64,000 nucleotides of DNA from a phage, in NCBI GenBank assembly GCA_024572335.1, contig GCA_024572335.1_3052.1; one strand, given 5' to 3'. This document shows positions 1 through 64,000 of this stretch, piece by piece. The notes under the pieces were generated by a model. The model did not search any database. It was not told the origin of the DNA and was given only the letters and a program-made list of their open reading frames with translations. Within the stretch, counting starts at the first letter, position 1, and every line of letters starts with the position of its first letter. The position numbers and the translations under genes were made by a program.

Positions 1-29
1 AAAAAAAAAAATTTAAACTTTATGCAAAT

Positions 30-449
30 TTATGCTAAAGCTGCTTCGCACCATTTTTTAATTTGGAATTCAGGAACTACCATGAACTGGCCTGCAAAAA
101 CAATATTGTAGAGCTTGACACCATCTTCTACCCAACGGTCCGAAATAAAACCAGCGACTTGATTCGTTGTCCATGGAGTTCCATCTGTTGCCGCCGCAAT
201 TGTGAATTTATGGTCTTTTACAACTAAAACTGAAGAACAAAGTTTCCATTTAAATGCGCTTTCTTCTGGCTCAATGAACTGACTTGAGACATAACCAATG
301 TTACCATCAGCGTCACGAACTTTAACCTCGTTACGACCAAAAACTGGATCACTTACAGAAAGAACTTCAACCAGCTTTCCTGCAACTTTAGAACGAGAAG
401 CAACGGATACATATACGTAATCACCAGTAGAGAGATTTACAATATTCAT
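30..449 (-). CDS. Hypothetical early protein; member 1 of a tandem paralog trio sharing a C-terminal domain
   Basis: 139 aa ATG ORF, SD AAGGA upstream; C-terminal motif ISDRWVEDGVKLYNIVFAGQF shared with the next two ORFs. Confidence 0.6.
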   Translation of the reverse strand: MNIVNLSTGDYVYVSVASRSKVAGKLVEVLSVSDPVFGRNEVKVRDADGNIGYVSSQFIEPEESAFKWKLCSSVLVVKDHKFTIAAATDGTPWTTNQVAGFISDRWVEDGVKLYNIVFAGQFMVVPEFQIKKWCEAALA

Positions 450-458
450 AATAATTCC

Positions 459-932
459 TTAAGCTTTACGAGGAGAAGCATAACGAGTGATTTCAGATTC
501 TTCAACAACCCGGAAGTCACCTAAGAATACGATATTGTAGAGCTTTTCACCATCTTCAACCCATTGGTCTGTGATGAAGCCACACATCCTATCAGTTTTA
601 CTTGGACCAGCGAAATCATCAATATAATCGAATTCTTCATCAGTTACAAATTCAACGCCTTTACACAACGCCCATTTAAATTGTGCATTAGACTCAGTGG
701 ATTCAACTTCTTCAACAGAAGCAAAATGAGAGCTAACACGAGTTTCCAGAAATTTAGGACTTACGTAAGCGTACTGAGTTTCAGTTTTTCCAGAACTAGG
801 AATGATTCGAACTTTAACTTCTATAACACGACCAGTACCATTAGTACGAAGTCCTACCACTTCAACTAGACGACCTGCAGCTTTAGAACGAGATGCAGAC
901 GATACACGCTTAATTTCACCGATAGTAATCAT
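459..932 (-). CDS. Hypothetical early protein; paralog trio member 2
   Basis: 157 aa ATG ORF; C-terminal ITDQWVEDGEKLYNIVFLGDF; N-terminal SASRSKAAGRLVEV resembles member 1. Confidence 0.6.
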   Translation of the reverse strand: MITIGEIKRVSSASRSKAAGRLVEVVGLRTNGTGRVIEVKVRIIPSSGKTETQYAYVSPKFLETRVSSHFASVEEVESTESNAQFKWALCKGVEFVTDEEFDYIDDFAGPSKTDRMCGFITDQWVEDGEKLYNIVFLGDFRVVEESEITRYASPRKA

Positions 933-1004
933 AATTTTTCTCTCTTTGTTGTTAAGATTTATTCTCCATGAGAGCCATTATAACAGGCTCTCTATAAAGT
1001 AAAC

Positions 1005-1499
1005 TTAATTAAGGATATTAATTACTGCACTACGTGGAACTACACTAAAATCACCTGCATGAACAACGTTCAGAAGTTCAACACCGTCTTCAATCCACTG
1101 ATCAGTTACCCATCCACTCACTGGACCTGCGAACGGACGTCGAATTGAAACAGCTTTACACAACAAATCAGTAGGCTCAATAGGCTTAACCAGAGTACCG
1201 TACATACAAGCGATATCCATATCAATACAGATGTCTTTAACGGGTTCTACTTCTTCAATCAACAGTTCAAAGTCGGTGCTTGGAAGGGCGGTAGTAGAAA
1301 TTGTACCGTATGAATTTTTAATTTCTAAGAATAACCAAGGGCCTTCAGCTTGTTTGATGAAGTTAACAATAGTGAAACTATTACCTTGAGTGGCGCCTAA
1401 AATTTCACAAAACTTTTCATAAGCTCGCACTGAAGCACCATACCAGTTGATTTGCTTTTCGTCTTTCAGGATGTAAGTAGCTGTAGTACTGATATTCAT
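1005..1499 (-). CDS. Hypothetical early protein; paralog trio member 3 (C-terminal domain only)
   Basis: 164 aa ATG ORF; C-terminal VTDQWIEDGVELLNVVHAGDF. Confidence 0.6.
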   Translation of the reverse strand: MNISTTATYILKDEKQINWYGASVRAYEKFCEILGATQGNSFTIVNFIKQAEGPWLFLEIKNSYGTISTTALPSTDFELLIEEVEPVKDICIDMDIACMYGTLVKPIEPTDLLCKAVSIRRPFAGPVSGWVTDQWIEDGVELLNVVHAGDFSVVPRSAVINILN

Positions 1500-1511
1500 G
1501 ATGTTTTCCCC

Positions 1512-2024
1512 TTAATCTAAGGTAATAAAGCCTTTTAATTCGGCGTGTGATTTGCGGAACATTACTTGATGTCCGCCAATGATAACTTGGTCATCTGGAA
1601 CTTCATAAATCGCAATGTACATTCCACGTTCTTTTAAGTCTTCACGCTCTTCTCGAGTGAACCATCTCATCATATCATATTCACTAGCGAAAGCAAAATG
1701 ATATAATGCAATAAACCACAATGGAATATAATTTTCAATTCGTGAATAATCTTTATTCCATTTAGTTTTAATAACATCATTAGCATTTTCAACTAATAAC
1801 TTATCATCGTGTGGAATAGGAATACTTTCATGGCTTTCATAATTATCGCTATGATGATGAAATGACGATGAATTAATACCGCAAAATTTTAGCCAAGTTC
1901 GAGTTTTCATAGAATCAAATCCACGATAAGGAGTTGATTGAACGCATAACTCTTGCCTAATTTTCATTATACCACTATCATCATTTAATGCGCTAAACGA
2001 TGATTCAACACGATAAATTTTCAT
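1512..2024 (-). CDS. Hypothetical protein
   Basis: Track ORF 1512..2063 begins at TTG inside a promoter; internal ATG at 2024 (MKIYRV) follows SD GAGGA. Confidence 0.5.
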   Translation of the reverse strand: MKIYRVESSFSALNDDSGIMKIRQELCVQSTPYRGFDSMKTRTWLKFCGINSSSFHHHSDNYESHESIPIPHDDKLLVENANDVIKTKWNKDYSRIENYIPLWFIALYHFAFASEYDMMRWFTREEREDLKERGMYIAIYEVPDDQVIIGGHQVMFRKSHAELKGFITLD

Positions 2025-2050
2025 TTTATTATCCTCAGTAGCTATGGTGT

Positions 2051-2081
2051 TATAATACCACAACTAACCGAGGAAGTAAAC
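2051..2081 (-). promoter_or_regulatory. Early-type promoter
   Basis: Minus strand GTTTAC, 18 nt, TATTAT; followed by SD GAGGA and ATG 2024. Confidence 0.5.
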
Positions 2082-2087
2082 AACTTT

Positions 2088-2771
2088 TTATCGTTTTGTT
2101 GGAAGAGACAGAGGATCGCACTCTTCCTCTGACGGAGCATCTTCAAGACCCATAGCATATCGCAAAGCATACTTCATCATCAGGATGTCTTTCGCACAAT
2201 CATGAATAGAATCATGCGCAACGAATCCATCTAAAGTTCCCTTTGGAAGAGGACATGTAGTCATATCACGAACAAGCAGAAGTGCTTCAATTCTGGTACG
2301 AATATCACGCTGATTCCAAAATTTACAAGGTTCTAACTTAAATGTATCAAGCTCATTCTCGGAAACACCATTAAGACGTTGAATATCGCGAATGAGATCA
2401 ACTAAAATTGGAAAATCAAACGACATTCCACGGCACCAGCCTTGAGATTTCCAAGGATCGATGTTATGTGCATTGATGTAATCATTAAATTTTGCAATAC
2501 CATCGATAGTGCTTACATCTTCATCTGATGGTGCAATATTTTTTCGAGCTTCAGGAGATTGATTTTTCCACCATTCGATAGTGCTTTTAGTAAAAAGACG
2601 ATGTCCTTTTTGACTTTTTAAGTCAAATTTAATTTTAATGCCACGTGAAACTAATTCATCGAATGTTTCAACAACTTCCGGGTTAGGGTCAAAAGCAATT
2701 ACAGCCAAATCAATAACAGCTGCTTTTTCACCGCTTCCCATCGTTTCAAAATCTATAATAAAATCAAACAT
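2088..2771 (-). CDS. dexA: Exonuclease A (DexA), DEDD-type 3'-5' exonuclease
   Basis: 227 aa, matching T4 DexA size; N-terminal FIIDFETMG acidic motif; position below dda. Confidence 0.8.
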   Translation of the reverse strand: MFDFIIDFETMGSGEKAAVIDLAVIAFDPNPEVVETFDELVSRGIKIKFDLKSQKGHRLFTKSTIEWWKNQSPEARKNIAPSDEDVSTIDGIAKFNDYINAHNIDPWKSQGWCRGMSFDFPILVDLIRDIQRLNGVSENELDTFKLEPCKFWNQRDIRTRIEALLLVRDMTTCPLPKGTLDGFVAHDSIHDCAKDILMMKYALRYAMGLEDAPSEEECDPLSLPTKR

Positions 2772-3013
2772 TAAACTTTCCTCGCTAAATCGCGAATTTG
2801 ACCTACAGTATAATCTTGGATATAAACTTTATTAATGGGCTCATCAATAAATTTTGCCATAGATTCAATATCTTTTTGCATCTCTTCAAGACTGTATACT
2901 ATCTTTGAAGCTTTTTCACGAATAGTTACATTTTCAGGTCCTGGATTTTCTTCAATGACAGCTTTAACATTTGCCATAAGAGATTTAAACTGATACCAAC
3001 TTAATTCAATCAT
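2771..3013 (-). CDS. Hypothetical small protein
   Basis: 80 aa ATG ORF, start overlaps dexA stop. Confidence 0.45.
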   Translation of the reverse strand: MIELSWYQFKSLMANVKAVIEENPGPENVTIREKASKIVYSLEEMQKDIESMAKFIDEPINKVYIQDYTVGQIRDLARKV

Positions 3014-3266
3014 TAATAATCGCCTTATAAAGATGGCTAATTTCGCCTAAAACATAATCACTGATTGTAACAGTTTTCACTTCACCACAAAAGAATTCTA
3101 ACGCAATTAAATCTCGTTCAATTTCTTCTAATTGAAGCATTAACTTGCCTGATTCAGTTTTCACATTTTTGCGATTTTTACTATAAGCTATTTCATAAAT
3201 TTCGCTTACTTTATCTTGAAGAAGATAAAACTGGTCTTTAGTTATTTCCACGAATAGCTTCCTCAA
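3006..3266 (-). CDS. Hypothetical small protein (start uncertain)
   Basis: 86 aa track ORF with TTG start; in-frame GTG at 3251 preceded by GAGGAA is a possible true start. Confidence 0.4.
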   Translation of the reverse strand: MRKLFVEITKDQFYLLQDKVSEIYEIAYSKNRKNVKTESGKLMLQLEEIERDLIALEFFCGEVKTVTISDYVLGEISHLYKAIIND

Positions 3267-3498
3267 ATTTAATTAGTAATTTACAGACACTTTCATCTAG
3301 TGTAATTACCGTATCTGTATTACTGTGATATGATTGTTTTTCAATTCGTTTAATTGCTAATATAGTATCACTTATAAGATAAAGCTTATGAAGGAGCTCA
3401 GCTCCTGTTACCATAACATCGAGATTATCTTGCTTATTAGTATGCTTCCTTATACCATCTATTAGACGATTTAAATATTTTGAATTGATGTTAATCAT
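3238..3498 (-). CDS. Hypothetical small protein
   Basis: 86 aa ATG ORF directly downstream of dda. Confidence 0.45.
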   Translation of the reverse strand: MININSKYLNRLIDGIRKHTNKQDNLDVMVTGAELLHKLYLISDTILAIKRIEKQSYHSNTDTVITLDESVCKLLIKFEEAIRGNN

Positions 3499-3504
3499 AT
3501 AGCC

Positions 3505-4824
3505 TCACACATAAAACACATCATAACGACCACGTGTTACACCAACATAAAGAAGCTGCTGAGCTAGTTCAGCATCTGCATAATGAATACAAGGCGTATA
3601 AATGAAAGCACGGTCTACAGACATACCCTGAGCTTTATGGAATGTTGATGCAGGAAGCGCTTTCACTTTACTAAACTGTGATTTAGCATCCCAAAAATCA
3701 CTCCACGGAGCTTTTCCGCCTTTATTCCAATTTTTATAAGTTTCTGCCGTTTTACCTAAAAACAGGTTAAACTTATATAGCTCTTCATCAGATGAAATTA
3801 TTTTAATCTTTTCACGATAATATTCATCATCGCCGTAAGTTTCTACTGTTAAATCCCAATGACGAATTAAGTATTCTCCAGGAACACCACGAGCTTTAAC
3901 AAACGTTGATGTATACTCTGCTTCTATAATACGAACTAATTGTCCATTATTAAAAATAATTTCTGATACAGGCTTTCCATCAATTTTATATGTTTTAATT
4001 AACGGTTCTTGCATTACAATAATTTCACCGACAATAAAATCTTTATCAGTTTCAAAAATCTTTTTACGAATAATGCTATTTAACTTATCAACAGATTTAT
4101 TCGTAAATGCCATTACGCGATTTTCAAACAAATCATCTAGTGATTTGACGATTGAAAAATAATTTACCATAAAATCGCGTAAAGCGGTATCACCAGTAAA
4201 TCCACGTACTCCATGACCGTCAACAACTTTATCATAAATCCACTTACCGTTACGAACGTCAGTAGCTACATCAATAATAGGAGCATTACTGCGTTTAACT
4301 TCAGTGAGTTCACACTGATAAAAATCTTTGTGTGTAAAGAATGGACTGATATAAGCAGTATTTTCTCCTGGATCAACAGGTCTAATTTGCTTATTATCAC
4401 CTATTCCAATTATAGTACACCACGGTGGGATAGTTGAAAGCAGAATTTTAAATAGCTTTCTATCATACATTGACACTTCGTCGCAGATTAATACCCTGCA
4501 TTTAGCTAAATCTGGTACTTCCTTCTGTTCAAAAAGAACGTTTTCTTCATACGTAACTGGGTTAATTTTAAGAATACTGTGAATAGTACTCGCTTCTTTC
4601 CCCGACAGTTTTGAAAGAATCTTTTTAGCTGCATGTGTAGGAGCTGCCAAAATGATACCAGTTTCGCCTGTTGATATTAAAGCTTCAATGATGAACTTAG
4701 TAAGAGTAGTCTTACCAGTACCAGCAGGTCCATTAATAGTTACATGATGTTTCTTTTCTTTAATAGCCCTCATAACGATGTTAAAGGCATTTTTCTGGCC
4801 TTCTGTCAAATCATCAAATGTCAT
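3505..4824 (-). CDS. dda: Dda DNA helicase (SF1B)
   Basis: 439 aa; Walker A GPAGTGKTT, Walker B CDEVSMYD; N-terminus matches recalled T4 Dda. Confidence 0.9.
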   Translation of the reverse strand: MTFDDLTEGQKNAFNIVMRAIKEKKHHVTINGPAGTGKTTLTKFIIEALISTGETGIILAAPTHAAKKILSKLSGKEASTIHSILKINPVTYEENVLFEQKEVPDLAKCRVLICDEVSMYDRKLFKILLSTIPPWCTIIGIGDNKQIRPVDPGENTAYISPFFTHKDFYQCELTEVKRSNAPIIDVATDVRNGKWIYDKVVDGHGVRGFTGDTALRDFMVNYFSIVKSLDDLFENRVMAFTNKSVDKLNSIIRKKIFETDKDFIVGEIIVMQEPLIKTYKIDGKPVSEIIFNNGQLVRIIEAEYTSTFVKARGVPGEYLIRHWDLTVETYGDDEYYREKIKIISSDEELYKFNLFLGKTAETYKNWNKGGKAPWSDFWDAKSQFSKVKALPASTFHKAQGMSVDRAFIYTPCIHYADAELAQQLLYVGVTRGRYDVFYV

Positions 4825-5132
4825 CGGAAAGTCCCTGCAATTGGAATACTAACAATACGCCCAGTATCTAGAATTCGTTGATATAATCTTTGTGTATCTA
4901 CATCAGGCTTAACATGTTTAACTTCTATTTTATTAAACCAAAACTTGCGTGGAGTCTCAACTAGTCTTGGAATTCCCATACCTAAAGCTAGTTTATATTG
5001 GTCTTTGAGAGTAGTAAAAACTCTATCAGCAATCTCTCTTTCAAAAAACACAGCAGGACGATGTTCATCAAGTGGAACTGGCGCCGTAAATCCGTCTTTG
5101 TCTCGGTAAACTATCGCATATACATAAACCAT
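4821..5132 (-). CDS. Hypothetical protein (dda.1 position)
   Basis: 103 aa ATG ORF overlapping dda start by 4 nt. Confidence 0.5.
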   Translation of the reverse strand: MVYVYAIVYRDKDGFTAPVPLDEHRPAVFFEREIADRVFTTLKDQYKLALGMGIPRLVETPRKFWFNKIEVKHVKPDVDTQRLYQRILDTGRIVSIPIAGTFR

Positions 5133-5133
5133 A

Positions 5134-5880
5134 TTATCCTCGGATAAGTTTAAAAATTGAACAATTTAGCGGGTATCCTCTTTTCAGTTTAAGTTTATCA
5201 ATAAAAGACAAGTTTTGATACCGCTCTACACCTTGAATAATTTTATCACACATATCATATTGCATTTCTGCTTCTGACAACTTTTTCACAATTTTCCAAT
5301 CCGAGCCTTTAAGAAGAACGTTCAGTTTAACAACTTCAGCGCCTTCTGCTATGCGAGAACCATCAATACGAGCTTTAAGTGCTATAATCCTTAGCTTAAT
5401 GTCAGAGGTCTGTTTTGATTTAGAAAGCTGAGAAATGTGTTCAATTCGATTTTCACGCTTTTTCTGTATAGCTTTAATTTGATTATAAGTCTTTTTGATT
5501 TTAGCCCATTTCTTTTCATCTAAATTTAGTTTATGAACTTTTTTCGCAGATGAACGACCAATTCGCAAAGCAAATAAATCCCGTTTTTCAATCAACTCTT
5601 CTAAAGTATAATCAGAACGAAATGTATTATACTTTTTCTTTACTGCAATAACATTCCCTTTAATGTATCCAATGTTATTATCAAAACGTTCTAATGATAA
5701 TTTCTCTCCTTCAATACGATTATCAAAAGGTTCTCCCGAGTAAGCACAAACTTTTTGATCTAAAATGTTCTTAATGTAATTGAAGTCTAAGTTAAAATCT
5801 TTAGAACGTCTTTTTGCAGATGCCTGAGTATGCTCTAAACGACGTTTAATTTTACGAATTTGGTTATTAGACAGTTTCAT
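5134..5880 (-). CDS. Hypothetical protein at the T4 srd position
   Basis: 248 aa ATG ORF; size and position fit T4 Srd; sequence not independently recognised. Confidence 0.5.
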   Translation of the reverse strand: MKLSNNQIRKIKRRLEHTQASAKRRSKDFNLDFNYIKNILDQKVCAYSGEPFDNRIEGEKLSLERFDNNIGYIKGNVIAVKKKYNTFRSDYTLEELIEKRDLFALRIGRSSAKKVHKLNLDEKKWAKIKKTYNQIKAIQKKRENRIEHISQLSKSKQTSDIKLRIIALKARIDGSRIAEGAEVVKLNVLLKGSDWKIVKKLSEAEMQYDMCDKIIQGVERYQNLSFIDKLKLKRGYPLNCSIFKLIRG

Positions 5881-5910
5881 ATTTTTCTCACGGACGGTTA
5901 ACTTACTTAT

Positions 5911-5940
5911 ACTATATCATTTTTACTTCAGCTTGTAAAC
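5911..5940 (-). promoter_or_regulatory. Early-type promoter upstream of the srd-position gene
   Basis: GTTTAC, 18 nt, TATAGT on minus strand. Confidence 0.5.
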
Positions 5941-5996
5941 AACTTTATGTAAAATGCTTCAAAAATTTCATGGTATAATGAATCTAAGTCCTTCCA

Positions 5997-6599
5997 TTAT
6001 AGATTAAATCCTTCAAAATCAAGAGTATAGATAGTGTATGTTGAATACTTTTTATACTCATATCTATCTGCAATTCTAAATACACTTCCAGCTGGTATCA
6101 TTACTTCTTGTTCATCTGAAACTAATTCCATATTACGATAACGATGGCTATCCGGAAACTTAAAGTTTGGATTGTATTCTTTACAGCGTAGAGCTTTTAT
6201 AGCATACTCCTGGAAATTGAATACCATAGGAGCTTTGAATTCAAAAATAACTTGTGTGTTATACTCTAAACCAGAAGCAAAATGTAGAGCTATATTTTTA
6301 TCATATGAAGCTGATACGACTTTATCAAATGTAATAATATCAATTCCTTGATTTAACACCTGCTTAGTCTCGACTGGAACACCTCTCCAAAGAGGTTTAT
6401 CGTTTGGAACCAAACGAGATTTGATTATTTCATTTAACCAAGTATGGTCATCTGGTTTGTTGGTAATACAATGAATTAAAAGTTCAATTTCAGATAAATT
6501 AAACCCTTCAGAAAGTAATTCTTCACGAATAGAAGCACGCACCGATGCATCCATTGATTTTATTTTAAAATCTTTTAGTTGCATTACTGAGTATTTCAT
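5997..6599 (-). CDS. modA: ADP-ribosyltransferase ModA
   Basis: 200 aa; R (LWRG), S-x-S (VSASY) and E-x-E (DEQEVMIP) ART motifs; size and position as T4 ModA. Confidence 0.75.
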   Translation of the reverse strand: MKYSVMQLKDFKIKSMDASVRASIREELLSEGFNLSEIELLIHCITNKPDDHTWLNEIIKSRLVPNDKPLWRGVPVETKQVLNQGIDIITFDKVVSASYDKNIALHFASGLEYNTQVIFEFKAPMVFNFQEYAIKALRCKEYNPNFKFPDSHRYRNMELVSDEQEVMIPAGSVFRIADRYEYKKYSTYTIYTLDFEGFNL

Positions 6600-7219
6600 T
6601 CAACTACCTCAATATCATAAACTTTAAATGTTCCAAACGAATCGTGTAATTTTTCTTTTGAAATAGAAGTTATTTTATACTTTCCAATTGGAATCATCCA
6701 TTCTTGTTCACACACAATCATCATTAAGTTATCAGTTCTTTCTGAATCTAACCCGTCAGTATCTTCATACGTGTACTTAAACTCAGTATTAGGAGAAGAA
6801 AGTATAATATCGCTGATATGGTCAGAATAATTAAAAGCTTTATCAGTTTTTAAGCGAAAAATTATTTCAGTGAAATACTCAAAATAAGAAAAACCACATG
6901 CTGTGTGCAAACTAGTAGTAAATGAATCTACCCTGTTCGTTGAAAACACTTCTCCAACTTGTAAATCTTTAATAAGTTCTTCTGTTGATTTTGATATACC
7001 ACGATATAACTGATAAGGTGATTTAGTTAAATGCTTTTTAATGATTTTATTCAACTGCCGATGAAGAGCTTCATTCTTTTTGGCTTCCATACATTGCCAA
7101 AGAACAGACTGCTCAAAATCAGTAAATTTTTCACAGACCTTTTTATACATATCATATTGAAAATCAACGCTTTCAGCTTTTATAGATAACTGTTCAACAT
7201 CTGCAAGATTAATAATCAT
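6596..7219 (-). CDS. modB: ADP-ribosyltransferase ModB
   Basis: 207 aa; R (LYRG), S-T-x-S (FSTNRVDSFTTS), E-x-E (CEQEWMIP); strong SD GGAGG. Confidence 0.75.
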   Translation of the reverse strand: MIINLADVEQLSIKAESVDFQYDMYKKVCEKFTDFEQSVLWQCMEAKKNEALHRQLNKIIKKHLTKSPYQLYRGISKSTEELIKDLQVGEVFSTNRVDSFTTSLHTACGFSYFEYFTEIIFRLKTDKAFNYSDHISDIILSSPNTEFKYTYEDTDGLDSERTDNLMMIVCEQEWMIPIGKYKITSISKEKLHDSFGTFKVYDIEVVE

Positions 7220-7246
7220 GATAGCCTCCGTATACTTCAGAAGCTA

Positions 7247-7275
7247 TCATATCATCGTTAGAAAGGAAAGTAAAC
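7247..7275 (-). promoter_or_regulatory. Early-type promoter upstream of modB
   Basis: GTTTAC, 18 nt, TATGAT. Confidence 0.45.
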
Positions 7276-7286
7276 AACTTTTTGAA

Positions 7287-7469
7287 TTATTTTGCCCAGG
7301 GAGCCCAAGGCGGAGGGTCAAGATGGTATGAAGCTAGTTCTTCTAGAAGAGCATCTGGGGCTTCAATTCCATAATTCTGTAATACTATACGGTATTCTTT
7401 CTTATAATCACTAGAATCATTCTGGATATTCGTAGAATGATTATCTTCTAACATCTCAAATAAATCCAT
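7287..7469 (-). CDS. Hypothetical small acidic protein
   Basis: 60 aa ATG ORF. Confidence 0.4.
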   Translation of the reverse strand: MDLFEMLEDNHSTNIQNDSSDYKKEYRIVLQNYGIEAPDALLEELASYHLDPPPWAPWAK

Positions 7470-7477
7470 ACTAATTC

Positions 7478-7948
7478 CTAGCGATAAAAACCAAATTGAC
7501 GATTAGTTTCAATGATCTTTCTTTCTTCTTCGGACATTCTCCAGCGTAGTCCAACATCAAAATGAGCCCAGACCATCCTAACAAATGCATTTATATCTTT
7601 AATATCTTCAATAATGAATGTTTTACTTTTAGAAGGTTGACTCGCTAATTTAACTTTATCGTCTTCAAACATGTCAAAAAGACCATATTCATGAGCTCTT
7701 TTATAGCCTTTAATAGTTAAAGCTTCAGAAGAAGAAAATGGTGAATCTGTATTCTGCAAAATATCTTCAGTATGCTTTATAATTAGAATAATATTTTCTG
7801 GATATTTTCTTTCTTTTATATCTTTAATTAAAATATCCGGATTTTCTGCTAAAGGAATAATTAACGAGCATTTTTTATCAAGTGTATTTACTGATTTACC
7901 TTCTTTAGACATAAATCCTATTGAATACAGTTTTGCTACTTCAATCAT
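7478..7948 (-). CDS. Hypothetical protein
   Basis: 156 aa ATG ORF. Confidence 0.5.
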
Positions 7949-8101
7949 GTGATTTCCTCTTGCCTACTAATGGACCGTCAGGAATTTTATTTTCCTGAAT
8001 GTATTTTTCATTTTCTTCCATCATTTTACTGCCAATTTTAAGAAGCAAATCCAAAGCTTCATTTGCTTTAGCCTTTGCCTCTTCTAACGTCATATCTTTG
8101 G

Positions 8102-8305
8102 TCATGATTTATCACCATAGATGTCTCTCATCAATTTAAGCGCTGAGCGTTCTAATTTCTTTTCTTTCTCAGCACTAATCATTGATTTCATCCATTCTTC
8201 TGACTCGTTCTGCATTTCTTTATTTGCTTGTTCAACCCAACCATCATCAATATACATTGAGTTTGGTCTATTGAACCATTCAAGAATCTTCTTGAGAGCT
8301 TTCAT
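8102..8305 (-). CDS. Hypothetical small protein
   Basis: 67 aa ATG ORF. Confidence 0.4.
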
Positions 8306-8765
8306 TTATTTTACCTAAAACAATAGTATGGACACCGTCAAATTCATGAATTTTTAGCAAATTTGGATGTAAACTATTCCATACAGAAGAAATAAAGTAT
8401 GATAACGCATCTTCACTCGCAATTATAAATTTGTTTCCTTTATCTATTTTCCAGTTATATATTGAATCGTACGAATAAAAAGATAAGGGTTTATCATTAT
8501 ATTGTTCTGCGCTAACATTAATGTATTCGGATTTAGTAAATGCTTCAATTGCTCTAAATGGAATATTTGGTACAGTTTCAATAATTCCGATCTTTTTAAG
8601 TTTTATTTCAGCATCTTCTGGAACTGGCATTGAAACGAAATTTTCTACGAGATACATTGGGTCACAATAACCCTTATCAATCACTACGGCTACAGTAATT
8701 GGAACATCTTTAGCAAACGACATGCTATTACTGCTAATATACATTTCAAACAAAATCGCTTCCAT
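8280..8765 (-). CDS. Hypothetical protein
   Basis: Track ORF 8280..8777 has TTG start; internal ATG at 8765 (MEAILF) follows SD GAGGA. Confidence 0.45.
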
Positions 8766-8773
8766 AATTTTCC

Positions 8774-9115
8774 TCAATCACAAGATGTAGATGAACAACT
8801 AGAATCACAAGAACTTCCACATGAATCACCTGCCCATACATGAACAGGAACATTGGTGTCATATGAATCAGAACTAGACTGTGTATTCTGTGCATTAGAT
8901 GATGTAGTAGGTACTGACCAGCGCCAAGGATTTTTATAATATTCTTGGGCTTCTTCATAAGTCATAGTAACTGCTTCTACTGTTCCATCTCCCATATAAA
9001 CATATTCAACTACAGTTAAAGGAAGATAGTCATTTGAGATAGGAACTACACCTTCTCCCGGAGTTGTAGAGAAAAAATCTGTAAAGAAATTTTTAAACCA
9101 ATTAAAGATAAACAT
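8774..9115 (-). CDS. Hypothetical protein with Cys/Ser-rich C-terminal tail
   Basis: 113 aa; C-terminus [18 protein letters not shown]. Confidence 0.45.
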
Positions 9116-9327
9116 TACAAAAAGCCTCTTTGAAATTCGACTCTTTGAAATCCACCCCAGTCAGTATATCGCATTTCAGCATTGAACTCGACTGAACCAT
9201 CTGCATGCATCATGAATGAATGCGTGACGACATCACAATCCCAGCTTTTCATACCCCATTTATCAGAGATAGCTTTATCAAGAACCTTCTGAAGGTCTTC
9301 ATTTGGTTTAATCCAACGATTTAACAT
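9115..9327 (-). CDS. Hypothetical small protein
   Basis: 70 aa ATG ORF downstream of a canonical early promoter and SD GGAG. Confidence 0.45.
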   Translation of the reverse strand: MLNRWIKPNEDLQKVLDKAISDKWGMKSWDCDVVTHSFMMHADGSVEFNAEMRYTDWGGFQRVEFQRGFL

Positions 9328-9353
9328 AGTGTTCTCCTCTATAAGATATTTTT

Positions 9354-9383
9354 ATTATACCATACTCATTTTGGAAAGTAAAC
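9354..9383 (-). promoter_or_regulatory. Early promoter (canonical)
   Basis: GTTTAC, 17 nt, tgGTATAAT extended -10; SD GGAG then ATG 9327. Confidence 0.65.
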
Positions 9384-9397
9384 CAGTAAAATGAAAA

Positions 9398-9419
9398 AAG
9401 GACTCCCGGAGGAGTCCTT
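9398..9419 (-). terminator. Intrinsic terminator after soc
   Basis: Minus-strand RNA AAGGACUCC-UCCG-GGAGUCCUU followed by UUUUUUCAUUUU. Confidence 0.75.
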
Positions 9420-9423
9420 GAAA

Positions 9424-9669
9424 TTATTCACCAATTACTTTCCACAAATCTTCGTTTGCAGTAATCCATTCAGTACGTTGATTTTCTTCATATACTGTAG
9501 AATATGCTGCTTTTTCAGAAGGGAATGTCTGATAATGAGCACCAGAAATTTTGTGAACGTCAGAATAAAGAGGGAAAGCTACTGAAATTTCCTTTCCTTC
9601 AATTTTCTTATTTCCATCTAATTTCTGCTCAAATGTTTTGATATTAACATAACCGCGAGTACTAGCCAT
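9424..9669 (-). CDS. soc: Small outer capsid protein Soc
   Basis: 81-codon ORF matching recalled T4 Soc (MASTRGYVNIKTFEQKLDGNKKIEGKEISVAF...); late promoter TATAAATA upstream, terminator downstream. Confidence 0.85.
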   Translation of the reverse strand: MASTRGYVNIKTFEQKLDGNKKIEGKEISVAFPLYSDVHKISGAHYQTFPSEKAAYSTVYEENQRTEWITANEDLWKVIGE

Positions 9670-9699
9670 GTAATTCTCCTTTTATTTAAATTACATGAT

Positions 9700-9707
9700 T
9701 ATTTATA
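9700..9707 (-). promoter_or_regulatory. Late promoter for soc
   Basis: TATAAATA on minus strand about 30 nt upstream of soc ATG, then SD AAGGAG. Confidence 0.65.
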
Positions 9708-9751
9708 ATAATTCTCACGGCTTTTAAGTCGTCGTTTAAATAAACGAGCTA

Positions 9752-10270
9752 TTAATAACCTCGGTCTTGACGAGCGAAGTTTTCAGCATTTTTCAGATAA
9801 TAAAGTTTAAAGATTTCTTCAGCCGTAAGACCAAGACCTTGGAACATGTTCAGAACGAAATGAAGAATATCAATCATTTCGAATTTAATTTCCAATTGGT
9901 CTTGCGGAGACAAATCAGTAATTAGAGTTTCACGACGTTCACCATGCTGAGCTTTCCACGGCTTCCATACAGCAGATGCATCTTTTTCGCCATTGCTCAT
10001 ACCACCAAGAGAAGTCAGAAGTTCGCGGAATTCATCATCAATATAATCTTTCTGATTACGCAGCCAATCAACAACTTCACCTGCGGTAGCCAAATCATCA
10101 GGATGACGATTATATTCAGGTTTATCTTTAGCTAAACGAATCTGCAGAGATTTCTGCATGTCAAGCATTACCTGTAGCGGGTCTTTTTCATCACCGAGAA
10201 TATCCCAATATTCATTTTGAGCTTTATCAGCGCCTTCGATCAGTTGACTACATTCGTTAAAGTAAGCCAT
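9752..10270 (-). CDS. 56: dCTPase/dUTPase gp56 (MazG-like pyrophosphatase)
   Basis: Track ORF has TTG start; ATG at 10270 (MAYFNECSQ) gives a size matching T4 gp56; MazG-like EExxE/D helices. Confidence 0.8.
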   Translation of the reverse strand: MAYFNECSQLIEGADKAQNEYWDILGDEKDPLQVMLDMQKSLQIRLAKDKPEYNRHPDDLATAGEVVDWLRNQKDYIDDEFRELLTSLGGMSNGEKDASAVWKPWKAQHGERRETLITDLSPQDQLEIKFEMIDILHFVLNMFQGLGLTAEEIFKLYYLKNAENFARQDRGY

Positions 10271-10330
10271 TATTTTTCCTTTCAATTCATTAATAAGTTA
10301 AATAATTATATCATTTGAGTATGTAAGCAA

Positions 10331-11670
<1,340 letters not shown>

Positions 11671-11695
11671 TATATCATCCTCAGCAATTTATTTT

Positions 11696-11725
11696 ATAAT
11701 ACCATAACAAGCTGAGAAAGTAAAC
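11696..11725 (-). promoter_or_regulatory. Early promoter upstream of the 186-aa ORF and dam
   Basis: GTTTAC, 18 nt, GTATTATA; SD GAGGA. Confidence 0.55.
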
Positions 11726-11769
11726 AAATTTATGAAATTTATGATAAATATTAATTTAAAGGAGGATAC

Positions 11770-11970
11770 ATGGTACAAAAATTAATGGCACTTGTTAATG
11801 CCATAAAAGGTAATAAGAAACGTATAGCTTTTACTATTTCTGCTATGATAGGAATTTTACTTTGGAATTTTGTTTTATCGCCAGTTGCTATTGCTCATGG
11901 CGTTAGTATTCCAGTAGTTACTCTTGATACATTCGTAGATTTAGCATTTGCTTTAGTTGGGTTAATTTAA
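11770..11970 (+). CDS. Small hydrophobic membrane protein, the only convincing plus-strand gene
   Basis: 66 aa; strong RBS AAAGGAGG 5 nt before ATG; predicted TM helix; stop codon overlaps gene 61 stop on the opposite strand. Confidence 0.5.
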   Translation: MVQKLMALVNAIKGNKKRIAFTISAMIGILLWNFVLSPVAIAHGVSIPVVTLDTFVDLAFALVGLI

Positions 11971-12995
11971 ATCTTAGCATATTTAGATAGCCGCATTTTA
12001 GCCATCAACCCCTGGGCAATATTATTTTTCATATATTCCATAATTTGTTCAGGGGTTGCACCTTCCTTTCTAATCATATCATTAACATCTTTTGATTTCC
12101 AGGGAGATTTATCCCAAAACATAACCCTTTCTCCTGCATCAACTAATTTAGTCATTCGTTTAATAGTGTCAGGGTGACGAGGTTCATTATCTAAGACCCA
12201 CACTCGTCTATCTTTAAATGGAACAACTTCTAGGTCTAATTGACCACCCGTAATAGCTATACCATTTTCAATAAAAAGTGAATCTATAGGTCCTTCTAGA
12301 ACATATACATCACCATCTTTGACTCGTTCGACTCCATAGATTTTTGTTGCCTCAGGATAAGCTTTGATGGTGATATATTTTTGAGGAGCATCTTTCTTTA
12401 ATGCACGTCCTTGAAAAGACTCAGCTTTTCCGTTAGCATTATAAATTGGAATAACAAGACGAGGCTCAGGTGTTTCCTTTTTATATGTTCCTGGAGCTAT
12501 ACTATTAACTAATTTAGGCCATTCAGTTGTAAACCAAAGATATTTCCATTTATCCTTTGGAATACAACGAGCTTTTACATATTTTATAATTGCATGGTCT
12601 TCCGCCAATTTATCTAATCTGATGCATGACGGAAGAGATTTAATTATTTTCTTCTCAGGTTGTTTAGGAAGTTCTTTAGGTTTTTCTACTGGACGACTTT
12701 TACCTTTTTCTTTTCTTATTTCAAAGATATACTCACGATATAAATCAGGTTCAAACTCCTTTAAATATATTCCGATTGGTGCATGATAGTTACAGTTATA
12801 ACAATGAATATTTCCTTCATTATTATCACCGTAATACCATCCACGGGCTTTATTCTGGTCGGTTTTTGAATCTCCACAAACAGGACATCTAAACCGTAAT
12901 TTAAAAGTTGAACTATTATTTACTTGTGTGAATTTAGGTAAATGAGCTAATGCACGGTATGCAAACTCATTATCAATCCAAGGTATTGATGACAT
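11967..12995 (-). CDS. 61: DNA primase gp61
   Basis: 342 aa; zinc ribbon CPVCGDSK...CYNC; TOPRIM-like EGPIDSL; adjacent to helicase 41 region. Confidence 0.9.
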   Translation of the reverse strand: MSSIPWIDNEFAYRALAHLPKFTQVNNSSTFKLRFRCPVCGDSKTDQNKARGWYYGDNNEGNIHCYNCNYHAPIGIYLKEFEPDLYREYIFEIRKEKGKSRPVEKPKELPKQPEKKIIKSLPSCIRLDKLAEDHAIIKYVKARCIPKDKWKYLWFTTEWPKLVNSIAPGTYKKETPEPRLVIPIYNANGKAESFQGRALKKDAPQKYITIKAYPEATKIYGVERVKDGDVYVLEGPIDSLFIENGIAITGGQLDLEVVPFKDRRVWVLDNEPRHPDTIKRMTKLVDAGERVMFWDKSPWKSKDVNDMIRKEGATPEQIMEYMKNNIAQGLMAKMRLSKYAKI

Positions 12996-12997
12996 TT

Positions 12998-13162
12998 TTA
13001 CTCTTCTTTTTCTTTAGATTCCTCTTTTTTCTTTTTAGGAATCTGTTCAGGACCTTTATTTACTACAGCGCCTGATGTTGTTCCAGTAGAGATATTTTCA
13101 GGACTACCACCTGAATCTCCAGCGACCATATTTTCTTTGATAAATTCTTTATATGTTTTCAT
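12998..13162 (-). CDS. Small low-complexity protein with capsid-targeting-like N-terminus
   Basis: 54 aa ORF not in track (below 60 aa); translated by hand: MKTYKEFIKENMVAGDSGGSPENISTGTTSGAVVNKGPEQIPKKKKEESKEKEE; stop 2 nt before gene 61 ATG. Confidence 0.35.
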   Translation of the reverse strand: MKTYKEFIKENMVAGDSGGSPENISTGTTSGAVVNKGPEQIPKKKKEESKEKEE

Positions 13163-13206
13163 ATTAACCTCTATTCATAAAAGCATTAAAAATTTGGTCA
13201 TCAATA
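13160..13206. repeat. Direct repeat copy A (3' end of the 118-aa gene plus next start codon)
   Basis: About 47 nt, roughly 90 percent identical to 13518..13564. Confidence 0.8.
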
Positions 13207-13520
13207 GATGGCGCAGTAATATTTTCTGCATCATTTAGCAAATCATTAATTTCATCAGATAGCATAACACACGTACCTTTATTTCCTGTAATTGTTACTG
13301 CACAATTACGAACGTTTTCTTTATCAAATTTTAGGTTAATATTTTCATAGTGAAAATCCTTTAATGCCGAATATATCTTTAAAATGAAATTGTCTTTTAC
13401 TACAATAAACCCAACCTCACTATTAAAACGCGGTTCATGGAAACTGTAATAAACCTTTTCATCTATAAAATCGTATGAAATTTTTTCCATTTTTAAATAT
13501 GAAAATTCAGAACTATACAT
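13164..13520 (-). CDS. Hypothetical protein (61.1/61.2 region)
   Basis: 118 aa ATG ORF; C-terminal SIDDQIFNAFMNRG duplicated from upstream gene. Confidence 0.5.
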   Translation of the reverse strand: MYSSEFSYLKMEKISYDFIDEKVYYSFHEPRFNSEVGFIVVKDNFILKIYSALKDFHYENINLKFDKENVRNCAVTITGNKGTCVMLSDEINDLLNDAENITAPSIDDQIFNAFMNRG

Positions 13521-13564
13521 ATTAACCTTTATTCATAAAAGCATTAAAAATTTGATCGTCAATA
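13518..13564. repeat. Direct repeat copy B (3' end of the 213-aa gene plus next start codon)
   Basis: Near-identical to 13160..13206; both encode IDDQIFNAFMN[RK]G-stop. Confidence 0.8.
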
Positions 13565-14154
13565 GAAACTTTTACTTTAGGCTGTTCTTCAAACGGTAAT
13601 TCATATCCACATATTACAATTTTGTGATCGATACCAAAATACACAGAAGCAATATTATTAATATTATTTTCAGTGAAATCTAAATCAACATCAATATCTT
13701 TTTGACTAACGCTCAAAGGATAATTAATACGAATAATTCGATTATCTTTAACAAAGATTCCACCGACATACTCTGTGCTGCGTTTAAAGTTTACACGTTT
13801 CCTAAATGAAAAATATTCAGGTTCTTTATGCGCTCGACTCATAGGGCTTAAAGTGTATTCCGAATATGAAATATCAAATCCTACACCTTCAATATGAGCC
13901 AACGTGTCATGATTAAACCAATTATAATCATATGCCAAATCCATTATATTGTAATATGTGAAAGGCACCGGATTAACATCATGTGTTGTACCTTTAAAAT
14001 CTGCCCAGGCAACGATTTCGTTATCTTTAACAATTACAAAAATTGTGCCAATAAGATATCCACGGTTATTTTCATCAGGCGTTATATTATAACATTGTGC
14101 ATCAGGAAATTTACCGTATTTAAACGGTGGATTTTTGTGCATATAATAAATCAT
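13522..14154 (-). CDS. Hypothetical protein (61.1/61.2 region)
   Basis: Track ORF 13522..14163 has GTG start; ATG at 14154; C-terminal SIDDQIFNAFMNKG. Confidence 0.5.
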   Translation of the reverse strand: MIYYMHKNPPFKYGKFPDAQCYNITPDENNRGYLIGTIFVIVKDNEIVAWADFKGTTHDVNPVPFTYYNIMDLAYDYNWFNHDTLAHIEGVGFDISYSEYTLSPMSRAHKEPEYFSFRKRVNFKRSTEYVGGIFVKDNRIIRINYPLSVSQKDIDVDLDFTENNINNIASVYFGIDHKIVICGYELPFEEQPKVKVSIDDQIFNAFMNKG

Positions 14155-14155
14155 A

Positions 14156-14449
14156 TTATTCACCTGTGATTTCAGTTACGATATTTTTGTTATTAAAGTT
14201 TTTATCGCAATACAAAACATAATTATACTGCATTACACCACCAGACTTAAGCTGTTTTTGTACTTCAGCTTTCATTTCAGGGCGATCACGCTCAACGATA
14301 TTCATAATATCTGCTTCAATCTGAGTTTCAACTTCAGTCTGATCCGCAGTCATAGACCATTCACACAAATCTTTATCATAACCTGCCATAGCAGGCTGAG
14401 CAGCACAAGAAGCTAAAGCAAAAATTGCAGCAAAAACAAATTTTTTCAT
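14156..14449 (-). CDS. sp: Periplasmic protein Spackle-like (Sp)
   Basis: 97 aa with cleavable signal peptide MKKFVFAAIFALASCAAQPAMA; size and position as T4 sp. Confidence 0.6.
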   Translation of the reverse strand: MKKFVFAAIFALASCAAQPAMAGYDKDLCEWSMTADQTEVETQIEADIMNIVERDRPEMKAEVQKQLKSGGVMQYNYVLYCDKNFNNKNIVTEITGE

Positions 14450-14476
14450 GATAATCTCCTCAGTAGTTTATGTTTA

Positions 14477-14507
14477 TATAGTATCTCAATTTCCAACAAA
14501 AGTAAAC
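14477..14507 (-). promoter_or_regulatory. Early promoter upstream of sp
   Basis: GTTTAC, 17 nt, TACTAT; SD GAGGAG. Confidence 0.55.
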
Positions 14508-14509
14508 AG

Positions 14510-14767
14510 TTATTTTAAAACTTCTGCATAATCACATGTTACAAACTGTTTCTCTAACTTGACGATTTTACGAAAGTATCTTTTGCATTGACGAATCTGT
14601 CGCTTCGTAGGACGTACAGCAAACTTAATAAATTCCACTCGACCAAATGGAGGACTTTCTTCTGCTGGAATATCTAACACCAATTCCCACGTATCTGCAA
14701 TAAGTGCTTTGAATTGAGTATTTTTCCTGACGTTATACGGAGTAGGTTTAAATAAAACAATATGCAT
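14510..14767 (-). CDS. Hypothetical protein (61.4 position)
   Basis: Track ORF 14510..14821 has TTG start; ATG at 14767 (MHIVLF) follows SD AGGA and abuts dmd stop. Confidence 0.45.
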   Translation of the reverse strand: MHIVLFKPTPYNVRKNTQFKALIADTWELVLDIPAEESPPFGRVEFIKFAVRPTKRQIRQCKRYFRKIVKLEKQFVTCDYAEVLK

Positions 14768-14768
14768 A

Positions 14769-14951
14769 TTATCCTCGGAAATCCACTTCGCACACTTTCT
14801 TGTCATCAATGAAAGCTTCAACTAATGCTTTATTAACTTCAGCATATTGAGTAGTAGCCCATTGAACGTCATCTTTCATCATTGTGATTTCTTTAGTAAA
14901 CATGCTTTCATTCTTAAACCACCCCATAAAAACTACCTTTACCAATTCCAT
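14769..14951 (-). CDS. dmd: Dmd-like antitoxin (discriminator of mRNA degradation)
   Basis: 60 aa, same length and position as T4 Dmd (gene 61.5) just downstream of gene 41; own early promoter. Confidence 0.6.
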   Translation of the reverse strand: MELVKVVFMGWFKNESMFTKEITMMKDDVQWATTQYAEVNKALVEAFIDDKKVCEVDFRG

Positions 14952-14980
14952 AACAATCTCCTCATTTAACCAACAAGACT

Positions 14981-15010
14981 ACTATACCATAGTCTTGTCA
15001 GCTTGTAAAC
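14981..15010 (-). promoter_or_regulatory. Early promoter upstream of dmd
   Basis: GTTTAC overlapping gene 41 stop, 17 nt, GTATAGT; SD GAGGAG. Confidence 0.55.
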
Positions 15011-16437
15011 TAAAATTTTAATTCATTCGCCAAAGCATCTAACTGAGCTCGAGCTGATTCATTTCTTTGATAGCGATTTTGCTCAGCCTGAATCTGTTGT
15101 GAACCTGCTACTTCGTTCACTTCGGTTGGAGTAGAATCTTGTTCAATTTCTACCCATTTCTGATTTCCTTTTTGAACACCCATCAAAAACTTATTCCACT
15201 TATTCTTATCGCCATATCGTGATTTGATTTGCTTAATGAGTTGTTGTTCAGCAGCTGCTAGCTCCTCGGTTTCAATGACCGCAAGCATAAAATCAGCTGT
15301 TGCTGGAAGACCAGCAGATTCTGCAATATCGCTCATGTTAACATCGGAAGAGTCCCAAGCTTGTTTACCAACCTGTGCTGCAGTCCAAAGAACGGTTTCG
15401 GTTTCAACAGCCAGAGCACGTAATTCCTCTGCAATAGCTTTAACAGTTGTGTAACTATTTTCTGAATAAACTCTAATGCGGCAAGATTTACAAATACCTA
15501 GATAGTCGACAATAATGATTGTTGGAACAAAATTCTTTTTGAGCTTCAATTCATTCAAGAGAGACCTGAATGTATTAGCGTCTGCTCCACCAGTAGGATA
15601 TTGTTTAACGATTAAACGACCGAGAGTAGATTTCTCACGCCATTTTTCCATTTTTCCTTTATACTCAGCGTAAGAAATATGCCCATCATCAATGTCATCA
15701 AGAGAAACATCAAGCATATTAGCATCAATACGCTTAGCACAGACTTCTTCTGCCATTTCCATGGAGATATAAAGAACGTTATGACCAAGCTGCAAATAAT
15801 CTGCTGCTAATGAACAAAGTCCTAATGATTTACCAACGTTAACACCAGCCATTAAAACGTTCAGTGTTCCAGTCTCAGCTCCGCCTTTAGTAATTTTGTT
15901 TAGAATTCTGAGTTTAAATGGAACCTTACGAGCTTTATTCATATAAGATAGCCAACGTGCTTCGTAGTCATCCATCCAATCATGACCAACGTAGCTATCA
16001 AATGAAATTGATAATGCTTGACGCATGATGTCAGGAATAGCACCAACATCCGGCATTTTCTTATTTCGTTTTTCCGGAGGAAGCTCAGCATTAGTTTGAA
16101 TTTCGATTATTTTAGACGTAGCATTAAACATTGCTCGTTGCTGAACATATTTTTCAGTTTCTTTTACTAACCAACTGTGATCTTCTGGAGAATCAACTAG
16201 TTTTGAAATAAGTGTTTTTACACCAGAATATTCTGTTTCAGTAAATGAACTATTTTCTAATGCAACAATTAACGCATTAATAGATGGAACGCTATGGTAC
16301 TCATTAACATGAGATTTAATTAATTTGAATGTATTTTTAGCTGGACCACTTTCAAAATATTCTGAATCCATATATGGCCAAACTTTTGAAAAATAAGCTT
16401 GATCAAATATGAGATGAGAAAGAATAATTTCTACCAC
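15010..16437 (-). CDS. 41: Replicative DNA helicase gp41 (DnaB family)
   Basis: 475 aa; Walker A GVNVGKS; GTG start with strong SD TAAGGAG. Confidence 0.9.
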   Translation of the reverse strand: MVEIILSHLIFDQAYFSKVWPYMDSEYFESGPAKNTFKLIKSHVNEYHSVPSINALIVALENSSFTETEYSGVKTLISKLVDSPEDHSWLVKETEKYVQQRAMFNATSKIIEIQTNAELPPEKRNKKMPDVGAIPDIMRQALSISFDSYVGHDWMDDYEARWLSYMNKARKVPFKLRILNKITKGGAETGTLNVLMAGVNVGKSLGLCSLAADYLQLGHNVLYISMEMAEEVCAKRIDANMLDVSLDDIDDGHISYAEYKGKMEKWREKSTLGRLIVKQYPTGGADANTFRSLLNELKLKKNFVPTIIIVDYLGICKSCRIRVYSENSYTTVKAIAEELRALAVETETVLWTAAQVGKQAWDSSDVNMSDIAESAGLPATADFMLAVIETEELAAAEQQLIKQIKSRYGDKNKWNKFLMGVQKGNQKWVEIEQDSTPTEVNEVAGSQQIQAEQNRYQRNESARAQLDALANELKF

Positions 16438-16446
16438 ACTTACTCC

Positions 16447-16791
16447 TTAAAAGAATTTAAATTTTTTCTTTGACCTTTTATTAAATGCATCTTGTAGTTG
16501 CATTGTAATACATTTTTCTACATGAGGAGCTAACTCAGCTTTTCTTTCTTGGTCAAGAACAGCAAAGTCCATTACAACCTTTCCATCAACCCAATCTAAT
16601 TTTGTCACATACACAATGTGTGTAGAACCATCTTCTAGTTTAATGACAATCTCCTGGATAACATTTTCCATGGCAGATTTAATTATCTTAAGAGATTCAT
16701 TAAAAAGACGTTCTTTTCTTTTTTCTTCCCCCTCCGAAGAGGGGGATTCATCTATAATTTCTAGATCTAAGTCTAAATCATCTTTATTCAT
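16447..16791 (-). CDS. 40: gp40-position protein (head vertex assembly factor in T4)
   Basis: Track ORF has GTG start at 16809; ATG at 16791 overlaps uvsX stop; size about 114-120 aa. Confidence 0.55.
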   Translation of the reverse strand: MNKDDLDLDLEIIDESPSSEGEEKRKERLFNESLKIIKSAMENVIQEIVIKLEDGSTHIVYVTKLDWVDGKVVMDFAVLDQERKAELAPHVEKCITMQLQDAFNKRSKKKFKFF

Positions 16792-17965
16792 TAAATTCTT
16801 CCATACCACTTAACTGCTCGAGGTCAGTTTCTAAATCAGCAGCTGATTTACTTTTACTTTCTGGAGATTTAAATTTTTCAACCTTTGAGTTAATCAATTC
16901 ATCAACTTCAGCTTCAACAATTTCATTACTATCAATAGCACCTAACTGATAAGCACGTTTAATAGCATCTCGGAATGGTTGATGCTTAAATAAAGGACCC
17001 CAGAATGTAGTGCAGTTGGTATCTTTTGCACGCCAAGATTTTTCTTCGCGAATCATCTCGCCGGTTTCTTCGTCAAGAAATTCACGCGCATACCAGCCAT
17101 TTTTAGGTTTTACTACAAATCCTAATTCTAGAGCCATATCTAACAATCCAGAATAAGGATCGATACCACCGTCAAATTTAACATCAATAAAGAATTTACT
17201 TTTTTCTTTAACGGTACGAGATTTTTCTACATTTAGAACAAATTGATATCCCTGAAGATCAGAACCATCTTTAATCTGACGTTTACCGATAATGAATACA
17301 GTATCAGCCGAATACATTACGCCTGTACCGCCTGTCATCACGGTTTTACTAAACATTTCAATTGTTTCAATTGTATGGTTAACCGCAACACATGGAATAT
17401 TTTTAATGCTAAAGTAAGGAGTAACAATACGGAATAATGACTTCAGTGATTTAGCACGAGTCATATCTGCCACAGATTTTTCATTCAAGGCATCTTCCGT
17501 TTCTTTCTTAGAAGCCATATTACCAATTGAGTCGATGAATACAATAACCTTTTCACCACGCTCAATAGCTTCAAGCTGGTTCACCATATCAATTTTCAGC
17601 TGTTCAACTGACTGGATTGGTGTATGAATTACTCGTTCCGGGTCAACTCCCATAGATCGCAAATAAGCTGGAGTGATACCAAATTCGCTATCATAGAATA
17701 GACAAACCGCGTCAGGATATTTGTTCAAATATGCCGCAACCATAGTCAAAGACATATTTGATTTAAAGTGTTTAGAAGGCCCTGCGAAAATAGTTAAACC
17801 AGACTGCATGCCGCCATCAATCGCACCAGAAATAGCAATATTAAGCATTGGGATTTTTGTACGGATTACATCCTTTTCATTAAAGAATTTAGATGTAGTC
17901 AGTTCAGCAGTCATTTTAGAAGTTGAAGCTTTAATCAAACGGGATTTTAAATCTGCAATAGACAT
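16784..17965 (-). CDS. uvsX: Recombinase UvsX (RecA/Rad51 family)
   Basis: 393 aa; Walker A GPSKHFKS; highly similar but not identical to recalled T4 UvsX. Confidence 0.9.
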   Translation of the reverse strand: MSIADLKSRLIKASTSKMTAELTTSKFFNEKDVIRTKIPMLNIAISGAIDGGMQSGLTIFAGPSKHFKSNMSLTMVAAYLNKYPDAVCLFYDSEFGITPAYLRSMGVDPERVIHTPIQSVEQLKIDMVNQLEAIERGEKVIVFIDSIGNMASKKETEDALNEKSVADMTRAKSLKSLFRIVTPYFSIKNIPCVAVNHTIETIEMFSKTVMTGGTGVMYSADTVFIIGKRQIKDGSDLQGYQFVLNVEKSRTVKEKSKFFIDVKFDGGIDPYSGLLDMALELGFVVKPKNGWYAREFLDEETGEMIREEKSWRAKDTNCTTFWGPLFKHQPFRDAIKRAYQLGAIDSNEIVEAEVDELINSKVEKFKSPESKSKSAADLETDLEQLSGMEEFNE

Positions 17966-18042
17966 TCATTTTTTCCATAGGCATCATTATATTTTCCTCA
18001 CTGGTTAAAGATAGAGTAATTATAACACAATAAATTTAGGCA

Positions 18043-18885
18043 TTAATCAACTGCTATCGGATGAATAGCATTAAACTTATGAAATGCTTCTGATTTTTCT
18101 TTGCGCGAAACACACATGCGAAGAACCTTTAATGGCTCGTCTTCTTCACCCAACGATTTTCGTTTTTCAATATTAGAAGTTTTCCAACGAGCTTGCTCTG
18201 GAAACTCTCTATTGATTTGCTCAAGCGCTCTATTATGTTTAGAATTACTACGAATTGAACTGCACCCGCCAGGAGCTTGTGCTTTTCCAGATACAACCAG
18301 ATATTTGAACAAGGCCAAATGCGGATAACCTTGATTAATTAAATTGAGAAATGCATACATATCTTCGCACAAATCAATTTTTCCATACCCAATTTGTTCT
18401 GTAGTAAGTTTTCCGAGGTCATACCATGTATTCGTGAATCCATATGAATTTTCACGATAATTACCCCAAGATGAAGTAATTTTAAAAATAGGTAGACGAG
18501 CATGACCGTGATAATACCCACAATCCATGGCATCTTCGACGTATTGAATCAATTCATAGAACTGTTCACGGGTTAATTGATTGACTTTATCCACACAACG
18601 ACGGTCATCTCTTTTTCGCATTGAACTCATACGAATAGTAGTATCATCGTCAATCATCCAGATTCGTTGACCTGCATACATATCAGTAATTGCTTTACGA
18701 GTACCGGCAATTCCGTTTACATCATCAGGAATAGTTATAATTTTAGCTCTAGACCCATAGGCATCATAATAAGCTTTTTCTTCATGTTCACGCACTACAA
18801 TATGGGGTTCATAATCAGTCGGAAACATATCAAGGGCAGAAACTGCCCCGACACGCTGATAACTTGGAATTACGAATTGAATCAT
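18043..18885 (-). CDS. GT-A fold glycosyltransferase at the beta-gt locus (not T4 Bgt)
   Basis: About 280 aa; GT2-like N-terminus FVIPSYQR and DxD-type motif IWMIDDDTTI; sits between uvsX and gene 42 where T4 has bgt. Confidence 0.6.
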   Translation of the reverse strand: MIQFVIPSYQRVGAVSALDMFPTDYEPHIVVREHEEKAYYDAYGSRAKIITIPDDVNGIAGTRKAITDMYAGQRIWMIDDDTTIRMSSMRKRDDRRCVDKVNQLTREQFYELIQYVEDAMDCGYYHGHARLPIFKITSSWGNYRENSYGFTNTWYDLGKLTTEQIGYGKIDLCEDMYAFLNLINQGYPHLALFKYLVVSGKAQAPGGCSSIRSNSKHNRALEQINREFPEQARWKTSNIEKRKSLGEEDEPLKVLRMCVSRKEKSEAFHKFNAIHPIAVD

Positions 18886-19622
18886 TTCCACTCACCTTTA
18901 TAGTCTTTTTTCACAATATGAGTTTCGCCAGTATTCCACCAATGATCAACCAAGTAAAAATGACGAGAATATACATGAAGACTTCCGACATTCCATATAA
19001 TAGAACCTGCTTTATACTGACGAGTTGAATCGCCGGCATTCAAATCAGATACTAATTTATCTAATACGTATTTTTGCCATGCATAATCATTACGGAATCC
19101 GAAGACCACGTCATTTGAGCGCATGCTTACTACTGCATTGACTTTCTTATCACGAATCAGGTACTGTACTGTATTAGTACACATGAAATCTGACATACCA
19201 TCTTTATTGTAGTCAAATTGCATGGATGGACGAGTATAAATCATAATACCACGTCGAGAATCAGGGTTTTGACCAAGTTCAGCTAAACACATATCATACT
19301 GGGCGTAGTTATCTTCTGACCAAATAGCCCAACCGTAATTCGAATTAATTTCGCCTTTAGAAGATGCGACCTGCTGCCAAATCTTTGGTGTTTCACCTGG
19401 AATATCTTTAACAAACAAGCTCTTAGATTTATACCATTCAAGTTCACGCTGAATGTATTCATCATTAAGAGCGCCAAAAATAAACGGTTCATCTGCTACA
19501 AATGATGTGCCAATAATTTCAATAGTTTTAACACCAGTTTTATCAACTACGAAATCTTTTTCTTTTAATGCAAGCCCCAAATGAAGACGGATTTCTTCAA
19601 CTGTCATAGAGTCACTAATCAT
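18882..19622 (-). CDS. 42: dCMP hydroxymethylase gp42
   Basis: 246 aa, size and position as T4 gp42; thymidylate-synthase-like fold. Confidence 0.85.
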   Translation of the reverse strand: MISDSMTVEEIRLHLGLALKEKDFVVDKTGVKTIEIIGTSFVADEPFIFGALNDEYIQRELEWYKSKSLFVKDIPGETPKIWQQVASSKGEINSNYGWAIWSEDNYAQYDMCLAELGQNPDSRRGIMIYTRPSMQFDYNKDGMSDFMCTNTVQYLIRDKKVNAVVSMRSNDVVFGFRNDYAWQKYVLDKLVSDLNAGDSTRQYKAGSIIWNVGSLHVYSRHFYLVDHWWNTGETHIVKKDYKGEWK

Positions 19623-19775
19623 TTAAACCTCAATTGATACATTCATATTTAACTTGTAACAGTAATAAACCCCAACCTAAAATAATAGTTGGAATCATAA
19701 GAGGAACCGTTACACTATAGTATATACTTATTATAATCATCAAGATTAAAAGCAACACTGCTATAATTTTGCTTT

Positions 19776-20027
19776 TCATTCCTTCTCTCTGATGATAATT
19801 ACCTGATTTGGTTGTGCAGACTTTTTAGTTTCACCCGCAATTGACCAAATAAATGTAATAAACCAACCAATAATTGACCAGTTAAACAGTAAAGATGTGA
19901 AAAAGATTCCTACTGTCGATTTTGACCCACGCATCAAGGCAATGAACCATGGAAGCATGTATATAATAATAGCCAACACACCTGAAACTAAAACCATAAA
20001 AATTGAACCTGCTACTAAAGTTTCCAT
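19776..20027 (-). CDS. imm: Immunity protein Imm (membrane)
   Basis: 83 aa, two predicted TM helices; size and position as T4 imm. Confidence 0.6.
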   Translation of the reverse strand: METLVAGSIFMVLVSGVLAIIIYMLPWFIALMRGSKSTVGIFFTSLLFNWSIIGWFITFIWSIAGETKKSAQPNQVIIIREKE

Positions 20028-20034
20028 GTTTTCC

Positions 20035-20415
20035 TCACTTAGTCAAATTTTTTACACATGAATTATAAGAATTCACTACATACTCCATCGGAGCATTTTT
20101 ACCAGTACGCCATTGGTAATTATTAGCCCAATTAGCCCAAAGCTCGGCGCAGTAGTTTTCAATTTTTTCTTCGCGTGTAATTACATCAGAATTACGATAT
20201 GCTTGAGCAGATTCATCTGGACGAATAGCTTCGTCAAAATTCGCCTGCATTTGTTCGACTGTTTGATTTGGAGCTTCTTTATAACACTTGACATTAGGAT
20301 TATAAAATTTGCTTGAACAGTTTACAATTTTTCCTACATCAGACTGATTTACTACCGGTCCTTGAGCCACACAACCAGTAAGACCTAATGCAATAACCAA
20401 AATAGCGATTTTCAT
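20035..20415 (-). CDS. Lipoprotein (imm.1 position)
   Basis: Track has TTG start; ATG at 20415; lipobox LTGC after signal peptide MKIAILVIALG; SD GGAGA. Confidence 0.55.
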   Translation of the reverse strand: MKIAILVIALGLTGCVAQGPVVNQSDVGKIVNCSSKFYNPNVKCYKEAPNQTVEQMQANFDEAIRPDESAQAYRNSDVITREEKIENYCAELWANWANNYQWRTGKNAPMEYVVNSYNSCVKNLTK

Positions 20416-20450
20416 TTCATTCTCCAAATCCGTATCAGTAGTTGATATTG

Positions 20451-20483
20451 ATATAGTACCATGGAAGAACAGTCTTGTAAACA
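20451..20483 (-). promoter_or_regulatory. Early promoter of a repeated promoter-leader cassette
   Basis: A/T-rich UP-like run, GTTTAC, GGTACTATAT -10, then conserved leader with SD GGAGA. Confidence 0.55.
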
Positions 20484-20570
20484 GTTTTGTGAAAAAATTT
20501 TTAATGAATTCTAAAGGTCCAGAATCATCTGTTTTTCATAAGTATAGATTTATATTACTTGTATGAAAAA

Positions 20571-20586
20571 GGGACCCGGAGGTCCC
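20571..20586 (-). terminator. Intrinsic terminator after gene 43
   Basis: GGGACC-UCCG-GGUCCC hairpin followed by U5 on the minus transcript. Confidence 0.75.
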
Positions 20587-20599
20587 TAGATTTATTCTA

Positions 20600-23296
20600 T
20601 CAGCCAAACAGGAAGTCTAACGAAGCTTTTTCTTCATAGTCCATACCAGCCGATTCACACATGCCTGCAAGCGGTTTAACAAACGATTTTTGGAACAAAG
20701 TTGAGTAGTCAATCCAAGACAGTACGTCAGAACGAATTTCTTTTGGAAGTTCTGTACCCGACGGCCAAGCAATGCATTTGTCACCAAATGGATTTCCTTC
20801 ACGCAATGGAAGAACCATTACTTTATTTCCATCCAAAATTGGAGCTACACCTAAACCGCTAACAGCTCGACGATAAGTTAGCACACCACGAATATGGAAC
20901 GGGCATTTAAATCCTGGCCAACCTTTATCATCATATTTCGCTATATCGTTCGCAGTTTTTACTTCAGCAATAACTTTATAGTCAAGTTGACGATATTCTT
21001 TCTCGAAGTTCTTGTAATATTCTTGGACAGACTCTTCACCTTCCTGAAGAATACGACGAATACTTTCTTCGAGAGCTTCTTGAACCGCTTTAGGCGTTGA
21101 ACTCTGCTGAGTTTCCATACCCATGATTTTTAGATGTGGTTCAGCAAAACGCTTATCTTCCATATCATATACGTTCAGAGCATAACGCTTTTTCGCTTTC
21201 CAAAATCCACCAACGCCCTTTGAACCAAGTGGAGGGCAAGAAATAGCTTCACGGTCCATATGCATCAGATGCTCGCGGTTATTCATATAATCACATAACT
21301 CACGATATGCAGCATCAATCATAGGTTCCATCTTTTTCTTACCGAACTGATTCATGAATTCAACTAAATCGTTCTGCTCTTTGAATCGGTCAAGACCAAC
21401 TTTTTCAATAACTTTATCTACACAAACATATACCGAATCAGTATCACCTGCTGCAATGAAATCTTCGCCATTAGTTCCGCATACTTTATTCAGATATTCA
21501 TTAATTTTACGAGCAATCCACTGAATACCAACTTGGCCGAAAATTGTGATAGCAGTAGCATTTCGCAAATCATAGTAACGGAAATGAATATTACCAAGAG
21601 CACCATAAAGACTGTTAATAAGAATTTTACGGTTCAGCTGATTTGTATTAGCAAGTGTAGCCGCTTTTTCACATTCTTCAATCAAACTATTGAGAACAGA
21701 TTCAGTATAATTCGATAGTTCATTTAAGAAATCATCACTGAACTTAACATATCGTTCAACTTCAGGTTTAGTTGAACAAGACCCTGCGCCTTTCATAATA
21801 ATCTTTTTAATAGCTTCGGCATTCATTTCTTCAGCGAACATTTTCTTTTTCCAATCTTTACGCTGGAAAAATACTTTAGCGATTTCCTTTGGAATGATAC
21901 CTTCTTGATGCTTATCGTACATCCATCCATTCGGAGAACAAGAATATTCATCACTCGGTTTAGGAGCTGTTCCTGCGATATATTCATGAATTGGATGAAC
22001 TTTAAACTGACCACGAATAGTCTCAGGACTAATGTTAACCTGACGAATAATGCTCGGATACAGAGACGTCAAGTCAAAACTCATAATATATCGACGAGCA
22101 ATTGGTTTAGGTTCAAACACAAATGCACCCGGAAAACTCTGTTTAACATGCGAACCTTGTTGAGGAATAACCTTATGTTCACCTTTCAATGAGTTAAAAA
22201 TAATAGCATCCCAGGTTTTAATAGGACTCATTACACCAGAAAAAGGCATTTTAGCGTAATAAGACATACTTAAAACTAGATCGATAAACCCGCGAATTTT
22301 ATCAATTGCTTGAACTGATTCTACGTCAATGATGTTATAACTAATGTATCGTTGATGATTAGTCTCACGAAGTTTATTAATAGGACCGTCGTATGGTAAT
22401 TTACCTTTTTTGGTTTCATGCTGAGCAACTGATTCCAAAGAGAATGACGGCAAATTAGTAAATGCGAATTTCTTATACAAATCTAAATAATCAAGAATAG
22501 ATACGCCATCAATAGAATAAATTTCTTTGCTACCGTACATATTTTGAATAAGTTTAGATTTTACTCGACCGATTGGAGAGAAGCGTTTCATACTACGTTC
22601 ACCGAGAACCATTTTAACACGATTCATGATATACGGAACGTCAAATCCCTCAATATTCCAACCAGTAAAAATAGCAGGTCGTTTCTGTTCCCAAAGATTG
22701 ATATATTCCATGAGCATATCACGCTCGTTATCGAATGGCATATAAATTACTCGGTCAAGAATTTCTTGAGGAACTTCATCACCACCTTCACAGTCAAGCT
22801 TAGCAGCTAACTTTGCATCCCATTTTGATACTGAACCATACATTGAATTCAAAAGGTCGAAAACATAAAAACGATCATCAATTGAATCGTAATGAGTGAT
22901 AGCATCAATTTCATATTCAGCTTTCATTGGGTCAGGAAATTTATCACCAGTAACCTCAATGTCACAGTTAGCTACACGAACAAATTTTCGGTCATAAACA
23001 ATTTCTGAACCATACGTATCACTGATATAAGCGAGTTTAAAATCGTTCATACCGAGAGCTTCGAAACCGATGTCTTCCATTCGTTTCATCCAATCTCGAG
23101 CATCTTTCATTGATGGAAATTTTTGAGGAGCGCAGTTTTTACCATAGATGTCTTTGTACTTTGACTCTTCCTTACAATGCCTAAACATAGTCGGAAGATA
23201 TTCTACTTCACGAGTACGTTCCTTTCCGTTTTCATCAATATAACGTTCAACAATGTTATTTCCGACTGTTTCGATAGAGATATAAAATTCTTTCAT
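20600..23296 (-). CDS. 43: DNA polymerase gp43 (family B)
   Basis: 898 aa; PolB motif DTDS (AAGDTDSVYV), exonuclease motifs; matches T4 gp43 length. Confidence 0.95.
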   Translation of the reverse strand: MKEFYISIETVGNNIVERYIDENGKERTREVEYLPTMFRHCKEESKYKDIYGKNCAPQKFPSMKDARDWMKRMEDIGFEALGMNDFKLAYISDTYGSEIVYDRKFVRVANCDIEVTGDKFPDPMKAEYEIDAITHYDSIDDRFYVFDLLNSMYGSVSKWDAKLAAKLDCEGGDEVPQEILDRVIYMPFDNERDMLMEYINLWEQKRPAIFTGWNIEGFDVPYIMNRVKMVLGERSMKRFSPIGRVKSKLIQNMYGSKEIYSIDGVSILDYLDLYKKFAFTNLPSFSLESVAQHETKKGKLPYDGPINKLRETNHQRYISYNIIDVESVQAIDKIRGFIDLVLSMSYYAKMPFSGVMSPIKTWDAIIFNSLKGEHKVIPQQGSHVKQSFPGAFVFEPKPIARRYIMSFDLTSLYPSIIRQVNISPETIRGQFKVHPIHEYIAGTAPKPSDEYSCSPNGWMYDKHQEGIIPKEIAKVFFQRKDWKKKMFAEEMNAEAIKKIIMKGAGSCSTKPEVERYVKFSDDFLNELSNYTESVLNSLIEECEKAATLANTNQLNRKILINSLYGALGNIHFRYYDLRNATAITIFGQVGIQWIARKINEYLNKVCGTNGEDFIAAGDTDSVYVCVDKVIEKVGLDRFKEQNDLVEFMNQFGKKKMEPMIDAAYRELCDYMNNREHLMHMDREAISCPPLGSKGVGGFWKAKKRYALNVYDMEDKRFAEPHLKIMGMETQQSSTPKAVQEALEESIRRILQEGEESVQEYYKNFEKEYRQLDYKVIAEVKTANDIAKYDDKGWPGFKCPFHIRGVLTYRRAVSGLGVAPILDGNKVMVLPLREGNPFGDKCIAWPSGTELPKEIRSDVLSWIDYSTLFQKSFVKPLAGMCESAGMDYEEKASLDFLFG

Positions 23297-23356
23297 AGAT
23301 ATTCCTTAGTTTATAGCCCGAGTTATTAGGCTCTTGATATATTATACTCCAAATAA

Positions 23357-23370
23357 GGGGCCGAAGCCCC
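23357..23370 (-). terminator. Terminator-like hairpin between regA and gene 43
   Basis: GGGGC-UUCG-GCCCC tetraloop hairpin then UUAUUUGG. Confidence 0.6.
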
Positions 23371-23374
23371 TTGC

Positions 23375-23743
23375 TTAATTACCAATCGTATATTTAGGAA
23401 CGAGTTTCCATTCATGTTTTTGTTTAAAAGAAATAACTCGGAAGTTATTAGTTAAATCTTTCATAAAAGTTCTTTGACCAGGGACGATTTCAATCAGTCC
23501 CCAATCTTCTAACAGCCATGCAATCGAATCACGACGAACTTCATCTTCTTCTGTCATTTCAACTTGACGGCCATCCATACGAAGCATTTCTTTAAAATGA
23601 ACGATATAGTATAGTCCTTTTTTCTGAAGAATATGACAGGACTGATACAGAACTTTATCTTTATTATTAGCAATTCCCATACGAGTCAAAGTTTCTTTTA
23701 CTTTCAGAAAATCTTCAGGTTTTTTAAGAGTAATTTCAATCAT
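23375..23743 (-). CDS. regA: Translational repressor RegA
   Basis: 122 aa between genes 43 and 62, as in T4. Confidence 0.8.
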   Translation of the reverse strand: MIEITLKKPEDFLKVKETLTRMGIANNKDKVLYQSCHILQKKGLYYIVHFKEMLRMDGRQVEMTEEDEVRRDSIAWLLEDWGLIEIVPGQRTFMKDLTNNFRVISFKQKHEWKLVPKYTIGN

Positions 23744-23744
23744 T

Positions 23745-24308
23745 TTACCATTCCAATGCTAGTTTTTTGAGTTGTTTCTGTTCTTTTACGTTCTTAGTCA
23801 CTTCTTTCAAAAAATCATCCGTGACTAATCCTTTAAGTTCTTTTAATACTAAAGGTAGTTTTCCATTTTTAGTAAGAATTGATTTATAGTTAATTGCATC
23901 ATTTGTATTAACTTGATACCGCTTAGCAAGTAACTTAATAATCAATACTTCGGTGGAATCTTCAACTAGTTTTGCCCATTTACCATATCTTTTACCACGA
24001 GGAACTGCAGCCATTAGATAATTAAAATGAGCTTCATCACTTAAACCTGATCCAATTAAATTCATAGCATATACAGCTGGCATGCACTCTGGAAATTGTG
24101 ATAATGCATTTTCAACCATGAATTTTGAATAATCTTTTTGAGCAATAGAGCATTTAGTTTTATTATTAATAGCTCCAATTATTTCAAAAAATTCATTTTC
24201 AGCTTTTTCTTTAAAAGAATCAGCAGCGGATTGGACAGCTGTCCAATCTTTTGAATACCAAGCAACTTGATGCTCGTTTAATTGAATATCATCTTCAAAT
24301 AAGCTCAT
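23745..24308 (-). CDS. 62: Clamp loader small subunit gp62
   Basis: Track has GTG start; ATG at 24308 gives 187 aa as T4 gp62. Confidence 0.8.
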
Positions 24309-24309
24309 A

Positions 24310-25269
24310 TCACTTCCACTGCATTTCACATGCTAACTGAATGAAAAGATAAGCTAAATGCAATTCAGTATTAGCTGCAATACCATGATACTGATTATTT
24401 TCGCCGACAATTTCGTACATACGAATAATACTCTGTGGAGTTACACGTGAATAGATTTCTTCGGCAAGTTTACCCACGAACCACGAATAATCGGCTGCAT
24501 ATTTTGGTGCTAAAGCTCTGAGTTGTTTAACATCTTTATTTTTGAGAGACTCAAGAACATCATCAATAGCACCACGATCGTTAGTAACCAGTGATAAAAT
24601 ACCAGCATCCAAAACACCTTTAGATGAATAACTATCGAGCTCGCCAATAGTTTTACGAAAATCAGGAAAATTCTTTTTAACCAAAGCTGCTACAACTTTC
24701 ATATCAGCTATAGCAATTCCTTCATGCTTGCAGATTTCAGTCAATCGACGAATCATCTGCTTCATCATTTCAATTTTATCTTCATCGGTCGGTTGACCGA
24801 ACGTAATAACTCGGCAGCGTGACTGAAGCGGTTTAATAATACCATCAATATTGTTAGCAGTAATAATAATACTACAGTTTGAACTATAAGCTTCCATAAA
24901 GGAACGAAGATGTCGCTGAGACTCTGCTAATCCTGAGCGGTCAAATTCATCAATAACGATTACTTTTTGACGACCATCAAATGAAGCTGCACTGGCAAAA
25001 TTAGTCAAAGGACCACGAACGAAATCAATTTTACAATCTGATCCATTCACAAACATCATATCAGCATTTACATCATGACACAGTGCTTTTGCTACAGTTG
25101 TTTTACCTGTTCCTGGAGAAGGAGAATGAAGAATAATATGTGGAATCTTACCTTTACTTGTAATAGATTTAAAGGTTTCTTTATCAAAGGCGGGAAGAAT
25201 ACATTCATCGATAGTAGATGGACGATATTTCTGTTCAAGAATGTGTTCTTTTTCATTTACGGTAATCAT
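24310..25269 (-). CDS. 44: Clamp loader large subunit gp44 (AAA+)
   Basis: Track has TTG start; ATG at 25269 gives 319 aa; Walker A GTGKTT, Walker B DEFD, SRC motif. Confidence 0.9.
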
Positions 25270-25304
25270 AATTTCCTCATTCAAGTTTTAGTGTAAATTA
25301 TAAA

Positions 25305-25316
25305 GGGCCGAAGCCC
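25305..25316 (-). terminator. Terminator-like hairpin between genes 45 and 44
   Basis: GGGC-UUCG-GCCC then UUUAUAAUUU on minus transcript. Confidence 0.6.
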
Positions 25317-25320
25317 TCTA

Positions 25321-26007
25321 TTAAAAATCGTGGGTAGAATCAGCTTCAAGAGCTACTACATAATTCGCGTGTTCACCTTCAAATTTAGCAGCACCTTGTT
25401 TACCTTTTGCCCAGAGCAGAAGTTTATAATTTCCTGGTTGCATTTTCATATTTGCCATATTGATAATGAAATTAAATGTATTTTCACCATCATAATCACC
25501 AAGAGTCAAAGAATATTTAACACGGGTCAGAGCAGAATCTTCTACTTTATTAAAACCGTTAATTACGATTTTACCCTCTTTTACCGTGATAGCAATTGTA
25601 TCAATCTGCAGACCACGAGATACACGCAACAGTTGTTGAAGGTCTTCAGCTTTAATTTCAGTAACAACAGATGCTACCGGGAATGGAATTGGTTTATTAG
25701 GAGCAACTACTGTACTCGGATCGGCTGCTGGCCAAAAAATTGTTGAGCGGGCATCAGCAATTTTAATATTTCCATCTTCTGACTGGGAAATTTCTGCATC
25801 ATCATTAACTAAAGACAGAATACCGAGAAAACCGTTCAAATCGTAAATTGCTACATCAAAATCAATAACGTCAGAAATATTTGCTTCCGCATAAGTTGTA
25901 CCATTAACTGCGCGAGTCATAATAAATTGACCGGATTTAAGCATAATACCAGAGTTAATAGTAGCGAAATTTTTAAGCAGAGCAGTAGTATCTTTAGACA
26001 GTTTCAT
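25321..26007 (-). CDS. 45: Sliding clamp gp45
   Basis: 228 aa, position between 44 and rpbA; middle promoter upstream. Confidence 0.85.
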   Translation of the reverse strand: MKLSKDTTALLKNFATINSGIMLKSGQFIMTRAVNGTTYAEANISDVIDFDVAIYDLNGFLGILSLVNDDAEISQSEDGNIKIADARSTIFWPAADPSTVVAPNKPIPFPVASVVTEIKAEDLQQLLRVSRGLQIDTIAITVKEGKIVINGFNKVEDSALTRVKYSLTLGDYDGENTFNFIINMANMKMQPGNYKLLLWAKGKQGAAKFEGEHANYVVALEADSTHDF

Positions 26008-26038
26008 GTAATTTCCTTCAATTCAAATGAGATTTAAT

Positions 26039-26062
26039 TTTATAACTAATTTAATAAAGCAA
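26039..26062 (-). promoter_or_regulatory. Middle (MotA-dependent) promoter candidate upstream of gene 45
   Basis: MotA-box-like TTGCTTTA about 10-12 nt upstream of TATAAA on minus strand. Confidence 0.45.
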
Positions 26063-26452
26063 TTAACGATTAAAATCAGCCGCAATTGTTTCCGCAACAA
26101 TTTGAGCAGCAACAATTAGACGTTCATCTGCATTACCGCAATAATCATCTTCAAGGCGTTCACCACATGAAGTCATAATAAATTTAGCACCAGCATTTAA
26201 AGATTCTGTCGTATGTTTGCGCATCAGTTCAATCCATTTATTACTTACTTCACGATCGATAGCTTCATAATACGCATGACGAGCAGGTGCAGATTTAATT
26301 TTGTTCTGAATAACTTCCATTGCGTTATCAGAAAGAGACAAAACCCATGCTCGACGAATTTTATTTTGGTTTTGTGGATTTGATTCAGAACGCACGTGTT
26401 TTGGCTGAATATCTTTTACATCAACAGTATAATTCACAGTAATTTTAGTCAT
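26063..26452 (-). CDS. rpbA: RNA polymerase binding protein RpbA
   Basis: 129 aa, position between 45 and 46 as in T4. Confidence 0.7.
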
Positions 26453-26461
26453 AATACACCT

Positions 26462-26650
26462 TTAGTCATAATAATCAGTAACAGTCCAAGCTTCATTTCT
26501 ATTGGACATTATTTTTGTATATTCTGCTTTAAATGCATTCCTAAGCATAGATTCAGTAACTATATGCTCTTCATTAGAAAAATTATTTCTCAGAATATAT
26601 CGTTTTATTTCAGGAATAGTTAATAGATGCTGTCCAGTTGAATATTCCAT
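26462..26650 (-). CDS. Hypothetical small protein
   Basis: 62 aa ATG ORF. Confidence 0.4.
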   Translation of the reverse strand: MEYSTGQHLLTIPEIKRYILRNNFSNEEHIVTESMLRNAFKAEYTKIMSNRNEAWTVTDYYD

Positions 26651-26705
26651 GTTTTTCCTCCATAGAGATTATACTCTAATAAATTAAAGCATAATCTCTT
26701 ATAAA

Positions 26706-28388
26706 TTAAACCATTACAGTAAATCGACCAACTTTCTTCATTTGAAGATGCTGACCATATGCTTGTGGGTCATGGTCTCTATGTGAAATAACAAAAACAT
26801 TAGTATTTTTTAAACTATCTAAAATAGTTGAAATAGCTTTTACACCTTCAACGTCGGTCGCTGAATCAAAAACTTCATCAAGAATTAGTGTGTTTATTTT
26901 AACACCTGAAACTTTTTCAGCAATATCACGCCAAGTAAATAAAAGAGCAATATCAATTCGCGCTTTTTCACCTTGACTGAATGAAGCATAACTAAAATCT
27001 TCACGACCACGGGATTTAATTGTCTCATTAAATTCTTCATCTAATGTAAACACATAATCCGCTTCCATTATTTTAAGATAATGGTTAATCTGCTTATTAA
27101 ATAATGGAATGTACTTTTTAATAATAGCACCTTTAATACCAGAATCTTTGAGCATATCAGTCAAAATTCCTCGGTGGTATTTTTCCATTACTAAATTAGT
27201 TTTTGTCTTAACAATTTTATCAAGTTCTTCTTGAAGCAGTGCTATTTCATCAGCATGGTCAATAAACTCAGAAGATGCTTTTTCTATAGCTGCTTTAACT
27301 TTTTTAGCTTTATCTACCGTCGTGATTAGAGATTGCTTTTTATTGCGAATATCATTTGCCAACGACTGCTGTGTTTTAATATTATCTCGGTATTCATCAA
27401 CAAGAACTTTTAAATTATCACGATGTGTTGAAAGCTGTTCAAACGAATGCGTACATTCAGAAACTTTATCTTTAATTTTAGAAACAACTTTATCACCGGA
27501 ACTTAATTGTGACAAGCAGGTTGGACATAATCCACCTTCGTGATACATATTAATGACTTTATTATACGAGTCAATTTTTGATTTAATTAAAACTGCTTCT
27601 TGACCGATTTTATTAAATGCATCAGTCGGGTCTTCGTCTAAAACAATATTAACTAATCTTTCATTAGCTTCTTCTATTTCTGATTTTAGCGTTCTAGCTT
27701 CTTTTGCCAAATCATCATACATATTTTGTAGACGAGTAAGGTTGTCACCCGTTAATTTTTTATGGCGTTCAACGTTATCATTATATATTTTAATTTGTTG
27801 GATAATACTATCTTTTTTAACATCAAGCACTTGGTTCTGCGAATTTAATTCGCGTATTAGTGCTTTATTAAGCTTATCCATTTCAGCTAATGTTCCTACC
27901 TCAAGCAGGTCTTCCACAAGCTTTCTTCGTGCAGGGGTCGACAAACCCATGAAAGGGGTATACCCTGCTGTACCAAGGACAACAATCTGCTTGAAACTGG
28001 CATATGACATTCCAATAAGCTGTTCAAATTCTGCTTGGAAATCTTTACTGCTGGCAGATTCATTAAGACGTGTACCGTTAACGGTGATTTCGAAAACGTT
28101 CGGTTTTTGTCCTCTTTTGATATAGTACTTTTTCTCATCATATTCCATCCACAGTTCAACTAAAAGTTCTTTCTTATTTGTACTGTTTATTAATTGACCT
28201 TTCTTTACATCACGAAATGGCTTGCCAAAAAGCCCAAATGTGATGGCTTCTAACATAGTAGACTTACCACCGCCATTTCGTCCAGTAATAAGAGTTTTTT
28301 GAACCTTATCTAATTGAATGTCAATAGGATTTCCACCTACTGACATTATATTTTGATACCTAACTCGGTTTAGTTTAAAATTCTTCAC
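26706..28388 (-). CDS. 46: Recombination nuclease subunit gp46 (Rad50/SbcC-like)
   Basis: 560 aa; Walker A GRNGGGKST, coiled coil with CPTC zinc hook, signature FSQGEKA; GTG start. Confidence 0.9.
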   Translation of the reverse strand: MKNFKLNRVRYQNIMSVGGNPIDIQLDKVQKTLITGRNGGGKSTMLEAITFGLFGKPFRDVKKGQLINSTNKKELLVELWMEYDEKKYYIKRGQKPNVFEITVNGTRLNESASSKDFQAEFEQLIGMSYASFKQIVVLGTAGYTPFMGLSTPARRKLVEDLLEVGTLAEMDKLNKALIRELNSQNQVLDVKKDSIIQQIKIYNDNVERHKKLTGDNLTRLQNMYDDLAKEARTLKSEIEEANERLVNIVLDEDPTDAFNKIGQEAVLIKSKIDSYNKVINMYHEGGLCPTCLSQLSSGDKVVSKIKDKVSECTHSFEQLSTHRDNLKVLVDEYRDNIKTQQSLANDIRNKKQSLITTVDKAKKVKAAIEKASSEFIDHADEIALLQEELDKIVKTKTNLVMEKYHRGILTDMLKDSGIKGAIIKKYIPLFNKQINHYLKIMEADYVFTLDEEFNETIKSRGREDFSYASFSQGEKARIDIALLFTWRDIAEKVSGVKINTLILDEVFDSATDVEGVKAISTILDSLKNTNVFVISHRDHDPQAYGQHLQMKKVGRFTVMV

Positions 28389-28648
28389 AAAAGATTCCTT
28401 TTAATGTATCTTTTAGACCATTCTATCATATCATCATAATCTAAAAAGTATTCATCAAATTCAGCCATGCAAACAACGCCTTGTGCTGTTTTTGATGTAA
28501 TATAAATTATTCCAACATATCTAGAATCTTCTTCGGTATAATCAATATTTGCTATGAATTCATCATTAATGTCAAATGTCGAAAACTTCACAGTATGCAT
28601 CCTTAATACAAGATACAGCCATATCTTGTAATGATTTAGGTGTGTCAT
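28385..28648 (-). CDS. Hypothetical small protein (46.1 position); start uncertain
   Basis: 87 aa track ORF overlapping next ORF by 77 nt; true start probably internal. Confidence 0.35.
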   Translation of the reverse strand: MTHLNHYKIWLYLVLRMHTVKFSTFDINDEFIANIDYTEEDSRYVGIIYITSKTAQGVVCMAEFDEYFLDYDDMIEWSKRYIKRNLL

Positions 28649-28835
28649 TATCTAAAATGTTGAAGTTAAAAGATACAGCCCAGTCAGTGCAGACCGTAAC
28701 CTTTTTAATACAATTATCTTCAACCTCTAGCGGTTCAAACCAATATTCAATAATTTCTTTATGACCAATATCATCTTTTACTTCGCATTCAAAATGCTGA
28801 CTCATCATAACATTTTTAAATTCATCAAAAGTCAT
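28572..28835 (-). CDS. Hypothetical small protein (46.2 position)
   Basis: 87 aa ORF, start overlaps gene 47 stop. Confidence 0.4.
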   Translation of the reverse strand: MTFDEFKNVMMSQHFECEVKDDIGHKEIIEYWFEPLEVEDNCIKKVTVCTDWAVSFNFNILDNDTPKSLQDMAVSCIKDAYCEVFDI

Positions 28836-29851
28836 TGCGTTGCCTCTACATATAACTGATTTGCATATTGAATAAGTGCTTCGCGGTCAGAATCAGTGAT
28901 GTCTGGAATTGCATTAATGTATTCTTCCATCAACGTCTGAAGAGATTGAACTTCAACTTCTTCACTGTCATCTGACTCGACAGAGTTATCAATCTTTGAC
29001 ACAACTCGTAACGAATGCACAACTTTTTCTAGTTCAGATTCGAACTTCGTTAGATTTTTGTCTACTTCAGTTACTATAACACGTACTGATAGATTTGTAA
29101 AATCTTTATAGTCAATTTTTCCTTTAAATGGATAATGAATTCTACGATGCCAGGTAGTGTTGTTTGGAATAAATTCCATTCGTTCTGTTTCTGTATCAAA
29201 CATCCAGAACCCACGAGGGTCATTCTCGTCACCTGCAGTTAGTGTCCATGGTGTCCCAATATATCTGACGTTTGCAGCCTCAGAAATAGTATGGAAGTGA
29301 CCAGACCACACCTCTTTATAAGTCTTAAGGAAATCAGGTTCAAGACCGTGAGATTTCATTCCTTTATAAAAATAAAATCCATTCAGTTCCCAGTGACCAA
29401 CACAAAAAGAAGCAGAAGAAGTTTTTATGTGCTCGAGAATTTCACCAGTATTTTCTTCACACATCCAAGGAATTAAATCAATTAAACATCCGTCAAAATC
29501 TACTGTAGTAGGCTTATCATATACTTTAACATTAGGATATTTAGCCAAAAGCTCAGTAGAGGCATTTGGAGTTAAAGTATTTTTAAAGTGCATATCATGG
29601 TTTCCTACAACAGTATGCAGGGTAATACCAGCATCATCAAGCATTTGAACTATTTCACGAGCGAACTCCATAGTTTTATGTGTGATTGCTTTTCGCACAT
29701 CAAAAATATCACCATATTGAATCCAGGTAGTAATTCCATTTTTCTTAGAATATTCTATTGCTTGTTTAATTCCATCTAACTGAATGGATTGAACCCACTC
29801 ATCATCGGCTTTAACGCCTAAATGCCAATCACCTAAATTTAAAATTTTCAT
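28832..29851 (-). CDS. 47: Recombination nuclease subunit gp47 (Mre11/SbcD-like)
   Basis: 339 aa; calcineurin-like phosphoesterase motifs GDWHLG, GDIFD, GNHD. Confidence 0.9.
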   Translation of the reverse strand: MKILNLGDWHLGVKADDEWVQSIQLDGIKQAIEYSKKNGITTWIQYGDIFDVRKAITHKTMEFAREIVQMLDDAGITLHTVVGNHDMHFKNTLTPNASTELLAKYPNVKVYDKPTTVDFDGCLIDLIPWMCEENTGEILEHIKTSSASFCVGHWELNGFYFYKGMKSHGLEPDFLKTYKEVWSGHFHTISEAANVRYIGTPWTLTAGDENDPRGFWMFDTETERMEFIPNNTTWHRRIHYPFKGKIDYKDFTNLSVRVIVTEVDKNLTKFESELEKVVHSLRVVSKIDNSVESDDSEEVEVQSLQTLMEEYINAIPDITDSDREALIQYANQLYVEATQ

Positions 29852-30011
29852 ATATCAAGAACCGTCATTGAAATGCAAAATAAAATTATTGAAATAAATC
29901 CATCTGGAGTGCTAAAGAACCCAATCCAACATGCTCTAGTGAATAGATAAAATGCAAGAAAAAGTATCACATATCCAAGAAATATCATTATATCAAACTC
30001 CGTATAAAGCT

Positions 30012-30029
30012 AAAGGGCCGAAGCCCTTT
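30012..30029 (-). terminator. Terminator hairpin at the agt stop
   Basis: AAAGGGC-UUCG-GCCCUUU then UAGCUUUAUAC. Confidence 0.6.
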
Positions 30030-31230
30030 ATTTTGTAATAATGTCAAACTGTTCTTTAAAACAGAAGCTTGAATCTTGATGCTGATACAAAAATTCATAT
30101 GCTTTTTCTCGCTCACGGTCATAAAGAGCTCGGTCAGATGACAGTTCTTTAATACGTTCAAATGTTGATTCCATATCATTTTCATCAAACCAAATGATAC
30201 CGCTATCATGCGAGGTCAAAGGAGTATTATCAACACGGAATTTTAAATTTTCGCCAGTAGATTTCCAAAATACCGGAATTGTTCCACATGCACCAAGCTC
30301 GAGATGAGTATATTCTAAAGAACGTTGTAAATATTTTTTGTCCAACTTACTCAGTTGATAACCAAATCCGGATTTACTCATGCGTTCAAGCATTTCGCTA
30401 TTTACATAACGGTCAAGAATTTGCGTTGGCAAATTAGGAGCAATTTTAATTTGGTCTACTTGATGAAGACGATAATACTCGTATGGAATTCCTTTTTCTT
30501 TAATAGGAATGAACGCTGGAGAACGTTCCAGACCTTCCATAATAGTACTTAGTCCTGCAGGTTTAAGATGTTTTTCATGAAAATCAAACATCTGATAAAA
30601 ACCTTTCCATGTAGTAGTACGACCAATCCAACGGTTGATATTCATGTTAATTTCAGAAACATCTTTCCAGTAGGTTGATCGAACCTTCGCAATATCCATA
30701 GGAGGCTGAAAGTTGTATACGGTCGGTGCTTCTTCAACATCATCAAACAGTGAAACAGTTTCTGGATACCATTCTTTCATTAAAACTTTATTAAAATCAC
30801 CATTATCAGAATGGCTAAAAATAACATCAGCTCGACGAACAGTTTCTTCTAATCCCAAATTTCGACGCAAAGAAAGAGAAGAATGGTCATGCTGATAAAC
30901 TACAACACGAACAGAAGGTTTAATGTTATCAATAATTTTTTTATAGTTATTAATAGTGTCTTCTTCAACCGAAGTAGCAGGAACTGAATTGATAATTAGA
31001 ATATCACAATCATTTACCAGCTTAAGTGTTTTATCGTATTCTTTTGCCAATAAAACCGGAATTGAAAATGATTTATAATCATGCGCGCAATTACGAGTAA
31101 ATGATTTATCTTTAGCATAAACCAAAGTCACTTCATGACCATTTTTAATAAACCAATCACGTTGCTCGAGTGAGAATTTTGTTACACCACAACCTTCAAG
31201 ACCTCGAGCCATAAAAATACATACTTTCAT
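30028..31230 (-). CDS. agt: Alpha-glucosyltransferase
   Basis: 400 aa; sequence closely matches recalled T4 Agt (MKVCIFMARGLEGCGVTKFSLEQRDWFIKNGHEVTLVYAKDKSF...). Confidence 0.85.
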   Translation of the reverse strand: MKVCIFMARGLEGCGVTKFSLEQRDWFIKNGHEVTLVYAKDKSFTRNCAHDYKSFSIPVLLAKEYDKTLKLVNDCDILIINSVPATSVEEDTINNYKKIIDNIKPSVRVVVYQHDHSSLSLRRNLGLEETVRRADVIFSHSDNGDFNKVLMKEWYPETVSLFDDVEEAPTVYNFQPPMDIAKVRSTYWKDVSEINMNINRWIGRTTTWKGFYQMFDFHEKHLKPAGLSTIMEGLERSPAFIPIKEKGIPYEYYRLHQVDQIKIAPNLPTQILDRYVNSEMLERMSKSGFGYQLSKLDKKYLQRSLEYTHLELGACGTIPVFWKSTGENLKFRVDNTPLTSHDSGIIWFDENDMESTFERIKELSSDRALYDREREKAYEFLYQHQDSSFCFKEQFDIITK

Positions 31231-31280
31231 TTAATATCCTCTTTGTTTTGGTTTATTTTACCAAAAATTTATAAAGCAAT

Positions 31281-31300
31281 ATAGGAGCCGAAGCTCCTAT
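31281..31300 (-). terminator. Terminator-like hairpin upstream of agt
   Basis: AUAGGAGC-UUCG-GCUCCUAU then AUUGCUUUAUAAAUUUUU. Confidence 0.6.
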
Positions 31301-31470
31301 CCGCATAATACACCGTATAGAGGCTCATTAGAGCTTCTAAATTTTATACGCTTATATGTTATAGTTCCTTCTGCTTTAGCTTTATCATGAGACTCTTTAA
31401 AGCGTCTCATCATTTCCTCTTTAGAGGAACGAATTTTATTATAATCTATTTCAGAAGTCTGGGTGTTCAT
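31297..31470 (-). CDS. Small basic protein (unlisted ORF)
   Basis: 57 aa hand-translated ORF MNTQTSEIDYNKIRSSKEEMMRRFKESHDK...; stop lies inside a terminator hairpin. Confidence 0.3.
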   Translation of the reverse strand: MNTQTSEIDYNKIRSSKEEMMRRFKESHDKAKAEGTITYKRIKFRSSNEPLYGVLCG

Positions 31471-31473
31471 CTT

Positions 31474-31680
31474 TCATAGTTGCCACCATTTTTTGACTTG
31501 ATAGGAATCAACCCACACTTTCATATTAGGGTCTGCTCTTACAATAGGAGGATTAACTTCTTTAATTGAACTATCATGGTATTCTTTTTCAGAAATTTTC
31601 ACACAAAGATGACCATTCAAAGATTCAGTAAATCCTGCATTAATTTTAAGACGCTTGAATTTTACGTGTGTAAGCATCAA
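31474..31680 (-). CDS. Hypothetical small protein
   Basis: 68 aa ORF. Confidence 0.4.
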   Translation of the reverse strand: MMLTHVKFKRLKINAGFTESLNGHLCVKISEKEYHDSSIKEVNPPIVRADPNMKVWVDSYQVKKWWQL

Positions 31681-31963
31681 TCATATCCTCAATTTGCGAT
31701 CTAGTAGTCTTCCAAAGAATACTGATGAGTTCATCGTTATATGGCTGTTTTAGAATATCCCGACTTTTCTTGATAGCATATTCGTATTGAGCAAAATTAT
31801 TGTTTTCAGCTGCAATCTGAGCGTGCTTATAAAGACGATTCAGTTCGCGTTTGTTTTTAGACAATAACTTATTTGCTTTTCTTTCTGCTTCAAGACGGTT
31901 CTTTTCTTCAATAGAAGAAATAAGCTTTTCCACTTCATCATTAATTTCGGGTTTATCAGTCAT
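31646..31963 (-). CDS. Hypothetical protein
   Basis: 105 aa ATG ORF. Confidence 0.45.
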   Translation of the reverse strand: MTDKPEINDEVEKLISSIEEKNRLEAERKANKLLSKNKRELNRLYKHAQIAAENNNFAQYEYAIKKSRDILKQPYNDELISILWKTTRSQIEDMIDAYTRKIQAS

Positions 31964-31964
31964 A

Positions 31965-32183
31965 TTATTTCTCTAATATAAAATAAAAATCATCATCTGT
32001 TAAATGATACCGATAGTTTAATTCTACACCATTAGATTTAAAAGCGGTATCATACGGATTTTCTGGATCAATATCAATGTCAAGAGCTAAAACTTCCCTG
32101 AGATACATTTTAAGTAAATAGGGAATAGCTTCAACTTCAGGTATTTCTTCCAAGAATCCGGAGAGGTTAATCGTTAGCCTCAT
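31965..32183 (-). CDS. Hypothetical small protein
   Basis: 72 aa ATG ORF. Confidence 0.4.
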
Positions 32184-32724
32184 ATAAAAAATCCAAACTA
32201 GGAGAATCGTCTACAACACTTTTCTTTTCAGCCCCCGGTGTTCTATAGGTTGATTCTTCGTAATGCGTCATTTTATCGTAGATGTCTTGAATAAAAGTTT
32301 CATCTACTAACGCAACCATATCGTCGTCACGACTGTCATAGACATTGTGAACGAAGTAACTGTATTTCTTTGCAACTTCCTTACGTTCTTTTTTAATACG
32401 TTGGACGAATGCATTAAAACAAGCTTGAGTTATATATGCATGTGGGTTTTTATATTTCGTTTCATCAAAATTATGAAGCCCCTTAATAGAAGCTTCTATA
32501 CCATCTGCAATCATTTCTTGTTTCCAAGACTGGGTGTATCCTGAAAAGTTGAAACGCTTAGATAAGCCTTCTGCAATAAGCATAATGGCTAATCCGATAG
32601 TATCATTCTGACGAACTACTTTATTTGGGTCTTTATTATTTGCTAATTCTGTTTTCCAATCAATAATAGCTTGTAAAAGCTCTTTATTGTTTACGTAATT
32701 ATATTTAGGCTTAGTTTCTGACAT
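32167..32724 (-). CDS. 55: Late sigma factor gp55
   Basis: Track has GTG start; ATG at 32724 gives 185 aa matching recalled T4 gp55 ([26 protein letters not shown]...). Confidence 0.9.
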
Positions 32725-32802
32725 TTTCACCTCTTAGCTCAATTCATAGATCTATTATATCATAATATTTGAAGATCTATCTTAAAGCATAGAGGATATC
32801 AG

Positions 32803-33072
32803 TTATCTAAGTAAGCAGTATGCTTGGAATACTTTCTCCATCATCTTTTTAAATTCATGAATATCTATATAATGACTAGTTAGATCAGCATGATATAAAA
32901 AGTCTAAAAACTTTTCATGTGTGCTAACATATTCGCTTTCATTTAATTCAGAAACATGGCTTTCCCAATATCCAACACCAGTCTTATTTGGGAAAAATGA
33001 AATTTTCATGTATTGGTCAACATAGAAAATGCCATAATTTTCAATAGTAATAGAAATATTAATAAATTTCAT
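32803..33072 (-). CDS. Hypothetical protein
   Basis: 89 aa ATG ORF. Confidence 0.4.
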   Translation of the reverse strand: MKFINISITIENYGIFYVDQYMKISFFPNKTGVGYWESHVSELNESEYVSTHEKFLDFLYHADLTSHYIDIHEFKKMMEKVFQAYCLLR

Positions 33073-33284
33073 ACATTCATCAACTTAGCCGCTTCAAGAG
33101 CTGCATCTAGTGAATCAAATTGATCGACATATTCAATCAGTTCGCCATAATTGGCATATAACCACCATTGGCTAAATTCATACTCAAGGATGAATCCGTT
33201 TCCTTCAATTTGAGTTAAACCAATGCCATTTGTATTTACTTCATACCCAGCAAGACGCAAATCGTTAATAAGAGCTTCGTTCAT
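33069..33284 (-). CDS. Hypothetical small protein
   Basis: 71 aa ATG ORF. Confidence 0.4.
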   Translation of the reverse strand: MNEALINDLRLAGYEVNTNGIGLTQIEGNGFILEYEFSQWWLYANYGELIEYVDQFDSLDAALEAAKLMNV

Positions 33285-33286
33285 AA

Positions 33287-33613
33287 TTATACCTTAGTAA
33301 TTTTCAGGTCTGCAAATTTTTTCTTGCGTTGATTTTTCATGCGACGAATAGTTTTATCGGAAATTTCATGCTTTTGATAAGCTTTAGATTCTACACCAAA
33401 AGCTTTAACATCAAATTCTGACAAGATATATTGAACCAGCAATTCACGGACAGTATTGCGTCCAATCTTCTGATCATTCTGTTTCATCGTCTGATGAAGC
33501 TCTTTTTCCCATTTATCCAAAATTTGAGGAGTTACAATATCGCCTTTTTCTAGCAGAGAAACTACTTTATCATATGCATAAGAATTGATGGCGTTTTTAA
33601 TTTGAATAGTCAT
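33287..33613 (-). CDS. Hypothetical protein
   Basis: 108 aa ATG ORF. Confidence 0.45.
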   Translation of the reverse strand: MTIQIKNAINSYAYDKVVSLLEKGDIVTPQILDKWEKELHQTMKQNDQKIGRNTVRELLVQYILSEFDVKAFGVESKAYQKHEISDKTIRRMKNQRKKKFADLKITKV

Positions 33614-33651
33614 ACATTATCCTCAATTACATTAAAATTTTATTATCCAAA

Positions 33652-33667
33652 AAGGGCCGAAGCCCTT
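33652..33667 (-). terminator. Intrinsic terminator
   Basis: AAGGGC-UUCG-GCCCUU followed by UUUUGG and AU-rich tail. Confidence 0.7.
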
Positions 33668-33866
33668 AGCTAAACTGTTTGGCACCCTTCCAGCCTTCAT
33701 ACATCATTGCGACTGACAATGACAAAGCTCCTTCACATGCTGCATACTTATTATTCCAGAACCAATTTAGAAAAACTTCATCCTCAATACCATTGTGTTT
33801 CATGTTCTGGAAAAATTTGGCGCGTTCTTCACGAAGCTTTTGCGATAATTTAGATTCAGGATTCAT
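33666..33866 (-). CDS. Hypothetical small protein
   Basis: 66 aa ATG ORF; stop inside a strong terminator. Confidence 0.4.
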   Translation of the reverse strand: MNPESKLSQKLREERAKFFQNMKHNGIEDEVFLNWFWNNKYAACEGALSLSVAMMYEGWKGAKQFS

Positions 33867-33998
33867 TTAAATTTCCCAATTACCATTTTCATCAATAAAT
33901 TTAATCCAGTCATTTACTGACCACTTGGTCGTATCGCCTTTTGGAGCAACATTTAAAGTGTATAATCCTTGTTTAAAAAGCATTCGTTTGATATTCAT
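33867..33998 (-). CDS. Hypothetical small protein (start corrected)
   Basis: Track ORF 33867..34082 overlaps the next gene; internal ATG at 33998 follows SD GAGGA, giving 43 aa. Confidence 0.3.
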   Translation of the reverse strand: MNIKRMLFKQGLYTLNVAPKGDTTKWSVNDWIKFIDENGNWEI

Positions 33999-34005
33999 AT
34001 TTTCC

Positions 34006-34299
34006 TCAGCTGTAACGATAGCACTCGTTTGATTTGCGCTTAGCAACTCGTTGAGAAGTATTGTAATCAAAATCATCGTCAATGTAAACTGATTTTTTCA
34101 ACTTTCTTACTTCACCACGTAATTGGCGATTTAGCTCATCTTTAACTTCTGAATCAATACCTTTCATTCTACGCCATTTATCAGAGCGAAAAATGTTTTC
34201 AACCATATCTTTATGACTTACCCCATCAGGAGCTTTACGCTTTCCGAAATAGTCATAATCACGCACTTTTAAGTCTTTACGACGATACGTTTTACCCAT
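34006..34299 (-). CDS. Hypothetical basic protein
   Basis: Track ORF 34006..34338; ATG at 34299 (MGKTYRRKDLK) follows AAGGAA. Confidence 0.4.
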   Translation of the reverse strand: MGKTYRRKDLKVRDYDYFGKRKAPDGVSHKDMVENIFRSDKWRRMKGIDSEVKDELNRQLRGEVRKLKKSVYIDDDFDYNTSQRVAKRKSNECYRYS

Positions 34300-34474
34300 G
34301 GAGTTTAATTTCCTTAGCAACTGAACTAAATACAGCACGATCGCAAATCATGCGTTTATGTAACTTGAGTATAATATAGCAAACTTCAAAACTATTTACA
34401 TGAGTAACACGAACAGCATTACCATTAATGAGATAATACTGCCCCTTTTTAATTTCTTTATCAACCATAACCAT
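34292..34474 (-). CDS. Hypothetical small protein
   Basis: 60 aa ATG ORF downstream of an early promoter. Confidence 0.4.
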   Translation of the reverse strand: MVMVDKEIKKGQYYLINGNAVRVTHVNSFEVCYIILKLHKRMICDRAVFSSVAKEIKLHG

Positions 34475-34504
34475 ATCAATTCCTCAAAGGCAATTCATAT
34501 GTTA

Positions 34505-34534
34505 ATAATACCACAGTTTGAGCTTGTTGTAAAC
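34505..34534 (-). promoter_or_regulatory. Early-type promoter
   Basis: GTTTAC, about 17 nt, GTATTATTA; SD GAGGA. Confidence 0.45.
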
Positions 34535-34614
34535 AACTTTGTGAAAATTATTTTAGGGAATGATAAGAAGGGAACGATAGCTTAGAATGGTAATATACAG
34601 AATGTGAGAAAGAA

Positions 34615-34629
34615 AGGCCCAGAGGGCCC
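34615..34629 (-). terminator. Terminator after nrdH
   Basis: GGGCC-UCU-GGGCC hairpin then UUUCUUUCU. Confidence 0.55.
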
Positions 34630-34632
34630 GTC

Positions 34633-34956
34633 TTAGTCTTCTATGATATCTCTATCATATCCAAGTGAAATGAGAGTTTCTTTGAAGTGTTTAATGTTCT
34701 TTTGTCTAGAATCATTAATGAAAATGACTGGATAACGAATGTTAAGAGATGTGAATCCAGCGCGTTTAGCAAGAGATACAATCAGCGGACGATCATACTC
34801 AATCTTACCGTTATTTGTAAGAACTTTATAGAAAGTAAAAGGAGCATTAAGCTCCTTTAGAAGTTTTGTAACTGATTGACATCCAGGACAACGACCTACT
34901 TCTTCGGGGATGCCATAGATTTCAATCTTATTCTTTAAATTCGAGTTTTGTTCCAC
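34633..34956 (-). CDS. nrdH: Glutaredoxin-like protein NrdH
   Basis: CPGC redox motif; track ORF 34633..35085 over-extends; in-frame GTG at 34956 preceded by AAGGA is a plausible start; adjacent to nrdG/nrdD. Confidence 0.5.
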   Translation of the reverse strand: MEQNSNLKNKIEIYGIPEEVGRCPGCQSVTKLLKELNAPFTFYKVLTNNGKIEYDRPLIVSLAKRAGFTSLNIRYPVIFINDSRQKNIKHFKETLISLGYDRDIIED

Positions 34957-35239
34957 GAGAAATAATTCCTTGATAAGCCCAGTATGGCGGGTTAACAGAA
35001 TCCTCACCAGAGTTTTCTTCAGGAAAATAAACCTGGATAACGAAGCCGGATTCATCAAAGGTGAAATAAGTAGTAGGCAGTTCACCTAACAAATCGGCAC
35101 GAGCGTTGATTTCTTCGAGGTCTTGTTCACGTCCAGCCCAGAAGCTTGGGTTCAGACTACATTCATAGAAATAATAGTCATTACCGAACATATCAAAACC
35201 ATTCCAACTCTCTACTACATACCGCTCAAAACTAATCAT
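34928..35239 (-). CDS. Hypothetical protein
   Basis: 103 aa ORF upstream of nrdH. Confidence 0.45.
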   Translation of the reverse strand: MISFERYVVESWNGFDMFGNDYYFYECSLNPSFWAGREQDLEEINARADLLGELPTTYFTFDESGFVIQVYFPEENSGEDSVNPPYWAYQGIISRGTKLEFKE

Positions 35240-35241
35240 AA

Positions 35242-35457
35242 TTAAGCCTTTTTATCAAGAACAGCATTCAGCTTGTTAGTAATTTTATCCAGACGCTTAT
35301 TGAACTCACTAGAAGATAAGCCCTTTTCTGGAGAAATTAAACTAATAACGAAAAATACAACAATAAAAGGAATAAGAAAAATAGCTCCAACTGCCATAAA
35401 CAAAAAGAACGTTACAGTTGTAAGAAAATCAGCTAAACCTTTACGAAATTTATACAT
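35242..35457 (-). CDS. Small membrane protein
   Basis: 71 aa; hydrophobic stretch FLFMAVGAIFLIPFIVVFFVISLI. Confidence 0.45.
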   Translation of the reverse strand: MYKFRKGLADFLTTVTFFLFMAVGAIFLIPFIVVFFVISLISPEKGLSSSEFNKRLDKITNKLNAVLDKKA

Positions 35458-35572
35458 ATTTTACCCTTAATTGATTAACCAAGCATTGATAAGCACTAAA
35501 CTATATTGGGAATAAAATTCTGGACCAAAATGAAAAATCATATCATTTATAGTATCCATAATGTAATTCAGT

Positions 35573-36043
35573 TTAATCATGTTTCCACACCCCATCGGTA
35601 TTTGACCAAAGTCGCTGATTATCTGATCCTCGCCACAGCTTTTTGGTCGGAAGATTTTTCTCATACTTCCCATCAATAATAACATCAACATATTTAAGCA
35701 TTTCTAGTTGTTTAATATCTTCAAACTTATATCCTGTCCACAACCAAATGCTTTTATTGGGATAAAGATTTTTAACTGTTTGAACGATGCAATGAATCAC
35801 GTCTCTGTTATCAGGATAAAGAGGGTCACCTCCGGTTATAGTTAATCCTTCTATATAATCATTATTCAAACATTCAATTAATTGTTCTAGTGTTTCACCA
35901 GTGAATGGAATACCATTTCTAGCATTCCATGTTGATTTATTATAACACCCTTCACATTTATGCAAACAACCTGTAACGAAAAGAACGGTCCTGCAGCCAG
36001 GACCATTAACAAAATCGCAAGGATAAAATCTATCATAATTCAT
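35573..36043 (-). CDS. nrdG: Anaerobic ribonucleotide reductase activating protein NrdG (radical SAM)
   Basis: 156 aa; CxxxCxxC cluster motif GCLHKCEGC. Confidence 0.85.
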   Translation of the reverse strand: MNYDRFYPCDFVNGPGCRTVLFVTGCLHKCEGCYNKSTWNARNGIPFTGETLEQLIECLNNDYIEGLTITGGDPLYPDNRDVIHCIVQTVKNLYPNKSIWLWTGYKFEDIKQLEMLKYVDVIIDGKYEKNLPTKKLWRGSDNQRLWSNTDGVWKHD

Positions 36044-37857
36044 TGGTGCTTAACCCTATGCATGATTTCTTTATTTTTGCCGAGATTAAATCCGCGTTCG
36101 TTCGGATTTCCAAGATAGCCGCATGTTCTTCTTATTGTGTTCATCTTTTTAGGATCAGTTTCTCCACAGATAGAACAAACAAATCCGTTTTCAGTAGGAG
36201 TCATTTCATGGGTGCTTCCGCATGTAAAACATTTATCTACTGGCATATTAACACCAAAATAATCTAAATGTTGTGCAGCATAATCCCATACAGCCTCAAG
36301 GCCTTTTAGGTTATTTTTCATATCAGGAAGTTCAACATAAGAAATGTGACCACCTGTCGCAATGAAATGATATGGCGCTTCACGAGAAATCTTTTCAAAC
36401 GGAGTAATATTTTCTTCTACTGAAACATGGAAACTGTTAGTGTACCATCCTTTATCGGTAACATCTTTTACACTTCCATATTTTTCTGTATCAAGTTTAC
36501 AGAAGCGATAACAAAGGTTTTCAGCAGGAGTCGAATACAAACTAAAAGCAAACCCAGTTCTTTCAGCCCACTGTTTAAGACGAGCATTCATTTTAGTTAA
36601 AATTTCTTGTCCAATGTCACGACCGACAAGAATATTCAATTCATGAATACCAATGTATCCTAAAGACACTGAACTTCTACCGTTTTTAAATAACTCAATT
36701 ATGTCGTCATCAGGTTTAAGACGAACCCCGAATGCACCTTCTTGGTAAAGAATAGGAGCAACAGTAGCTTTAACTCCTTTTAAGGAACTAATTCTACACA
36801 TCAAAGCTTCAAAACACAAATCCATACGTTCATTGAATAATTCAACAAATTTCTGTTCATTGAACTGTGTTCCAATATAAGAATCCAACGCGATGCGAGG
36901 AAGATTCAGTGTTACAACACCAAGATTATTACGTCCATCAAGAATTTCATTACCAGTCGAATCTTTCCATACGCTCAAGAAACTACGGCAACCCATTGGA
37001 GAAACAGGAATAGATGAACCGGTGATAGCTTTATTATTCTTAACTGAAATAATATCAGGATACATCCTTTTGCTTGCACACTCTAGAGCAAGCTGCTTAA
37101 TATCATAGTTCGGATCGTCTTTATAAAGATTAACGCCTTCTTCAACGAACATAACAAGTTTAGGAAAAATAGGAGTTATCCCATCACGACCAAGACCTTT
37201 AATACGATTTTTCAGAATTGCTTTCTGAATCATTCGTTCAGTCCAGTCAGTTCCCGTACCAAATGTAATTGTTACAAAGGGAGTCTGTCCGTTTGAACTA
37301 AAGAGAGTATTTACTTCATATTCATAAGCTTGGAATGCATCGTATACGTCTTTTTCTGTTTTAGATTGGGCATAATTCAGTGCATCGGCGATTTGCCATT
37401 TTTCTGCGTCCTCGATATGTTTTGCATAGGTGCGTTTAACATAAGGAGAAAGTACTTTATCTACATTCGCAAAAGTCGTTCCGCCGTATTGGTGAGAAGC
37501 AACCTGTGCGGTAATTTGTGCCATAATTGCAGTAGCAACGCCAATTGATTTAGGAGTTTCAATCTGTGCATTACCAAGCTTAAATCCGTTTTCAAGCATT
37601 CCTTTTAAATCTACTAAACAACAATTAGTAAATGGAAGAGCAGGGGAATAATCAATATCATGGAAATGAATAATTCCGCTTTCATGCGCTTTCATAATAA
37701 AAGACGGGACCATATTTTTGGCAATGTGTTTAGACACAATACCAGCCATAAGGTCCCGTTGAGTTGGAAAAACACGAGAATCTTTATTAGCATTCTCGTT
37801 TAAAAGGTCTTTATTAGTTTTATGAATCAATCCTTCAATTTCTTTTTCAATTGTCAT
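36040..37857 (-). CDS. nrdD: Anaerobic ribonucleotide reductase NrdD, uninterrupted
   Basis: 605 aa continuous ORF; C-terminal glycyl radical motif RRTCGYLG and Zn site CFTCGS...CSICG. Confidence 0.9.
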   Translation of the reverse strand: MTIEKEIEGLIHKTNKDLLNENANKDSRVFPTQRDLMAGIVSKHIAKNMVPSFIMKAHESGIIHFHDIDYSPALPFTNCCLVDLKGMLENGFKLGNAQIETPKSIGVATAIMAQITAQVASHQYGGTTFANVDKVLSPYVKRTYAKHIEDAEKWQIADALNYAQSKTEKDVYDAFQAYEYEVNTLFSSNGQTPFVTITFGTGTDWTERMIQKAILKNRIKGLGRDGITPIFPKLVMFVEEGVNLYKDDPNYDIKQLALECASKRMYPDIISVKNNKAITGSSIPVSPMGCRSFLSVWKDSTGNEILDGRNNLGVVTLNLPRIALDSYIGTQFNEQKFVELFNERMDLCFEALMCRISSLKGVKATVAPILYQEGAFGVRLKPDDDIIELFKNGRSSVSLGYIGIHELNILVGRDIGQEILTKMNARLKQWAERTGFAFSLYSTPAENLCYRFCKLDTEKYGSVKDVTDKGWYTNSFHVSVEENITPFEKISREAPYHFIATGGHISYVELPDMKNNLKGLEAVWDYAAQHLDYFGVNMPVDKCFTCGSTHEMTPTENGFVCSICGETDPKKMNTIRRTCGYLGNPNERGFNLGKNKEIMHRVKHQ

Positions 37858-38327
37858 TTTAAACTCTTTCTAAGCTGCTTCTTAAATGAAGCTATTAATT
37901 GTGTTTTGGTGTCAAATTCATTATATTCAAATCCTCTTTGAAGCATCTCAGCCATCATTTCCTCTTTTCCTAAACGAGAAAATTCCTTTGATTTATCTCC
38001 AACGAAGTTAGGGTGAATATTATTTTGGGTGTAATCGGATTTTAAATAAGTAAGTAAATTTTCTAACCATTCAAGATAATCAACACCCTGTCCCTTTAAT
38101 CCAGAACGATTAAATTTATGCTTCATTTGACCTTCTGCAGCATTGCAGAGATTACAGAGCAATCCACGTACCTTTCCTGCTTTTGGTCCATTTAATTCAT
38201 GGTCATGGTCGAGGTGATTAGCTTGAACATCAGGATTTAGTTCTCGTTGGCAAATTAAACATTTACCATTTTGTGCATCATAAAATTTCTGTTTTTCTTC
38301 TTTATATAATTTGCCAGTCAATAACAT
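37854..38327 (-). CDS. 49: Endonuclease VII gp49 (Holliday junction resolvase)
   Basis: 157 aa; zinc-binding CLICQ...HLDHDH...CNLCN. Confidence 0.85.
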   Translation of the reverse strand: MLLTGKLYKEEKQKFYDAQNGKCLICQRELNPDVQANHLDHDHELNGPKAGKVRGLLCNLCNAAEGQMKHKFNRSGLKGQGVDYLEWLENLLTYLKSDYTQNNIHPNFVGDKSKEFSRLGKEEMMAEMLQRGFEYNEFDTKTQLIASFKKQLRKSLK

Positions 38328-38368
38328 AATAAACCCTTACCTTAAATAGATAAGGGTATTTATTATTT

Positions 38369-38854
38369 TCAAGTATTGTAAAACATTTGATTCAATCGCT
38401 TATATTGCCGAATCTTTTGGTCAGAAAAAGAAATTTGAGTTTCAAGCCATTCAATGTACTCTGCGGCAGCTTGCATTAAATTTCCTTCATAGCCATCGTT
38501 ATTTTCTTGTGCAGCTAATTTAGCTAATGCGTATGGAATACGTTCACCTTGAAAATCGGCTTTAGGCTTCTGAACAACTTGATTAGTTCTCTCTACAACT
38601 TCTTCAATTTCGCCATTTTCGACTGATTCAGTATTCCACAAGCACCAATACGTAATTGGCTTATCGTAGATATTAATAATCTTTCCATCAGAAAGTTCAA
38701 TTTCAATAATTCCAGTAACAGGTTCTATATCATCTTCACATTCTTTTGCAAGTTCACGAACTTTAAAGACAGTACCTGCACTAAGTTCCGGCCAGTAATT
38801 ACACAGCCCTGTATCAGCACGATTAATTCTAAACCACTTATCTACTGTAATCAT
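38369..38854 (-). CDS. Hypothetical protein at the T4 pin position
   Basis: Track ORF starts at TTG 38872; ATG at 38854 gives 161 aa (T4 Pin size); own early promoter. Confidence 0.5.
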   Translation of the reverse strand: MITVDKWFRINRADTGLCNYWPELSAGTVFKVRELAKECEDDIEPVTGIIEIELSDGKIINIYDKPITYWCLWNTESVENGEIEEVVERTNQVVQKPKADFQGERIPYALAKLAAQENNDGYEGNLMQAAAEYIEWLETQISFSDQKIRQYKRLNQMFYNT

Positions 38855-38904
38855 GTCCCATCTCCATATCAATTAAGTCATTTATCGTTGGTTCATTATA
38901 TACT

Positions 38905-38934
38905 GTTTCTTCATCAGTGTAAACCGGTTCTTCC
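38905..38934 (-). promoter_or_regulatory. Early-type promoter upstream of the pin-position gene
   Basis: GTTTAC, 16 nt, TATATAAT; SD GGAGA. Confidence 0.5.
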
Positions 38935-38976
38935 GGCTCTGGCTCTACAGTTTCCCATCTAGCCGCCCACCAAGGT

Positions 38977-39147
38977 TTAACCCCGAAGCTTATTAAGTTC
39001 TTCATAATCAATCCAGGATTCTAATCCTGATGGCAGGTCACATTCAATTTCCCAAAGAAGTTCTTCAATTTTATGAAGACGATCTAATTCTTCAACAGGA
39101 ATAGTAACCATTGATGGAGCTCTTGCTGCACTAATATCGTATATCAT
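38977..39147 (-). CDS. Small acidic protein (unlisted ORF)
   Basis: 56 aa hand-translated: MIYDISAARAPSMVTIPVEELDRLHKIEELLWEIECDLPSGLESWIDYEELNKLRG. Confidence 0.3.
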   Translation of the reverse strand: MIYDISAARAPSMVTIPVEELDRLHKIEELLWEIECDLPSGLESWIDYEELNKLRG

Positions 39148-39149
39148 AT

Positions 39150-39365
39150 TTACCCCAATTTAACCATACAATCGCCATATTTCCACTTAGAAATAGACTT
39201 TTCACCATTAGAATAATAAACTTCGAGTTTAGCACGATTATTTTTAATTTGAATAACCTTGGCTGTCATCAAAGTTCCATACCCATAATAAACTGCAACT
39301 TCATCACCTACATATACCGCGCTTCCGCGGTAATCATGAATATAGTCAGTTCCTTCAAGCATCAT
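39150..39365 (-). CDS. Hypothetical small protein
   Basis: 71 aa ATG ORF overlapping nrdC stop. Confidence 0.4.
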   Translation of the reverse strand: MMLEGTDYIHDYRGSAVYVGDEVAVYYGYGTLMTAKVIQIKNNRAKLEVYYSNGEKSISKWKYGDCMVKLG

Positions 39366-39625
39366 TTAAAATATTCTCGCAATTGGTCAAATCCACCAAT
39401 ATGACTTCCATCAGGAGCAAATACCTGAGGCATTGTCAAGCCGATTTGAGTATCACGACCTAGTTTAGTCAGAAGCTCAGCAATTTTCTCATCATCAAAA
39501 ACACCTTTTTCTGGCATAATGTTGATAAATTCAAATGGCTGTTTCTTCACGGTCAAAAGACGTTTTGCATTATCGCAATACACACATTTATGGATGTTGC
39601 TATCATAACCATATACTTTAAACAT
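39362..39625 (-). CDS. nrdC: Thioredoxin/glutaredoxin NrdC
   Basis: 87 aa; CVYC redox motif; size matches T4 NrdC. Confidence 0.7.
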   Translation of the reverse strand: MFKVYGYDSNIHKCVYCDNAKRLLTVKKQPFEFINIMPEKGVFDDEKIAELLTKLGRDTQIGLTMPQVFAPDGSHIGGFDQLREYFK

Positions 39626-39626
39626 A

Positions 39627-39884
39627 TTATTCCTTAATTCCTAGTACTTGTTTAAAAGTCTCGTCGTAATCAAGACTTTGGCCCGTTTGTTCTTTATGTT
39701 TGTATATAATATCACTTACTTCTGATAGCATATTTTTATATGAACGAGTTAAAGCAGATTTAAGCACGCTGTATCTATCAGGAAATTTACCATGTTCATT
39801 ATAATACGCTATTGCTAATTCACGGACTGCCTTTTCAGCAGTCTCCATATATTCTTTACGCTTTGTCATTTTCTTCTCGGTCAA
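39627..39884 (-). CDS. Hypothetical small protein (start uncertain)
   Basis: 85 aa track ORF with TTG start; internal ATGs at 39869 and 39848. Confidence 0.4.
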
Positions 39885-40173
39885 ATCGGTGTTTACAATG
39901 ACGACATTTATAACGAAGATTACTAGTCTGCCAATGAACTAATTGTACCTGTTCAGTACCGCATTCAGGACAATTAGGAACGCTTTTAGAAGCCCTTTCG
40001 CGACGTTCAACCATAGCCATAATGGCATCCCAAGCTGGAGGTTTAAAATCTAAATCATCACAACCGTGAATCTTTCCACGCATTTCCAGATCGTCTTCTT
40101 CACCAGCCATAATAATTTTAATTAGACTGGAATTACTTGAAGCTGCAATATCTTCTAATAGACGCTTTTTCAT
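39856..40173 (-). CDS. Zinc-ribbon protein
   Basis: 105 aa; CPECG...(18 aa)...CRHCKH four-cysteine ribbon. Confidence 0.45.
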
Positions 40174-41093
40174 TTCAGTACCTCAATAGCATCACGTAAA
40201 CCATTTGCTTTGGCGGTTAAAGCCTTAATAACTTTAGTATGCTCTTCAATCTGTTTTTCAACTTCAATCAAACGGGCACTGAGATATTCGCGTTCTTCTT
40301 TCATAGTATCATTCCCATGATTGGGCTTTGGCGTAGATTTAAATTTACTAGGGTCCTTTAACTTAATAACAACTTTAGTTTCAAACAGTGAAAGACCATA
40401 ATTCGTATTATCATCAAAGGATTCAACTACGTCCATTTTAGACAATAACGTACGAAGATTATAAGTCAAAGAACGAATCGTTTTATTATGTTTATTAGCT
40501 TCGCATGGTTTCATATATGGAAGATTTTTATATATTTCATGTGGAGCACAAACAATAATTGACAATTCAACTGGTCCATTCTGCGATGGAATGAATTTAG
40601 CCGTAACCCAATCTTTTACATTTACATTAATAGTACGGTCATCGCCATGACAAAACAGTCTACGAGAATGCTTAAAAAGCATATTCACATTATTATTAAA
40701 TTCGTGTGAAAACTCACTAGCAAATTTTTCTTTACTATTTTTAGAAAACCATTCTTCTAAATAAGTTCTTTTCACGTCATTAATAATATTAAATGTAACA
40801 ACATTAGCATTTGATACATTAGTCTCAATGTAGCTTGGATACATAAATTTTTTAACATTATTAACAGCTATCACAGAAGATAGTAATCGGGAACGTTTAA
40901 ACCATTCAAGCAAATTGCCTAACGAATGAGAATAAGCGTTTTGAGTATCTTTACAGATATGATTTTCCTGACCAACATATTGAAGGAAATCACGAAGAAT
41001 ATTATTGATTACTGCTCTGTGCCCGATCTGATAATTACGGTGTTTAGTAATAAGACTGTCAAAATAATCAATATAATGTTTACGAGTTTTCAT
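40170..41093 (-). CDS. Hypothetical protein with C-terminal coiled coil (array member 1)
   Basis: 307 aa; last about 40 aa heptad-like [42 protein letters not shown]. Confidence 0.5.
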   Translation of the reverse strand: MKTRKHYIDYFDSLITKHRNYQIGHRAVINNILRDFLQYVGQENHICKDTQNAYSHSLGNLLEWFKRSRLLSSVIAVNNVKKFMYPSYIETNVSNANVVTFNIINDVKRTYLEEWFSKNSKEKFASEFSHEFNNNVNMLFKHSRRLFCHGDDRTINVNVKDWVTAKFIPSQNGPVELSIIVCAPHEIYKNLPYMKPCEANKHNKTIRSLTYNLRTLLSKMDVVESFDDNTNYGLSLFETKVVIKLKDPSKFKSTPKPNHGNDTMKEEREYLSARLIEVEKQIEEHTKVIKALTAKANGLRDAIEVLK

Positions 41094-41145
41094 ATTCTTC
41101 TCACTTGGTTAATGGTTTATACTCCGAGCCATCCTTGGCTTTAAA

Positions 41146-42147
41146 TTACTTAATTAACTGTAAAGCTTGTTCAAGACGATCAAGACGATTAACGGATTCT
41201 TCCCAAATCTTTTTAGCCTGCTCATATTCTTTCTGCGCTTTATTAGAAATTTCTAGAACTTCTTTATAAGCTTTTTCTAGTGCAATAACTTCTGGACGAA
41301 TTTCTACCGGTTCAGGTGAATCGTCAAGATTATCCATTAGTTCCTCAAGGGTAGTTTCTTCTTTAGGAGTATTCACAATTTCCTCACATTTTTGTTGATA
41401 AATTTCTTTATCAGTAGGTGAATAAGCACATTTCACTTCACGAAGACTAATTACAATTTTATATCCTTCCCATCCGCATATATTCTTAAAAGGATATGTA
41501 TGAATATTTTCTACTGTTTCCATACAAAGTAATGCAGTCTCTAACTGACGAGTTATAGTGCTAGCAATTGAGAAAAATTTATTAATATTCTTTTGGTTAG
41601 TTTCTGGTGTAAAAAATCCATAATTCACAAAAATAGCTACTTTATTTTTATCAAGCTCATATTCTTTTACGATAATCATATCAGAAGCCAAAGGATGAAT
41701 TTGACGATAATCGCCATAACATAATTTAGAAGCTGATTTTAGAATTTGTCCTTTGAAAAGTCTGAAATTACTAATCCAACGACGAGTAAAAATATTCTCA
41801 GGGTCTTCTTTATTATTAAGATGATAAGAATTAACATCACCGAACCAATTATATCCTACTACATCTTTAGTTCGTTTAATTTCTTTCCCAAAATTACCAA
41901 GAATATCCCGATTAACCAAATATGAAAGAAGACGAGACTCTTTAAAAGTTTTTTTGATAACATCTTTATCTACACGGCTAGAAATTTTACGAATTTCATG
42001 AATAAATTTAGTAGAAGAAACAATACTTGCATCAACACTATTGAGCCATTGATTGATAATAGAAAGAACGATATTTTGACCAAACATCGGTATAGCTTTA
42101 TCATCAATAACGCTATTGAATGATTTGATATATTCGTTACGAGTCAT
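41146..42147 (-). CDS. Hypothetical protein with C-terminal coiled coil (array member 2)
   Basis: Track start TTG at 42201 lies in a promoter; ATG at 42147 (MTRNEY) follows SD GAGGAG; C-terminal coiled coil. Confidence 0.5.
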   Translation of the reverse strand: MTRNEYIKSFNSVIDDKAIPMFGQNIVLSIINQWLNSVDASIVSSTKFIHEIRKISSRVDKDVIKKTFKESRLLSYLVNRDILGNFGKEIKRTKDVVGYNWFGDVNSYHLNNKEDPENIFTRRWISNFRLFKGQILKSASKLCYGDYRQIHPLASDMIIVKEYELDKNKVAIFVNYGFFTPETNQKNINKFFSIASTITRQLETALLCMETVENIHTYPFKNICGWEGYKIVISLREVKCAYSPTDKEIYQQKCEEIVNTPKEETTLEELMDNLDDSPEPVEIRPEVIALEKAYKEVLEISNKAQKEYEQAKKIWEESVNRLDRLEQALQLIK

Positions 42148-42175
42148 AATAATAATCTCCTCAGTAGAAAGTAAG

Positions 42176-42208
42176 AACATTATACCACATCCTTGTGGCA
42201 ATGTAAAC
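42176..42208 (-). promoter_or_regulatory. Early promoter
   Basis: GTTTAC, 17 nt, tgGTATAAT; SD GAGGAG then ATG 42147. Confidence 0.55.
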
Positions 42209-43227
42209 TAGTTCAGTGCATTTAGTGCATTGTTCAGTTTAGAACGTTGCTTCGTAAGATTTTTGACTTTTTCTTGAGCTTTTTCCAACATCTTTTCAGC
42301 TTCTAGCACTTCATTAGTTGCTTTAACGAGTTCATCATCTACTGCCTTAAGGGACTTCTCAATCGCATCCGCGTGCCATTTTTCAACAGGTTTAAGACTC
42401 GGATTTTCAATAGGAAGAAAATTCACTTTATTGAATTTCCATGCATCTTTATTACCTGAACTATACATCCAAAATTTAGGATCATTTGACGAGTAATTAG
42501 ATAAATTTAAGGTATCTTGTACTTCCTGCTTTTTCTCTTGTGTAACTTCGTCCTTTCTCAAAAAATCGTATTTAAATGAAACGATCATATCAAGTTCATA
42601 TGTTGTTGTGTCTAATTTAAATCGTTCGAAATGCTGTGAAATCTTAGACTGAACTGCAGCAACAACATCCATATACTTAAATGCTTCTGTCAGCTGTGAT
42701 TTAAGGCATTCACAAATTGAAAGAGAATTTTTTGTATTAGGTTTAAAGCTAATTCGTGCAGTTCTATTATTTTCTTTTAATGGTCTTACTTCCATCTGAA
42801 GAGTATAACCATCAAATTTCAGATTCTTTAAGTTAATATCAGAGCCTTTTAATCGACTAGCCGTCGACAAAATTTGCTTTAATTGTTTACGGAATAGAGC
42901 AATAAATCTCCACTCAAGACGATAATGATTTGGATTAAAAAATCCAGATGATAAATCGACCTTACTCTGACCAACACCTTGAACAAACAGAGGATTTTTA
43001 TAATCAATAGTTTTACAGAAATCGGTGAGCTGCTCACGAGCAGTCATTTGTGTAATATACCCCGCTTTACTAAAATGACGTAACCATTCACTGCTATTCA
43101 TATATTTAAAGTGAATATCACGATTAACTTTATCAGGGTCTAAATTATTTTGGCACAAAAATGTCATAACATCACGAGTATAGCTGGCATTACGAACCAT
43201 ATCTTCAATTTGAGAACGAGTTTTCAT
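42208..43227 (-). CDS. Hypothetical protein with C-terminal coiled coil (array member 3)
   Basis: 339 aa; C-terminus LVKATNEVLEAEKMLEKAQEKVKNLTKQRSKLNNALNALN. Confidence 0.5.
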   Translation of the reverse strand: MKTRSQIEDMVRNASYTRDVMTFLCQNNLDPDKVNRDIHFKYMNSSEWLRHFSKAGYITQMTAREQLTDFCKTIDYKNPLFVQGVGQSKVDLSSGFFNPNHYRLEWRFIALFRKQLKQILSTASRLKGSDINLKNLKFDGYTLQMEVRPLKENNRTARISFKPNTKNSLSICECLKSQLTEAFKYMDVVAAVQSKISQHFERFKLDTTTYELDMIVSFKYDFLRKDEVTQEKKQEVQDTLNLSNYSSNDPKFWMYSSGNKDAWKFNKVNFLPIENPSLKPVEKWHADAIEKSLKAVDDELVKATNEVLEAEKMLEKAQEKVKNLTKQRSKLNNALNALN

Positions 43228-43235
43228 GGTGTTCC

Positions 43236-44123
43236 TTAAGATTTAAGTAAATCGACAATTTTAATTAACTTTTCACGCTCAGATTTAGCTTTACTACTCA
43301 ATCCAGATAGTCTGAAAATTTCATCGTCATACTGTTGAATAGAAATATTCAGCTCTTCAATTTGCTTATTAAAATAATCAATTTGTTCAGAATGTTTTTC
43401 ATTACTACGAACTGGTACAGGTTTTGTAGGTAATTTAGATGAACTGGATTCATCCGGGCGATAAATTAAAATACAACTTGAACCAATCGGGCATTTAGCA
43501 CCAGATGAATATTCTAATGTTCCGACTTCTTTTAAAACTTCAAAAGCTAAACAGAGATGATGCCCCATATTAACATAATCTGTAGAGCGAGCTCTGATGT
43601 AATAATCATCTCCGCGAATACTAAATTTAAAGCATTTAAGGTCTTCTGTATTATTGGTCTTAAAAATCATTTGTTTATCTAGACCTTTAGCTAATCGAGC
43701 GCCTAATGCTAATAATCGTCGTTGATTTTCCCACAAATCCGCAATCATTTGGTCAAATGATAATTTCGGCATTAGTCGACCATAAAGGTCGTATCCTTTA
43801 TTATAATTGCGAAGGATTTCACTCGCGTTAATACGAGACAATGCTCCAATTTTATTAAGTGCTTTCATAATGCGATTAGATAAACTCATTCCAGATCCGT
43901 TTGTTCGCTGTAAATGTTTTTCTAATCCAAATCCAATATCAACTTTAAATTTATCTAAAATTTCAGCATGAACATCTCTGTCAATAACATTCAAATCCAA
44001 AGTTGGGTTAAATCTATGAAAAAATTTATCTGGCTCTCCACGACGAAGTACAGTCCATTCATTTAATTTTTTATTAACTAAAGATTTAATTACTGCATTG
44101 ACATTATTAATTACTACTGACAT
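43236..44123 (-). CDS. Hypothetical protein with C-terminal coiled coil (array member 4)
   Basis: Track has TTG start; ATG at 44123; C-terminus QIEELNISIQQYDDEIFRLSGLSSKAKSEREKLIKIVDLLKS. Confidence 0.5.
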   Translation of the reverse strand: MSVVINNVNAVIKSLVNKKLNEWTVLRRGEPDKFFHRFNPTLDLNVIDRDVHAEILDKFKVDIGFGLEKHLQRTNGSGMSLSNRIMKALNKIGALSRINASEILRNYNKGYDLYGRLMPKLSFDQMIADLWENQRRLLALGARLAKGLDKQMIFKTNNTEDLKCFKFSIRGDDYYIRARSTDYVNMGHHLCLAFEVLKEVGTLEYSSGAKCPIGSSCILIYRPDESSSSKLPTKPVPVRSNEKHSEQIDYFNKQIEELNISIQQYDDEIFRLSGLSSKAKSEREKLIKIVDLLKS

Positions 44124-44134
44124 ATTTTTCTCAC

Positions 44135-44539
44135 TCAATTTTCAATTTTACTAAATACACAGAATATGATGGAAAAGACTATATAAGCACCGCATACAGA
44201 TTGAACTAATACCATTCCAAAGAACCAAACAATATTATCAAACAATGTCTGTTTTACGTCGAAAGGACGTAAACTTACAGTAATATTATCGCCTTTTTCT
44301 ATTGATGAATACATCTCTGGTGAAATATATTCACTAAATCTATAACCGTCTTTGAGTTCATATACGGCAATAAACGATAAACTAGACCCCTTTCCTTGAG
44401 TTCCTGTAAGGGTATTAACTACAGTAACATCATAATCTTTATAATGCATATAATCATTAATTGCGTAATAACCATATGCAATTACTACACATAAACAACA
44501 TATCAATAAATTCAATCTTTTAATTATCAACTGTTTCAT
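44135..44539 (-). CDS. Membrane protein
   Basis: 134 aa; N- and C-terminal hydrophobic helices. Confidence 0.45.
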   Translation of the reverse strand: MKQLIIKRLNLLICCLCVVIAYGYYAINDYMHYKDYDVTVVNTLTGTQGKGSSLSFIAVYELKDGYRFSEYISPEMYSSIEKGDNITVSLRPFDVKQTLFDNIVWFFGMVLVQSVCGAYIVFSIIFCVFSKIEN

Positions 44540-44594
44540 AATAATCTCAATTAAAAGGGCTTAGAACCATTATACCATCCTTGGTATAAAGCGG

Positions 44595-45122
44595 TTATGC
44601 GAGTACCGTCTTTAACCGTTCTTCAAACTTCCGAAGAGTATTTTGGCGTTCAGCTCTTTGCTTTTTGTAAGTTTCAATACGCTCTGAAATGAGAGTGTAT
44701 CGCTCATTTACTGATTCTTTCATAAAATCAGGAATTTCACGAGAAGCTTTAATCTCGTCAAATTTATCAATAACAGCTTGCTCTTCAGCAATTAAGTTAT
44801 CATACATTAAAATATCTTTCTTGATAAACTCAATATCTTCTTGAGTTACACGAGATAATTTAGATGCTTTATCCTTTTTGTACTGTTCGTTAGTATCACG
44901 AGACCAGTGTAATGTACGATTTTTATTCGTGTTCTTGTAAATTTCTACAATACCAATCTCATCGATAATAACGATCCAATTCCAACGGGATTTGTAAATT
45001 TGTCCTCCATCAACAGTGATTTCACCACCGATTGAGACATCATTAAAGAACTTGCTTTGAGCTTCAGATTTAAATTTACCATCGTTATAATTTATCAGGT
45101 TGAAAATATCTTTAGCGTTCAT
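44595..45122 (-). CDS. Hypothetical protein with helical C-terminus
   Basis: 175 aa; strong SD GGAGG; own early promoter. Confidence 0.5.
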   Translation of the reverse strand: MNAKDIFNLINYNDGKFKSEAQSKFFNDVSIGGEITVDGGQIYKSRWNWIVIIDEIGIVEIYKNTNKNRTLHWSRDTNEQYKKDKASKLSRVTQEDIEFIKKDILMYDNLIAEEQAVIDKFDEIKASREIPDFMKESVNERYTLISERIETYKKQRAERQNTLRKFEERLKTVLA

Positions 45123-45146
45123 TTTTGTTCCTCCGTAGTTGATAGT

Positions 45147-45179
45147 TGCATAGTACCACAGAGGAACGGTCTTGTAAAC
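45147..45179 (-). promoter_or_regulatory. Early promoter
   Basis: GTTTAC, 17 nt, GGTACTATG; SD GGAGG. Confidence 0.5.
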
Positions 45180-45181
45180 AA

Positions 45182-45484
45182 CTAAAAGAAACTTCTTTCA
45201 CAATTTTTTCCACTGAACCAAGCGCTCACTGCTTTCTTAGTCTCAGGAGCAGTGTTATCCATAAACCATTCAAAGGCAGCCTTTTTATGATTCTGGAGGG
45301 CTTCTCGGGCTTTAATCTGCTCACGGTCTATTAACACTAACATATGAGCCTTTCTTGTCACCAAAGGCTTCTTATGATTTTTTGAATACTCCCAATCATT
45401 TGTCCAACGCATTGTCGTTGCGAACTGATGAACCGCGTCTTTAATTTTAGTTTCATAAATTTCACGAGCTTTTGAGTATAACAT
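45182..45484 (-). CDS. Hypothetical protein
   Basis: Track ORF 45182..45496; ATG at 45484 follows SD GGAGG. Confidence 0.4.
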   Translation of the reverse strand: MLYSKAREIYETKIKDAVHQFATTMRWTNDWEYSKNHKKPLVTRKAHMLVLIDREQIKAREALQNHKKAAFEWFMDNTAPETKKAVSAWFSGKNCERSFF

Positions 45485-45585
45485 CTTTACCTCCATTTAC
45501 CAGTTTAATTCTAGTCATCTTTTTAATGGCAGTCCATATAATCTATTTCTGAACTGCCTTTTTGTCTTAGAAGTCCTCTTATGAA

Positions 45586-46554
45586 TTATTTCAGAAGAGT
45601 AACCTCAGCGATTTCTTCCCAACCGTTTTTGTCGGTCATAATAAAGTCAGCAAGATAAAGCGCAGTACGCAGTGAAACATTGCGTAAACGATTAACATTG
45701 ACTTTCATCCATGATAATGCTTTATAAGTTTCTTCATCAGAAAGACCGCGCTTTTGCATCATGTCAGTTGAAAGAATAACATCTTCAACCCTGACCATAA
45801 TTTCTTCATTAGTGTGAACACCCAAATCCAAATAAACTGAGCGGGACACTAATGCTTGTAAATGCGGAGCAAGTTTAGTACCACGGTCTAATTCGCGGTC
45901 AATGTCAACGTTTGTGATAAAAACAATCGTTCCTTTAAATTCAAACTCACGCTCAATGCCTTTTTCTTCTAAGTAAGAAGATGTGGTGCTCCAGCAGACT
46001 TTACGGGTCTCTCCAGTGTCCAGAGCAGCTTTCAGAAGATTAAGAATGTCCATATCAGAGAAAACATCCACATCATCAATCAAAAGGACAGAATTCTCTT
46101 CACGATTATTCCAAAGCTGTTCATAAAGACCAATACCAGAGATTTTACCATTAATGCTTTTATATTCAATGTATCCAATATCATTTGCTTTATTTAAAGC
46201 TTTATCTAAAGAATACGTTTTACCAATACCCGCCGCACCAGAGATAATTAATGAACGAATGTTTCCGTTAATAATACCATTCGTCATCATTCCCATAACA
46301 TTAAATCTTTTATTAATGCGGGTTTTCATATCTTCATACGATTCTTTAACTTCTTCAACTTTTACACCATCATATGAAATGTCTGATTTATAAACCCAAA
46401 CACCGCGACGTTTACCGTCAATTTCAACAAAAACTTTACCATCTCCTTGTGCATCTACCGGAGCATTATCTGGGAACCATTCGCCTAAGAGCTCAAAAGT
46501 TCCAGAGATTTCTTTACCGAAGTAGATACCCTTATTGATAGTTACAGTTTTCAT
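45586..46554 (-). CDS. AAA+/P-loop ATPase
   Basis: Walker A GAAGIGKT, Walker B VLLIDDVD, sensor-1-like TIVFITN; ATG at 46554 with SD GGAGA (track start is TTG). Confidence 0.6.
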   Translation of the reverse strand: MKTVTINKGIYFGKEISGTFELLGEWFPDNAPVDAQGDGKVFVEIDGKRRGVWVYKSDISYDGVKVEEVKESYEDMKTRINKRFNVMGMMTNGIINGNIRSLIISGAAGIGKTYSLDKALNKANDIGYIEYKSINGKISGIGLYEQLWNNREENSVLLIDDVDVFSDMDILNLLKAALDTGETRKVCWSTTSSYLEEKGIEREFEFKGTIVFITNVDIDRELDRGTKLAPHLQALVSRSVYLDLGVHTNEEIMVRVEDVILSTDMMQKRGLSDEETYKALSWMKVNVNRLRNVSLRTALYLADFIMTDKNGWEEIAEVTLLK

Positions 46555-46586
46555 TTTATTCTCCAAATCCGTATCAGTTGATAGTT

Positions 46587-46618
46587 GTATAGTACCATAA
46601 AGCTTTATGCTTGTAAAC
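46587..46618 (-). promoter_or_regulatory. Early promoter of the repeated promoter-leader cassette, upstream of the AAA+ ATPase
   Basis: GTTTAC, 17 nt, GGTACTATAC; conserved leader and SD GGAGA. Confidence 0.55.
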
Positions 46619-46648
46619 CGTTTTGTGAAAAATTTTTGAAATAAAAAA

Positions 46649-46666
46649 GGGAGCCCGAAGGCTCCC
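46649..46666 (-). terminator. Intrinsic terminator after the nucleotidyltransferase-like gene
   Basis: GGGAGCC-UUCG-GGCUCCC followed by U6. Confidence 0.8.
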
Positions 46667-46668
46667 TA

Positions 46669-47682
46669 TCATTTATAATAACTTCGGTGGTTTTCAAGAT
46701 AAACCCTCTCAAGGAAGTCATCCCAAAAACCCATGTCTACTTTTTGCTGCATACCGTTCTTAGAAGCTTCAATAGATGCTGCTTCTACTTGATCGACCAC
46801 ATCTTCCAAAAACTCTTGAACAGTTTTAAATGGGTGTTTACCCAGCTTCACGTCGAGAATAAATGGAGCGTCTTGAAGTGGATAGACTAAGTCACCAGTT
46901 TTGTAAATTTCCAATAGTTGGAGTCCACCACGACAAGCATGACTCAGAGCTTTCCAGTCAATGCCCTCATTCGCTTCAGCCTTACGAGCACGTTCGCCGT
47001 ATTCAGCATCAAGTTTATTCAAAGACTGCTTAAGCTCAATAAGAGAAAGTGTTGTCTGATATTTACGACCCAACACAGTGTAGAACGTTTGTGGACCGGT
47101 TTTCTCATGATTATGGAATACCCATTCACAAAACTCGTTTTCAGGGAGTCGGTGTTTGATATCTTCTACCTTAGTTCGGCGTAAACGATCTGGAATTCCC
47201 TCTTGGTAATCAACCCACTGGTCAGGGATTTGATTAACTACTTTCAATACATCACGTAATGCGGCCAAACGAGAACCCTTGACACCGTATTTAGAAGCTT
47301 GCTTGCGGACATATCCTAAATAGGATTTCATGTTAGTCGTATAAAAACGAGAACGGTTGTCTTGAATAAACTTCCACACATCAGGCAAATCAGATTTAAC
47401 CACTAGTTCAGGTGGAGTGTGAAGCATATCCAATGCTACAGTTTCACCATCTGCTGCTAATTTAAAGAAATATTTAAGACTGTATAGTTCATGGTCAATA
47501 TCATCTTTAGTGTTTTTAGATGATGTGTTGTTAGTGTTTTTACTCATGTGCTCTTTGACATTTCCGATAAGAATATCGCGGGCAGGAGGAACAAAGATTT
47601 CTTTAAAATCTACATCAGATTCTGGGGTAGAAGTTCCATAAAGATGACTACCAAAATAGCTTTTCATTACTGTTTTCATCAT
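46669..47682 (-). CDS. Pol-beta superfamily nucleotidyltransferase-like protein
   Basis: 337 aa; N-terminal hG[GS]x9DxD motif YFGSHLYGTSTPESDVDF and downstream VALDML acidic motif. Confidence 0.55.
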   Translation of the reverse strand: MMKTVMKSYFGSHLYGTSTPESDVDFKEIFVPPARDILIGNVKEHMSKNTNNTSSKNTKDDIDHELYSLKYFFKLAADGETVALDMLHTPPELVVKSDLPDVWKFIQDNRSRFYTTNMKSYLGYVRKQASKYGVKGSRLAALRDVLKVVNQIPDQWVDYQEGIPDRLRRTKVEDIKHRLPENEFCEWVFHNHEKTGPQTFYTVLGRKYQTTLSLIELKQSLNKLDAEYGERARKAEANEGIDWKALSHACRGGLQLLEIYKTGDLVYPLQDAPFILDVKLGKHPFKTVQEFLEDVVDQVEAASIEASKNGMQQKVDMGFWDDFLERVYLENHRSYYK

Positions 47683-48140
47683 TCAGCCTTATATTCAATA
47701 ACAGGACATACTTTAGCTTTACGAGCTTTTAAAAATTCAACGATAATCGATTTCTTGGGTTGAATAGGAGGTAAACCTTTATTTTTCCTATCAATGTTTT
47801 CTACGTGTAAAGCATAATCCTTTTTCCATTTATAATCTTTATATTTTTCACGCAAATGTGCAGGAATAACAAATGAACCGATAATAAGTAAAACAACCAA
47901 AAGCGCAAGTATAAATGCCGATGGAAGAAGAGCCCATAAACTACCGAAAATAAGCCAACGTTGTAGGCTTTCTGCACAAATAATTGTTAACCCTACGAGT
48001 ATAGCACACCCAAAAATAGAAACGAAAAATGTAGGTATGGCAATAGACCAAAAATATGCGCATAGTGTCTTAGGTCGTTGCCATTCATCGTTAAACAATT
48101 TGAATAATTTATAGTGCCAAGAGTTTTCATTAATAATCAT
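47679..48140 (-). CDS. Membrane protein, translationally coupled to the nucleotidyltransferase-like gene
   Basis: 153 aa; 2-3 predicted TM helices; stop overlaps downstream start. Confidence 0.5.
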   Translation of the reverse strand: MIINENSWHYKLFKLFNDEWQRPKTLCAYFWSIAIPTFFVSIFGCAILVGLTIICAESLQRWLIFGSLWALLPSAFILALLVVLLIIGSFVIPAHLREKYKDYKWKKDYALHVENIDRKNKGLPPIQPKKSIIVEFLKARKAKVCPVIEYKAE

Positions 48141-48142
48141 AA

Positions 48143-48664
48143 TTATCCTTTCATTGAAGGCGTAACGGTTGTTAAATACTTAATCATAGCTTCAGCTTCT
48201 GATTTTGATAGTGAAATTTCTTCACCGTTTTGGCGAATAGAAACAAAATCTGGATGACGATCACCACCAGCTTTTAAAACACACATATAAGTATCAGCTT
48301 CGCCTTCAATATTTGAAATGATTGAAGCAGTTCCACACGAATGTGGTTTTTGATAAATCAATACAGCTTTTCTTCCACCATTTGACTGTTCATAGGCTTT
48401 TAATACATCAAACAAATCAGTTCTTTTATCAATAGCTAAAATGTTATTTTCATCTTCAATGTTAAATCCTTCGGATACTTCATAAAGCGTTACCCATAAA
48501 TCGCCAATATCAATAACAGCATTTACTTTTCCACGGCTTTCAAGAGTATGACAAATTTTCTTGATTTCGTCATAACTCATTTTAATAATATCATCTCCTT
48601 GACTAAGAAAGATGTCATTTTTAAATTCAACACGAATTAAACCACTTCCACTTGAAATAAACAT
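48143..48664 (-). CDS. Hypothetical protein (paralog pair member)
   Basis: 173 aa; C-terminal EAEAMIKYLTTVTPSM resembles next ORF. Confidence 0.45.
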   Translation of the reverse strand: MFISSGSGLIRVEFKNDIFLSQGDDIIKMSYDEIKKICHTLESRGKVNAVIDIGDLWVTLYEVSEGFNIEDENNILAIDKRTDLFDVLKAYEQSNGGRKAVLIYQKPHSCGTASIISNIEGEADTYMCVLKAGGDRHPDFVSIRQNGEEISLSKSEAEAMIKYLTTVTPSMKG

Positions 48665-48670
48665 ATTTCC

Positions 48671-49228
48671 TCACTTTGAAATCATAGTTGGAATAACAGA
48701 ATCAAGATAAGTCTTTAGTGCAATAGCTTCGTCTTTGGTAAATGTGACAATATGTGCTCGAAAATCGTCAATTTGACGAATAGTTAAGACATCTCCTTCT
48801 TCATAACATTTTGATACGTTTAAAACAGTTTCATCATTCTGATTGCAAGCGTTAGTAATAATAGCATTGCAATTTTTAAACCATTTTAAACTATGTTTTC
48901 TTTCATTAGAATAATAAAAATATTTAATCTTATCTATAAAACTATCCCAATGGATAACTGATAAGCATATTGACTCGCTTTCAATATTAAATCCTGGGCA
49001 TGAAGAATAAAAATGAATTTTATGCTCATCATTAATGCTTACAATTTTATCAGTATAAGGATTTTCAATTTTGGTTAAATGAATGATTTCACTAGGCGTA
49101 AAATATAACATGTCATCTTCTTGCGTCAAACGATACATGTTATTTACTTTTTCTATAGCCAATTCACCAAAAAGTGGACTAACTTCTAATACTAATCGTT
49201 TCATATTGATTCTCTTCGACTCGCTCAC
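48671..49228 (-). CDS. Hypothetical protein (paralog pair member)
   Basis: 185 aa; GTG start with AAAGGAG 9 nt upstream; C-terminal DEAIALKTYLDSVIPTM. Confidence 0.45.
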   Translation of the reverse strand: MSESKRINMKRLVLEVSPLFGELAIEKVNNMYRLTQEDDMLYFTPSEIIHLTKIENPYTDKIVSINDEHKIHFYSSCPGFNIESESICLSVIHWDSFIDKIKYFYYSNERKHSLKWFKNCNAIITNACNQNDETVLNVSKCYEEGDVLTIRQIDDFRAHIVTFTKDEAIALKTYLDSVIPTMISK

Positions 49229-49230
49229 AA

Positions 49231-49335
49231 TTACATACTCCTTTGAATAATATCAATAATGTTGTTCACCAGATTATAGGTAAACAAAGGATAATTATAT
49301 TGAATCATCACATACACAACAAACAAAATTTTCAT
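49231..49335 (-). CDS. Very small hydrophobic ORF (leader peptide candidate)
   Basis: 34 aa hand-translated MKILFVVYVMIQYNYPLFTYNLVNNIIDIIQRSM; SD GAGGAG; immediately downstream of an early promoter. Confidence 0.25.
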   Translation of the reverse strand: MKILFVVYVMIQYNYPLFTYNLVNNIIDIIQRSM

Positions 49336-49360
49336 TCTCTTCTCCTCAGTAGTTGACAAG

Positions 49361-49393
49361 ATTACTATACCATAACCTTGCCAACTTGTAAAC
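49361..49393 (-). promoter_or_regulatory. Early promoter
   Basis: GTTTAC, 17 nt, GGTATAGTAA; followed by 34-aa leader ORF. Confidence 0.5.
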
Positions 49394-49558
49394 CATTAAA
49401 TGACGTTTTCGATAAAATTCTGAAGCTTTGTATGAGCATCAACCATGATTTTCATTTCTTCTTTAGCGAAAGCTGTGCCTCTTTCTCGAGAAGAACATTC
49501 ATAGTCAGAAACTGCGTTAGCATATTCTTCAATTAGTTTCATTAAAAACATCTGCTTT

Positions 49559-49753
49559 TCAGTTTTCATTATTCCACCTAATCATTTCAAGATATTGAAC
49601 TAACTTAGCTTTAGATTTATCCAAATCCTTTTTAGCTGTTTCTATACCGTCGTATGAATATCCTTCACAATGCTCAACCGCTAATTGATATGAATCTATT
49701 TCAATATCACGTGCTAATTTAATGATTTTTTCAAACTGTTCGCGTGTTAGCAT
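49559..49753 (-). CDS. Hypothetical small protein
   Basis: 64 aa ATG ORF. Confidence 0.35.
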   Translation of the reverse strand: MLTREQFEKIIKLARDIEIDSYQLAVEHCEGYSYDGIETAKKDLDKSKAKLVQYLEMIRWNNEN

Positions 49754-49755
49754 AC

Positions 49756-49959
49756 TTAAACTCTCGTATTATGATCGATAATTTCATCAAGAAACATATC
49801 TAACGCTTCTATAGCATTATCCACTTTAGTTTCAAAGTCTTTAATGCCTTTATTCGAAATACCCGATGAATACCAAGCAAAGTCAATCAGCTCTTCATCT
49901 GCTTTACGAATTGAAGCCACTAATTCCTTGATTTTATCTGCTTGCTCTATACTAATCAT
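49756..49959 (-). CDS. Hypothetical small protein
   Basis: Track ORF 49756..49995 has GTG start; ATG at 49959. Confidence 0.35.
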   Translation of the reverse strand: MISIEQADKIKELVASIRKADEELIDFAWYSSGISNKGIKDFETKVDNAIEALDMFLDEIIDHNTRV

Positions 49960-50147
49960 TATTCCACCACATATGACAGAGAGAATATTGCACACGCCAT
50001 GTGAGTTGCAACTTCATCACACATATTATAACGTTTCTTAAGAAGTTCTACAAGTTCTTCACTAGTAACTTCATCCATGTCGACGAAAAAATCACCATTA
50101 ATGATGACGTAGATATTTCCTTCTTGATTGAGCGCTTCAATTTTCAT
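49959..50147 (-). CDS. Hypothetical small protein
   Basis: Track start TTG at 50192 lies in a promoter; ATG at 50147 follows SD GAGGAG. Confidence 0.35.
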
Positions 50148-50174
50148 GATGTTCTCCTCTTTATCTAATAGTTG

Positions 50175-50205
50175 TATAGTATCACAGCTCAAACGGAAAG
50201 TAAAC
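50175..50205 (-). promoter_or_regulatory. Early promoter
   Basis: GTTTAC, 17 nt, GATACTATAC; directly downstream of a terminator. Confidence 0.5.
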
Positions 50206-50221
50206 CGGTAAAATGAAAAAA

Positions 50222-50237
50222 GTCTCCCGAAGGAGAC
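50222..50237 (-). terminator. Intrinsic terminator
   Basis: GUCUCC-UUCG-GGAGAC followed by U6. Confidence 0.8.
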
Positions 50238-50242
50238 TAATG

Positions 50243-50629
50243 TTATTCGAGGGAAAGAAGATACTTACTCTGGTAAAACATTCCAGTAATATCATCTATC
50301 GTGCTTTGAATGGCTGGAGGCATTTCTTTATAAATGCTGTTAGATTGGTCTAGTATGCGATCAATCATTTTAATTGTGTCGGTAGGAAGTTTACTGGCAT
50401 CTGGAATTGAAGGCGTGTATTTTCTACCAGAATACCCCAAATATTGCTCACCAAATTTATCAATCAAATCTGGCAACTCGGAGAAAATAAAATCGTATGC
50501 TTTGTGTCTAGCATAACTTTTAGTTTCAAAATGCGCAGAATGAAAATAAGCTTGTGCAGCCATTAATAAACCTAAGTATTCATCTGCCTTTGAAGGTTTT
50601 CCACTTTGTGAAAAGTCGCTGAATTTCAT
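50243..50629 (-). CDS. Hypothetical protein (rI.-1 position)
   Basis: 128 aa ATG ORF between a terminator and rI. Confidence 0.45.
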
Positions 50630-50919
50630 TCAGTCTCCAATTTAATGTTCATAATTCTAGCGTATGATTGTGCCATCTCCGCGCCTCGTTCTATACATTC
50701 AAAATCAGAAGAGCACGGGTCATTTTTATAGGTCGTTCTCATAAAACTATAGAACTGTTCAGATGATTCTACGCTTTTATTTTCAAAAAGCATATAAACA
50801 TGTCTAATACCAGATTCCATAAATTTATCAAAATGAGGATCGACATTCGCTTCAATTGATGGAGATAAAGCAAATGACAATCCTAGCATGGCAAAAAGTG
50901 CCGTTGCTTTTAAGGCCAT
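50626..50919 (-). CDS. rI: Lysis inhibition regulator RI (periplasmic, signal-anchored)
   Basis: 97 aa; N-terminal MALKATALFAMLGLSFALSPSIEA signal sequence; size and position as T4 RI next to tk. Confidence 0.6.
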   Translation of the reverse strand: MALKATALFAMLGLSFALSPSIEANVDPHFDKFMESGIRHVYMLFENKSVESSEQFYSFMRTTYKNDPCSSDFECIERGAEMAQSYARIMNIKLETE

Positions 50920-50931
50920 AAAGGCCTCCTA

Positions 50932-51144
50932 TCATTTTTGTCCTGTATTTACTTTATGCCGGTGCACGGCCTTAACTTTATCAAGGTATTTTTCAAAATT
51001 TCGCAATCTAGTATAGTCTGCCGGAGATTGGTTGAGTGATACTTCTCGACGCAAAGCTGAAATGATATTTCCAACTTCCCTACGAATTTCATCTAATTGA
51101 AGCACAGTAAGATTGCGAAGTTGCTTTTCAGTTAATTGTAGCAT
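50932..51144 (-). CDS. Hypothetical small protein
   Basis: 70 aa ATG ORF. Confidence 0.4.
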
Positions 51145-51186
51145 ATATACCCCTTTAGTTAGATAAACCTATTTATAACTTTTGCA

Positions 51187-51768
51187 CTAACCGAGCTTTT
51201 TAGTTAATTCGTTCCAGTGTTTTCTACACAAAGAAACATAAATTTCATCACCAATACAGATTTGATTACCTTCTTTAACTGGTGTTCCATCTTCCATTAA
51301 TCGAGCTGTCATAATCGCTTTTTTACCACAATGACAAACTGCCTTTAGTTCAATAAGTTTATCTGCAATCGCTAAAAGTTCTTTAGAACCTTCAAACAAT
51401 TTTCCAGCGAAATCAGTCCTTAATCCATAAGCCATAACAGGAACATTATATGTATCAACAATTCGGCTCAATTGATGCACTTGTTCAGTTTTTAAAAACT
51501 GAGCTTCATCTACAAATACACAATGAATATCTTTTTGTGCTTCAGCCCATTTATAGAACTCGAAAATATCCATATCATCTGTAATAATATTCGCTTCCTG
51601 CTTAATTCCAATGCGAGAAACAACTTCACAGACAGAATCGCGAGTATCAATAGCAGGCTTAAGAACTAATACACCCATTCCACGTTCTTTATAATTATGT
51701 GCAGCAGTCAAAAGAGAAGCAGATTTTCCAGCATTCATTGCTGCATAAGTAAAAATTAAACTCGCCAT
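51187..51768 (-). CDS. tk: Thymidine kinase
   Basis: 193 aa; P-loop MNAGKSASLL; C-terminal zinc-binding cysteines/His. Confidence 0.85.
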   Translation of the reverse strand: MASLIFTYAAMNAGKSASLLTAAHNYKERGMGVLVLKPAIDTRDSVCEVVSRIGIKQEANIITDDMDIFEFYKWAEAQKDIHCVFVDEAQFLKTEQVHQLSRIVDTYNVPVMAYGLRTDFAGKLFEGSKELLAIADKLIELKAVCHCGKKAIMTARLMEDGTPVKEGNQICIGDEIYVSLCRKHWNELTKKLG

Positions 51769-51777
51769 ATCACCTTC

Positions 51778-51963
51778 TTAAAGCGTATTCACATAAGCTA
51801 TTAATTCATTTTCTTTCTTATCAAACCGATCAGCAAATTCTTCCTGCTGTTCGGGAGATAGCGGGCCGTATTCATCATAAAAGGTGTTTGCTTCTGTATG
51901 CTCATCTAGAAGTTCATGGATAAGCTCAAACAATTTATCTTTTTGTTCTTTACTCAGACTCAT
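51778..51963 (-). CDS. Hypothetical small acidic protein
   Basis: 61 aa ATG ORF. Confidence 0.4.
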   Translation of the reverse strand: MSLSKEQKDKLFELIHELLDEHTEANTFYDEYGPLSPEQQEEFADRFDKKENELIAYVNTL

Positions 51964-52129
51964 ATATTAATTTCCAGGAGTTTTAAAATAATTCGCTTTT
52001 GCTTAAATATTTCCATAGTTAAATGATCAGTATCTTTTTGACCAATTCCAATGGCAAAACCTTTATTAGCAGCGAGTTCAATTAAATTATCAAGCTCACG
52101 TAACACTTCGTATTGTAACTCAAAACTAT

Positions 52130-52336
52130 TCATTTTGGTTTACCTTCTTTAACGAAATCTGGATAAGGATAAAATCCCGAATAAAATCCTTCACCTTTAT
52201 GATTGATACATCCTTTATTAGAACAATAGCACCAATAATCGAAATCACAAGTCATTTCATCGTTGCATAAAGCAAAAACAACCGGCCACTTACACTTTTC
52301 ACAGTGGGCATTTTTAAGAATGCTAGTTTGGCTCAT
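52130..52336 (-). CDS. Small Cys-rich protein
   Basis: Track ORF 52130..52357; ATG at 52336 follows AGGTGA; cysteine pattern CEKC...C...C...CYC...C. Confidence 0.4.
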   Translation of the reverse strand: MSQTSILKNAHCEKCKWPVVFALCNDEMTCDFDYWCYCSNKGCINHKGEGFYSGFYPYPDFVKEGKPK

Positions 52337-52545
52337 AACCATGTCACCTTTAAGCAATATTCTTCTACGTGCTGTTTACGACCTTTCTTATCAATAAAGG
52401 TATATTCAACGAATGTTCCAATGTAGTCTTTATCTACATCATGTGGACTATTAATTGGACATTTAGTACGGCAAATGCGTTCCCATTGACGAATAATTAC
52501 TGCTTTGTTTTTAGGATCAAACGGATGCGGGTAATGTACTTTCAT
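52333..52545 (-). CDS. Hypothetical small protein
   Basis: 70 aa ATG ORF. Confidence 0.4.
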   Translation of the reverse strand: MKVHYPHPFDPKNKAVIIRQWERICRTKCPINSPHDVDKDYIGTFVEYTFIDKKGRKQHVEEYCLKVTWL

Positions 52546-52996
52546 AATCCACCACTATTAAATCAATATCAGGAGTAAACATGTCAATTAATTTAGAAAC
52601 CTTATCCCAATCGCCGCCAGCGATACCACAACCTATGCGTGGAATGTAAATTACTGGTTTGAACAAAAGGGTTTCTGCCTGTAGATTTAATTCTATCATG
52701 CAGTTTACTAAAGCACCATAATCAAGATTAGGACCTGGTTCGTATTGCGTATACAGGTTATAGCATATACCAAATCCCGTAGGACTATGTTTAAAAACAA
52801 TAGACATATCGCCTAATTTATCACGAGAACCGTACTCAGTAGTGGTTTTATCTATTTCTAAAATTTTGGGATAGGCTCTTGCTAATTGACCCGCTACACC
52901 TGAACCCATAGTATGAAAACAATTGCACCCGTGCGCAATAATATTACCTTGAAGAAATAGGGCGACAATATCGCCCTTGATATATTTTACAATCAT
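52517..52996 (-). CDS. Macro domain protein (ADP-ribose binding/hydrolase fold)
   Basis: 159 aa; GDIV...NIIAHGCNC...GSGVAG and IPRIGCGIAGG motifs typical of macro domains. Confidence 0.65.
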   Translation of the reverse strand: MIVKYIKGDIVALFLQGNIIAHGCNCFHTMGSGVAGQLARAYPKILEIDKTTTEYGSRDKLGDMSIVFKHSPTGFGICYNLYTQYEPGPNLDYGALVNCMIELNLQAETLLFKPVIYIPRIGCGIAGGDWDKVSKLIDMFTPDIDLIVVDYESTLPASV

Positions 52997-53334
52997 CTAG
53001 TACTCAATCCTCGATTATAAGAATCTACCAAACGGTCAACCATTGAATGACAAGCGGCTTTATCTTTCTCCTCCGCAACTGAACATTCTAAGGTATTCCA
53101 CTTTTTAGCATATCGTTTTAACAATGTATCATTTTTGTATCTGCTTGATTTATCTCTTTCTCCGTCTTTATATGCATATATTAATTTCTGCGCAAATTCA
53201 GCTTGGCATGCTTTATTTTTCCCGCAATAATCCGCTGCAGTACGGTTTACATACTCTCTAATTTCAGTATATGATGTATCTGCTAACGCAGAAAATGAAA
53301 TTAATCCTATACATAAAACCAAAATTTTAGTCAT
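52993..53334 (-). CDS. Secreted/periplasmic protein
   Basis: 113 aa; signal peptide MTKILVLCIGLISFSALA; four conserved Cys. Confidence 0.45.
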   Translation of the reverse strand: MTKILVLCIGLISFSALADTSYTEIREYVNRTAADYCGKNKACQAEFAQKLIYAYKDGERDKSSRYKNDTLLKRYAKKWNTLECSVAEEKDKAACHSMVDRLVDSYNRGLSTR

Positions 53335-53872
53335 TTACTATTTCCAAAAGTTTATTATTTTTAAGGTAATTAGCCTTTTCTAGGACTTCAGAAGCATATT
53401 TAGAACCTGCTTTAACATTCCATCCCGAATTATAAGAGGATATTGCTTTTCTTATATCGCCCTTATGTATATTTAACCAATAAGAAAGTTCAATGTACGC
53501 CCAGGAAGCTGAATTGGACCGTTTATTCAACATTCTTTTTATTTCAGCATCGGTCATATTATAACCAAGTTCCTTAACTCTTGCTCGCATAGTAGGCAAA
53601 TAATTTTGGAACATTCCATAAGCGTGATGCTTTGGTTTAGATTTTAAATTAACTCCGCCAGAGCTTTCTTGCCATAAAATAGCAGCCATTATATGACCTA
53701 ATCCGCTCTTGTGGATATTTTTGTGTGTTTTATATTTTCCATCCTTAGAAAATTGTTCCCCGAATTGATACGCGTAACGCATGTTATCGAGTTGGACATT
53801 ACTGAAAGTATGCTCGGAGCTATGTGCCATCATTGAAATGGCCAATAGACCAGCGAGTAGTGCTTTTCTCAT
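53327..53872 (-). CDS. Secreted lytic transglycosylase-like (SLT domain) protein
   Basis: 181 aa; signal peptide; SLT-like ILWQESSGG ... GMFQ ... YNSG motifs. Confidence 0.55.
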   Translation of the reverse strand: MRKALLAGLLAISMMAHSSEHTFSNVQLDNMRYAYQFGEQFSKDGKYKTHKNIHKSGLGHIMAAILWQESSGGVNLKSKPKHHAYGMFQNYLPTMRARVKELGYNMTDAEIKRMLNKRSNSASWAYIELSYWLNIHKGDIRKAISSYNSGWNVKAGSKYASEVLEKANYLKNNKLLEIVND

Positions 53873-53879
53873 GCTTACC

Positions 53880-54341
53880 TCATTGAGTTTTAATTACTGC
53901 TTTAGAAGCCTTTCCTGGTAAACGACGACTGTTGATAATTGCCATCCTACATTGAAGTGACGGGTCTTTGAACTTCGCATTAGGTTTACAAACTGTAAAT
54001 CCAAGCCAAAGATTTCCATTTGTGATTTCTAAACGTCCAGGACGGTATTCAACCCCATCAATAAAATCCTCGTCAATGTCAGGACGCGGAGGCATACTCA
54101 GGAATTCATTAACTTCTAAAACATGGTCTTTTATTTTATGGAATAATTCAAAAACGTATGTCTCATCAATCTCCCGTTGAATTGCACGATCAAGAAGATG
54201 TTGAGAATATTTTAGATGAAACGATGAGACTCCTTCTGCTTTTGATGCTTCACGAATCTCATTGTTAATTTGACGAAACTCCGACTCAAAGTGACGACGA
54301 AGCTTATTTCGACGGATAAAAACTTCTGTATTGATAGTCAT
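53880..54341 (-). CDS. regB: Endoribonuclease RegB
   Basis: 153 aa as T4 RegB; position between tk-side ORFs and the lysozyme side; own early promoter and SD GGAG. Confidence 0.55.
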   Translation of the reverse strand: MTINTEVFIRRNKLRRHFESEFRQINNEIREASKAEGVSSFHLKYSQHLLDRAIQREIDETYVFELFHKIKDHVLEVNEFLSMPPRPDIDEDFIDGVEYRPGRLEITNGNLWLGFTVCKPNAKFKDPSLQCRMAIINSRRLPGKASKAVIKTQ

Positions 54342-54369
54342 GTTATTCTCCTCTTAACTGATAGAAAAA

Positions 54370-54398
54370 TTATACCACAGTCAAGAGGAAAAGTAAAC
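54370..54398 (-). promoter_or_regulatory. Early promoter upstream of regB
   Basis: GTTTAC, 17 nt, tgGTATAAT; SD GGAG. Confidence 0.55.
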
Positions 54399-54400
54399 AG

Positions 54401-54679
54401 TTATTCTTTAAATCTAATCAATTTATTCATAGACTTTGAAACTTCTGCACGAACCTCATGTAAGTTTTTAAGCTGTTCAAGACGCTGCTCATAGTAAGCA
54501 ATTTCATCTTCTTCGAGACAGTCCTGTGAATCTTCTTTAAGATAACGTGCATAGTCCTGAAAAGCTTTACGGACTACTTCCTGAAAGTCATCAAGACTTT
54601 GAATTTTCTTAGGAGCGGCAGATACACGACGAGGTGCAGTATAATACTCATAACCAAACCCTGCACTTAATTGAGCCAT
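54401..54679 (-). CDS. Hypothetical protein
   Basis: Track ORF 54401..54721 has GTG start; ATG at 54679. Confidence 0.4.
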
Positions 54680-54945
54680 TAGTATTTTTCCTCTGGTTGG
54701 AACACTGCACGACAAGCCCACATACTGGCTTCTTTGAGTTTCGTTTTAGCAATAGTTAACTGATCGAGGCTTTCAGCATAATTCTTCGCGAGTTCATAGT
54801 CTTCACAGCTATTAAATGCTTCCCAAAATTCATCGTATAAAGCATCAAAGATAAGTCCTAAACGAACTTCAGCGTCTTTGATAGCATTCACTTTACCGAT
54901 TTTCTCTTCAGTATGCGGCTTATAACTTTTAATGTCTTCAATCAT
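54679..54945 (-). CDS. Hypothetical protein
   Basis: Track ORF 54679..54981 has TTG start; ATG at 54945 follows SD GAGGAAG. Confidence 0.4.
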
Positions 54946-55159
54946 ATTTGACTTCCTCACCAGTACATAAATCATATTCAACTAAACGAATAGGTTCATG
55001 AATGCCATATCCTTGAACAGAAATTTCTGTCGTAGGATAAATTCCATCAATATCACCCATATTCCAGGCTTCGTTAAATTGCTGTTCGCCTGAATTACTA
55101 AACCACTCGGCGAAAGCATTTAGCACATCTTTAGAACCTTCAATAATTATCTTTGCCAT
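54938..55159 (-). CDS. Hypothetical small protein
   Basis: 73 aa ATG ORF. Confidence 0.4.
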   Translation of the reverse strand: MAKIIIEGSKDVLNAFAEWFSNSGEQQFNEAWNMGDIDGIYPTTEISVQGYGIHEPIRLVEYDLCTGEEVKYD

Positions 55160-55521
55160 TACAAACTCTCAGTAAAGGTACGAGCGATAACGTCGCGCTG
55201 CTGTTCCGGAGTCAGAGAGTTAAAGCGAACTGCATATCCGGATACACGGATGGTCAGCTGCGGATATTTTTCCGGATGCTTAACTGCATCTTCCAGAGTT
55301 TCGCGACGCAGAACGTTAACGTTCAGGTGTTGACCACCTTCAATTTTAACTGTAGGCTGTTGCTCAATTTCAATTTCACGGGCATGCAAACCGTAGAAAA
55401 TTTCTGGGTCTACAAAAGAGTCCTCTTTAAAGGTTTTGGAGACAATAATTCGTGCTTGAATACCATCTTCAAAATAAATAGTACCTTTATGTGTGCCTTC
55501 AAGAATTTGATATGCTTTCAT
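55159..55521 (-). CDS. Autonomous glycyl radical cofactor-like protein (GrcA/YfiD-like)
   Basis: 120 aa; glycyl radical signature [11 protein letters not shown] near C-terminus. Confidence 0.6.
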
Positions 55522-55528
55522 ATAAACC

Positions 55529-55909
55529 TCAATTAGAAAATAAATTTATCCAAGATTGTTCTTTAATTAAAAATGGCTCAGAATCATATGCCATTAAACT
55601 CTGTGTGATTAGTCCTTTAAAAGGCCCATCAATAAATTCCATGGTAAAATATGGAATTTTATTCATTAGCCGTGCATTAGGAGCAGTACATAAAACTCTG
55701 CATCCTTTGAATACGCCTTTTTGTAATTTGTATTGCTTAGGATAAAATTCGCTTAAAATGTTATTTTTTGCCAAAATTTCAAAATGATTCACCAATTTAT
55801 TTTTAATAGTTTTTGGCGAAAAATAAAGATATTCGAAAAGCTGAGTGTCTGTCATCATTGCATTCCAATCACAAAAAATTGAGGACGAGTAATACCACCA
55901 ATGCAACAT
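55529..55909 (-). CDS. Hypothetical protein
   Basis: 126 aa ATG ORF. Confidence 0.4.
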
Positions 55910-56394
55910 TTACTATTACAGCAGTAGTGTACAGTGTCAATATGGACACTATAAATCTTATCCATATCAGGAGATTTGACAGGCTCATCAATTATATACA
56001 AAATTCGCGAAAGCGATAAACCTCTGAACTTGCTTCCTTTATTACCAATAAAACTGCGCACAGAATCAGTAAATAAACGAAAACGTATATCATCATTAGA
56101 ATAACGCGAAAATTCCTTTTTAATGTTATTTGCAGAAATTTTAGCGTAAGCTGAAGTATTAGAAAGAACAATAACTGTTCCGCCATCATACAGCCAATTA
56201 GCAGCAAAGTTAGTCACAGCAATTGATTTACCAGATTGACGTCCACCGTCTAGTCGAAGTGTGCAATACTGCTTAAATAATTCTTCAAATGGCGGGATAT
56301 ATTCGTTTTTACAAATTTCTTCTACTCTAGCATCAGAATGGTGTGTAAAAGCATTCATCAGGGATAGATAAGGACCAGTTAAAAATGTTCTCAT
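55855..56394 (-). CDS. Small P-loop NTPase
   Basis: Walker A DGGRQSGKS, Walker B ILYIIDEP; likely start ATG 56394 (track start 56442). Confidence 0.5.
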   Translation of the reverse strand: MRTFLTGPYLSLMNAFTHHSDARVEEICKNEYIPPFEELFKQYCTLRLDGGRQSGKSIAVTNFAANWLYDGGTVIVLSNTSAYAKISANNIKKEFSRYSNDDIRFRLFTDSVRSFIGNKGSKFRGLSLSRILYIIDEPVKSPDMDKIYSVHIDTVHYCCNSKCCIGGITRPQFFVIGMQ

Positions 56395-56535
56395 TTTATT
56401 CTCTCTAGGTTTGGGCCATTCCGTGGCGCATGAATTGTCCATTTCTGTATTTACCCATTACCGCACTTGGGCTCGACCTTATTACAGGTTGGCGGGAATC
56501 CCTCATAGAATCATGAGGTCCAGTTTGTTCCCATA

Positions 56536-57009
56536 TTATTTGAACGATTTAACGTACTGAATAGAACCCTTACTATTCACAAAGGCAATTTTACCATTTT
56601 TATTATACATGGTAGCAGTACGCTGATAACCATAGGTTTGTTTACCAGATTGATAACCAACTAATGCAAAATTATCTTCACCCATTTTATTCTGTTTAGC
56701 GCGAATGCGTTCATGACCATGTGCCATAAGAACCTTAGCATCACCAGTTGCAATGGATCGACGAGTTTTTTCATCTTCAACTGCATTAACAAAGTCGTCA
56801 AATGAATCAAATTTAGCATGAGATTTATTATACAATTTTCCATCTACTGCATAATTATATCCCTGTACATCCATCTCAACTTCTGTACCATCATCCAATA
56901 CAGCAGTAATTTTTTGACCTTTTTTAAATTTCAAAAGATCAGTAAAAGATTCAGCAATAATTTGAGAATTAATAGCTGCTTCAGTGATAAATTCTTGATA
57001 TGTTTTCAT
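56536..57009 (-). CDS. Internal protein (IP) with capsid targeting sequence
   Basis: 157 aa; N-terminal MKTYQEFITEA matches the T4 IP capsid-targeting decapeptide; located just downstream of e as T4 ipIII/ipII. Confidence 0.6.
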   Translation of the reverse strand: MKTYQEFITEAAINSQIIAESFTDLLKFKKGQKITAVLDDGTEVEMDVQGYNYAVDGKLYNKSHAKFDSFDDFVNAVEDEKTRRSIATGDAKVLMAHGHERIRAKQNKMGEDNFALVGYQSGKQTYGYQRTATMYNKNGKIAFVNSKGSIQYVKSFK

Positions 57010-57060
57010 GGGTTTCCTTTAAATATTTTAATTAGTAATTTGTCTCTTCAAGCAACTGTG

Positions 57061-57093
57061 AATATACTATCACAATTCTAGGAGAAAGTAAAC
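57061..57093 (-). promoter_or_regulatory. Early promoter upstream of the IP gene
   Basis: GTTTAC, 17 nt, GATAGTATAT. Confidence 0.5.
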
Positions 57094-57097
57094 AACT

Positions 57098-58066
<969 letters not shown>

Positions 58067-58085
<19 letters not shown>

Positions 58086-58555
58086 TCAGTGATAAAGTTA
58101 TTTAAATTTTGAGTGTATTTCTTTTCATCAAAAATCTTTTGCTGTCTGCGTAGCCGCCATGGCATTTCAATGAACACGCACCATATCCCAGATAATATTG
58201 CTGCAGTAAAAATATTAACAAGTATGGTTAAAAGAATCCAATCTCCTATTCTGTCCATTGGATTTTTTATAAAAAAGTAAAATACGAATGATGTCACAGG
58301 AAGACTAATAATATACCACAGAATCATAATTTTATCTGTGAACCAATCAGCGTTCGTTAACTTAGCGCGACCATTATGAATACACACGAATTTATCATCT
58401 GTTATAATAGATGGCTTAGCTGCTTGATATCCCATTCTAAACTCACTAATCAACAAATTTTTCATATCTTCGGAACAACCATTCCAGTCAACTCTATCAA
58501 CTGAAATGCCATCATCCCCATCATCTAAATCATACCAGCGAGTTTTTAAAATCAT
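58067..58555 (-). CDS. Membrane protein
   Basis: 162 aa; two predicted TM helices. Confidence 0.45.
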
Positions 58556-58914
58556 TTAATTTTCCTACAATCACTCACAAACTCTTCCATTGATTCTTTT
58601 TCAATATAAGACATGTAGCTATTATATTCCTTTAATTGTATTTTGTAATCTTTTTTTCTTTGCCAATTTATTTTAAAATTATCATAATGAAAATATAACA
58701 TGGTACCAAAGAATGAAAATAATGAAATAATTTTAGTATAGTGAAGTTCACTCCAAACTTCTATTATATTTACTGTGCCGTCAATGTTTAAAATAAGACA
58801 GTCAATTAACAATCCAAAAAGACTACCCGCAAGAGCTGCAGCCAACGCTACAGCAAAAATTAAAAATGACTCAGGAAGAGAATATTTGACTTTATTTAGT
58901 TTTGGCTTTTGCAT
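58552..58914 (-). CDS. Membrane protein
   Basis: 120 aa; predicted TM helices. Confidence 0.45.
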   Translation of the reverse strand: MQKPKLNKVKYSLPESFLIFAVALAAALAGSLFGLLIDCLILNIDGTVNIIEVWSELHYTKIISLFSFFGTMLYFHYDNFKINWQRKKDYKIQLKEYNSYMSYIEKESMEEFVSDCRKIK

Positions 58915-59288
58915 CGTGATTCCTTAACAAATTTCATAATTTCATCAAATTCATGCGCAGCAAGTTTAAGCTGATGTTCCTTTTTAATCTTTTTACACTG
59001 AGCTTTCCAATCACGTACACGTTTACGATAGTGTCTTCCTTGATACCAATATCCTATCCAATTTATAGGTACTAATAAAAGCGGAACTACCAATGGAAGA
59101 ATTAGTGTTGCTCCAAATATTGCACCAGATTCAATATCAGTCATAACGTCTATAACTATTCCAGCAATCAACAGAATCACAAATGATACGGCTACCACAG
59201 GACCTATTAACACATCAGTAGAAATTATCTGACGCTTTAATTCATACTTTAAGGGTTTACTTGGAAGATACATTGATGGCTTTGACAT
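58896..59288 (-). CDS. Membrane protein
   Basis: Track ORF 58896..59309 has TTG start; ATG at 59288 follows AAGGAA; two TM helices. Confidence 0.45.
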   Translation of the reverse strand: MSKPSMYLPSKPLKYELKRQIISTDVLIGPVVAVSFVILLIAGIVIDVMTDIESGAIFGATLILPLVVPLLLVPINWIGYWYQGRHYRKRVRDWKAQCKKIKKEHQLKLAAHEFDEIMKFVKESRCKSQN

Positions 59289-59862
59289 ATTCTCTACATT
59301 CCTTAACAAATTTTTCTAATAATAAATCGCTTTCAAAATTAGGATTTTCCACGAATTTATCAAAAAGATCATCGACAACAGTTAAGATATTCTTTTTATT
59401 AAGAATACGCTTATTTTCATATTTTGTTTCAGAGTCAACTATAAGAGTAAAGAAATATTTCTTTCCCTGAAATTTTACCGTAGTATCAATATAGAACAAA
59501 TTTGACTTTTGTAAATTACGTTTAAACCATGCGTCACTTAAACTGTAAACGCCAAGATAATCATAATCGTCATTTAAATAACAAACTGTCCATTCAGGAG
59601 AAATGAAATCAGTAAATTCAACATCAAAATCACACGTCAATGAATGAATTGATTCAATACTTTTAATGAGTATTCCAGGACGTATTAAAGACTTTTTACC
59701 TTTATAAAATCCAGAAAGACTTTCATCAGTTTCGTATGAAGACCCCCAATAATAATTACGTCCTTCTGCCATATGTTTAAGAGCATTTAGTAATTGATCT
59801 GGAACATCAACCTGTCTTTGGAACTCTTCAAACATTGAATTGAAATCACTTTGCATTTTCAT
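59257..59862 (-). CDS. Hypothetical protein
   Basis: 201 aa ATG ORF. Confidence 0.45.
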   Translation of the reverse strand: MKMQSDFNSMFEEFQRQVDVPDQLLNALKHMAEGRNYYWGSSYETDESLSGFYKGKKSLIRPGILIKSIESIHSLTCDFDVEFTDFISPEWTVCYLNDDYDYLGVYSLSDAWFKRNLQKSNLFYIDTTVKFQGKKYFFTLIVDSETKYENKRILNKKNILTVVDDLFDKFVENPNFESDLLLEKFVKECREYVKAINVSSK

Positions 59863-59882
59863 TCCTATTTACTCCAAGTAAT

Positions 59883-59898
59883 AGGGGCCGAAGCCCCT
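59883..59898 (-). terminator. Terminator-like hairpin
   Basis: AGGGGC-UUCG-GCCCCU then UAUUACUUGG. Confidence 0.55.
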
Positions 59899-59903
59899 TA
59901 TCA

Positions 59904-60497
59904 TTATTTCAGAGAATTAATATATTCCTGAACATCGGCAGAGGTAGTTTCAACCCCAGAAATATTGCCATTAAAGGTTTCAACTCGGGCAAGAGTATCT
60001 TCAATATCAACCTTAGTCAGCGCTGCAATTTCAACTACATCATCAGCAGTACTAATTCCGAGGGCATTCGCGGCGCGAGTTTCACGGATATATTCCAATT
60101 TAACTGCAAGTTCTTGGCGAGCATCATCTAACTCAACTACTTTCTTGGCGATTTCAATTCGCATTTCAGCATAACCATCAGCTTTAGTAGTCAACTGCTC
60201 AGCTGTTCGACGATATAGTAAACCAAGTTTAGCATGCATTGTTACATCTTGACCTTCCGAAAGAAGCTTGCGAATTTCACGCTCTTTTGATTCGGCCTGC
60301 TTATTCTTTTCGACAATAAGTTCACGAATACGCTTTTCTTCATTAATAGATTTAACAGAAGCAGTTTTTAGATCTTTAATCTTATCAAGTAGTTTTGCTG
60401 CTGCAGCAGTATACTGTTCTTCAACAGATAGATTTTTAGCCATAGCAGAACCAAGTTTAGTGCGAATAAACTCAACAATTTTCTTCAGTGTGTTCAT
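59904..60497 (-). CDS. Coiled-coil protein, PspA/IM30-like by composition
   Basis: 197 aa almost entirely helical heptad-like sequence; early promoter upstream. Confidence 0.45.
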
Positions 60498-60541
60498 AGC
60501 ATTTCCTTTAGTTAATTAAGGGTTTTATAATCCGTGGGAGT

Positions 60542-60571
60542 ATTATACTCTACTCCCAAGAGTTTGTAAAC
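60542..60571 (-). promoter_or_regulatory. Early-type promoter
   Basis: GTTTAC, about 18 nt, GTATAATA. Confidence 0.5.
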
Positions 60572-60904
60572 TTATTCTTCGTCCAATTCATCAATAAATT
60601 TATCGATACTACTATTAATAGACTCATCGATGATTAACAAAGCATCATCATCTATAATATTAATATTTTCTAAAGCATCAATATAAGCTTGATTGACTAT
60701 AGACCATGCCCTTTGAAAATATGGGGTTTCATCATCAGGACTGAACCAACGTACACCTTCAAAGATACGTTTAGCATAATCCAACACCCATTGTACAGGC
60801 ATGTTTTGAGAGCGTTCATTAAACTCTTCAAAGTCCTTAGATTCAAAAAGCTCTTCAGGATAATAATTTCTATTACAAAAAGCTTTACTAAAGTTACGTT
60901 TCAT
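60572..60904 (-). CDS. Hypothetical acidic protein
   Basis: 110 aa ATG ORF. Confidence 0.4.
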   Translation of the reverse strand: MKRNFSKAFCNRNYYPEELFESKDFEEFNERSQNMPVQWVLDYAKRIFEGVRWFSPDDETPYFQRAWSIVNQAYIDALENINIIDDDALLIIDESINSSIDKFIDELDEE

Positions 60905-60960
60905 AATGTTCTCCTCAAAGTTATAGGCTCATAATATCTCAATCATGAGCCTGTGTAAAC

Positions 60961-61224
60961 TTATTTCATATTATTGAAATATTCTTCAGCAATTTCATCA
61001 TTATCATGATAAACTTTAGAAGACAGTTTAACATAACTTTCAGCAGTGAACATGTTAATCACAACCTTTACAGTATACCACTGACCATCTTCATTACCCA
61101 TTACTGCGTAAGTTTCAAACAACGGATGATCAGGACCGATAACTTTAATATCATTCACTGTACGACCGAAATCTTCTGAAACACATTTCATAAAGAAGTT
61201 GAACAGTTCGCCGTAATTATCCAT
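60961..61224 (-). CDS. Hypothetical small protein
   Basis: Track start TTG at 61287 lies in a promoter; ATG at 61224 follows SD GGAGA. Confidence 0.4.
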   Translation of the reverse strand: MDNYGELFNFFMKCVSEDFGRTVNDIKVIGPDHPLFETYAVMGNEDGQWYTVKVVINMFTAESYVKLSSKVYHDNDEIAEEYFNNMK

Positions 61225-61265
61225 TTCGTTCTCCAAGTTGTTTTCTGTATCAGTAGTTGATAGTT

Positions 61266-61297
61266 GTATAGTACCATGGAAGGACAAGGATGTAAAC
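61266..61297 (-). promoter_or_regulatory. Early promoter of the repeated promoter-leader cassette
   Basis: GTTTAC, 17 nt, GGTACTATAC; conserved leader and SD GGAGA. Confidence 0.55.
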
Positions 61298-61327
61298 CGT
61301 TTTGTGAAAAAATTTTTAAAAAGTTTT

Positions 61328-61351
61328 GGGGAATTCTAGGGCAGGGAGGGG
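61328..61351 (+). other. G-quadruplex-forming motif in non-coding DNA
   Basis: GGGG-N7-GGG-N2-GGG-N1-GGGG on the plus strand in an otherwise AT-rich genome. Confidence 0.5.
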
Positions 61352-61434
61352 AAATCAAAGGATAGGATAATATATTATAAAGGGTAGAAACTAAATGATG
61401 TCTAGAGAGGCCTGGAAAGGCCTAGATACCAAAA

Positions 61435-61458
61435 AGCCCCAACCTTTCGGCTAGGGCT
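61435..61458 (-). terminator. Terminator after the IP-like gene (copy 1 of a repeated hairpin)
   Basis: AGCCCxAGCCGAAAGGUUGGGGCU bulged hairpin followed by U5. Confidence 0.65.
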
Positions 61459-61465
61459 AAGAATG

Positions 61466-61939
61466 TTATTTGATTTGTTTAGCAGACCAAATGCGGTCTT
61501 TAATAATTTTTTGGATGTCTTCAACATACTCAAGAGAGTGAGCATGTGGGTTATCTTTGAAACTATAAGCACGAGCTAACTTTTGACCTTCAGTTTTGAT
61601 TACTAAAAGCTCTTTAAGGATAGCTTCATATTTGGAGATAATTCCTTTAACAATATTTTTCTCTTGTGCGACTTTAGGATCTGCTTTAGGAGCAGGTTTA
61701 CCCGAAGCCTTTGCAAAAGCAGCGCCAGTAGCAACTAAACTTTTCCAGGCCATACTAACTGCATTTCCCGTAAATCCTTCTGCTTTCATGTCGCGAGCAA
61801 ATTGGAATCGTGATTCATCAGAAGCATCTTTATAGGAATATTTACCCGCTGCAATGGCTGCTTTTGCGACAGCTTGAATTTCGGTGCTAGACGCTTCATT
61901 TAACACCGCTTCATTTAAAAATTGAGTATATGATTTCAT
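61466..61939 (-). CDS. Internal-protein-like gene with capsid-targeting-like N-terminus
   Basis: 157 aa; N-terminal MKSYTQFLNEA; late promoter TATAAATA upstream; flanked by duplicated terminator hairpins. Confidence 0.5.
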   Translation of the reverse strand: MKSYTQFLNEAVLNEASSTEIQAVAKAAIAAGKYSYKDASDESRFQFARDMKAEGFTGNAVSMAWKSLVATGAAFAKASGKPAPKADPKVAQEKNIVKGIISKYEAILKELLVIKTEGQKLARAYSFKDNPHAHSLEYVEDIQKIIKDRIWSAKQIK

Positions 61940-61975
61940 CTTATTTCCTGTTTTAATTTGTAGATTTAATATACT

Positions 61976-61983
61976 TATTTATA
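61976..61983 (-). promoter_or_regulatory. Late promoter upstream of the IP-like gene
   Basis: TATAAATA on minus strand about 35 nt upstream of ATG 61939. Confidence 0.55.
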
Positions 61984-61989
61984 CTAAAA

Positions 61990-62013
61990 AGCCCCAACCT
62001 TTCGGCTGGGGCT
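61990..62013 (-). terminator. Terminator after the tRNA/stable-RNA region (copy 2 of the repeated hairpin)
   Basis: AGCCCCAGCCGAAAGGUUGGGGCU followed by U5. Confidence 0.7.
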
Positions 62014-62064
62014 AAGCCTTGCGGCAACCTTGTCGGGGTTCCACCTGCTAAGGCAAGTGTTTGT

Positions 62065-62157
62065 ACGAAACGCCGGGATTCGAACCCGGTTATCAAGCAG
62101 TTGACGCTACTCAATATTTTTAAAAGGCCATATCTCGACCATATCCGAACGTTCCGT
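62065..62157 (-). ncRNA. tRNA-like stable RNA candidate (T4 rnaC/rnaD-type)
   Basis: 8-bp acceptor-like stem (ACGGAACG/CGTTTCGT) enclosing a perfect T-arm CCGGG-TTCGAAT-CCCGG but about 60 nt of non-canonical internal sequence. Confidence 0.3.
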
Positions 62158-62324
62158 CAAAAACGCTACTCGGCTTACGGCAAAGATATTTCCTCGAATC
62201 GATAATTCGGTGCGCCGTTTCTGCTGTGATATAAGGGGACATTAACAAAACATAAAGATTTATTAATGCCAGTCCTTAAACAGGGAACATCAGTCCGACG
62301 ACTTACCGGTAGCGACCCGGTTTC

Positions 62325-62675
62325 TTAATATTCTTTTAAAGCATCAATCTGTTCACGGCGTTTACGCCATAAATCAATTGCTTCATACGCAGATTCAGCA
62401 TTTCGAATTAGCCGGCATTTATGTAAAGACTTATGATTTTGATATTGTGTAGATAATGGAATTGTATCTAAAAGGTCTTTACGATCAAAGTATTCGTAAC
62501 CATCTAAACCAAATGAACGATTTTTGAGAAATTGCCAATGGCCAAATTCATTTTCAACATAAACATAATCTGCATGCTGATAAAGTAAATTAATTACACG
62601 TTCAGAAATAGCAGTATCATTATGATTAAAATAGAATGTTAAATCATGAACTACTAAATAAACATTACCTTTCAT
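62325..62675 (-). CDS. Hypothetical protein within the tRNA region
   Basis: Track ORF 62325..62723 starts at TTG inside tRNA-Arg; ATG at 62675 follows SD GAGGA. Confidence 0.4.
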   Translation of the reverse strand: MKGNVYLVVHDLTFYFNHNDTAISERVINLLYQHADYVYVENEFGHWQFLKNRSFGLDGYEYFDRKDLLDTIPLSTQYQNHKSLHKCRLIRNAESAYEAIDLWRKRREQIDALKEY

Positions 62676-62693
62676 ATTTTCCTCACTTATAAT

Positions 62694-62770
<77 letters not shown>

Positions 62771-62777
62771 TATTTTG

Positions 62778-62849
62778 CGGACGTGATAGGATTCGAACCT
62801 ATAACCAATCGCTTAACAGGCGATCGCTCTGCCATTGAGCTACACATCC
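62778..62849 (-). tRNA. tRNA-Asn (anticodon GUU)
   Basis: Acceptor GGATGTG/CACGTCC, D-stem GCTC/GAGC, anticodon stem ATCGC/GCGAT, loop CTGTTAA, T-loop TTCGAAT; CCA not encoded. Confidence 0.8.
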
Positions 62850-62853
62850 AAAT

Positions 62854-62940
62854 TGGTGGGGAGTGGTGGAGTCGAACCACCCGAGTCGCAATGACAATGA
62901 ATTTACAGTCCACACCGCTACCTCTACGGGATAACTCCCC
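62854..62940 (-). tRNA. tRNA-Tyr (anticodon GUA), long variable arm
   Basis: Acceptor GGGGAGT/ACTCCCC, anticodon loop CTGTAAA, variable arm TGTCATTGCGACTCG similar to E. coli tRNA-Tyr; CCA encoded. Confidence 0.75.
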
Positions 62941-62949
62941 AAATTAATT

Positions 62950-63024
62950 TGGTGGCCCTGGGTGGAATTGAACCACCATCTGGCGATTATGAGTCGCTTG
63001 CTTGAACCTTCCAGCTACAGGGCC
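62950..63024 (-). tRNA. tRNA-Ile (anticodon CAU, lysidine-type as in T4) or Met
   Basis: Acceptor GGCCCTG/CAGGGCC, anticodon loop CTCATAA, T-arm GGTGG-TTCAATT-CCACC; CCA encoded. Confidence 0.75.
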
Positions 63025-63025
63025 T

Positions 63026-63101
63026 TGGTGCTGATTAACGGAATCGAACCGCCGACCTTCTCATTACAAGTGAGTTGCTCTACCTACTGAGCTAAATCAG
63101 C
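63026..63101 (-). tRNA. tRNA-Thr (anticodon UGU)
   Basis: Acceptor GCTGATT, D-stem GCTC/GAGC, anticodon loop CTTGTAA, T-loop TTCGATT; CCA encoded. Confidence 0.85.
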
Positions 63102-63106
63102 AAAAC

Positions 63107-63196
63107 TGGCGGAGGCGATAGGATTTGAACCTATGAGTCGCCGGAGCGACTGCCGGTTTTCAAGACCGGTGCATTAAACCACTCTGCCACGCCTCC
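63107..63196 (-). tRNA. tRNA-Ser (anticodon UGA), long variable arm
   Basis: Acceptor GGAGGCG, anticodon stem CCGGT/ACCGG, loop CTTGAAA, long variable arm; CCA encoded. Confidence 0.85.
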
Positions 63197-63198
63197 AG

Positions 63199-63272
63199 TC
63201 TCCATACAAGGATTTGAACCTTGGACCTCCTGATCCCAAATCAGGCGCTCTACCAAACTGAGCTACACGGAG
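63199..63272 (-). tRNA. tRNA-Pro (anticodon UGG)
   Basis: Acceptor CTCCGTG, anticodon stem CCTGA/TCAGG, loop TTTGGGA, T-loop TTCAAAT; CCA not encoded. Confidence 0.85.
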
Positions 63273-63282
63273 TAAATTAAAT

Positions 63283-63356
<74 letters not shown>

Positions 63357-63361
63357 AAATT

Positions 63362-63448
63362 TGGTGCGAGAAGTGGGACTCGAACCCACAAGGAAATCAT
63401 TCCGCAGCATTTTAAGTGCTGTGCCTTTACCAATTTGACCATTCTCGC
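63362..63448 (-). tRNA. tRNA-Leu (anticodon UAA), long variable arm
   Basis: Acceptor GCGAGAA, anticodon stem CAGCA/TGCTG, loop CTTAAAA, long variable arm, T-loop TTCGAGT; CCA encoded. Confidence 0.85.
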
Positions 63449-63449
63449 G

Positions 63450-63522
63450 CTGGGAATAAAGGACTCGAACCTTTGCATCCTGGAATCAAAATCCAGTGCC
63501 TTACCAACTTGGCTAATTCCCA
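63450..63522 (-). tRNA. tRNA-Gln (anticodon UUG)
   Basis: Acceptor TGGGAAT/ATTCCCA, anticodon stem CTGGA/TCCAG, loop TTTTGAT; CCA not encoded; separated from tRNA-Leu by 1 nt. Confidence 0.85.
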
Positions 63523-63619
63523 ATTATTAACAAAGGCTCTCAAGCAAGAACCCTTGATGATAGAGGGTATTAATCAGTGCGGTATGAGTTAATAATAACA
63601 AATAATTCTTAAAGCATAT

Positions 63620-63907
63620 TTACCATTTATGATAATACATATTTACGATGCACTCAAGACCCAAAGGATTCTTGAAAATATCATATTCAAGAGGACCTTT
63701 TTCTGTTTCAATAAAGAAATCAAAATTTACTGTATTAAATTTACGGTCTTCCTTCACTAATTTAACTTGAGAAGATGAACGGTCAACATAAACCTTTTCA
63801 ACTTCAAAACATGTTAAAACGCCATAATCATCAATCAAGGCTTTAGCCGCGTCTTGATCATATTTATATCCATTTTCAATGGACGATACTTTAGCATAAA
63901 GAATCAT
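63620..63907 (-). CDS. Hypothetical protein upstream of the tRNA cluster
   Basis: 95 aa ATG ORF. Confidence 0.4.
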   Translation of the reverse strand: MILYAKVSSIENGYKYDQDAAKALIDDYGVLTCFEVEKVYVDRSSSQVKLVKEDRKFNTVNFDFFIETEKGPLEYDIFKNPLGLECIVNMYYHKW

Positions 63908-64000
63908 TATTACCCTTCATCAACAATAGTATGAGTGTGGGCATTTACAATTTGCCACCAATCAAAGCGATTAGAACCATACATTGGTTTGTTCTCATTT
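63908..64000 (-). CDS. 3' end of a gene truncated by the window edge
   Basis: Open frame running off the window end, stop at 63908..63910; C-terminus ...RFDWWQIVNAHTHTIVDEG. Confidence 0.3.

Follow-up and report, generated by a model that had tools for sequence, protein, structure and literature searches.

Genes and features at the locus

The window, a stretch of 64,000 nt, originates from a Tequatrovirus. Five of its ORFs, all on the minus strand, are T4 nrdC.3, nrdC.4, nrdC.5, nrdC.6 and nrdC.8 (Table 1). They were the subject of an earlier note, in which proteins with unrelated-looking bodies were thought to share a heptad-rich C-terminal helix. This description holds in part: The ORFs and the heptad tails are confirmed, the unrelatedness of the bodies and the inclusion of nrdC.8 are not. 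Although T4 is a reference phage, nrdC.3, nrdC.4 and nrdC.6 are still annotated as "hypothetical" or, wrongly, in many GenBank records as "thioredoxin".

The nrdC.5 gene of the window encodes a protein ~90-94% identical to T4 NrdC.5 (two tblastn segments against a T4 record), which matches DUF7235 over its full length (409.3 bits, E = 1.5e-122; gathering threshold 30 bits). In the Pfam scan, nrdC.3, nrdC.4 and nrdC.6 did not match DUF7235, so that they are relatives of nrdC.5 at the superfamily level only. PF26897 is a precomputed label on every retrieved nrdC.3/nrdC.4 homolog and PF26899 on every nrdC.6 homolog; the window proteins were assigned to both via these labels on close homologs and not by direct scoring. 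The start assigned to nrdC.4 is backed by a GAGGAG ribosome-binding site and by the N-terminus MTRNEY, which orthologs retain. The promoter-like site is putative and defined by its match to the consensus (11 of 12 positions), the strongest in this region.

Table 1. Coordinates of genes, tail helices and the putative promoter in the window
Feature	Position	Strand	Description
nrdC.2	39856..40173	-	105-aa zinc-ribbon protein, two CxxC motifs
nrdC.3	40170..41093	-	307 aa; superfamily member; PF26897 (precomputed label), PHROG 1435
nrdC.3 tail helix	40173..40298	-	residues 266-307; single register over 42 aa, z = 4.3
nrdC.4	41146..42147	-	333 aa; superfamily member; PF26897 (precomputed label), PHROG 1435
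nrdC.4 tail helix	41149..41295	-	residues 285-333; end ...RLEQALQLIK; z = 4.1
Promoter-like site (putative)	42179..42207	-	sigma-70/T4-early-type; TTTACA-17-TATAAT, TG-extended; nrdC.5-nrdC.4 spacer
nrdC.5	42208..43227	-	339 aa; DUF7235 (PF23882)
nrdC.5 tail helix	42211..42381	-	residues 283-339; end ...KQRSKLNNALNALN; z = 6.2
nrdC.6	43236..44123	-	295 aa; superfamily member; PF26899 (precomputed label), PHROG 2257
nrdC.6 tail helix	43239..43385	-	residues 247-295; end ...EKLIKIVDLLKS; z = 4.6
nrdC.8	44595..45122	-	175 aa; PHROG 2274; heptad helix at end

Four members of one superfamily

nrdC.3, nrdC.4, nrdC.5 and nrdC.6 constitute one Straboviridae-specific superfamily joined by profile-profile and structural evidence. 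PHROG 1435 contains nrdC.3 and nrdC.4 together, and their families align in hhalign with P = 1.2e-15 over 211 columns. The nrdC.5 family aligns with that of nrdC.4 (2.4e-5, 248 collinear columns) and with nrdC.3 (4e-4). Direct hhalign comparison of nrdC.6 with nrdC.4 or nrdC.5 gives weak values (0.02-0.12). nrdC.6 is reached via single-copy relatives from other genera, each bridging link having P ≤ 1.2e-5: from nrdC.6 to CIP9 (1.2e-5), from CIP9 to F48 (2e-10) and from F48 to nrdC.4 (7e-8). Other bridges connect F48 with nrdC.5 (3e-8) and nrdC.5 with Mineola (3.5e-6). This transitive chain and one Foldseek match link nrdC.6, the most divergent of the four, to the others. In P0264/F48, the body matches the nrdC.4 profile and the tail the nrdC.5 profile. 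The motifs M(K)TR, FKxSRxLS, AS(K/R)L..GD and AL..MDVVE are common to the bodies of the family. Thus, bodies that had looked unrelated are homologous in all four proteins.

The alignments did not extend this relationship to the fifth protein. nrdC.8 was rejected as a family member, since hhalign against all four families yielded P ≥ 0.05 and hmmscan E ≥ 0.03. It also differs from the family in length and evolves much more slowly than nrdC.3 to nrdC.6 (84% and 69% identity across genera). Its end has the heptad character ascribed to it before, but it lacks detectable homology and has to be dropped from the set.

In the family build, an alpha/beta body of ~230-240 aa is joined by 20-60 aa of disordered linker to an amphipathic helix of 42-56 aa. 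In the AF2 model of NrdC.4 (pLDDT 81), the alpha/beta body spans residues 1-240, the disordered linker ~250-284 and the helix 285-332. In the NrdC.5 model, whose confidence is moderate (pLDDT 67), a disordered linker (226-282) precedes a continuous helix (283-338). Both models contain the terminal helix, with continuous lengths of 48 residues in NrdC.4 and 56 in NrdC.5. Their secondary-structure elements follow in the same order, a likeness that is not fully independent, as the NrdC.5 alignment held nrdC.3/.4 sequences. When BFVD is searched by Foldseek, the two models agree in the Straboviridae proteins of ~300-370 aa that they retrieve: Seven of the eight NrdC.5 matches at E < 1e-3 are also on the NrdC.4 list (six at E < 1e-3, KPV15 at 6.4e-3). 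The NrdC.4 model also matches JS10 NrdC.6 (E = 1.4e-5). For the alpha/beta body, no solved structural relative was found.

Register and conservation of the C-terminal helices

Each of the five genes ends in a heptad-rich helix, which at 42-56 residues is somewhat longer than the ~40 residues proposed earlier. Every tail keeps a single register over this length, with z between 3.9 and 6.2 against composition-preserving shuffles, and consists of at least four uninterrupted heptads within a predicted helix. In the nrdC.6 tail, the register runs on through a short SGLSS break; the phase is the same, with one extra terminal residue. Using a scoring scheme of our own instead of a published predictor, the C-terminal 28 aa of the 109 genes in the window were ranked. 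The top four are nrdC.5 (14.0), nrdC.3 (12.9), nrdC.8 (12.7) and nrdC.4 (12.5), the 99th percentile over all windows being 10.6. All four lie within six adjacent genes (chance ≤ 2.8e-4). nrdC.6 reaches a comparable 12.3 at residues 245-272. In Marfa-, Jiaoda-, Kanagawa- and Lazarusvirus, only one ORF of the syntenic slot, ~315-343 aa long, has a top-percentile score (12.0-13.8), and the other ORFs of the slot do not exceed 3.2.

When distant orthologs are compared, no segment is better conserved than the tail, and this applies to each of the four families. Tail versus body identity amounts to 78% versus 60% for nrdC.3, 65% versus 40% for nrdC.4 (77% in the last 20 residues), 40% versus 26% for nrdC.5 and 63% versus 36% for nrdC.6. 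Conservation of the tail extends from the core to the solvent-exposed positions. Between paralogs, identity drops to 14-26% in the tails and 17-21% in the bodies, except for the last ~10-15 tail residues. These carry the motif (Q/R)(R)xK-L-x-x-A-hydrophobic-x-x-L-(K), which was found in 11 lineage representatives; the nrdC.5 version QR.KL..A...L.K also occurs in Mosig-, Dhaka-, Marfa- and Kanagawavirus relatives.

Could the tails be generically alike charged helices that share composition, but neither function nor ancestry? The low identity across paralogs would agree with this, as would the observation that in some family pairs a shift by ±7 or 14 residues scores as well as offset 0, and for nrdC.8 it appears to be true. 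For nrdC.3 to nrdC.6, the register anchored on the C-terminus ranks 1, 1, 1, 2, 3 and 3 of 49 offsets in the six family pairs, and distant single-copy relatives retain the tail. The likeness thus exceeds mere composition: Phase relative to the C-terminus, terminal motif and conservation of the tail within orthologs all speak for a shared register. Moreover, since the whole proteins are homologous, their tails are homologous by descent. This explanation is largely refuted for nrdC.3 to nrdC.6 and very improbable overall; as judged from the sequences, their tails are functional elements.

In the cores of the nrdC.3 and nrdC.6 tails, the a positions are beta-branched and the d positions are Leu, as is typical of parallel dimers. 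The NrdC.5 tail is Ala-rich at its d positions and the NrdC.4 core contains aromatic and Ser positions; therefore, these two tails are not canonical dimers.

Duplication, divergence and copy number

The earlier proposal of a shared module on unrelated bodies is not supported. Given homologous bodies, and tails that, apart from the last ~10-15 residues, resemble each other between paralogs no more than the bodies do, the data indicate paralogy of whole genes; the tails apparently diverged once the genes had been duplicated and have been kept constant since. Diversification by duplication, which had also been suggested, is substantiated by the finding that one superfamily holds all four genes and that its copy number varies from 1 to 4, with gains and losses between genera. 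Distant T4-like genera possess a single copy, which neighbours the zinc-ribbon gene nrdC.2; three or four copies are present in Tequatro-, Mosig- and Dhakaviruses. The four genes nrdC.3 to nrdC.6 would accordingly have arisen long ago by tandem duplication of a single early gene specific to the Straboviridae. A natural nrdC.5::nrdC.3 fusion that has lost nrdC.4 was observed, and a laboratory T4 mutant lacks nrdC.3.

The paralogs are 22-55% identical to their Mosig-/Dhakavirus orthologs, the flanking nrdC, nrdC.8, nrdC.10 and nrdC.11 69-92%. nrdC.3 to nrdC.6 evolve much faster than their neighbours, which resembles the signature of an arms race.

A possible anti-defence family

A T4 deletion mutant regains plating on dsr1-carrying cells when T4 nrdC.5 is provided in trans (PMC9391042); this genetic evidence for anti-defence activity pertains to nrdC.5 alone, in its T4 copy. 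Of the neighbouring genes, nrdC.1 is an anti-Septu gene (bioRxiv 10.1101/2025.11.20.689424) and gp49.2 acts against OLD (PMC13096335). The anti-defence flavour that the locus had been given before is borne out by these three genes. For nrdC.3, nrdC.4 and nrdC.6, no phenotype was found in the literature searched.

The most probable reading, to which we assign a probability of roughly 60%, is that the genes form a duplicated anti-defence family, in which the bodies are target-specific and the tail is responsible for oligomerisation or docking. The members would be anti-defence or host-range effectors, and the fast-evolving body of each paralog may recognise a different host immune protein. For NrdC.5, this target would be Dsr1, which senses the phage major capsid protein (PMC13581612). 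Most plausibly, NrdC.5 would act as DSAD1 does on DSR2, occupying or masking the sensor for the capsid protein before this late protein is present. The slowly evolving tail would provide a common mechanical service, most likely self-association as a parallel coiled coil. This could render the inhibitor bivalent or multivalent, with bodies on flexible tethers, and paralog-specific tail sequences might prevent cross-pairing between copies. Of the previous interpretation, duplication and anti-defence are hence retained; the grafting of a module onto unrelated bodies is abandoned.

It is unlikely that the family is not generally anti-defence and that nrdC.3, nrdC.4 and nrdC.6 serve another early function like host takeover, nucleoid or transcription modulation or scaffolding, the anti-Dsr1 effect of NrdC.5 being a specialised or indirect offshoot. 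Very fast divergence, changes in copy number and the dispensability evident from the fusion and the T4 mutant argue against it, as does the location of the genes among proven anti-defence genes.

Somewhat unlikely, too, is an adaptor function, in which the tail or its terminal motif docks all paralogs on one common host or phage partner and the bodies bring different targets. The candidate would be NrdC.2. The stop codon of nrdC.3 overlaps the nrdC.2 start (ATGA), and in six genera the last (or sole) family member is directly followed by nrdC.2, their stop and start codons overlapping by 1-4 nt, which suggests coupled expression and makes nrdC.2 a candidate functional partner. Furthermore, the terminal motif is kept across paralogs and lineage representatives. 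Together with the conserved solvent-facing positions, it may fit an external partner at least as well as self-association. Docking modules common to diversified bodies are a known design, two examples being the capsid-targeting sequence in the internal proteins of T4 and the PRANC/F-box at the C-terminus of poxvirus ankyrin proteins. However, outside the terminal residues the identity between paralog tails is low for a 45-residue surface with a single binding partner. Coupling to nrdC.2 is confined to the last gene of the array, and a family member in an Acinetobacter phage has no nrdC.2 neighbour. More speculatively, and rather improbably, the tails might be assembly elements of a multi-protein complex and not simple homodimerisation zippers: The tails of co-expressed paralogs could be bundled into a hetero-oligomeric anti-defence hub with several target-binding bodies, or each could be docked on NrdC.2, whose translation would be coupled. 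Via one scaffold, several pattern-recognition immune sensors would then be neutralised: Dsr1 and, perhaps, Avs-type sensors that detect late structural proteins.

Within the preferred reading of a duplicated anti-defence family, nrdC.3, nrdC.4 and nrdC.6 are good candidate anti-immunity factors, as they are paralogs of a gene known to counteract Dsr1, and this paralogy makes three orphan genes specific candidates for anti-defence screens. The combination of a constrained tail with a variable body offers a clear basis for experimental design. As the copy number tracks lineage, it could mark host-range evolution in therapy phages.

Comparison with known systems

DSAD1, also encoded by a phage, neutralises a sensor-effector of the SIR2 type, and it was reported to counteract the activation of DSR2 by a phage structural protein (PMC10981675, PMC11087589). 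The resemblance to NrdC.5 concerns the way of working only, as a search for sequence or fold similarity to DSAD1 revealed none.

With bZIP-type zippers, the nrdC.3 and nrdC.6 tails share continuous heptads, beta-branched a positions and Leu at d. Likewise, the nrdC tails are constant within orthologs and different between paralogs, as pairing specificity would require. In contrast to bZIP proteins, they lack a basic DNA-binding region, and the cores of NrdC.4 and NrdC.5 are non-canonical; this comparison is one of sequences. Internal proteins IPI, IPII and IPIII of the same phage T4 likewise combine a conserved terminal element with fast-evolving, partly anti-defence bodies in a hyperplastic locus. 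In these proteins, the capsid-targeting sequence lies at the N-terminus, where ~10 residues serve as a packaging signal. The nrdC.3 to nrdC.6 element, by contrast, is a C-terminal helix of 42-56 residues, the bodies are homologous to one another, and the proteins are not known to associate with the virion. IPIII has been implicated in host range (PMC9391042).

The closest known system is T4 NrdC.5 itself: The window nrdC.5 is its ortholog, and nrdC.3, nrdC.4 and nrdC.6 are paralogs of the same architecture. In the study on T4 NrdC.5 (Srikant et al., 2022, eLife, PMC9391042), it is a lone uncharacterised gene for which neither a paralog family nor a domain build or mechanism is described, and Pfam places nrdC.3 to nrdC.6 in three unlinked families. 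Here, these three are merged into a single family, which also takes in roughly a dozen groups of uncharacterised proteins from T4-like phages of Klebsiella, Enterobacter, Acinetobacter, Erwinia, Serratia and Aeromonas. This finding does not represent a new kind of system, but it is useful and testable.

The nrdC.3-nrdC.8 locus

The ORFs of the array correspond one-to-one to T4 gene names, as assigned via the phage AR1 record, which uses T4 nomenclature (Table). The window belongs to a T4-like phage (Tequatrovirus). The 8.4-kb region around the array shows 95-97% identity to numerous T-even genomes, and several hundred Tequatrovirus genomes (466 records) cover most of it. nrdC.3 to nrdC.8 form a tightly packed block on the minus strand, flanked by nrdC (glutaredoxin) and nrdC.10/nrdC.11 (AAA-type ATPase/nucleotidyltransferase). 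nrdC.11 is 100% identical to its counterpart in Escherichia phage ime09. As an anchor of the locus, it recurs in more than 1,500 records of phages ranging from those of Escherichia to those of Vibrio and is thus a handy synteny marker. In many phage records, nrdC.2 to nrdC.11 are labelled 'thioredoxin' or 'Thioredoxin, phage-associated'. These labels appear to have been carried over from the gene names; a Pfam scan of the ten proteins nrdC.2-nrdC.11 yielded no thioredoxin-domain match. In phage AR1, the homing endonuclease gene segE, absent from the window, is located between nrdC.9 and nrdC.10, a further indication that mobile insertions are concentrated in this region.

The nrdC.5-nrdC.4 spacer contains a putative, near-consensus early-type promoter, and GAGGAG is found nine nt ahead of the nrdC.4 ATG at 42147. 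Annotations of a 343-aa nrdC.4 start at an upstream ATG (42180) that lies within the -10 element and are, therefore, probably wrong.

Table. Genes and sites of the array region. Positions are those of the window unless a locus is named.
Feature	Position	Strand	Length	Remarks
nrdC	39362-39625			glutaredoxin, from sequence and record annotations, outside the Pfam scan
nrdC.2	39856-40173			zinc-ribbon, two CxxC motifs
nrdC.2 junction	40170-40173			overlap with family gene
nrdC.2 junction, Mosigvirus S143_2 (L001)	10614
nrdC.2 junction, Dhaka-like phage (L002)	10569
nrdC.2 junction, locus L003	6945
nrdC.2 junction, locus L006	15947
nrdC.2 junction, locus L007	15694
nrdC.3	40170-41093	minus	307 aa
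nrdC.4	41146-42147	minus	333 aa
Putative promoter	42179-42207	minus		TTTACA-17-TATAAT plus upstream TG (consensus match)
nrdC.5	42208-43227	minus	339 aa
nrdC.6	43236-44123	minus	295 aa
nrdC.7	44135-44539	minus	134 aa	membrane protein, passed over in the earlier note
nrdC.7, Mosigvirus S143_2 (L001)	10919-11332
nrdC.8	44595-45122	minus	175 aa
nrdC.11	46669-47682			nucleotidyltransferase
segE, phage AR1 (L004)	6485-6982
Hydrophobic ORF, Dhaka-like phage (L002)	8431-8631		66 aa

nrdC.3 to nrdC.6 as one probable superfamily

To the earlier note, the bodies of the tailed proteins looked unrelated. This impression is contradicted by several lines of evidence, and nrdC.3 to nrdC.6 very probably (about 0.9) constitute one superfamily that arose by duplication. 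nrdC.3 and nrdC.4 belong to the same PHROGs family and are aligned by BLASTP over 259 residues. The families are too diverged to be linked by sequence-to-profile searches, so that profile-profile comparison and bridging sequences were required. The results of three database searches were turned into non-redundant alignments of the families, and their comparison by hhalign connects nrdC.3 with nrdC.4 (P=1.2e-15), nrdC.4 with nrdC.5 (P=2.4e-5; 248 collinear columns including the tail) and nrdC.3 with nrdC.5 (P=4e-4). The nrdC.5 values were obtained after addition of very divergent Mosigvirus and Dhakavirus orthologs. In the joint alignment, the motifs M(K)TR at the N-terminus, FKxSRxLS, AS(K/R)L..GD and AL..MDVVE are shared, and the gap in the nrdC.4 tail measures exactly one heptad.

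nrdC.6 is the outlier, with P values of only 0.0035-0.12 in direct hhalign comparisons. It is connected by single-copy relatives in other genera: The nrdC.6 family matches the group of Kanagawavirus CIP9 (P=1.2e-5, 164 columns), which matches the group of Marfavirus F48 (2e-10, 237 columns), and the latter matches both nrdC.4 (7e-8, 231 columns) and nrdC.5 (3e-8). In addition, nrdC.5 is linked to Jiaodavirus Mineola (3.5e-6). Structural comparisons agree. A search of BFVD with the NrdC.4 model returned 20 entries with E<1e-3, all of them T4-like phage proteins of ~280-370 aa, among them JS10 NrdC.6 (E=1.4e-5) and two Acinetobacter phage Acj61 proteins with consecutive UniProt accessions. The NrdC.5 model, which is not a fully independent witness because its alignment contains nrdC.3/.4 sequences, returned eight entries with E<1e-3. 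Seven of them are shared with the NrdC.4 list, six at E<1e-3 for NrdC.4 and one, a KPV15 protein, at E=6.4e-3. This Klebsiella phage protein (A0A1J0MH73), a weak structural match to both models (E=7.7e-4 for NrdC.5), comprises 175 aa, the same length as nrdC.8, and may be related to nrdC.8 or represent a family member that is truncated.

nrdC.8 had been counted as a fifth member. This assignment was rejected, as nrdC.8 yields hhalign P values of at least 0.05 against every family and evolves slowly; its tail is treated as alike in character only. The four genes appear to be so far undescribed as one family with a conserved tail. It brings together three Pfam entries that stand apart and numerous orphan proteins from T4-like phages, a connection that, as far as appears, has been unreported until now.

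The C-terminal tails

The proposed heptad-rich C-terminal tails are confirmed. Heptad amphipathicity was scored per 28-residue window in 109 non-overlapping genes of the window, using a scheme of our own and not a published predictor. The best four C-terminal scores belong to nrdC.5 (14.0), nrdC.3 (12.9), nrdC.8 (12.7) and nrdC.4 (12.5), all above the 99th percentile of all heptad windows (10.6), and their location within six adjacent genes has a chance probability of at most 2.8e-4. nrdC.6 scores 12.3 at residues 245-272, which directly precede a short break (SGLSS). In every tail, a single register runs unbroken over 42-56 residues (z=3.9-6.2 against same-residue shuffles). In the AlphaFold2 models of NrdC.4 (pLDDT 81, pTM 0.66) and NrdC.5 (pLDDT 67), a low-confidence linker is followed by one continuous helix (285-332 and 283-338, respectively). 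Pfam provided only weak generic coiled-coil matches for the tails.

The register is anchored at the C-terminus. Core positions are residues -1 and -4 (mod 7) in nrdC.3, nrdC.4 and nrdC.5 and one residue further in in nrdC.6. Among 49 offsets, C-terminus-anchored offset zero ranks 1, 1, 1, 2, 3 and 3 in the six family pairs, with one extra terminal residue of nrdC.6 removed by post hoc choice. The tails end in L-x-x-(A/V)-hydrophobic-x-x-L plus 0-2 residues (usually K) in 11 lineage representatives from seven genera, and in many members QRxK is found just ahead. A stricter form of the motif terminates three of the 563 stop-to-stop frames of the window, namely nrdC.3, nrdC.4 and nrdC.5; as the motif was derived from these three, this count only demonstrates its rarity elsewhere.

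The suggestion of a shared module grafted onto different bodies has to be abandoned. Between paralogs, tails are 14-26% identical over 42 residues and bodies 17-21%, only the last ten tail residues stand out, and DNA repeats longer than 23 nt are absent between the array genes. Thus, the tail is neither a module better conserved between paralogs than the body nor a recently added or exchanged one; it came with the whole gene by descent and diverged after duplication. Within ortholog groups the picture is different. When distant orthologs were compared with the window protein, tail versus body identity was 0.78 versus 0.60 for nrdC.3, 0.65 (last 20 residues 0.77) versus 0.40 for nrdC.4, 0.40 versus 0.26 for nrdC.5 and 0.63 versus 0.36 for nrdC.6. 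Furthermore, solvent-facing heptad positions are conserved nearly to the level of core positions. Hence, the tail is the most constrained portion of a fast-evolving protein, and the alternative that the C-termini are just generic charged helices fails. Overall, the tails are genuine, not a product of chance and under functional constraint.

Self-association of the tail, placed on a flexible linker, as a parallel coiled coil would be the most likely mode of action, and we give even odds that this is its job. It would create a bivalent or multivalent inhibitor suited to oligomeric immune proteins. Tails that are paralog-specific and conserved among orthologs would be expected if co-expressed copies must avoid cross-pairing. 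The main rival explanation holds that the tail end docks every copy onto one partner. The terminal motif common to all paralogs and the conserved surface positions speak for such docking, whereas the rest of the tail, with its low identity across paralogs, speaks against it. As docking partner, nrdC.2 is a concrete candidate; it directly follows the last or only family member in six Tevenvirinae genera. Stop and start codons overlap by 1-4 nt, which suggests that the two genes are translationally coupled and may be functional partners. Acinetobacter phage Kimel lacks the family-member/nrdC.2 pair.

Evolution and plasticity of the array

The presumed diversification by duplication is well founded: nrdC.3-.6 are homologous and their copy content varies. 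Compared with Mosigvirus and the Dhaka-like phage, the flanking nrdC, nrdC.8, nrdC.10 and nrdC.11 are 69-92% identical, the paralogs only 22-55%. Mosigvirus S143_2 carries nrdC.6-, nrdC.5- and nrdC.3-like copies, the Dhaka-like phage nrdC.6-, nrdC.5- and nrdC.4-like ones. Marfavirus, Jiaodavirus, Kanagawavirus and Acinetobacter Lazarusvirus have one member of ~315-343 aa each in the syntenic slot. There, it alone reaches a top-percentile C-terminal heptad score (12.0-13.8), with other slot ORFs at 3.2 or below. These single-copy genera are an independent replicate of the architecture and suggest one ancestral copy, with later expansion in the lineage of Tequatro-, Mosig- and Dhakaviruses. Judged from sequence searches, the family is restricted to these T4-like phages and quick to diverge. 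An exhaustive HMMER search with the nrdC.3/.4 profile against 1.8 billion representatives returned only 11 proteins, and searches for related loci found four for the CIP9 protein and none for the Mineola protein.

In the window, the array is interrupted by the gene of the small membrane protein nrdC.7, whereas in Mosigvirus this gene follows nrdC.2. In the Dhaka-like phage, the nrdC.6- and nrdC.5-like genes are instead separated by a hydrophobic ORF that looks unrelated.

A natural nrdC.5::nrdC.3 fusion and a laboratory T4 mutant without nrdC.3 indicate that the array is both dispensable and plastic. The fusion protein P0056 (299 aa, three contigs) joins in frame nrdC.5 ~145-265 with nrdC.3 from ~149 to the end, and nrdC.4 is deleted; it shows natural recombination and gene loss in the array. 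In OL964745.1 (T4 clone T4_7t1), nrdC.3 is missing almost exactly (equivalent to 40190-41094 of the window), and reading frames are broken in nrdC.4, nrdC.5, nrdC.7, nrdC.1 and nrdC.2. The explanation is either that the array can be dispensed with under laboratory conditions or that the record contains sequencing errors. As this is a damaged laboratory mutant, identities of the window genes to T4 are approximate.

Function and comparison with known systems

PDB sequence searches yielded only noise (E>0.1), NCBIfam no match and PADLOC one weak BrxC coiled-coil match, nothing useful. DUF7235 was not mentioned in any paper found, nor was a paper found on function, paralogy or tail of nrdC.3, nrdC.4 or nrdC.6. 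The anti-defence flavour ascribed to the locus holds owing to published genetics. Neither ECOR17 nor MG1655 carrying ECOR17 dsr1 on pBR322 supports plating of a T4 clone that has lost nrdC.5, and expression of nrdC.5 alone from pKVS45 restores it (PMC9391042). Nearby, nrdC.1 counters Septu (bioRxiv 10.1101/2025.11.20.689424) and the neighbourhood gene 49.2 counters OLD (PMC13096335). A counter-defence role of the entire family is somewhat favoured. Most likely, the family would comprise duplicated counter-defence or host-range effectors, whose variable bodies would determine target specificity.

The genes are already known, one of them with a published function. As a lead, the family is useful, testable and moderately interesting; it is not a new kind of system. 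Dsr1 senses the phage major capsid protein via an Avs7-type sensor domain (PMC13581612). In the simplest model, the early protein NrdC.5 would bind Dsr1 and block or mask this sensor before gp23 is made. Such an action would be functionally analogous to that of DSAD1 on DSR2, with no homology between the two.

Follow-up and report, generated by a model that had tools for sequence, protein, structure and literature searches.

Gene Content and Transcription Signals

The window, i.e., the whole stretch of 64,000 nucleotides that was analysed, originates from a Tequatrovirus and the region described here is of T4 type. An earlier note made from the sequence alone had singled out three open reading frames on the minus strand, encoding a 337-residue nucleotidyltransferase (46669..47682), a 153-residue membrane protein directly ahead of it (47679..48140) and a 322-residue ATPase (45586..46554). 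The coordinates of all three hold, as does the overlap between the stop codon of the membrane protein gene and the start of the nucleotidyltransferase gene, which amounts to 4 nt. The note had also left room for these frames to be nrdC.x genes of T4, and two of them are: the nucleotidyltransferase is 96% identical to T4 NrdC.11 and the ATPase 99% identical to T4 NrdC.10, the annotation agreeing in both cases. They are conserved ORFs of the T4 nrdC region, an outcome that the note had set against its own reading, and the predicted structure has the nucleotidyltransferase fold. The membrane protein corresponds to RB32ORF096c/RB69ORF104c (phrog_944).

The operon that ends in nrdC.11 is headed by a putative T4-early-type promoter (49364..49393, minus strand; GTTTACA, 17 nt, TG-extended TATAGT), which was assigned by its match to the consensus and its position. 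The first sizeable gene encodes a MobD.1/y05I-like protein of 185 residues (48671..49228, minus strand; Pfam T4_y05I_N, E = 3e-38, and T4_y05I_C, E = 1e-20) with 85% identity to T4 MobD.1. It is followed by a second y05I-like paralogue of 173 residues, RB32ORF097c (48143..48664, minus strand; T4_y05I_N, E = 1e-33, and T4_y05I_C, E = 3e-23), for which a search for a T4 counterpart gave no match and which is absent from T4. The membrane protein gene and nrdC.11 come next, and the operon is closed by an intrinsic terminator (46648..46667, minus strand) with an 8-bp stem, a UUCG loop and a U-run (z = -4.1), at a place where the annotation of phage wV7 also has a terminator. The early promoter at about 49390 would drive a short ORF, the two MobD.1/y05I-like genes, the 153-residue membrane protein and nrdC.11, and transcription would end at the terminator at 46667-46648, with nrdC.10 next under an early promoter of its own. 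A late promoter driving the nrdC.11 operon was considered and rejected, as no TATAAATA occurs between positions 45000 and 50000.

At the junction of the membrane protein gene with nrdC.11 the TGA stop codon lies inside the ATGATG that opens nrdC.11; the overlap of 4 nt applies to the first ATG and shrinks to 1 nt from the second one, which is the start used in T4 annotations. Such overlaps are routine: in the part of phage wV7 that corresponds to this region they occur at 7 of 25 gene junctions. The gene nrdC.10 starts at an ATG at 46554 (322 aa) or at a TTG at 46566 (326 aa) and is preceded by a T4-early-type promoter (46589..46617, minus strand; GTTTACA, 17 nt, TG-extended TACTAT). A scan for terminators 3' of nrdC.10 yielded only a 9-bp hairpin (45528..45558, minus strand, z = -3.0), which is not a canonical terminator because it has no U-tract. 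The proposal that the ATPase gene forms a unit with its own promoter and terminator is thereby borne out for the promoter (46617-46589) and not for a clear terminator.

NrdC.11 and the RlaP Family

NrdC.11 is matched by the Pfam family RlaP (PF10127) with E = 3.3e-11 and 43.8 bits, and since this score lies above the cut-off of 23 its nucleotidyltransferase motif is not a chance match. Together with the predicted fold this substantiates the call of a Pol-beta nucleotidyltransferase. The catalytic motif consists of G11-S12, ten residues, D23-V-D25 and later VALD85ML; the three elements are those described before, and only the spacing between GS and DVD, which had been given as nine residues, had to be corrected. 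Across 133 homologues D23 and D25 are invariant and G11, S12, D61, D63 and D85 are kept in at least 90%. Among the matches listed from two homologue searches all carry PF10127 except one (P0122), which at 19.9 bits is just below the threshold. The AlphaFold model (pLDDT 89.5) has a Pol-beta nucleotidyltransferase core and a helical bundle, and the protein is laid out as the core (residues 1-115), helices (119-150), a beta insert (155-209) and the helical bundle (214-336).

The relation to canonical RlaP was found in the N-terminal part. In a profile-profile comparison with hhalign the two align with a probability of 96% and E = 3.5e-9 over residues 2-131 only, the GS, the DxD and the later acidic position of NrdC.11 matching GS, DxD and E104 of canonical RlaP. 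Likewise, every member of the NrdC.11 clade tested covers only positions 19-150 of the 249 positions of the RlaP model, so that homology does not extend over the whole length including the C-terminal helical domain but over the N-terminal ~130 residues. The C-terminal half of NrdC.11, unlike that of canonical RlaP, carries the beta insert and an invariant YGxRA...DWKAxSHAxR motif of its own, and because of this difference its substrate could differ from that of canonical RlaP. A known system close to NrdC.11 is RlaP as represented by PfRlaP from Pseudomonas fluorescens. Both proteins possess a nucleotidyltransferase domain followed by a C-terminal helical domain, whereas NrdC.11 is ~70-80 residues longer and its helical bundle is differently conserved. 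Judged from sequence and model, NrdC.11 can be placed with RlaP as a distinct long subtype.

Two Pseudomonas RlaPs that are distant from NrdC.11, PfRlaP and PaRlaP, were shown to add one or two NMPs to the 3'-OH of RNA and not to DNA or protein, and RlaP was proposed as an antidote to RloC-type nucleases, with 3'-OH/5'-P end chemistry suiting the enzyme (PMC12776372). The same 2025 preprint named T4 NrdC.11 an RlaP of cluster 5 (PMC12776372), and the nucleotidyltransferase had been flagged as COG3541 in 2006. NrdC.11 is therefore already known as a catalogued T4-type ORF, as a member of Pfam RlaP and under the name RlaP, and the discovery value is small, the genes being catalogued T4-type ORFs. 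It was reported that nrdC.11 of T4 can be deleted under laboratory conditions (PMC9825161), which fits an accessory role without pinpointing that role.

The suggestion of a defence module working through a nucleotide second messenger, or of a phage-encoded mimic of such a module, is not supported. NrdC.11 matches no CD-NTase, cGAS or OAS family in Pfam, and no cGAS, CD-NTase or OAS is found among the top structural matches of its model, so that a cGAS-like fold is not its closest structural relative and the remote-homology check against CD-NTase and OAS that had been proposed came out negative. With CBASS-type CD-NTases, cGAS and OAS it shares only the Pol-beta catalytic core. No MNT, AbiEii or KNTase family model matches NrdC.11 (13 bits against the MntA model, cut-off 60). 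Neither the NrdC.11 sequence by itself nor two family profiles retrieved a meaningful match in sequence searches of the PDB, the searched set apparently being without the PfRlaP crystal structure. Searches of the membrane protein, NrdC.11 and NrdC.10 against NCBIfam and PADLOC gave nothing useful and no defence-system match among the PADLOC models. There is no adjacent effector with a nucleotide-sensing domain, the neighbour being the 153-residue membrane protein, which is not an obligate partner. The region comprises catalogued T4-like early genes and is not a nucleotide-signalling defence module.

The Small Membrane Protein

Hydrophobic segments of the membrane protein span residues ~27-55 and ~63-94, and its C-terminal tail is basic. 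Its motifs are an N-terminal SWHY with LCxYFW and a C-terminal basic KARKAKVCP, and C27, Y29 and C145 do not vary within its family, which comprises 421 clusters at 50% identity. Pfam searches with 63 family members gave no family match, the family profile found no relative in the PDB, and no relative is present in NCBIfam or PADLOC. As a large group of small membrane proteins from phages, the family may merit an investigation of its own.

The conservation check across T-even phages that had been suggested gave a divided result, as the nucleotidyltransferase is present in T4 and RB69 and the membrane partner is absent from T4, where the whole genome contains no gene of the membrane family and the mobD endonuclease occupies the slot. 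An equation of T4 mobD with the HNH gene upstream of nrdC.11 in RB16 was rejected, since the two show no detectable relation.

One possibility considered was a functional module of two genes, those of the membrane protein and of NrdC.11, either resembling Hailong, in which the nucleotidyltransferase product gates a membrane effector, or with the nucleotidyltransferase tethered to the membrane. The order of the genes is that of HalA-HalB, RB69 retains the stop/start overlap with 48% identity of the membrane protein, as does a metagenomic phage contig with 35% identity, and in Gelderlandvirus and Acinetobacter phages the two genes are at most one gene apart (one other gene lies between them in Melville-type and Acinetobacter phages). 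Against this, T4 keeps NrdC.11 in a genome without a membrane-family gene, no membrane gene is found in the flanks examined of RB16, Vibrio phage D479, Miami, AsFcp_2 and four metagenomic phages, and Aeromonas AS-zj, L014 and L020 carry a gene of the membrane family with no nucleotidyltransferase nearby. None of 80 bacterial NrdC.11-type loci contains the membrane gene, and gene junctions with an overlap are frequent in genomes of this type. The comparison with Hailong, made via a review description, also reveals differences. Hailong is a bacterial defence locus in which a tetrameric membrane channel, HalA, is obligately paired with HalB, a nucleotidyltransferase making oligodeoxyadenylate, whereas the membrane protein gene and nrdC.11 belong to a phage early operon. 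No sequence-level relation was found; the NrdC.11 and membrane-family profiles match no HalB, HalA or other PDB chain credibly (best E 0.1-0.6, to unrelated proteins), and HalA is described with a cytoplasmic crown-like extension, for which 153 residues leave no room. Such a module is therefore quite improbable. Superinfection exclusion, abortive infection and counter-defence were the roles considered for it.

On the linkage evidence from T4, the lone membrane genes and the 80 loci an obligate pair was rejected, and the membrane protein is a dispensable, non-obligate partner of the nucleotidyltransferase. It would represent a separate, widespread phage membrane family that merely shares a compact operon, and the synteny would be due to shared descent. 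We consider it very improbable that the two proteins are a working pair where they are coupled, with the membrane protein localising or regulating the nucleotidyltransferase or answering its product, similarly to the Hailong pair, and with T4 having lost the partner at the mobD insertion. The features cited for such a working pair are the invariant Cys...Cys pair and the SWHY motif of the membrane protein.

NrdC.10

The call of an AAA+/P-loop ATPase for the 322-residue protein was confirmed by its structure model (pLDDT 90.1), for which Foldseek gave matches to NSF, RuvB, RFC, Hda, ORC and PspF with a probability of 1.0 and E ~2e-5, while no single AAA model of Pfam reaches its cut-off. NrdC.10 consists of an N-terminal beta domain (residues 1-62) and a part with Walker A (GAAGIGKT) and Walker B (LLIDD), and in the model it has a predicted AAA+ fold including the lid domain. 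G111, K112, D160, D161, N215, R238, R291 and R296 are invariant, of which N215 is read as the putative sensor-1 and R238 as the putative arginine finger. NrdC.10 shares with clamp-loader and initiator AAA+ proteins (RFC, Hda, ORC, RuvB) the AAA+ fold, the Walker motifs, N215, the SRS motif with R238 and the C-terminal arginines, but differs from them in its unique N-terminal beta domain.

A cooperation in which NrdC.10 acts as remodeller or loader of the nucleotidyltransferase appears improbable. Both are early genes, and they lie side by side throughout Tevenvirinae and in Acinetobacter phages; they belong, however, to separate transcription units with a terminator and a promoter between them, and in Vibrio phage D479 a distance of 37 kb separates them. 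In RB16, which has NrdC.11, the 3.5-kb flanks examined contain no NrdC.10, and for the NrdC.10 homologue of Asteriusvirus no nucleotidyltransferase is annotated within 3 kb. The record counts of the two genes differ by host (286 vs 149 in Klebsiella, 59 vs 121 in Vibrio), a relative of NrdC.10 is found in 0 of the 80 bacterial NrdC.11-type loci, and the structural matches of NrdC.10 are scattered over many AAA+ clades. A functional pair was rejected on this linkage evidence, and NrdC.10 would be an independent AAA+ ATPase in a separate early transcription unit.

Genomic Neighbourhood and Proposed Role in RNA Repair

The survey of the neighbourhood covered 80 loci from bacteria or archaea, all of which encode a full-length NrdC.11 homologue. 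RtcB is encoded in 13, Ro60/TROVE in 7 and Pnkp in 3 of them, at least one of the three in 16; the other 64 loci contain none of these RNA-repair neighbours. A relative of the membrane protein or of NrdC.10 was not found near the NrdC.11-type gene in any of the 80. Canonical RlaP is encoded directly downstream of the NrdC.11-type gene in 19 loci, and this placement of the long subtype suggests a distinct sub-function. In jumbo phages an RNA ligase lies 5.4 kb from the NrdC.11-type gene on one contig (L012), and on another (L022) the distance from it to KptA, Macro and an RNA ligase is 1.3-4 kb. T4 encodes pseT, rnlA and rnlB, but nrdC.11 is located ~80 kb from pseT and rnlA in T4-type genomes, and because of this distance the local context of the window gives RNA repair no support. 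The NrdC.11 clade is thus associated with RNA-repair genes, while locally in T4-type genomes nrdC.11 is not.

In the T4 Pnk/PseT and Rnl1 pathway RNA ends carry a 3'-OH after the action of Pnk and are joined by a 5'-P-dependent ligase, which is compatible with the end chemistry that suits RlaP. RNA repair is the likely role of NrdC.11 in T4-type phages. Most likely, NrdC.11 would add one or two nucleotides, untemplated, to the 3'-OH of a broken RNA, probably a tRNA that a host RloC-type nuclease had cut and trimmed in the anticodon loop; the phage polynucleotide kinase/phosphatase would first make the 3'-OH and the phage RNA ligase would afterwards reseal the full-length tRNA. NrdC.11 would share the counter-defence logic of T4 Pnk/PseT and Rnl1 against PrrC, but in contrast to these it would be needed only if nucleotides are lost, e.g., by RloC-type nucleases.

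Alternatively, NrdC.11 might act on a substrate outside RNA repair, by adenylylating proteins or small molecules, as a toxin or antitoxin at tRNA 3' ends, or by producing an oligonucleotide signal. The model enzymes cited here are KNTase, LinB, DrrA and GlnE for adenylylation and MNT and MenT for tRNA 3' ends. A C-terminal half without detectable homology to canonical RlaP and the lack of an RNA-repair gene near nrdC.11 in T4-type genomes are in line with this alternative, which we nevertheless judge unlikely: RlaP is the sole sequence family above threshold, MntA falling far below its own cut-off, and the clade adjoins RtcB, Ro60, Pnkp and canonical RlaP in bacteria and, in jumbo phages, has RNA ligase and KptA in its vicinity. 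It is on balance probable that the three genes are ordinary T4-type early genes, NrdC.11 being an RlaP-family RNA-repair nucleotidyltransferase and its neighbours being independent of it. The analysis shows what the genes are, to which families they belong, their fold, the arrangement of the operon and the linkage pattern; that NrdC.11 acts on RNA and takes part in repair in T4-type phages we infer. The placement of the long subtype in bacterial RtcB, Ro60 and Pnkp loci, often next to a canonical RlaP, supports the idea of a third T4-type RNA-repair enzyme, which would be directed against tRNA-trimming nucleases.

Identity and organization of the region

The stretch shows 96–98% DNA identity to many Tequatrovirus genomes and the genes of the region are already known. 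The 337-aa protein (46669-47682, on the minus strand as is every gene of the region) is NrdC.11, sharing 96% identity with T4 and 100% with phage ime09; the 322-aa ATPase (45586-46554) is NrdC.10, sharing 99% identity with T4, and the 153-aa membrane protein (47679-48140) corresponds to RB32ORF096c/RB69ORF104c. The T4 identities show that the earlier note was correct in its caveat that these might be T4 nrdC.x ORFs, and what it had observed was confirmed except for small details. In many database records NrdC.10 and NrdC.11 are called "thioredoxin" and the MobD.x proteins [quoted passage not shown]; such product names do not reflect homology and seem to have been carried over from the gene labels nrdC.x and mobD.x.

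The upstream operon is headed by an early-type promoter (49393-49364, minus strand) similar to that of nrdC.10. A short ORF comes first, then a pair of MobD.1/y05I-like genes, and the genes of the membrane protein and the nucleotidyltransferase (NTase) complete the operon in this order. The short ORF (MKILFVVYVMIQYNYPLFTYNLV..., 49257-49361, minus strand), which precedes the y05I-like genes, encodes a very hydrophobic product and probably corresponds to MobD.2. The MobD.1/y05I-like paralogues of 185 aa and 173 aa lie in tandem (48143-49228, minus strand). The 153-aa ORF has its TGA stop within the ATGATG with which the 337-aa ORF starts, and the reported stop/start overlap is therefore real. 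The stop codon of nrdC.11 is followed by a strong intrinsic terminator with UUCG loop and U-run (46667-46648, minus strand, z=-4.1), and 5' of nrdC.10 a T4-early-type promoter is found (GTTTACA-17-TG-extended TACTAT, 46617-46589, minus strand), nrdC.10 and nrdC.11 being transcribed separately. The ATPase unit thus has its own promoter as proposed, but no clear terminator of its own: downstream, between nrdC.10 and nrdC.9, there is merely a hairpin with a 9-bp stem and a 13-nt loop that lacks a U-tract (45528-45558, minus strand, z=-3.0). No late-promoter consensus was found in the region. The window also carries a cluster of ten tRNA genes (62694-63522, minus strand), two more than the eight of T4, namely Asn and Tyr, with no segB gene inside the cluster.

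In T4 the slot 5' of nrdC.11 is occupied by the HNH homing endonuclease gene mobD (PMC2988022), which replaces the 173-aa paralogue and the membrane gene, while one MobD.1/y05I-like gene is kept; a profile scan of the entire T4 genome for the membrane family was negative. Homing endonuclease genes have inserted repeatedly at the 5' border of nrdC.11 (window ~47682; 10430-10449 in the T4 locus L002 and 3504-3520 in the RB16 locus L009): mobD in T4 and an HNH gene in RB16, which are not related to each other, both end 17 nt into nrdC.11, and similarity between the phages starts from the nrdC.11 start codon.

NrdC.11 is a long RlaP-type nucleotidyltransferase

NrdC.11 has the Pol-beta NTase signature G11-S12 and D23-V-D25, the spacer between GS and DVD being ten residues and not nine as first reported, and additional acidic positions are conserved at D61, D63 and D85. 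Pfam RlaP (PF10127, "RNA repair pathway DNA polymerase beta family") reaches 43.8 bits (E=3.3e-11), above the curated threshold of 23 bits, and is found in all listed homologues except one that is just sub-threshold. The AlphaFold model, calculated with 133 diverse homologues as input, is confident (pLDDT 89.5): residues 1-115 form the NTase core, linking helices come next, residues 155-209 are a beta insert and residues 214-336 make up a helical bundle. Foldseek matches in the PDB with probability >0.9 are solely Pol-beta NTases, i.e., 3c18, Hailong HalB, KNTase/ANT(4') and LinB. The proposal of a nucleotide-second-messenger defence module or its phage mimic is unsupported, as neither structural match list of NrdC.11 contains cGAS, CD-NTase or OAS structures, no PADLOC defence model matches NrdC.11, NrdC.10 or the membrane protein, and the family is RlaP instead.

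Both the NTase family of NrdC.11 and its proposed role are already known from the literature. The assignment to COG3541 NTases was noted in 2006 (PMC1524935), and a December 2025 preprint placed T4 NrdC.11 in RlaP cluster 5 (PMC12776372). There, two Pseudomonas RlaPs were shown to add one or two NMPs at RNA 3'-OH ends with a preference for cleaved-tRNA mimics and Mn2+, DNA and protein not being substrates, and RlaP was proposed as antidote to RloC-like nucleases, which cut the tRNA and then remove a nucleotide (PMC12776372).

In every member of the NrdC.11 clade tested, the RlaP model is covered only at positions 19-150 of 249, and profile-profile comparison with canonical RlaPs of 255-266 aa gave 96% probability (E=3.5e-9) for residues 2-131 only. 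The C-terminal half of NrdC.11-type proteins carries its own invariant motif, YGxRA...DWKAxSHAxR. By family model and catalytic core, which it shares with canonical RlaP, NrdC.11 is an RlaP, but the partial match together with this motif marks it, as judged from sequence, as a long subtype with a differing C-terminal, putatively substrate-binding half.

Genomic context of NrdC.11-type genes

Scanning prokaryotes with each species represented by one genome yielded 161 loci with full-length NrdC.11-type proteins (identity 33-54%), several of them on megabase-sized chromosomal contigs. Among the best 80 of the 161, RtcB is encoded within 6 kb in 13, and within the same radius Ro60/TROVE is found in seven and Pnkp in three, amounting to 16 of the 80 loci combined. 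A canonical RlaP is near in 21 of these 80, in 19 immediately downstream on the same strand; representative neighbours were confirmed with Pfam. Such pairs of a long (~320 aa) followed by a canonical RlaP (~260 aa) occur in bacteria and archaea (L033, L035, L043, L051, L059, L065, L080, L083, L092, L094, L098, L099, L107, L108 and others), and are absent from T4 and the window. In one jumbo-phage contig an RNA ligase is encoded 5.4 kb from the NrdC.11-clade gene, in another KptA, Macro and RNA ligase lie at 1.3-4 kb, which agrees with how jumbo-phage RlaP has been described (PMC7824862). These contexts tie the NrdC.11 clade itself, beyond the Pfam family at large, to RNA repair. In T4, pseT, rnlA and rnlB are encoded at other genome positions, and their chemistry (3'-OH and 5'-P ends) is compatible with an RlaP step; we infer that T4-type NrdC.11 participates in this repair pathway.

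NrdC.10 is an AAA+ ATPase

The assignment of the 322-aa protein as AAA+ ATPase was upheld by a confident model (pLDDT 90.1) matching many AAA+ clades at E ~2e-5, including NSF, dynein, RuvB, ORC, Hda, RFC and PspF, and by the invariant Walker A and Walker B motifs, N215, an SRS arginine motif and C-terminal arginines; no family was assigned to the N-terminal beta domain. Neither transcription nor the gene linkage examined gives evidence for joint action with NrdC.11. NrdC.10 was not found in the examined RB16 flanks or in any of the best 80 of the 161 bacterial NrdC.11-type loci, and no annotated NTase lies within 3 kb of the NrdC.10 gene in Asteriusvirus. In Vibrio phage D479 the two genes are 37 kb apart, nrdC.10 adjoining gp2-like and topoisomerase genes.

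The membrane protein

It is tempting to regard the membrane protein and NrdC.11 as a pair resembling Hailong, in which the membrane channel HalA acts with the NTase HalB, as the gene order is alike and HalB is among the structural matches of NrdC.11. Linkage of the two genes is seen in their overlap in the window, in RB69 and in one divergent metagenomic phage. However, in the matching stretch of wV7, 7 of 25 junctions have such a stop/start overlap, which is thus normal packing for this genome type, and several findings speak against an obligate pairing: the two genes are separated by a 180-aa gene in Gelderlandvirus-type phages and, in an Acinetobacter phage, by one of 83 aa. NrdC.11 is present without the membrane gene in T4, and the latter was not found in the examined flanks of the NrdC.11-positive phages RB16, Vibrio D479, Miami, AsFcp_2 and four metagenomic phages nor in any of the best 80 of the 161 bacterial loci. 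Conversely, Aeromonas AS-zj and the loci L014 and L020 carry a membrane-family gene with no NTase nearby. The Hailong-like reading is very unlikely on grounds of sequence, of partner size, the membrane protein here being small, and of a pairing that is not obligate.

The 153-aa protein, described as multi-TM in the earlier note, has hydrophobic stretches at ~27-55 and ~63-94, followed by a lysine-rich C-terminal tail. Its family comprises 421 clusters at 50% identity and has no relative in Pfam or the PDB. SWHY and LCxYFW motifs are conserved at the N-terminus and KAKKxKxCP at the C-terminus; in the family alignment (A5) C27, Y29 and C145 are invariant and S7, W8 and H9 near-invariant. These residues at both termini may form a cytoplasmic metal or redox site. 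In one metagenomic contig (L020 219-1087) paralogues of the family are encoded in tandem.

Follow-up and report, generated by a model that had tools for sequence, protein, structure and literature searches.

The stand-alone macrodomain gene tk.4 (adfM) of a T4-like phage probably encodes an ADP-ribosyl hydrolase of the ALC1/TARG1-like class that reverses DarT2 marks on phage DNA. The gene (52517 to 52996, minus strand) starts with ATG and encodes a single-domain macrodomain protein of 159 aa; it lies in the window, by which we mean the whole 64-kb stretch of phage DNA analyzed here. Our comparisons indicate that the window allele most likely protects its phage from DarTG2. The gene, its macro (A1pp) annotation (since the mid-2000s), and the role of the T4 ortholog (2025) are already published.

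The T4 ortholog provides the phenotype. In a HIDEN-SEQ transposon screen on a DarTG2 host, tk.4 was the single T4 gene that became essential, and a clean T4 tk.4 deletion was DarTG2 sensitive, with the gene being renamed adfM (bioRxiv 10.1101/2025.11.20.689424). Hydrolysis of ADP-ribosylated DNA by T4 AdfM was proposed in that study from structural similarity to DarG alone (bioRxiv 10.1101/2025.11.20.689424). T4 without adfA and adfN stays resistant to DarTG2 (PMC11825919), and a further factor was therefore predicted. The sequence-only reading of this DNA had listed the countering of host ADP-ribosylating defenses among several possible roles, and the sensitivity of the T4 tk.4 deletion to DarTG2 (bioRxiv 10.1101/2025.11.20.689424) matches that suggestion.

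The tk.4 gene, its neighborhood, and its family

The source phage is assigned to Tequatrovirus (T4-like), and the region shares 98.7% identity with phages MLF4 and Sf24. We identified the ORF at 52517 to 52996 as the syntenic ortholog of T4 tk.4 (adfM, "anti-DarT factor macrodomain") because it is placed between vs and tk.3 and is homologous over its full length to T4 Tk.4 (NP_049723; about 57 to 58% identity, E = 1e-70). Upstream lies vs, encoding the valyl-tRNA synthetase modifier (52993 to 53334, minus strand; from the ORF list, PHROG 1256, 97% to T4 Vs), and downstream lies tk.3 (52333 to 52545, minus strand; Pfam DUF7202, 8e-39; 96% to T4 Tk.3). The gene sits within a co-directional, tightly packed block (regB, vs.1, vs, tk.4, tk.3, ..., tk), and the order from regB to tk.3 is the same in T4 and MLF4. 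The tk.4 start and the vs stop codon share bases (ATGA), which suggests cotranscription and translational coupling of vs and tk.4, and tk.3 starts 29 nt within the 3' end of tk.4; such overlaps are typical of T4 gene packing. In the HIDEN-SEQ preprint, vs is reported to have the strongest conditional essentiality of any T4 gene when the host grows in minimal medium (bioRxiv 10.1101/2025.11.20.689424). Polar effects of vs insertions on tk.4 expression may be worth considering.

Scans of positions 51000 to 55500 were uninformative for promoters (17 promoter-like sites versus 16.5 expected) and for terminators, as the terminator-like hairpins fall within coding sequence. A perfect GC-rich hairpin, AGGGCGATATTGTCGCCCT (52959 to 52977), occurs in the 5' end of tk.4 (codons K7-GDIVAL) and is terminator-like on both strands. 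This hairpin, AGGGCGATATTGTCGCCCT, could have arisen by chance as a palindrome or could form an RNA structure by the translationally coupled start.

Proteins 100% identical to the window protein are on deposit for phages PBM-1 and vB_EcoM_OE5505, and the protein matches PHROG 335 (1.2e-71). Homologs of Tk.4 were found in 2,860 of 50,697 phage records covering many host genera, so the family has spread well past T4-like phages. A bacterial member, 40% identical, stands alone among housekeeping genes on the chromosome of Pelagimonas phthalicica (5001 to 5459 of the examined stretch). Checking the origin of the family, we found that neither darT nor any other toxin gene lies within 5 kb of this homolog. 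The Tk.4 family is thus not restricted to phages or toxin-antitoxin loci. About 41% of myoviruses are reported to carry macrodomains (PMC9503650). When the 64-kb window was scanned in six frames with the family HMM, no second macro gene was found.

The assignment of the ORF to the macrodomains, also made in the sequence-only reading, held in full. Its four motifs (KGDIVAL, NIIAHGCNC, GSGVAG, and IGCGIAGG) are all present, and the protein exceeds the Pfam threshold for Macro PF01661 (32 bits versus a cutoff of 22; E = 1.3e-7; profile positions 2 to 117 of 118). An AlphaFold2 model built with 106 homologs reached a mean pLDDT of 94 and a pTM of 0.89, a confident macro fold, and the predicted structure shows the three-layer alpha/beta architecture with a GxG phosphate-binding loop. 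The top Foldseek matches of the model were human TARG1/OARD1 and yeast Poa1p (TM, 0.72 to 0.75). By structure and by sequence, the protein is nearer to TARG1, DarG, SCO6735, ALC1, and Poa1p than to the MacroD, PARG, and viral macro types. The Tk.4 family profile matched BT1257 (7e-19), TARG1 (2e-16), SCO6735 (1e-15), and DarG (2e-11), and DarG was both the sole PADLOC match and the best NCBIfam match of the window protein. The protein thus belongs to the Macro superfamily, the ALC1/TARG1-like class, and the Tk.4/AdfM orthologous group.

Active site and comparison with known macrodomains

Four segments of the gene carry family-invariant residues. The A21-H22-G23-C24-N25-C26 codons (52919 to 52936, minus strand) contain the conserved macro Asn, N25, and all 106 family members retain H22, G23, N25, and C26. 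In our alignments, N25 is equivalent to DarG N22 and PhiKZ AdfM N23, and H22 is equivalent to Poa1p H23 and TARG1 H32; activity is reduced in the PhiKZ AdfM N23A mutant (PMC13309987). The phosphate-binding loop (GxG), G31-S-G-V-A-G36 (52889 to 52906, minus strand; G33 and A35 invariant in 106 members), aligns with "MGKGIA" of DarG and "MGAGIA" of TARG1. The N80-L-Y-T-Q84 codons (52745 to 52759, minus strand; profile and MAFFT alignments) encode N80, Y82, and Q84, all of them invariant in the 106 members, down to about 38% identity. The substrate-binding loop, P119-R-I-G-C-G-I-A-G-G-D-W130 (52607 to 52642, minus strand), has invariant P119, G122, G124, and W130. All family-invariant residues are also found in T4 Tk.4, including H22, N25, Q84, G122, G124, and W130.

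Profile and MAFFT alignments agree in placing Q84 at the position of the catalytic Lys (DarG K80 and TARG1 K84) and A126 at that of the TARG1 catalytic D125. The same alignment position is occupied in SCO6735 of Streptomyces coelicolor by Gln85, which is essential, i.e., the Q85A and Q85E mutants are inactive (PMC9411070). The substitution of Gln for Lys is no contradiction, because SCO6735 with its Gln85 cleaves thymidine-linked ADP-ribose; on the same grounds we rejected the interpretations that Q84 marks an inactive "reader" domain or conflicts with the anti-DarTG2 phenotype. The substrate-binding loop is nearly identical to that of SCO6735, "PRIGCGLAGGTW" (PRIGCGLAGGxW), and the combination of a PRIGCG[IL]AGG loop with Q84 matches both SCO6735 and BT1257. 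From these alignments, the chemistry is probably of the SCO6735 type rather than of the Lys-dependent DarG/TARG1 type.

SCO6735 (PDB 5E3B) and BT1257 of Bacteroides (2FG1/2AFC) are about 26 to 29% identical to the window protein and share with it the Gln at the catalytic-Lys position and the absence of the TARG1 Asp (Q84 and A126 here). They differ from it in the long mobile loop, which is absent here; compared with the Tk.4 profile, BT1257 carries six additional residues following "Q-x-x-x-G." A mobile loop about five residues longer than that of TARG1/DarG defines the SCO6735/BT1257 subclass (PMC9411070), and the window protein, lacking it, is not a full member. SCO6735 and TARG1 are basic, whereas the window protein is phage encoded and acidic (net charge, -5; pI 5.0). 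We dropped the acidic charge as an argument against DNA binding, since PhiKZ AdfM, whose activity has been shown biochemically, is just as acidic.

The DarG macrodomain (M. tuberculosis, 5M3I; T. aquaticus, 5M31/5M3E) has K80 where the window protein has Q84, and its "NFPTKKHW" and "LGVGNGGLDW" segments contrast with "NLYTQYEP" and "IGCGIAGGDW" here. DarG also has a C-terminal DarT-binding domain, which the 159-aa window protein lacks. DarG models were matched only at positions 2 to 142 of 338 (NCBIfam) and 3 to 144 of 329 (PADLOC), and the score against the DarG equivalog (NCBIfam NF048014) was 27.7 bits, against a cutoff of 250. The genes next to tk.4 are vs and tk.3, with no darT beside it. 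On the basis of the score, the missing DarT-binding domain, the lack of K80, and the absence of an adjacent darT, we rejected the identification of the window protein as DarG itself. Judged by this analysis, it most likely works like both DarG and SCO6735/BT1257.

PhiKZ gp104, which is also named AdfM, is likewise a phage-encoded, stand-alone, acidic macrodomain, and it protects its phage from DarTG2 (PMC13309987, Cell Rep 2026). It differs in keeping the DarG-type Lys ("FPTKDNW") and an "LGCANGGLD" loop, and among the references compared it lies farthest from the Tk.4 profile (32 bits). Because of these features, the sequences suggest that PhiKZ AdfM arose when a DarG-like macrodomain was recruited on a separate occasion and that it is not an ortholog. 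The two AdfM proteins would then have apparently different active-site chemistry (Gln in T4-like phages and Lys in PhiKZ), which matters for predicting or engineering DarTG2 resistance. The "AHGCNC" His is conserved in both TARG1 and Poa1p; TARG1 (4J5R/4J5S) differs in its catalytic dyad, K84/D125, which is Q84/A126 here, and Poa1p (6LFQ) differs in being a small-molecule phosphatase with extra insertions. T4 Tk.4 itself resembles the window protein in its position between vs and tk.3 and in its length class (155 aa versus 159 aa in the window) and differs in its loop, IGAGIGKGNW versus IGCGIAGGDW (the family consensus), and in lacking the four extra C-terminal residues of the window protein.

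Reversal of DarT2 modification and alternative roles

Biochemical work on other macrodomains supports the removal of DarT2 marks as the function. SCO6735, a stand-alone ALC1-like macrodomain, cleaves thymidine- but not guanine-linked ADP-ribose on DNA, outpaces both DarG and TARG1 on this substrate, and is sufficient by itself to rescue E. coli from DarT (PMC9411070). All three enzymes (i.e., SCO6735, TARG1, and DarG) remove thymidine-linked ADP-ribose (PMC9411070), and PhiKZ gp104 (AdfM), an unrelated phage macrodomain, strips DarT2-made ADP-ribose from DNA in vitro (PMC13309987). Under the proposed mechanism, when E. coli carrying DarTG2 is infected, DarT2 would ADP-ribosylate thymidine N3 in single-stranded phage DNA and replication would be blocked. 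The macrodomain would bind ADP-ribose with two loops, GSGVAG and PRIGCGIAGGDW, and hydrolyze the N-glycosidic bond between ribose and thymine; Q84 would place the substrate and a water molecule in position, in line with the proposal for SCO6735. Unmodified DNA would be restored for replication, and free ADP-ribose would be released. We infer that Tk.4-family proteins are catalytic, that Q84 has this role, and that the window allele behaves like the T4 allele.

Two features of the Tk.4 family speak against this hydrolase model: the lack of the DarG/TARG1 catalytic Lys and the lack of the 5- to 6-residue-longer "mobile loop," which the authors of the SCO6735 study tied to high DNA activity. The distribution of the family in phages agrees with the model in one case. 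The DarTG2-sensitive phage T5 has no detectable Tk.4 homolog (best score, 9.3 bits, versus 223 bits for the window control), and neither the Tk.4 profile nor DarG, TARG1, or SCO6735 as queries detected an ALC1-like macrodomain in it. The lack of a homolog is consistent with the reported DarTG2 sensitivity of T5, as a single-phage correlation. The same T5 record contains, at 56447 to 58094, two genes annotated as Sir2 (T5.102 and T5.105).

The alternative that fares best, although we consider it improbable, is that DarT2 is neutralized mainly by stoichiometric binding (as with AdfA/AdfB) or by occupation of modified DNA, with catalysis being dispensable. Catalytically dead SCO6735 Q85A, DarG K80A, and TARG1 K84A do inhibit DarT in vitro, SCO6735 most strongly (PMC9411070), and the absence of the DarG catalytic Lys from the Tk.4 family would fit such a role, as would the rapid divergence of the surface-exposed C-terminal two-thirds of the protein, which is expected of an arms-race protein-protein interface. 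However, family members down to about 38% identity all retain the pocket residues H22, N25, G33, Q84, G122, G124, and W130, and this invariance of the ligand pocket suggests that substrate binding and catalysis are under selection; the DarG-like C-terminal DarT-binding domain is also missing from the window protein. The protein might also inhibit DarT2 stoichiometrically, in addition to the hydrolysis that we favor.

Somewhat less probable is a small-molecule enzyme, either an ADP-ribose-1''-phosphate phosphatase (Poa1p-like) or an O-acetyl-ADP-ribose deacetylase, that disposes of NAD-derived by-products arising from RNA repair or sirtuin activity. Annotations point in this direction: in GenBank, T4 tk.4 is "phosphatase; Tk.4; contains A1pp phosphatase motif," a label derived from a CDD match, and TARG1 is deposited as "O-acetyl-ADP-ribose deacetylase 1." An A1pp domain in the tk.4 orthologs of T4-like genomes was reported in 2006 (PMC1524935). 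The "phosphatase" label, however, rests on the name of a domain and not on an assay. Searches by sequence and by structure both place yeast Poa1p among the best matches, and its H23 and S30 align with H22 and T29 (H23, S30, and F152 were picked from the names of deposited mutants only). Against these resemblances, the sole known phenotype of an ortholog is DarTG2 sensitivity, and no KptA/Tpt1 or sirtuin gene adjoins tk.4. To our knowledge, moreover, T4 tRNA repair (Pnk and Rnl1) leaves no 2'-phosphate and hence neither Appr>p nor Appr-1''-p.

A shade lower again we place the idea that the protein acts mainly on ADP-ribose linked to uracil in RNA or to phosphate ends, or on ADP-ribose-derived immune signals of the Thoeris kind. 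In the literature considered, we met no bacterial defense that produces uracil-linked ADP-ribose. Possession of tk.4 does not spare T4 from restriction by CmdTAC, an mRNA ADP-ribosyltransferase, and the adenine modification made by CmdTAC is described as irreversible; we examined the CmdTAC paper for reversal by macrodomains and found nothing relevant. No data tie the ALC1/TARG1-like class to cyclic ADP-ribose signals, and the earlier suggestion that the protein degrades ADP-ribose-derived signals gained no support in this analysis.

The least probable role by our estimate, and a very doubtful one, is that the macrodomain erases or reads the phage's own marks (those placed by Alt, ModA, and ModB on RNA polymerase alpha, ribosomal protein S1, EF-Tu, and others), thereby making them reversible. 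The sequence-only reading had pointed to ModA and ModB in the same window, and both are indeed present there (modA, 5997 to 6599, minus strand; modB, 6596 to 7219, minus strand; both PHROG 832). Macrodomains are generally erasers or readers of ADP-ribose (PMC9503650), and SCO6735 and TARG1 act on some protein substrates too. These protein substrates are Glu/Asp linked, however, and the characterized enzymes of the class cleave thymine/uracil-N3-linked and Glu/Asp-linked ADP-ribose (PMC9411070 and PMC13036486), whereas the products of ModB are arginine N-glycosides, which are removed by ARH1 but not by ARH3 or by NH2OH, which cleaves Glu/Asp esters (PMC10468400). According to a review, ModA modifies RNA polymerase alpha at Arg265, and the arginine-ADP-ribose hydrolases covered in it belong to the DraG/ARH family and are not macrodomains (PMC8120803). 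In addition, modA and modB lie about 45 kb from tk.4 in a different gene block, and Tk.4 homologs reach far beyond T4-like phages. Our literature search found no assay of Tk.4 on ModA or ModB products. Given arginine-linked marks on one side (PMC10468400; review, PMC8120803) and thymine/uracil and Glu/Asp linkages on the other, the functional link to ModA/ModB was not supported; the macrodomain itself and, through the T4 ortholog, the countering of a host ADP-ribosylating defense are the parts of the sequence-only reading that stood.

Allelic divergence at tk.4 and other loci in the window

The tk.4 gene diverges far more from T4 than most of its neighbors do. A sliding-window comparison revealed a divergence island over the C-terminal two-thirds of the gene (52540 to 52890, minus strand), with 37 to 72% nucleotide identity to T4 between flanks of 97 to 100%; identity recovers within the 5' end of tk.4. 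Among eight neighboring proteins compared, seven are 96 to 100% identical to their T4 counterparts (rI, 99%; rI.1, 100%; tk, 99%; tk.3, 96%; vs, 97%; vs.1, 100%; regB, 98%); the other is encoded by a tk.2-like ORF (51778 to 51963, minus strand; 54%), and Tk.4 itself is at 57%. The residues that differ from T4 Tk.4 (43%) are concentrated at about positions 45 to 159. Phage databases contain a graded series of tk.4 alleles, with 100, 95, 75, 62, and 58% identity and lower. Sharp divergence between near-identical flanks, as read from the alignment, fits recombinational allele replacement and conflict-driven turnover.

Because 43% of the positions differ, including the region of the substrate-binding loop, the specificity of the window allele could differ from that of the T4 allele; as the alleles diverge, the T4 phenotype is carried over to the window allele by inference only. 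With tk.4 diverging far more than most neighbors, the DarTG2 sensitivity of therapeutic T4-like phages is not predictable from T4 alone. We also entertain, as unlikely on present evidence, a broader scheme in which the tk.4 locus is an allele-swapping hot spot for macrodomain cassettes of different specificity. The window allele would then be tuned to another DarT2 variant or to another linkage (uracil linked on RNA or Glu/Asp linked on protein), and T4-type AdfM (Gln active site and short loop) would represent a third mechanism among hydrolases of thymidine-linked ADP-ribose, and its recruitment would have been independent of that of the Lys-type AdfM in PhiKZ.

The stretch from tk to tk.3 (51778 to 52357, minus strand) also differs from T4, and T4 tk.1 is absent. 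Two of its ORFs have no T4 counterpart in a blastn comparison: one of 57 aa (51960 to 52133; PHROG 3452) and one of 75 aa with a TTG start (52130 to 52357; PHROG 2306), whose product is Cys-rich ("CEKCKW...CDFDYWCYCSNKGC"). Together with tk.4, this stretch marks a small hyperplastic region.

Two further loci of the window were recorded. An ortholog of NudE/e.1, a Nudix hydrolase, is encoded at 57630 to 58085 (minus strand; Pfam NUDIX, 8.5e-14; PHROG 1185). T4 NudE is reported to hydrolyze free ADP-ribose (PMC9503650 and a reference cited in PMC1524935). Speculatively, NudE could dispose of the ADP-ribose freed by the macrodomain.

A gap of about 2 kb (12996 to 15009, minus strand) separates a 342-aa ORF (11967 to 12995) from a 475-aa ORF (15010 to 16437), which, from their lengths, we take to be the primase gp61 and the helicase gp41. 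The gp61 and gp41 genes are presumably adjacent in T4, and the gap may be an insertion relative to T4. It holds a 213-aa ORF (13522 to 14163) that matches PHROG 3781 (4e-134).

Follow-up and report, generated by a model that had tools for sequence, protein, structure and literature searches.

Lytic transglycosylases of family 1 (GH23) are recognised by a set of four motifs: E-S, G-x-x-Q (resembling G-L-M-Q), (A-)Y-N-x-G and a Tyr. Bacterial members of this family, such as Slt70, MltC and MltE from E. coli and MltF, Slt and MltD from P. aeruginosa, variously combine the catalytic domain with a lipid anchor or with superhelical or LysM modules. EtgA, VirB1, IpgF and P19 are small, specialised transglycosylases that belong to secretion and conjugation systems; each serves a trans-envelope machine, a component of which often activates the enzyme. 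Phage proteins of the same fold family (T7 gp16, phiKZ gp144 and phi6 P5) are structural, are delivered with the particle and act on the wall from outside at entry. In other systems, a periplasmic muramidase is paired with a small exported binding protein, whether by gene neighbourhood or by function; examples are T4 gp5 lysozyme and Spackle, Tse3 and Tsi3 of T6SS, and g-type lysozyme and PliG. The periplasmic spackle protein of T4 acts against the lysozyme of superinfecting phage.

We analysed a window of 64,000 nucleotides from a T4-like phage (Tequatrovirus), in which the 2.1 kb around genes vs.1 and vs were 98.7-99.2% identical to many Tequatrovirus genomes. The first-pass annotation of this DNA had described two adjacent ORFs as exported, peptidoglycan-acting proteins. 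Both ORFs were present on the minus strand, at 53327..53872 (181 aa) and 52993..53334 (113 aa). The first was 100% identical over 181 aa to T4 Vs.1 (NP_049725, UniProt P13311; ORF 61.4 of Valerie et al. 1986) and occupied the same slot between regB and vs; the two proteins show no difference, and the window, which comes from a close relative of T4, carries the T4 gene itself. The second corresponded to T4 gene vs, annotated as a valyl-tRNA synthetase modifier, and its product was 99% identical to T4 Vs (NP_049724, UniProt P13310; ORF 60.9; Pfam PF26829), with the same position and the same overlaps with neighbouring genes. A 2-aa deletion and a Ser-to-Leu substitution distinguished the window Vs from that of T4, all inside the predicted signal peptide, the rest being identical; tblastn identity bands were consistent with both length variants of Vs being common among sequenced T4-like phages. 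Both genes were already named in T4, and the SLT resemblance of vs.1 was published in 2006 (PMC1524935, citing the 2003 T4 genome review). As the re-identification of two named genes, one of them with a domain prediction in print for some twenty years, the assignment itself matters at the margin.

The two genes are embedded in a compact array on the minus strand. Their upstream neighbour encodes the RegB endoribonuclease (53880..54341; Pfam REGB_T4, E=5e-68) and their downstream neighbour, tk.4, a macro-domain protein (52517..52996; Pfam Macro) that a 2025 preprint named AdfM, for anti-DarTG2 factor/macrodomain (bioRxiv 10.1101/2025.11.20.689424). The start codon of vs lies inside the end of vs.1, in an 8-nt overlap (ATGACTAA, 53327..53334, minus strand) of the kind associated with translational coupling. 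On the same strand, an ATGA overlap joins the stop codon of vs to the start codon of tk.4 (52993..52996), and the GAGG Shine-Dalgarno sequence of vs.1 (53878..53881) overlaps the regB stop codon. A consensus scan identified an early-promoter-like site (TTTACT, 17 nt, TG-TATAAT; 54369..54397, minus strand) 28 nt upstream of regB; a potential -10 element is marked equally far upstream of the ORF 61.9 (regB) start in the original T4 record. This predicted site is likely to be the source of a regB-vs.1-vs-tk.4 transcript. Time-resolved omics classed vs.1 and vs as early at the RNA level and middle at the protein level, and listed Vs.1 and Vs among the proteins detected (supplements of PMC9697503). 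The promoter-like site and the published omics agree with the earlier placement of the pair among early genes; the endolysin gene e (57098..57592) is indeed a separate gene.

The proposal that ORF 53327..53872 carries SLT-like motifs and an SLT domain was upheld by both profile and structure. Pfam SLT (PF01464) matched aa 61-154 of Vs.1 with 25.1 bits, above the gathering score of 21.3 (E=1.4e-5), and the same Pfam assignment was precomputed on several Vs.1 homologs. The motifs QESSGG, GMFQ and YNSG were located at aa 68-73, 86-89 and 147-150, respectively. Using an alignment of 32 sequences, made of the window protein and 31 of 77 homolog clusters with identities down to 41%, we found that E69, G86, F88, Q89, Y147, N148, G150 and Y159 were invariant in every sequence. 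Motif I is a catalytic-type Glu followed by Ser (E69-S70 in WQESS), and motifs II-IV (G86-M-F88-Q89, S146-Y147-N148-x-G150 and Y159) were all invariant or nearly so. We take these positions to match the four motifs of family-1 lytic transglycosylases, the set being complete. The codon of Glu69, the predicted catalytic acid, lies at 53666..53668 on the minus strand. A profile alignment by hhalign placed WQESS on ARQESA and AYGMFQNY on ASGLMQIM of E. coli Slt70, a weak match (E=0.16); the Glu within ARQESA is the catalytic residue of Slt70. The AlphaFold model of Vs.1 was confident (pLDDT 89.3) and displayed the lysozyme-like, all-helical fold of GH23. PDB sequence searches with Vs.1 and with its profile returned no significant match, the best being a marginal one to a g-type lysozyme C-terminal motif (E=0.37), and NCBIfam gave no match for either Vs.1 or Vs. 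Profile, fold and motifs together support the assignment of Vs.1 as a GH23 / family-1 lytic transglycosylase, with a predicted non-hydrolytic, 1,6-anhydroMurNAc-forming activity, as distinct from the hydrolysis carried out by lysozymes. We found no experimental study of the Vs.1 protein or its activity in the literature searched.

Vs.1 shares only 13-19% identity with Slt70, MltC and MltE of E. coli and with MltF, Slt and MltD of P. aeruginosa. Unlike these enzymes, it consists of a bare catalytic domain with an N-terminal extension of roughly 40 residues, lacks a lipid anchor, superhelical or LysM modules, and is the product of a phage early gene. Its likeness to enzymes of the EtgA/VirB1 type is functional only: the neighbours of vs.1 are regB, vs and the macro-domain gene, none of which associates it with a trans-envelope machine, and we know of no such machine or machine partner for Vs.1. 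In contrast to the virion transglycosylases, Vs.1 carries a predicted signal peptide and would be synthesised by the infected cell itself, from an early transcript. The gene is widespread: tblastn detected Vs.1 in 2046 phage records, among them Straboviridae that infect enterobacteria, Aeromonas and Acinetobacter. Ackermannviridae (Det7 gp70) and Felix-O1-like phages also have versions bearing a signal peptide; in the Felix-O1-like phages, the gene adjoins rIIA/rIIB. Vs.1 is therefore best described as a widely conserved, early, predicted exported wall-cutting enzyme of large myoviruses.

Signal peptides had been claimed for both ORFs, and both N-termini are organised accordingly, with a basic n-region leading into a hydrophobic core of 11-13 residues that is followed by a small-x-small site. 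In Vs.1, MRK is followed by ALLAGLLAISMMA and AHS, with Ser at the next position; in Vs, MTK is followed by ILVLCIGLISF and ALA, with Asp at the next position. Neither N-terminus contains a lipobox. For Vs.1, hydrophobicity and the -3/-1 rule predicted a signal peptide of aa 1-18 (MRKALLAGLLAISMMAHS, 53819..53872, minus strand), cleaved before a Ser, so that the mature protein would start at S19 (SEHTFSNVQLDNMR); aa 1-20 had low pLDDT. The predicted signal peptide of Vs also covers aa 1-18 (MTKILVLCIGLISFSALA, 53281..53334, minus strand), and its mature form would start at D19, DTSYTEIR (D21 in T4 numbering); pLDDT was below 50 at aa 1-3 and 10-18. The low-confidence N-termini fall outside the predicted fold of either protein. 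These calls rest on a crude, self-written rule (positively charged n-region, hydrophobic core of 10-15 residues, small residues at -3 and -1), which flagged only 7 of 155 ORFs in the window, counting those with 60 aa or more; apart from Vs.1 and Vs, the seven included rI, an ORF resembling spackle and one with a lipobox. With so few ORFs flagged, two adjacent ones do not form a chance pattern. Among IMG/VR relatives, the rule was passed by 38 of 41 distinct Vs.1 sequences, the three failures being an artefact of ORF-start calling, and by 41 of 43 Vs sequences, the failures being one borderline score and one fragment. The signal-peptide region of Vs.1 was kept across homologs despite its varying sequence, and every full-length Vs relative, including the distant ones from Klebsiella, Edwardsiella and Acinetobacter phages, had an export-type N-terminus. 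Sec/SPase I-type signal-peptide features on Vs.1 and Vs were thus confirmed by the crude rule and by family conservation, from which cleavage and export themselves are predicted.

The second protein gave a different picture with respect to peptidoglycan. Vs belongs to PHROG 1256, 'valyl tRNA synthetase modifier' (E=5e-40), and its homologs carry PF26829, ValRS_modifier; the window protein itself had no significant match in the Pfam library used and no relative in a PDB sequence search. An exhaustive profile search of 1.84 billion proteins recovered only 8 representatives, with no bacterial relatives. A tblastn search with the window (T4-type) Vs appears to miss the distant Klebsiella, Edwardsiella and Acinetobacter phage relatives. 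The AlphaFold2 model of Vs is a four-helix bundle (pLDDT 79; helices 20-37, 41-60, 69-84 and 89-111), for which a structure search returned generic matches with no informative relative. We detected no similarity in fold or sequence between Vs and known lysozyme or transglycosylase inhibitors (Ivy, PliC/MliC, PliG, Spackle and Tsi3). Of the original description of both ORFs as peptidoglycan-acting, the part concerning Vs.1, a predicted GH23 enzyme with intact catalytic residues, stood; the part concerning Vs, a predicted four-helix bundle of PHROG 1256, found no support.

The conserved cysteines noticed in ORF 52993..53334 proved to be four, C37, C43, C84 and C95, all in the mature part of Vs. 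They were kept in all full-length relatives examined, and 36 of 43 IMG/VR sequences had exactly four. Their spacing follows C-x5/6-C ... C-x8/10-C, with C-x10-C ... C-x8-C in phage Lw1, and in the model they fall at two helix-hairpin turns. The N-terminus and the four cysteines are the signature of a predicted disulfide-bonded periplasmic protein. Such an export-type sequence conflicts with the function assigned to Vs, which is credited with binding the cytoplasmic valyl-tRNA synthetase (Muller & Marchin 1975, 1977, as cited in PMC8076793); we regard this as a conflict and not as a refutation.

The arrangement of vs.1 and vs was compared across phages. The Vs.1-seeded IMG/VR set comprised 49 loci, one of which carried neither gene. 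In 47 of the 48 loci with both, vs directly followed vs.1 with a spacing of -8 to +3 nt; the remaining locus had a gap of 141 nt and the same order, so that vs came after vs.1 in 48 of 49 loci. All 18 Vs-seeded loci showed this adjacency too; so did JS10, PEi20, a Krischvirus, Klebsiella phage Roth66, Acinetobacter phage Mokit and a metagenomic phage with a Vs.1 of just 40% identity. At every vs-carrying locus examined, vs.1 was either adjacent or, in phage Lw1, one ORF away. An apparent loss of vs in one locus (L004) turned out to be a scaffold gap of Ns and not a deletion. Vs.1 was found without Vs in Aeromonas phage 31, in Det7 and in Felix-O1-like phages. As a control, we examined regB, the gene of a cytoplasmic RNase, which lay directly upstream of vs.1 in 47 of the same 48 loci. 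Since regB is equally constant beside vs.1, gene-order conservation explains most of the vs.1-vs adjacency, which is weak evidence of a partnership; only the distant loci that lack regB but retain vs (Mokit and L005) still favour a tighter link between vs.1 and vs.

Published mutant data bear on both genes. Transposon sequencing classed vs.1 and vs as non-essential (2025 preprint, 10.1101/2025.11.20.689424). In the same study, comparison of M9-glucose with LB showed vs to be more depleted than any other T4 gene (log2FC -2.19, adjusted p about 0), which a clean deletion confirmed; the corresponding values for vs.1 were a log2FC of -0.87, p 0.0055 and an adjusted p of 0.155. Mean insertion counts in liquid LB were 23-27 for vs.1 and vs and 179-652 for regB, tk.4 and vs.3, and counts in the reference plate library were 76-103 for vs.1 and vs and 267-634 for vs.4 and vs.3 (10.1101/2025.11.20.689424). 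Together, these data indicate that mutants of both genes carry a cost, the larger one being that of vs. The phenotype of vs.1 insertions may be in part a polar effect on the translationally coupled vs. The authors of the preprint read the minimal-medium phenotype of vs as a nutrient effect (10.1101/2025.11.20.689424).

We consider it reasonably probable, on the basis of sequence and models, that Vs.1 is an exported GH23 enzyme and that Vs is exported as well. One competing explanation retains Vs as a cytoplasmic protein, the factor tau that binds host valyl-tRNA synthetase, with an N-terminus that is not used, or is used inefficiently, for export; Vs.1 alone would then be periplasmic, and vs would sit beside vs.1 only through the strong conservation of gene order in T4-like phages. 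The valyl-tRNA synthetase attribution is consistent with this (cited in PMC8076793), as is the finding that no T4 gene is more depleted than vs in minimal medium, where translation relies on de novo amino-acid supply. The constancy of regB beside vs.1 and the phage lineages that carry Vs.1 without Vs point in the same direction. It is harder to reconcile with an N-terminus of K/R, hydrophobic core and small-x-small site that persists in 41 of 43 members while the sequence drifts and that lies outside the predicted fold, or with four invariant cysteines at helix-hairpin turns. The attribution also has a thin documentary basis: the 1986 T4 sequence record names vs only as 'ORF 60.9', and in the accessible literature we found no experiment tying ORF 60.9 to tau or to the genetic vs locus. 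The calculated mass of Vs is 11.0 kDa when processed and 12.9 kDa as a precursor. The T4 factor (tau) that binds valyl-tRNA synthetase was reportedly of ~10 kDa, to which the processed form is nearer; processing, in turn, would mean that the protein had crossed the membrane. Weighing these points, we see a cytoplasmic Vs as a possibility of some substance that we nevertheless doubt.

The two other explanations concern the activity of Vs.1 and the purpose of the pair, and we rate both lower than a cytoplasmic Vs. Vs.1 might not be a lytic transglycosylase and could instead be a hydrolytic goose-type lysozyme or chitinase-like enzyme, a catalytically silent wall binder, or an auxiliary endolysin of the signal-anchor-release (SAR) type, kept in the membrane until its release at lysis. 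The g-type lysozymes carry second acidic residues (Asp) after the catalytic Glu; the 32-sequence alignment of Vs.1 had no conserved Asp after Glu69, which favours a transglycosylase over a goose-type lysozyme. A SAR-type protein fits poorly with a hydrophobic stretch of only ~13 residues and a good AHS/S site, typical of cleaved signal peptides, and with expression of vs.1 early and not late; the complete family-1 motif set also counts against this explanation, which we hold to be improbable. Still less credit can be given to the proposal that Vs.1 and Vs are both exported peptidoglycan-acting proteins serving DNA entry or superinfection exclusion. Export signals on both proteins, the transglycosylase domain of Vs.1 and the precedent of T4 spackle speak for it. 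Against it, neither the fold nor any motif of Vs resembles that of an enzyme, the window has a separate spackle-like ORF at another place (14156..14449), and a role during DNA entry, as had been suggested, is implausible for proteins made only after the infecting genome is inside the cell.

Returning to an exported Vs.1 accompanied by an exported Vs, we propose the following sequence of events. The promoter upstream of regB would drive early transcription of vs.1 and vs, which would be translated as a coupled pair. The Vs.1 precursor would be directed to the periplasm by its Sec signal peptide, giving a mature protein of ~18.8 kDa, and this single-domain GH23 (family 1) enzyme would cut MurNAc-GlcNAc bonds of the host wall in a Glu69-dependent manner, an action distinct from that of the tail lysozyme gp5 or the endolysin e. 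Vs, translated from the same mRNA, would be exported with Vs.1 as a mature four-helix bundle of ~11 kDa, whose four invariant cysteines at the two hairpin turns may form disulfide staples in the periplasm. Most likely, both proteins would act in the cell envelope during infection and confer a modest gain in fitness that depends on the conditions. Plausible purposes of Vs.1 cutting are to loosen the wall in a controlled way before lysis, or to remodel it so that the infected cell stays productive. Export, cleavage, enzymatic activity, disulfides and any interaction between Vs.1 and Vs are steps that we infer.

Our most specific suggestion, put forward tentatively and at the lower end of what we would defend, is that Vs is not, or not only, a cytoplasmic valyl-tRNA synthetase modifier, and may be a periplasmic protein, exported by Sec and stapled by disulfides, that cooperates with Vs.1 or holds it in check. 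A putative partnership of this kind would follow the pattern of an enzyme with a small exported partner; the Vs model is unlike Spackle, Tsi3 or PliG, and several phage groups have Vs.1 without Vs. If Vs were the periplasmic partner of Vs.1, the strong minimal-medium defect of vs mutants would arise in the cell envelope. A periplasmic Vs would also mean that the link to valyl-tRNA synthetase reflects either assignment of the vs locus to the wrong small ORF or binding that occurs after cell breakage. The point of interest is that the sequence of Vs does not match the function given to it in textbooks, and it is timely as vs now has a clear phenotype: according to a new report, T4 needs no other gene as much in minimal medium, and the function of vs is explained by a biochemical observation of the 1970s. 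Were Vs really periplasmic, that explanation would need revisiting, and the vs.1-vs pair would offer a tractable case of a phage controlling how the cell wall is remodelled while it infects. In Klebsiella and Acinetobacter phages, vs is followed by the gene of a third exported protein, of which the window holds no homolog.

In Acinetobacter phage Mokit (L014:1480-3347), vs.1 and vs are accompanied by two more genes for signal-peptide proteins and followed directly by the rI antiholin gene. The genes from vs.1 to rI in this phage form a single block of proteins predicted from sequence to be exported. In T4 and in the window, vs and rI are kept apart by tk and tk.1-tk.4, whereas the Mokit block runs straight into rI. 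A third signal-peptide protein of about 130-140 amino acids is encoded after vs in Mokit (L014:2324-2749), in Klebsiella phage Roth66 (L008:2363-2755) and in a metagenomic phage (L005:4836-5246); no homolog of this protein was found in the window. An insert of 380-650 nt was present downstream of vs in about 15 of the 48 IMG/VR loci. An apparent vs deletion in the metagenomic scaffold L004 was rejected, since a run of N within the gene from position 4696 on corresponds to an assembly gap.

The Vs.1 motifs were also present beyond the T4 family, in two GH23 proteins predicted to be exported: gp70 of Det7, a member of the Ackermannviridae (L010:1453-2070), and gp46 of the Felix-O1-like phage finno (L011:1501-2049). 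A Vs partner was absent beside the Vs.1-like protein at both loci. In Felix-O1-like phages, the Vs.1-like gene is adjoined by rIIA/rIIB.

Downstream of vs, the next gene in the window is tk.4 (52517..52996, minus strand), encoding a macro-domain protein (Pfam Macro) of 159 amino acids, as compared to 155 in T4. A 2025 preprint (10.1101/2025.11.20.689424) describes Tk.4 as AdfM, a protein shielding T4 against the DarTG2 defence system. Just within the 5' end of tk.4 lies a GC-rich inverted repeat with a perfect 8-bp stem, AGGGCGATATTGTCGCCCT (52959..52977), which gave a terminator-like score on both strands. Between tk and tk.3 (51778..52342, minus strand), the window encodes three small ORFs of 61, 57 and approximately 70 amino acids, unlike the tk.1/tk.2 arrangement of T4. 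The interval from the vs.8-like ORF to endolysin e (57098..57592) also differs: T4 carries denV, ipII and ipIII, whereas the window (55855..57592) contains one ORF only between these two genes, encoding a 157-amino-acid internal-protein-like product (56536..57009). A simple string search for the denV motif gave no match across the whole window.

In the published T4 transposon data (HIDEN-SEQ Extended Data Table 6, sheet S8; 10.1101/2025.11.20.689424), regB insertions were increased in the LB-vs-M9 comparison (log2FC +1.17, p 0.049), an enrichment that was not significant once corrected and was opposite in direction to the change seen for the downstream vs.1 and vs.

Elsewhere in the window, a crude signal-peptide rule identified three other exported-looking products, all encoded on the minus strand: a spackle-like protein of 97 amino acids (14156..14449), a 126-amino-acid protein with a lipobox (LTGC; 20035..20415) and the rI antiholin (50626..50919).
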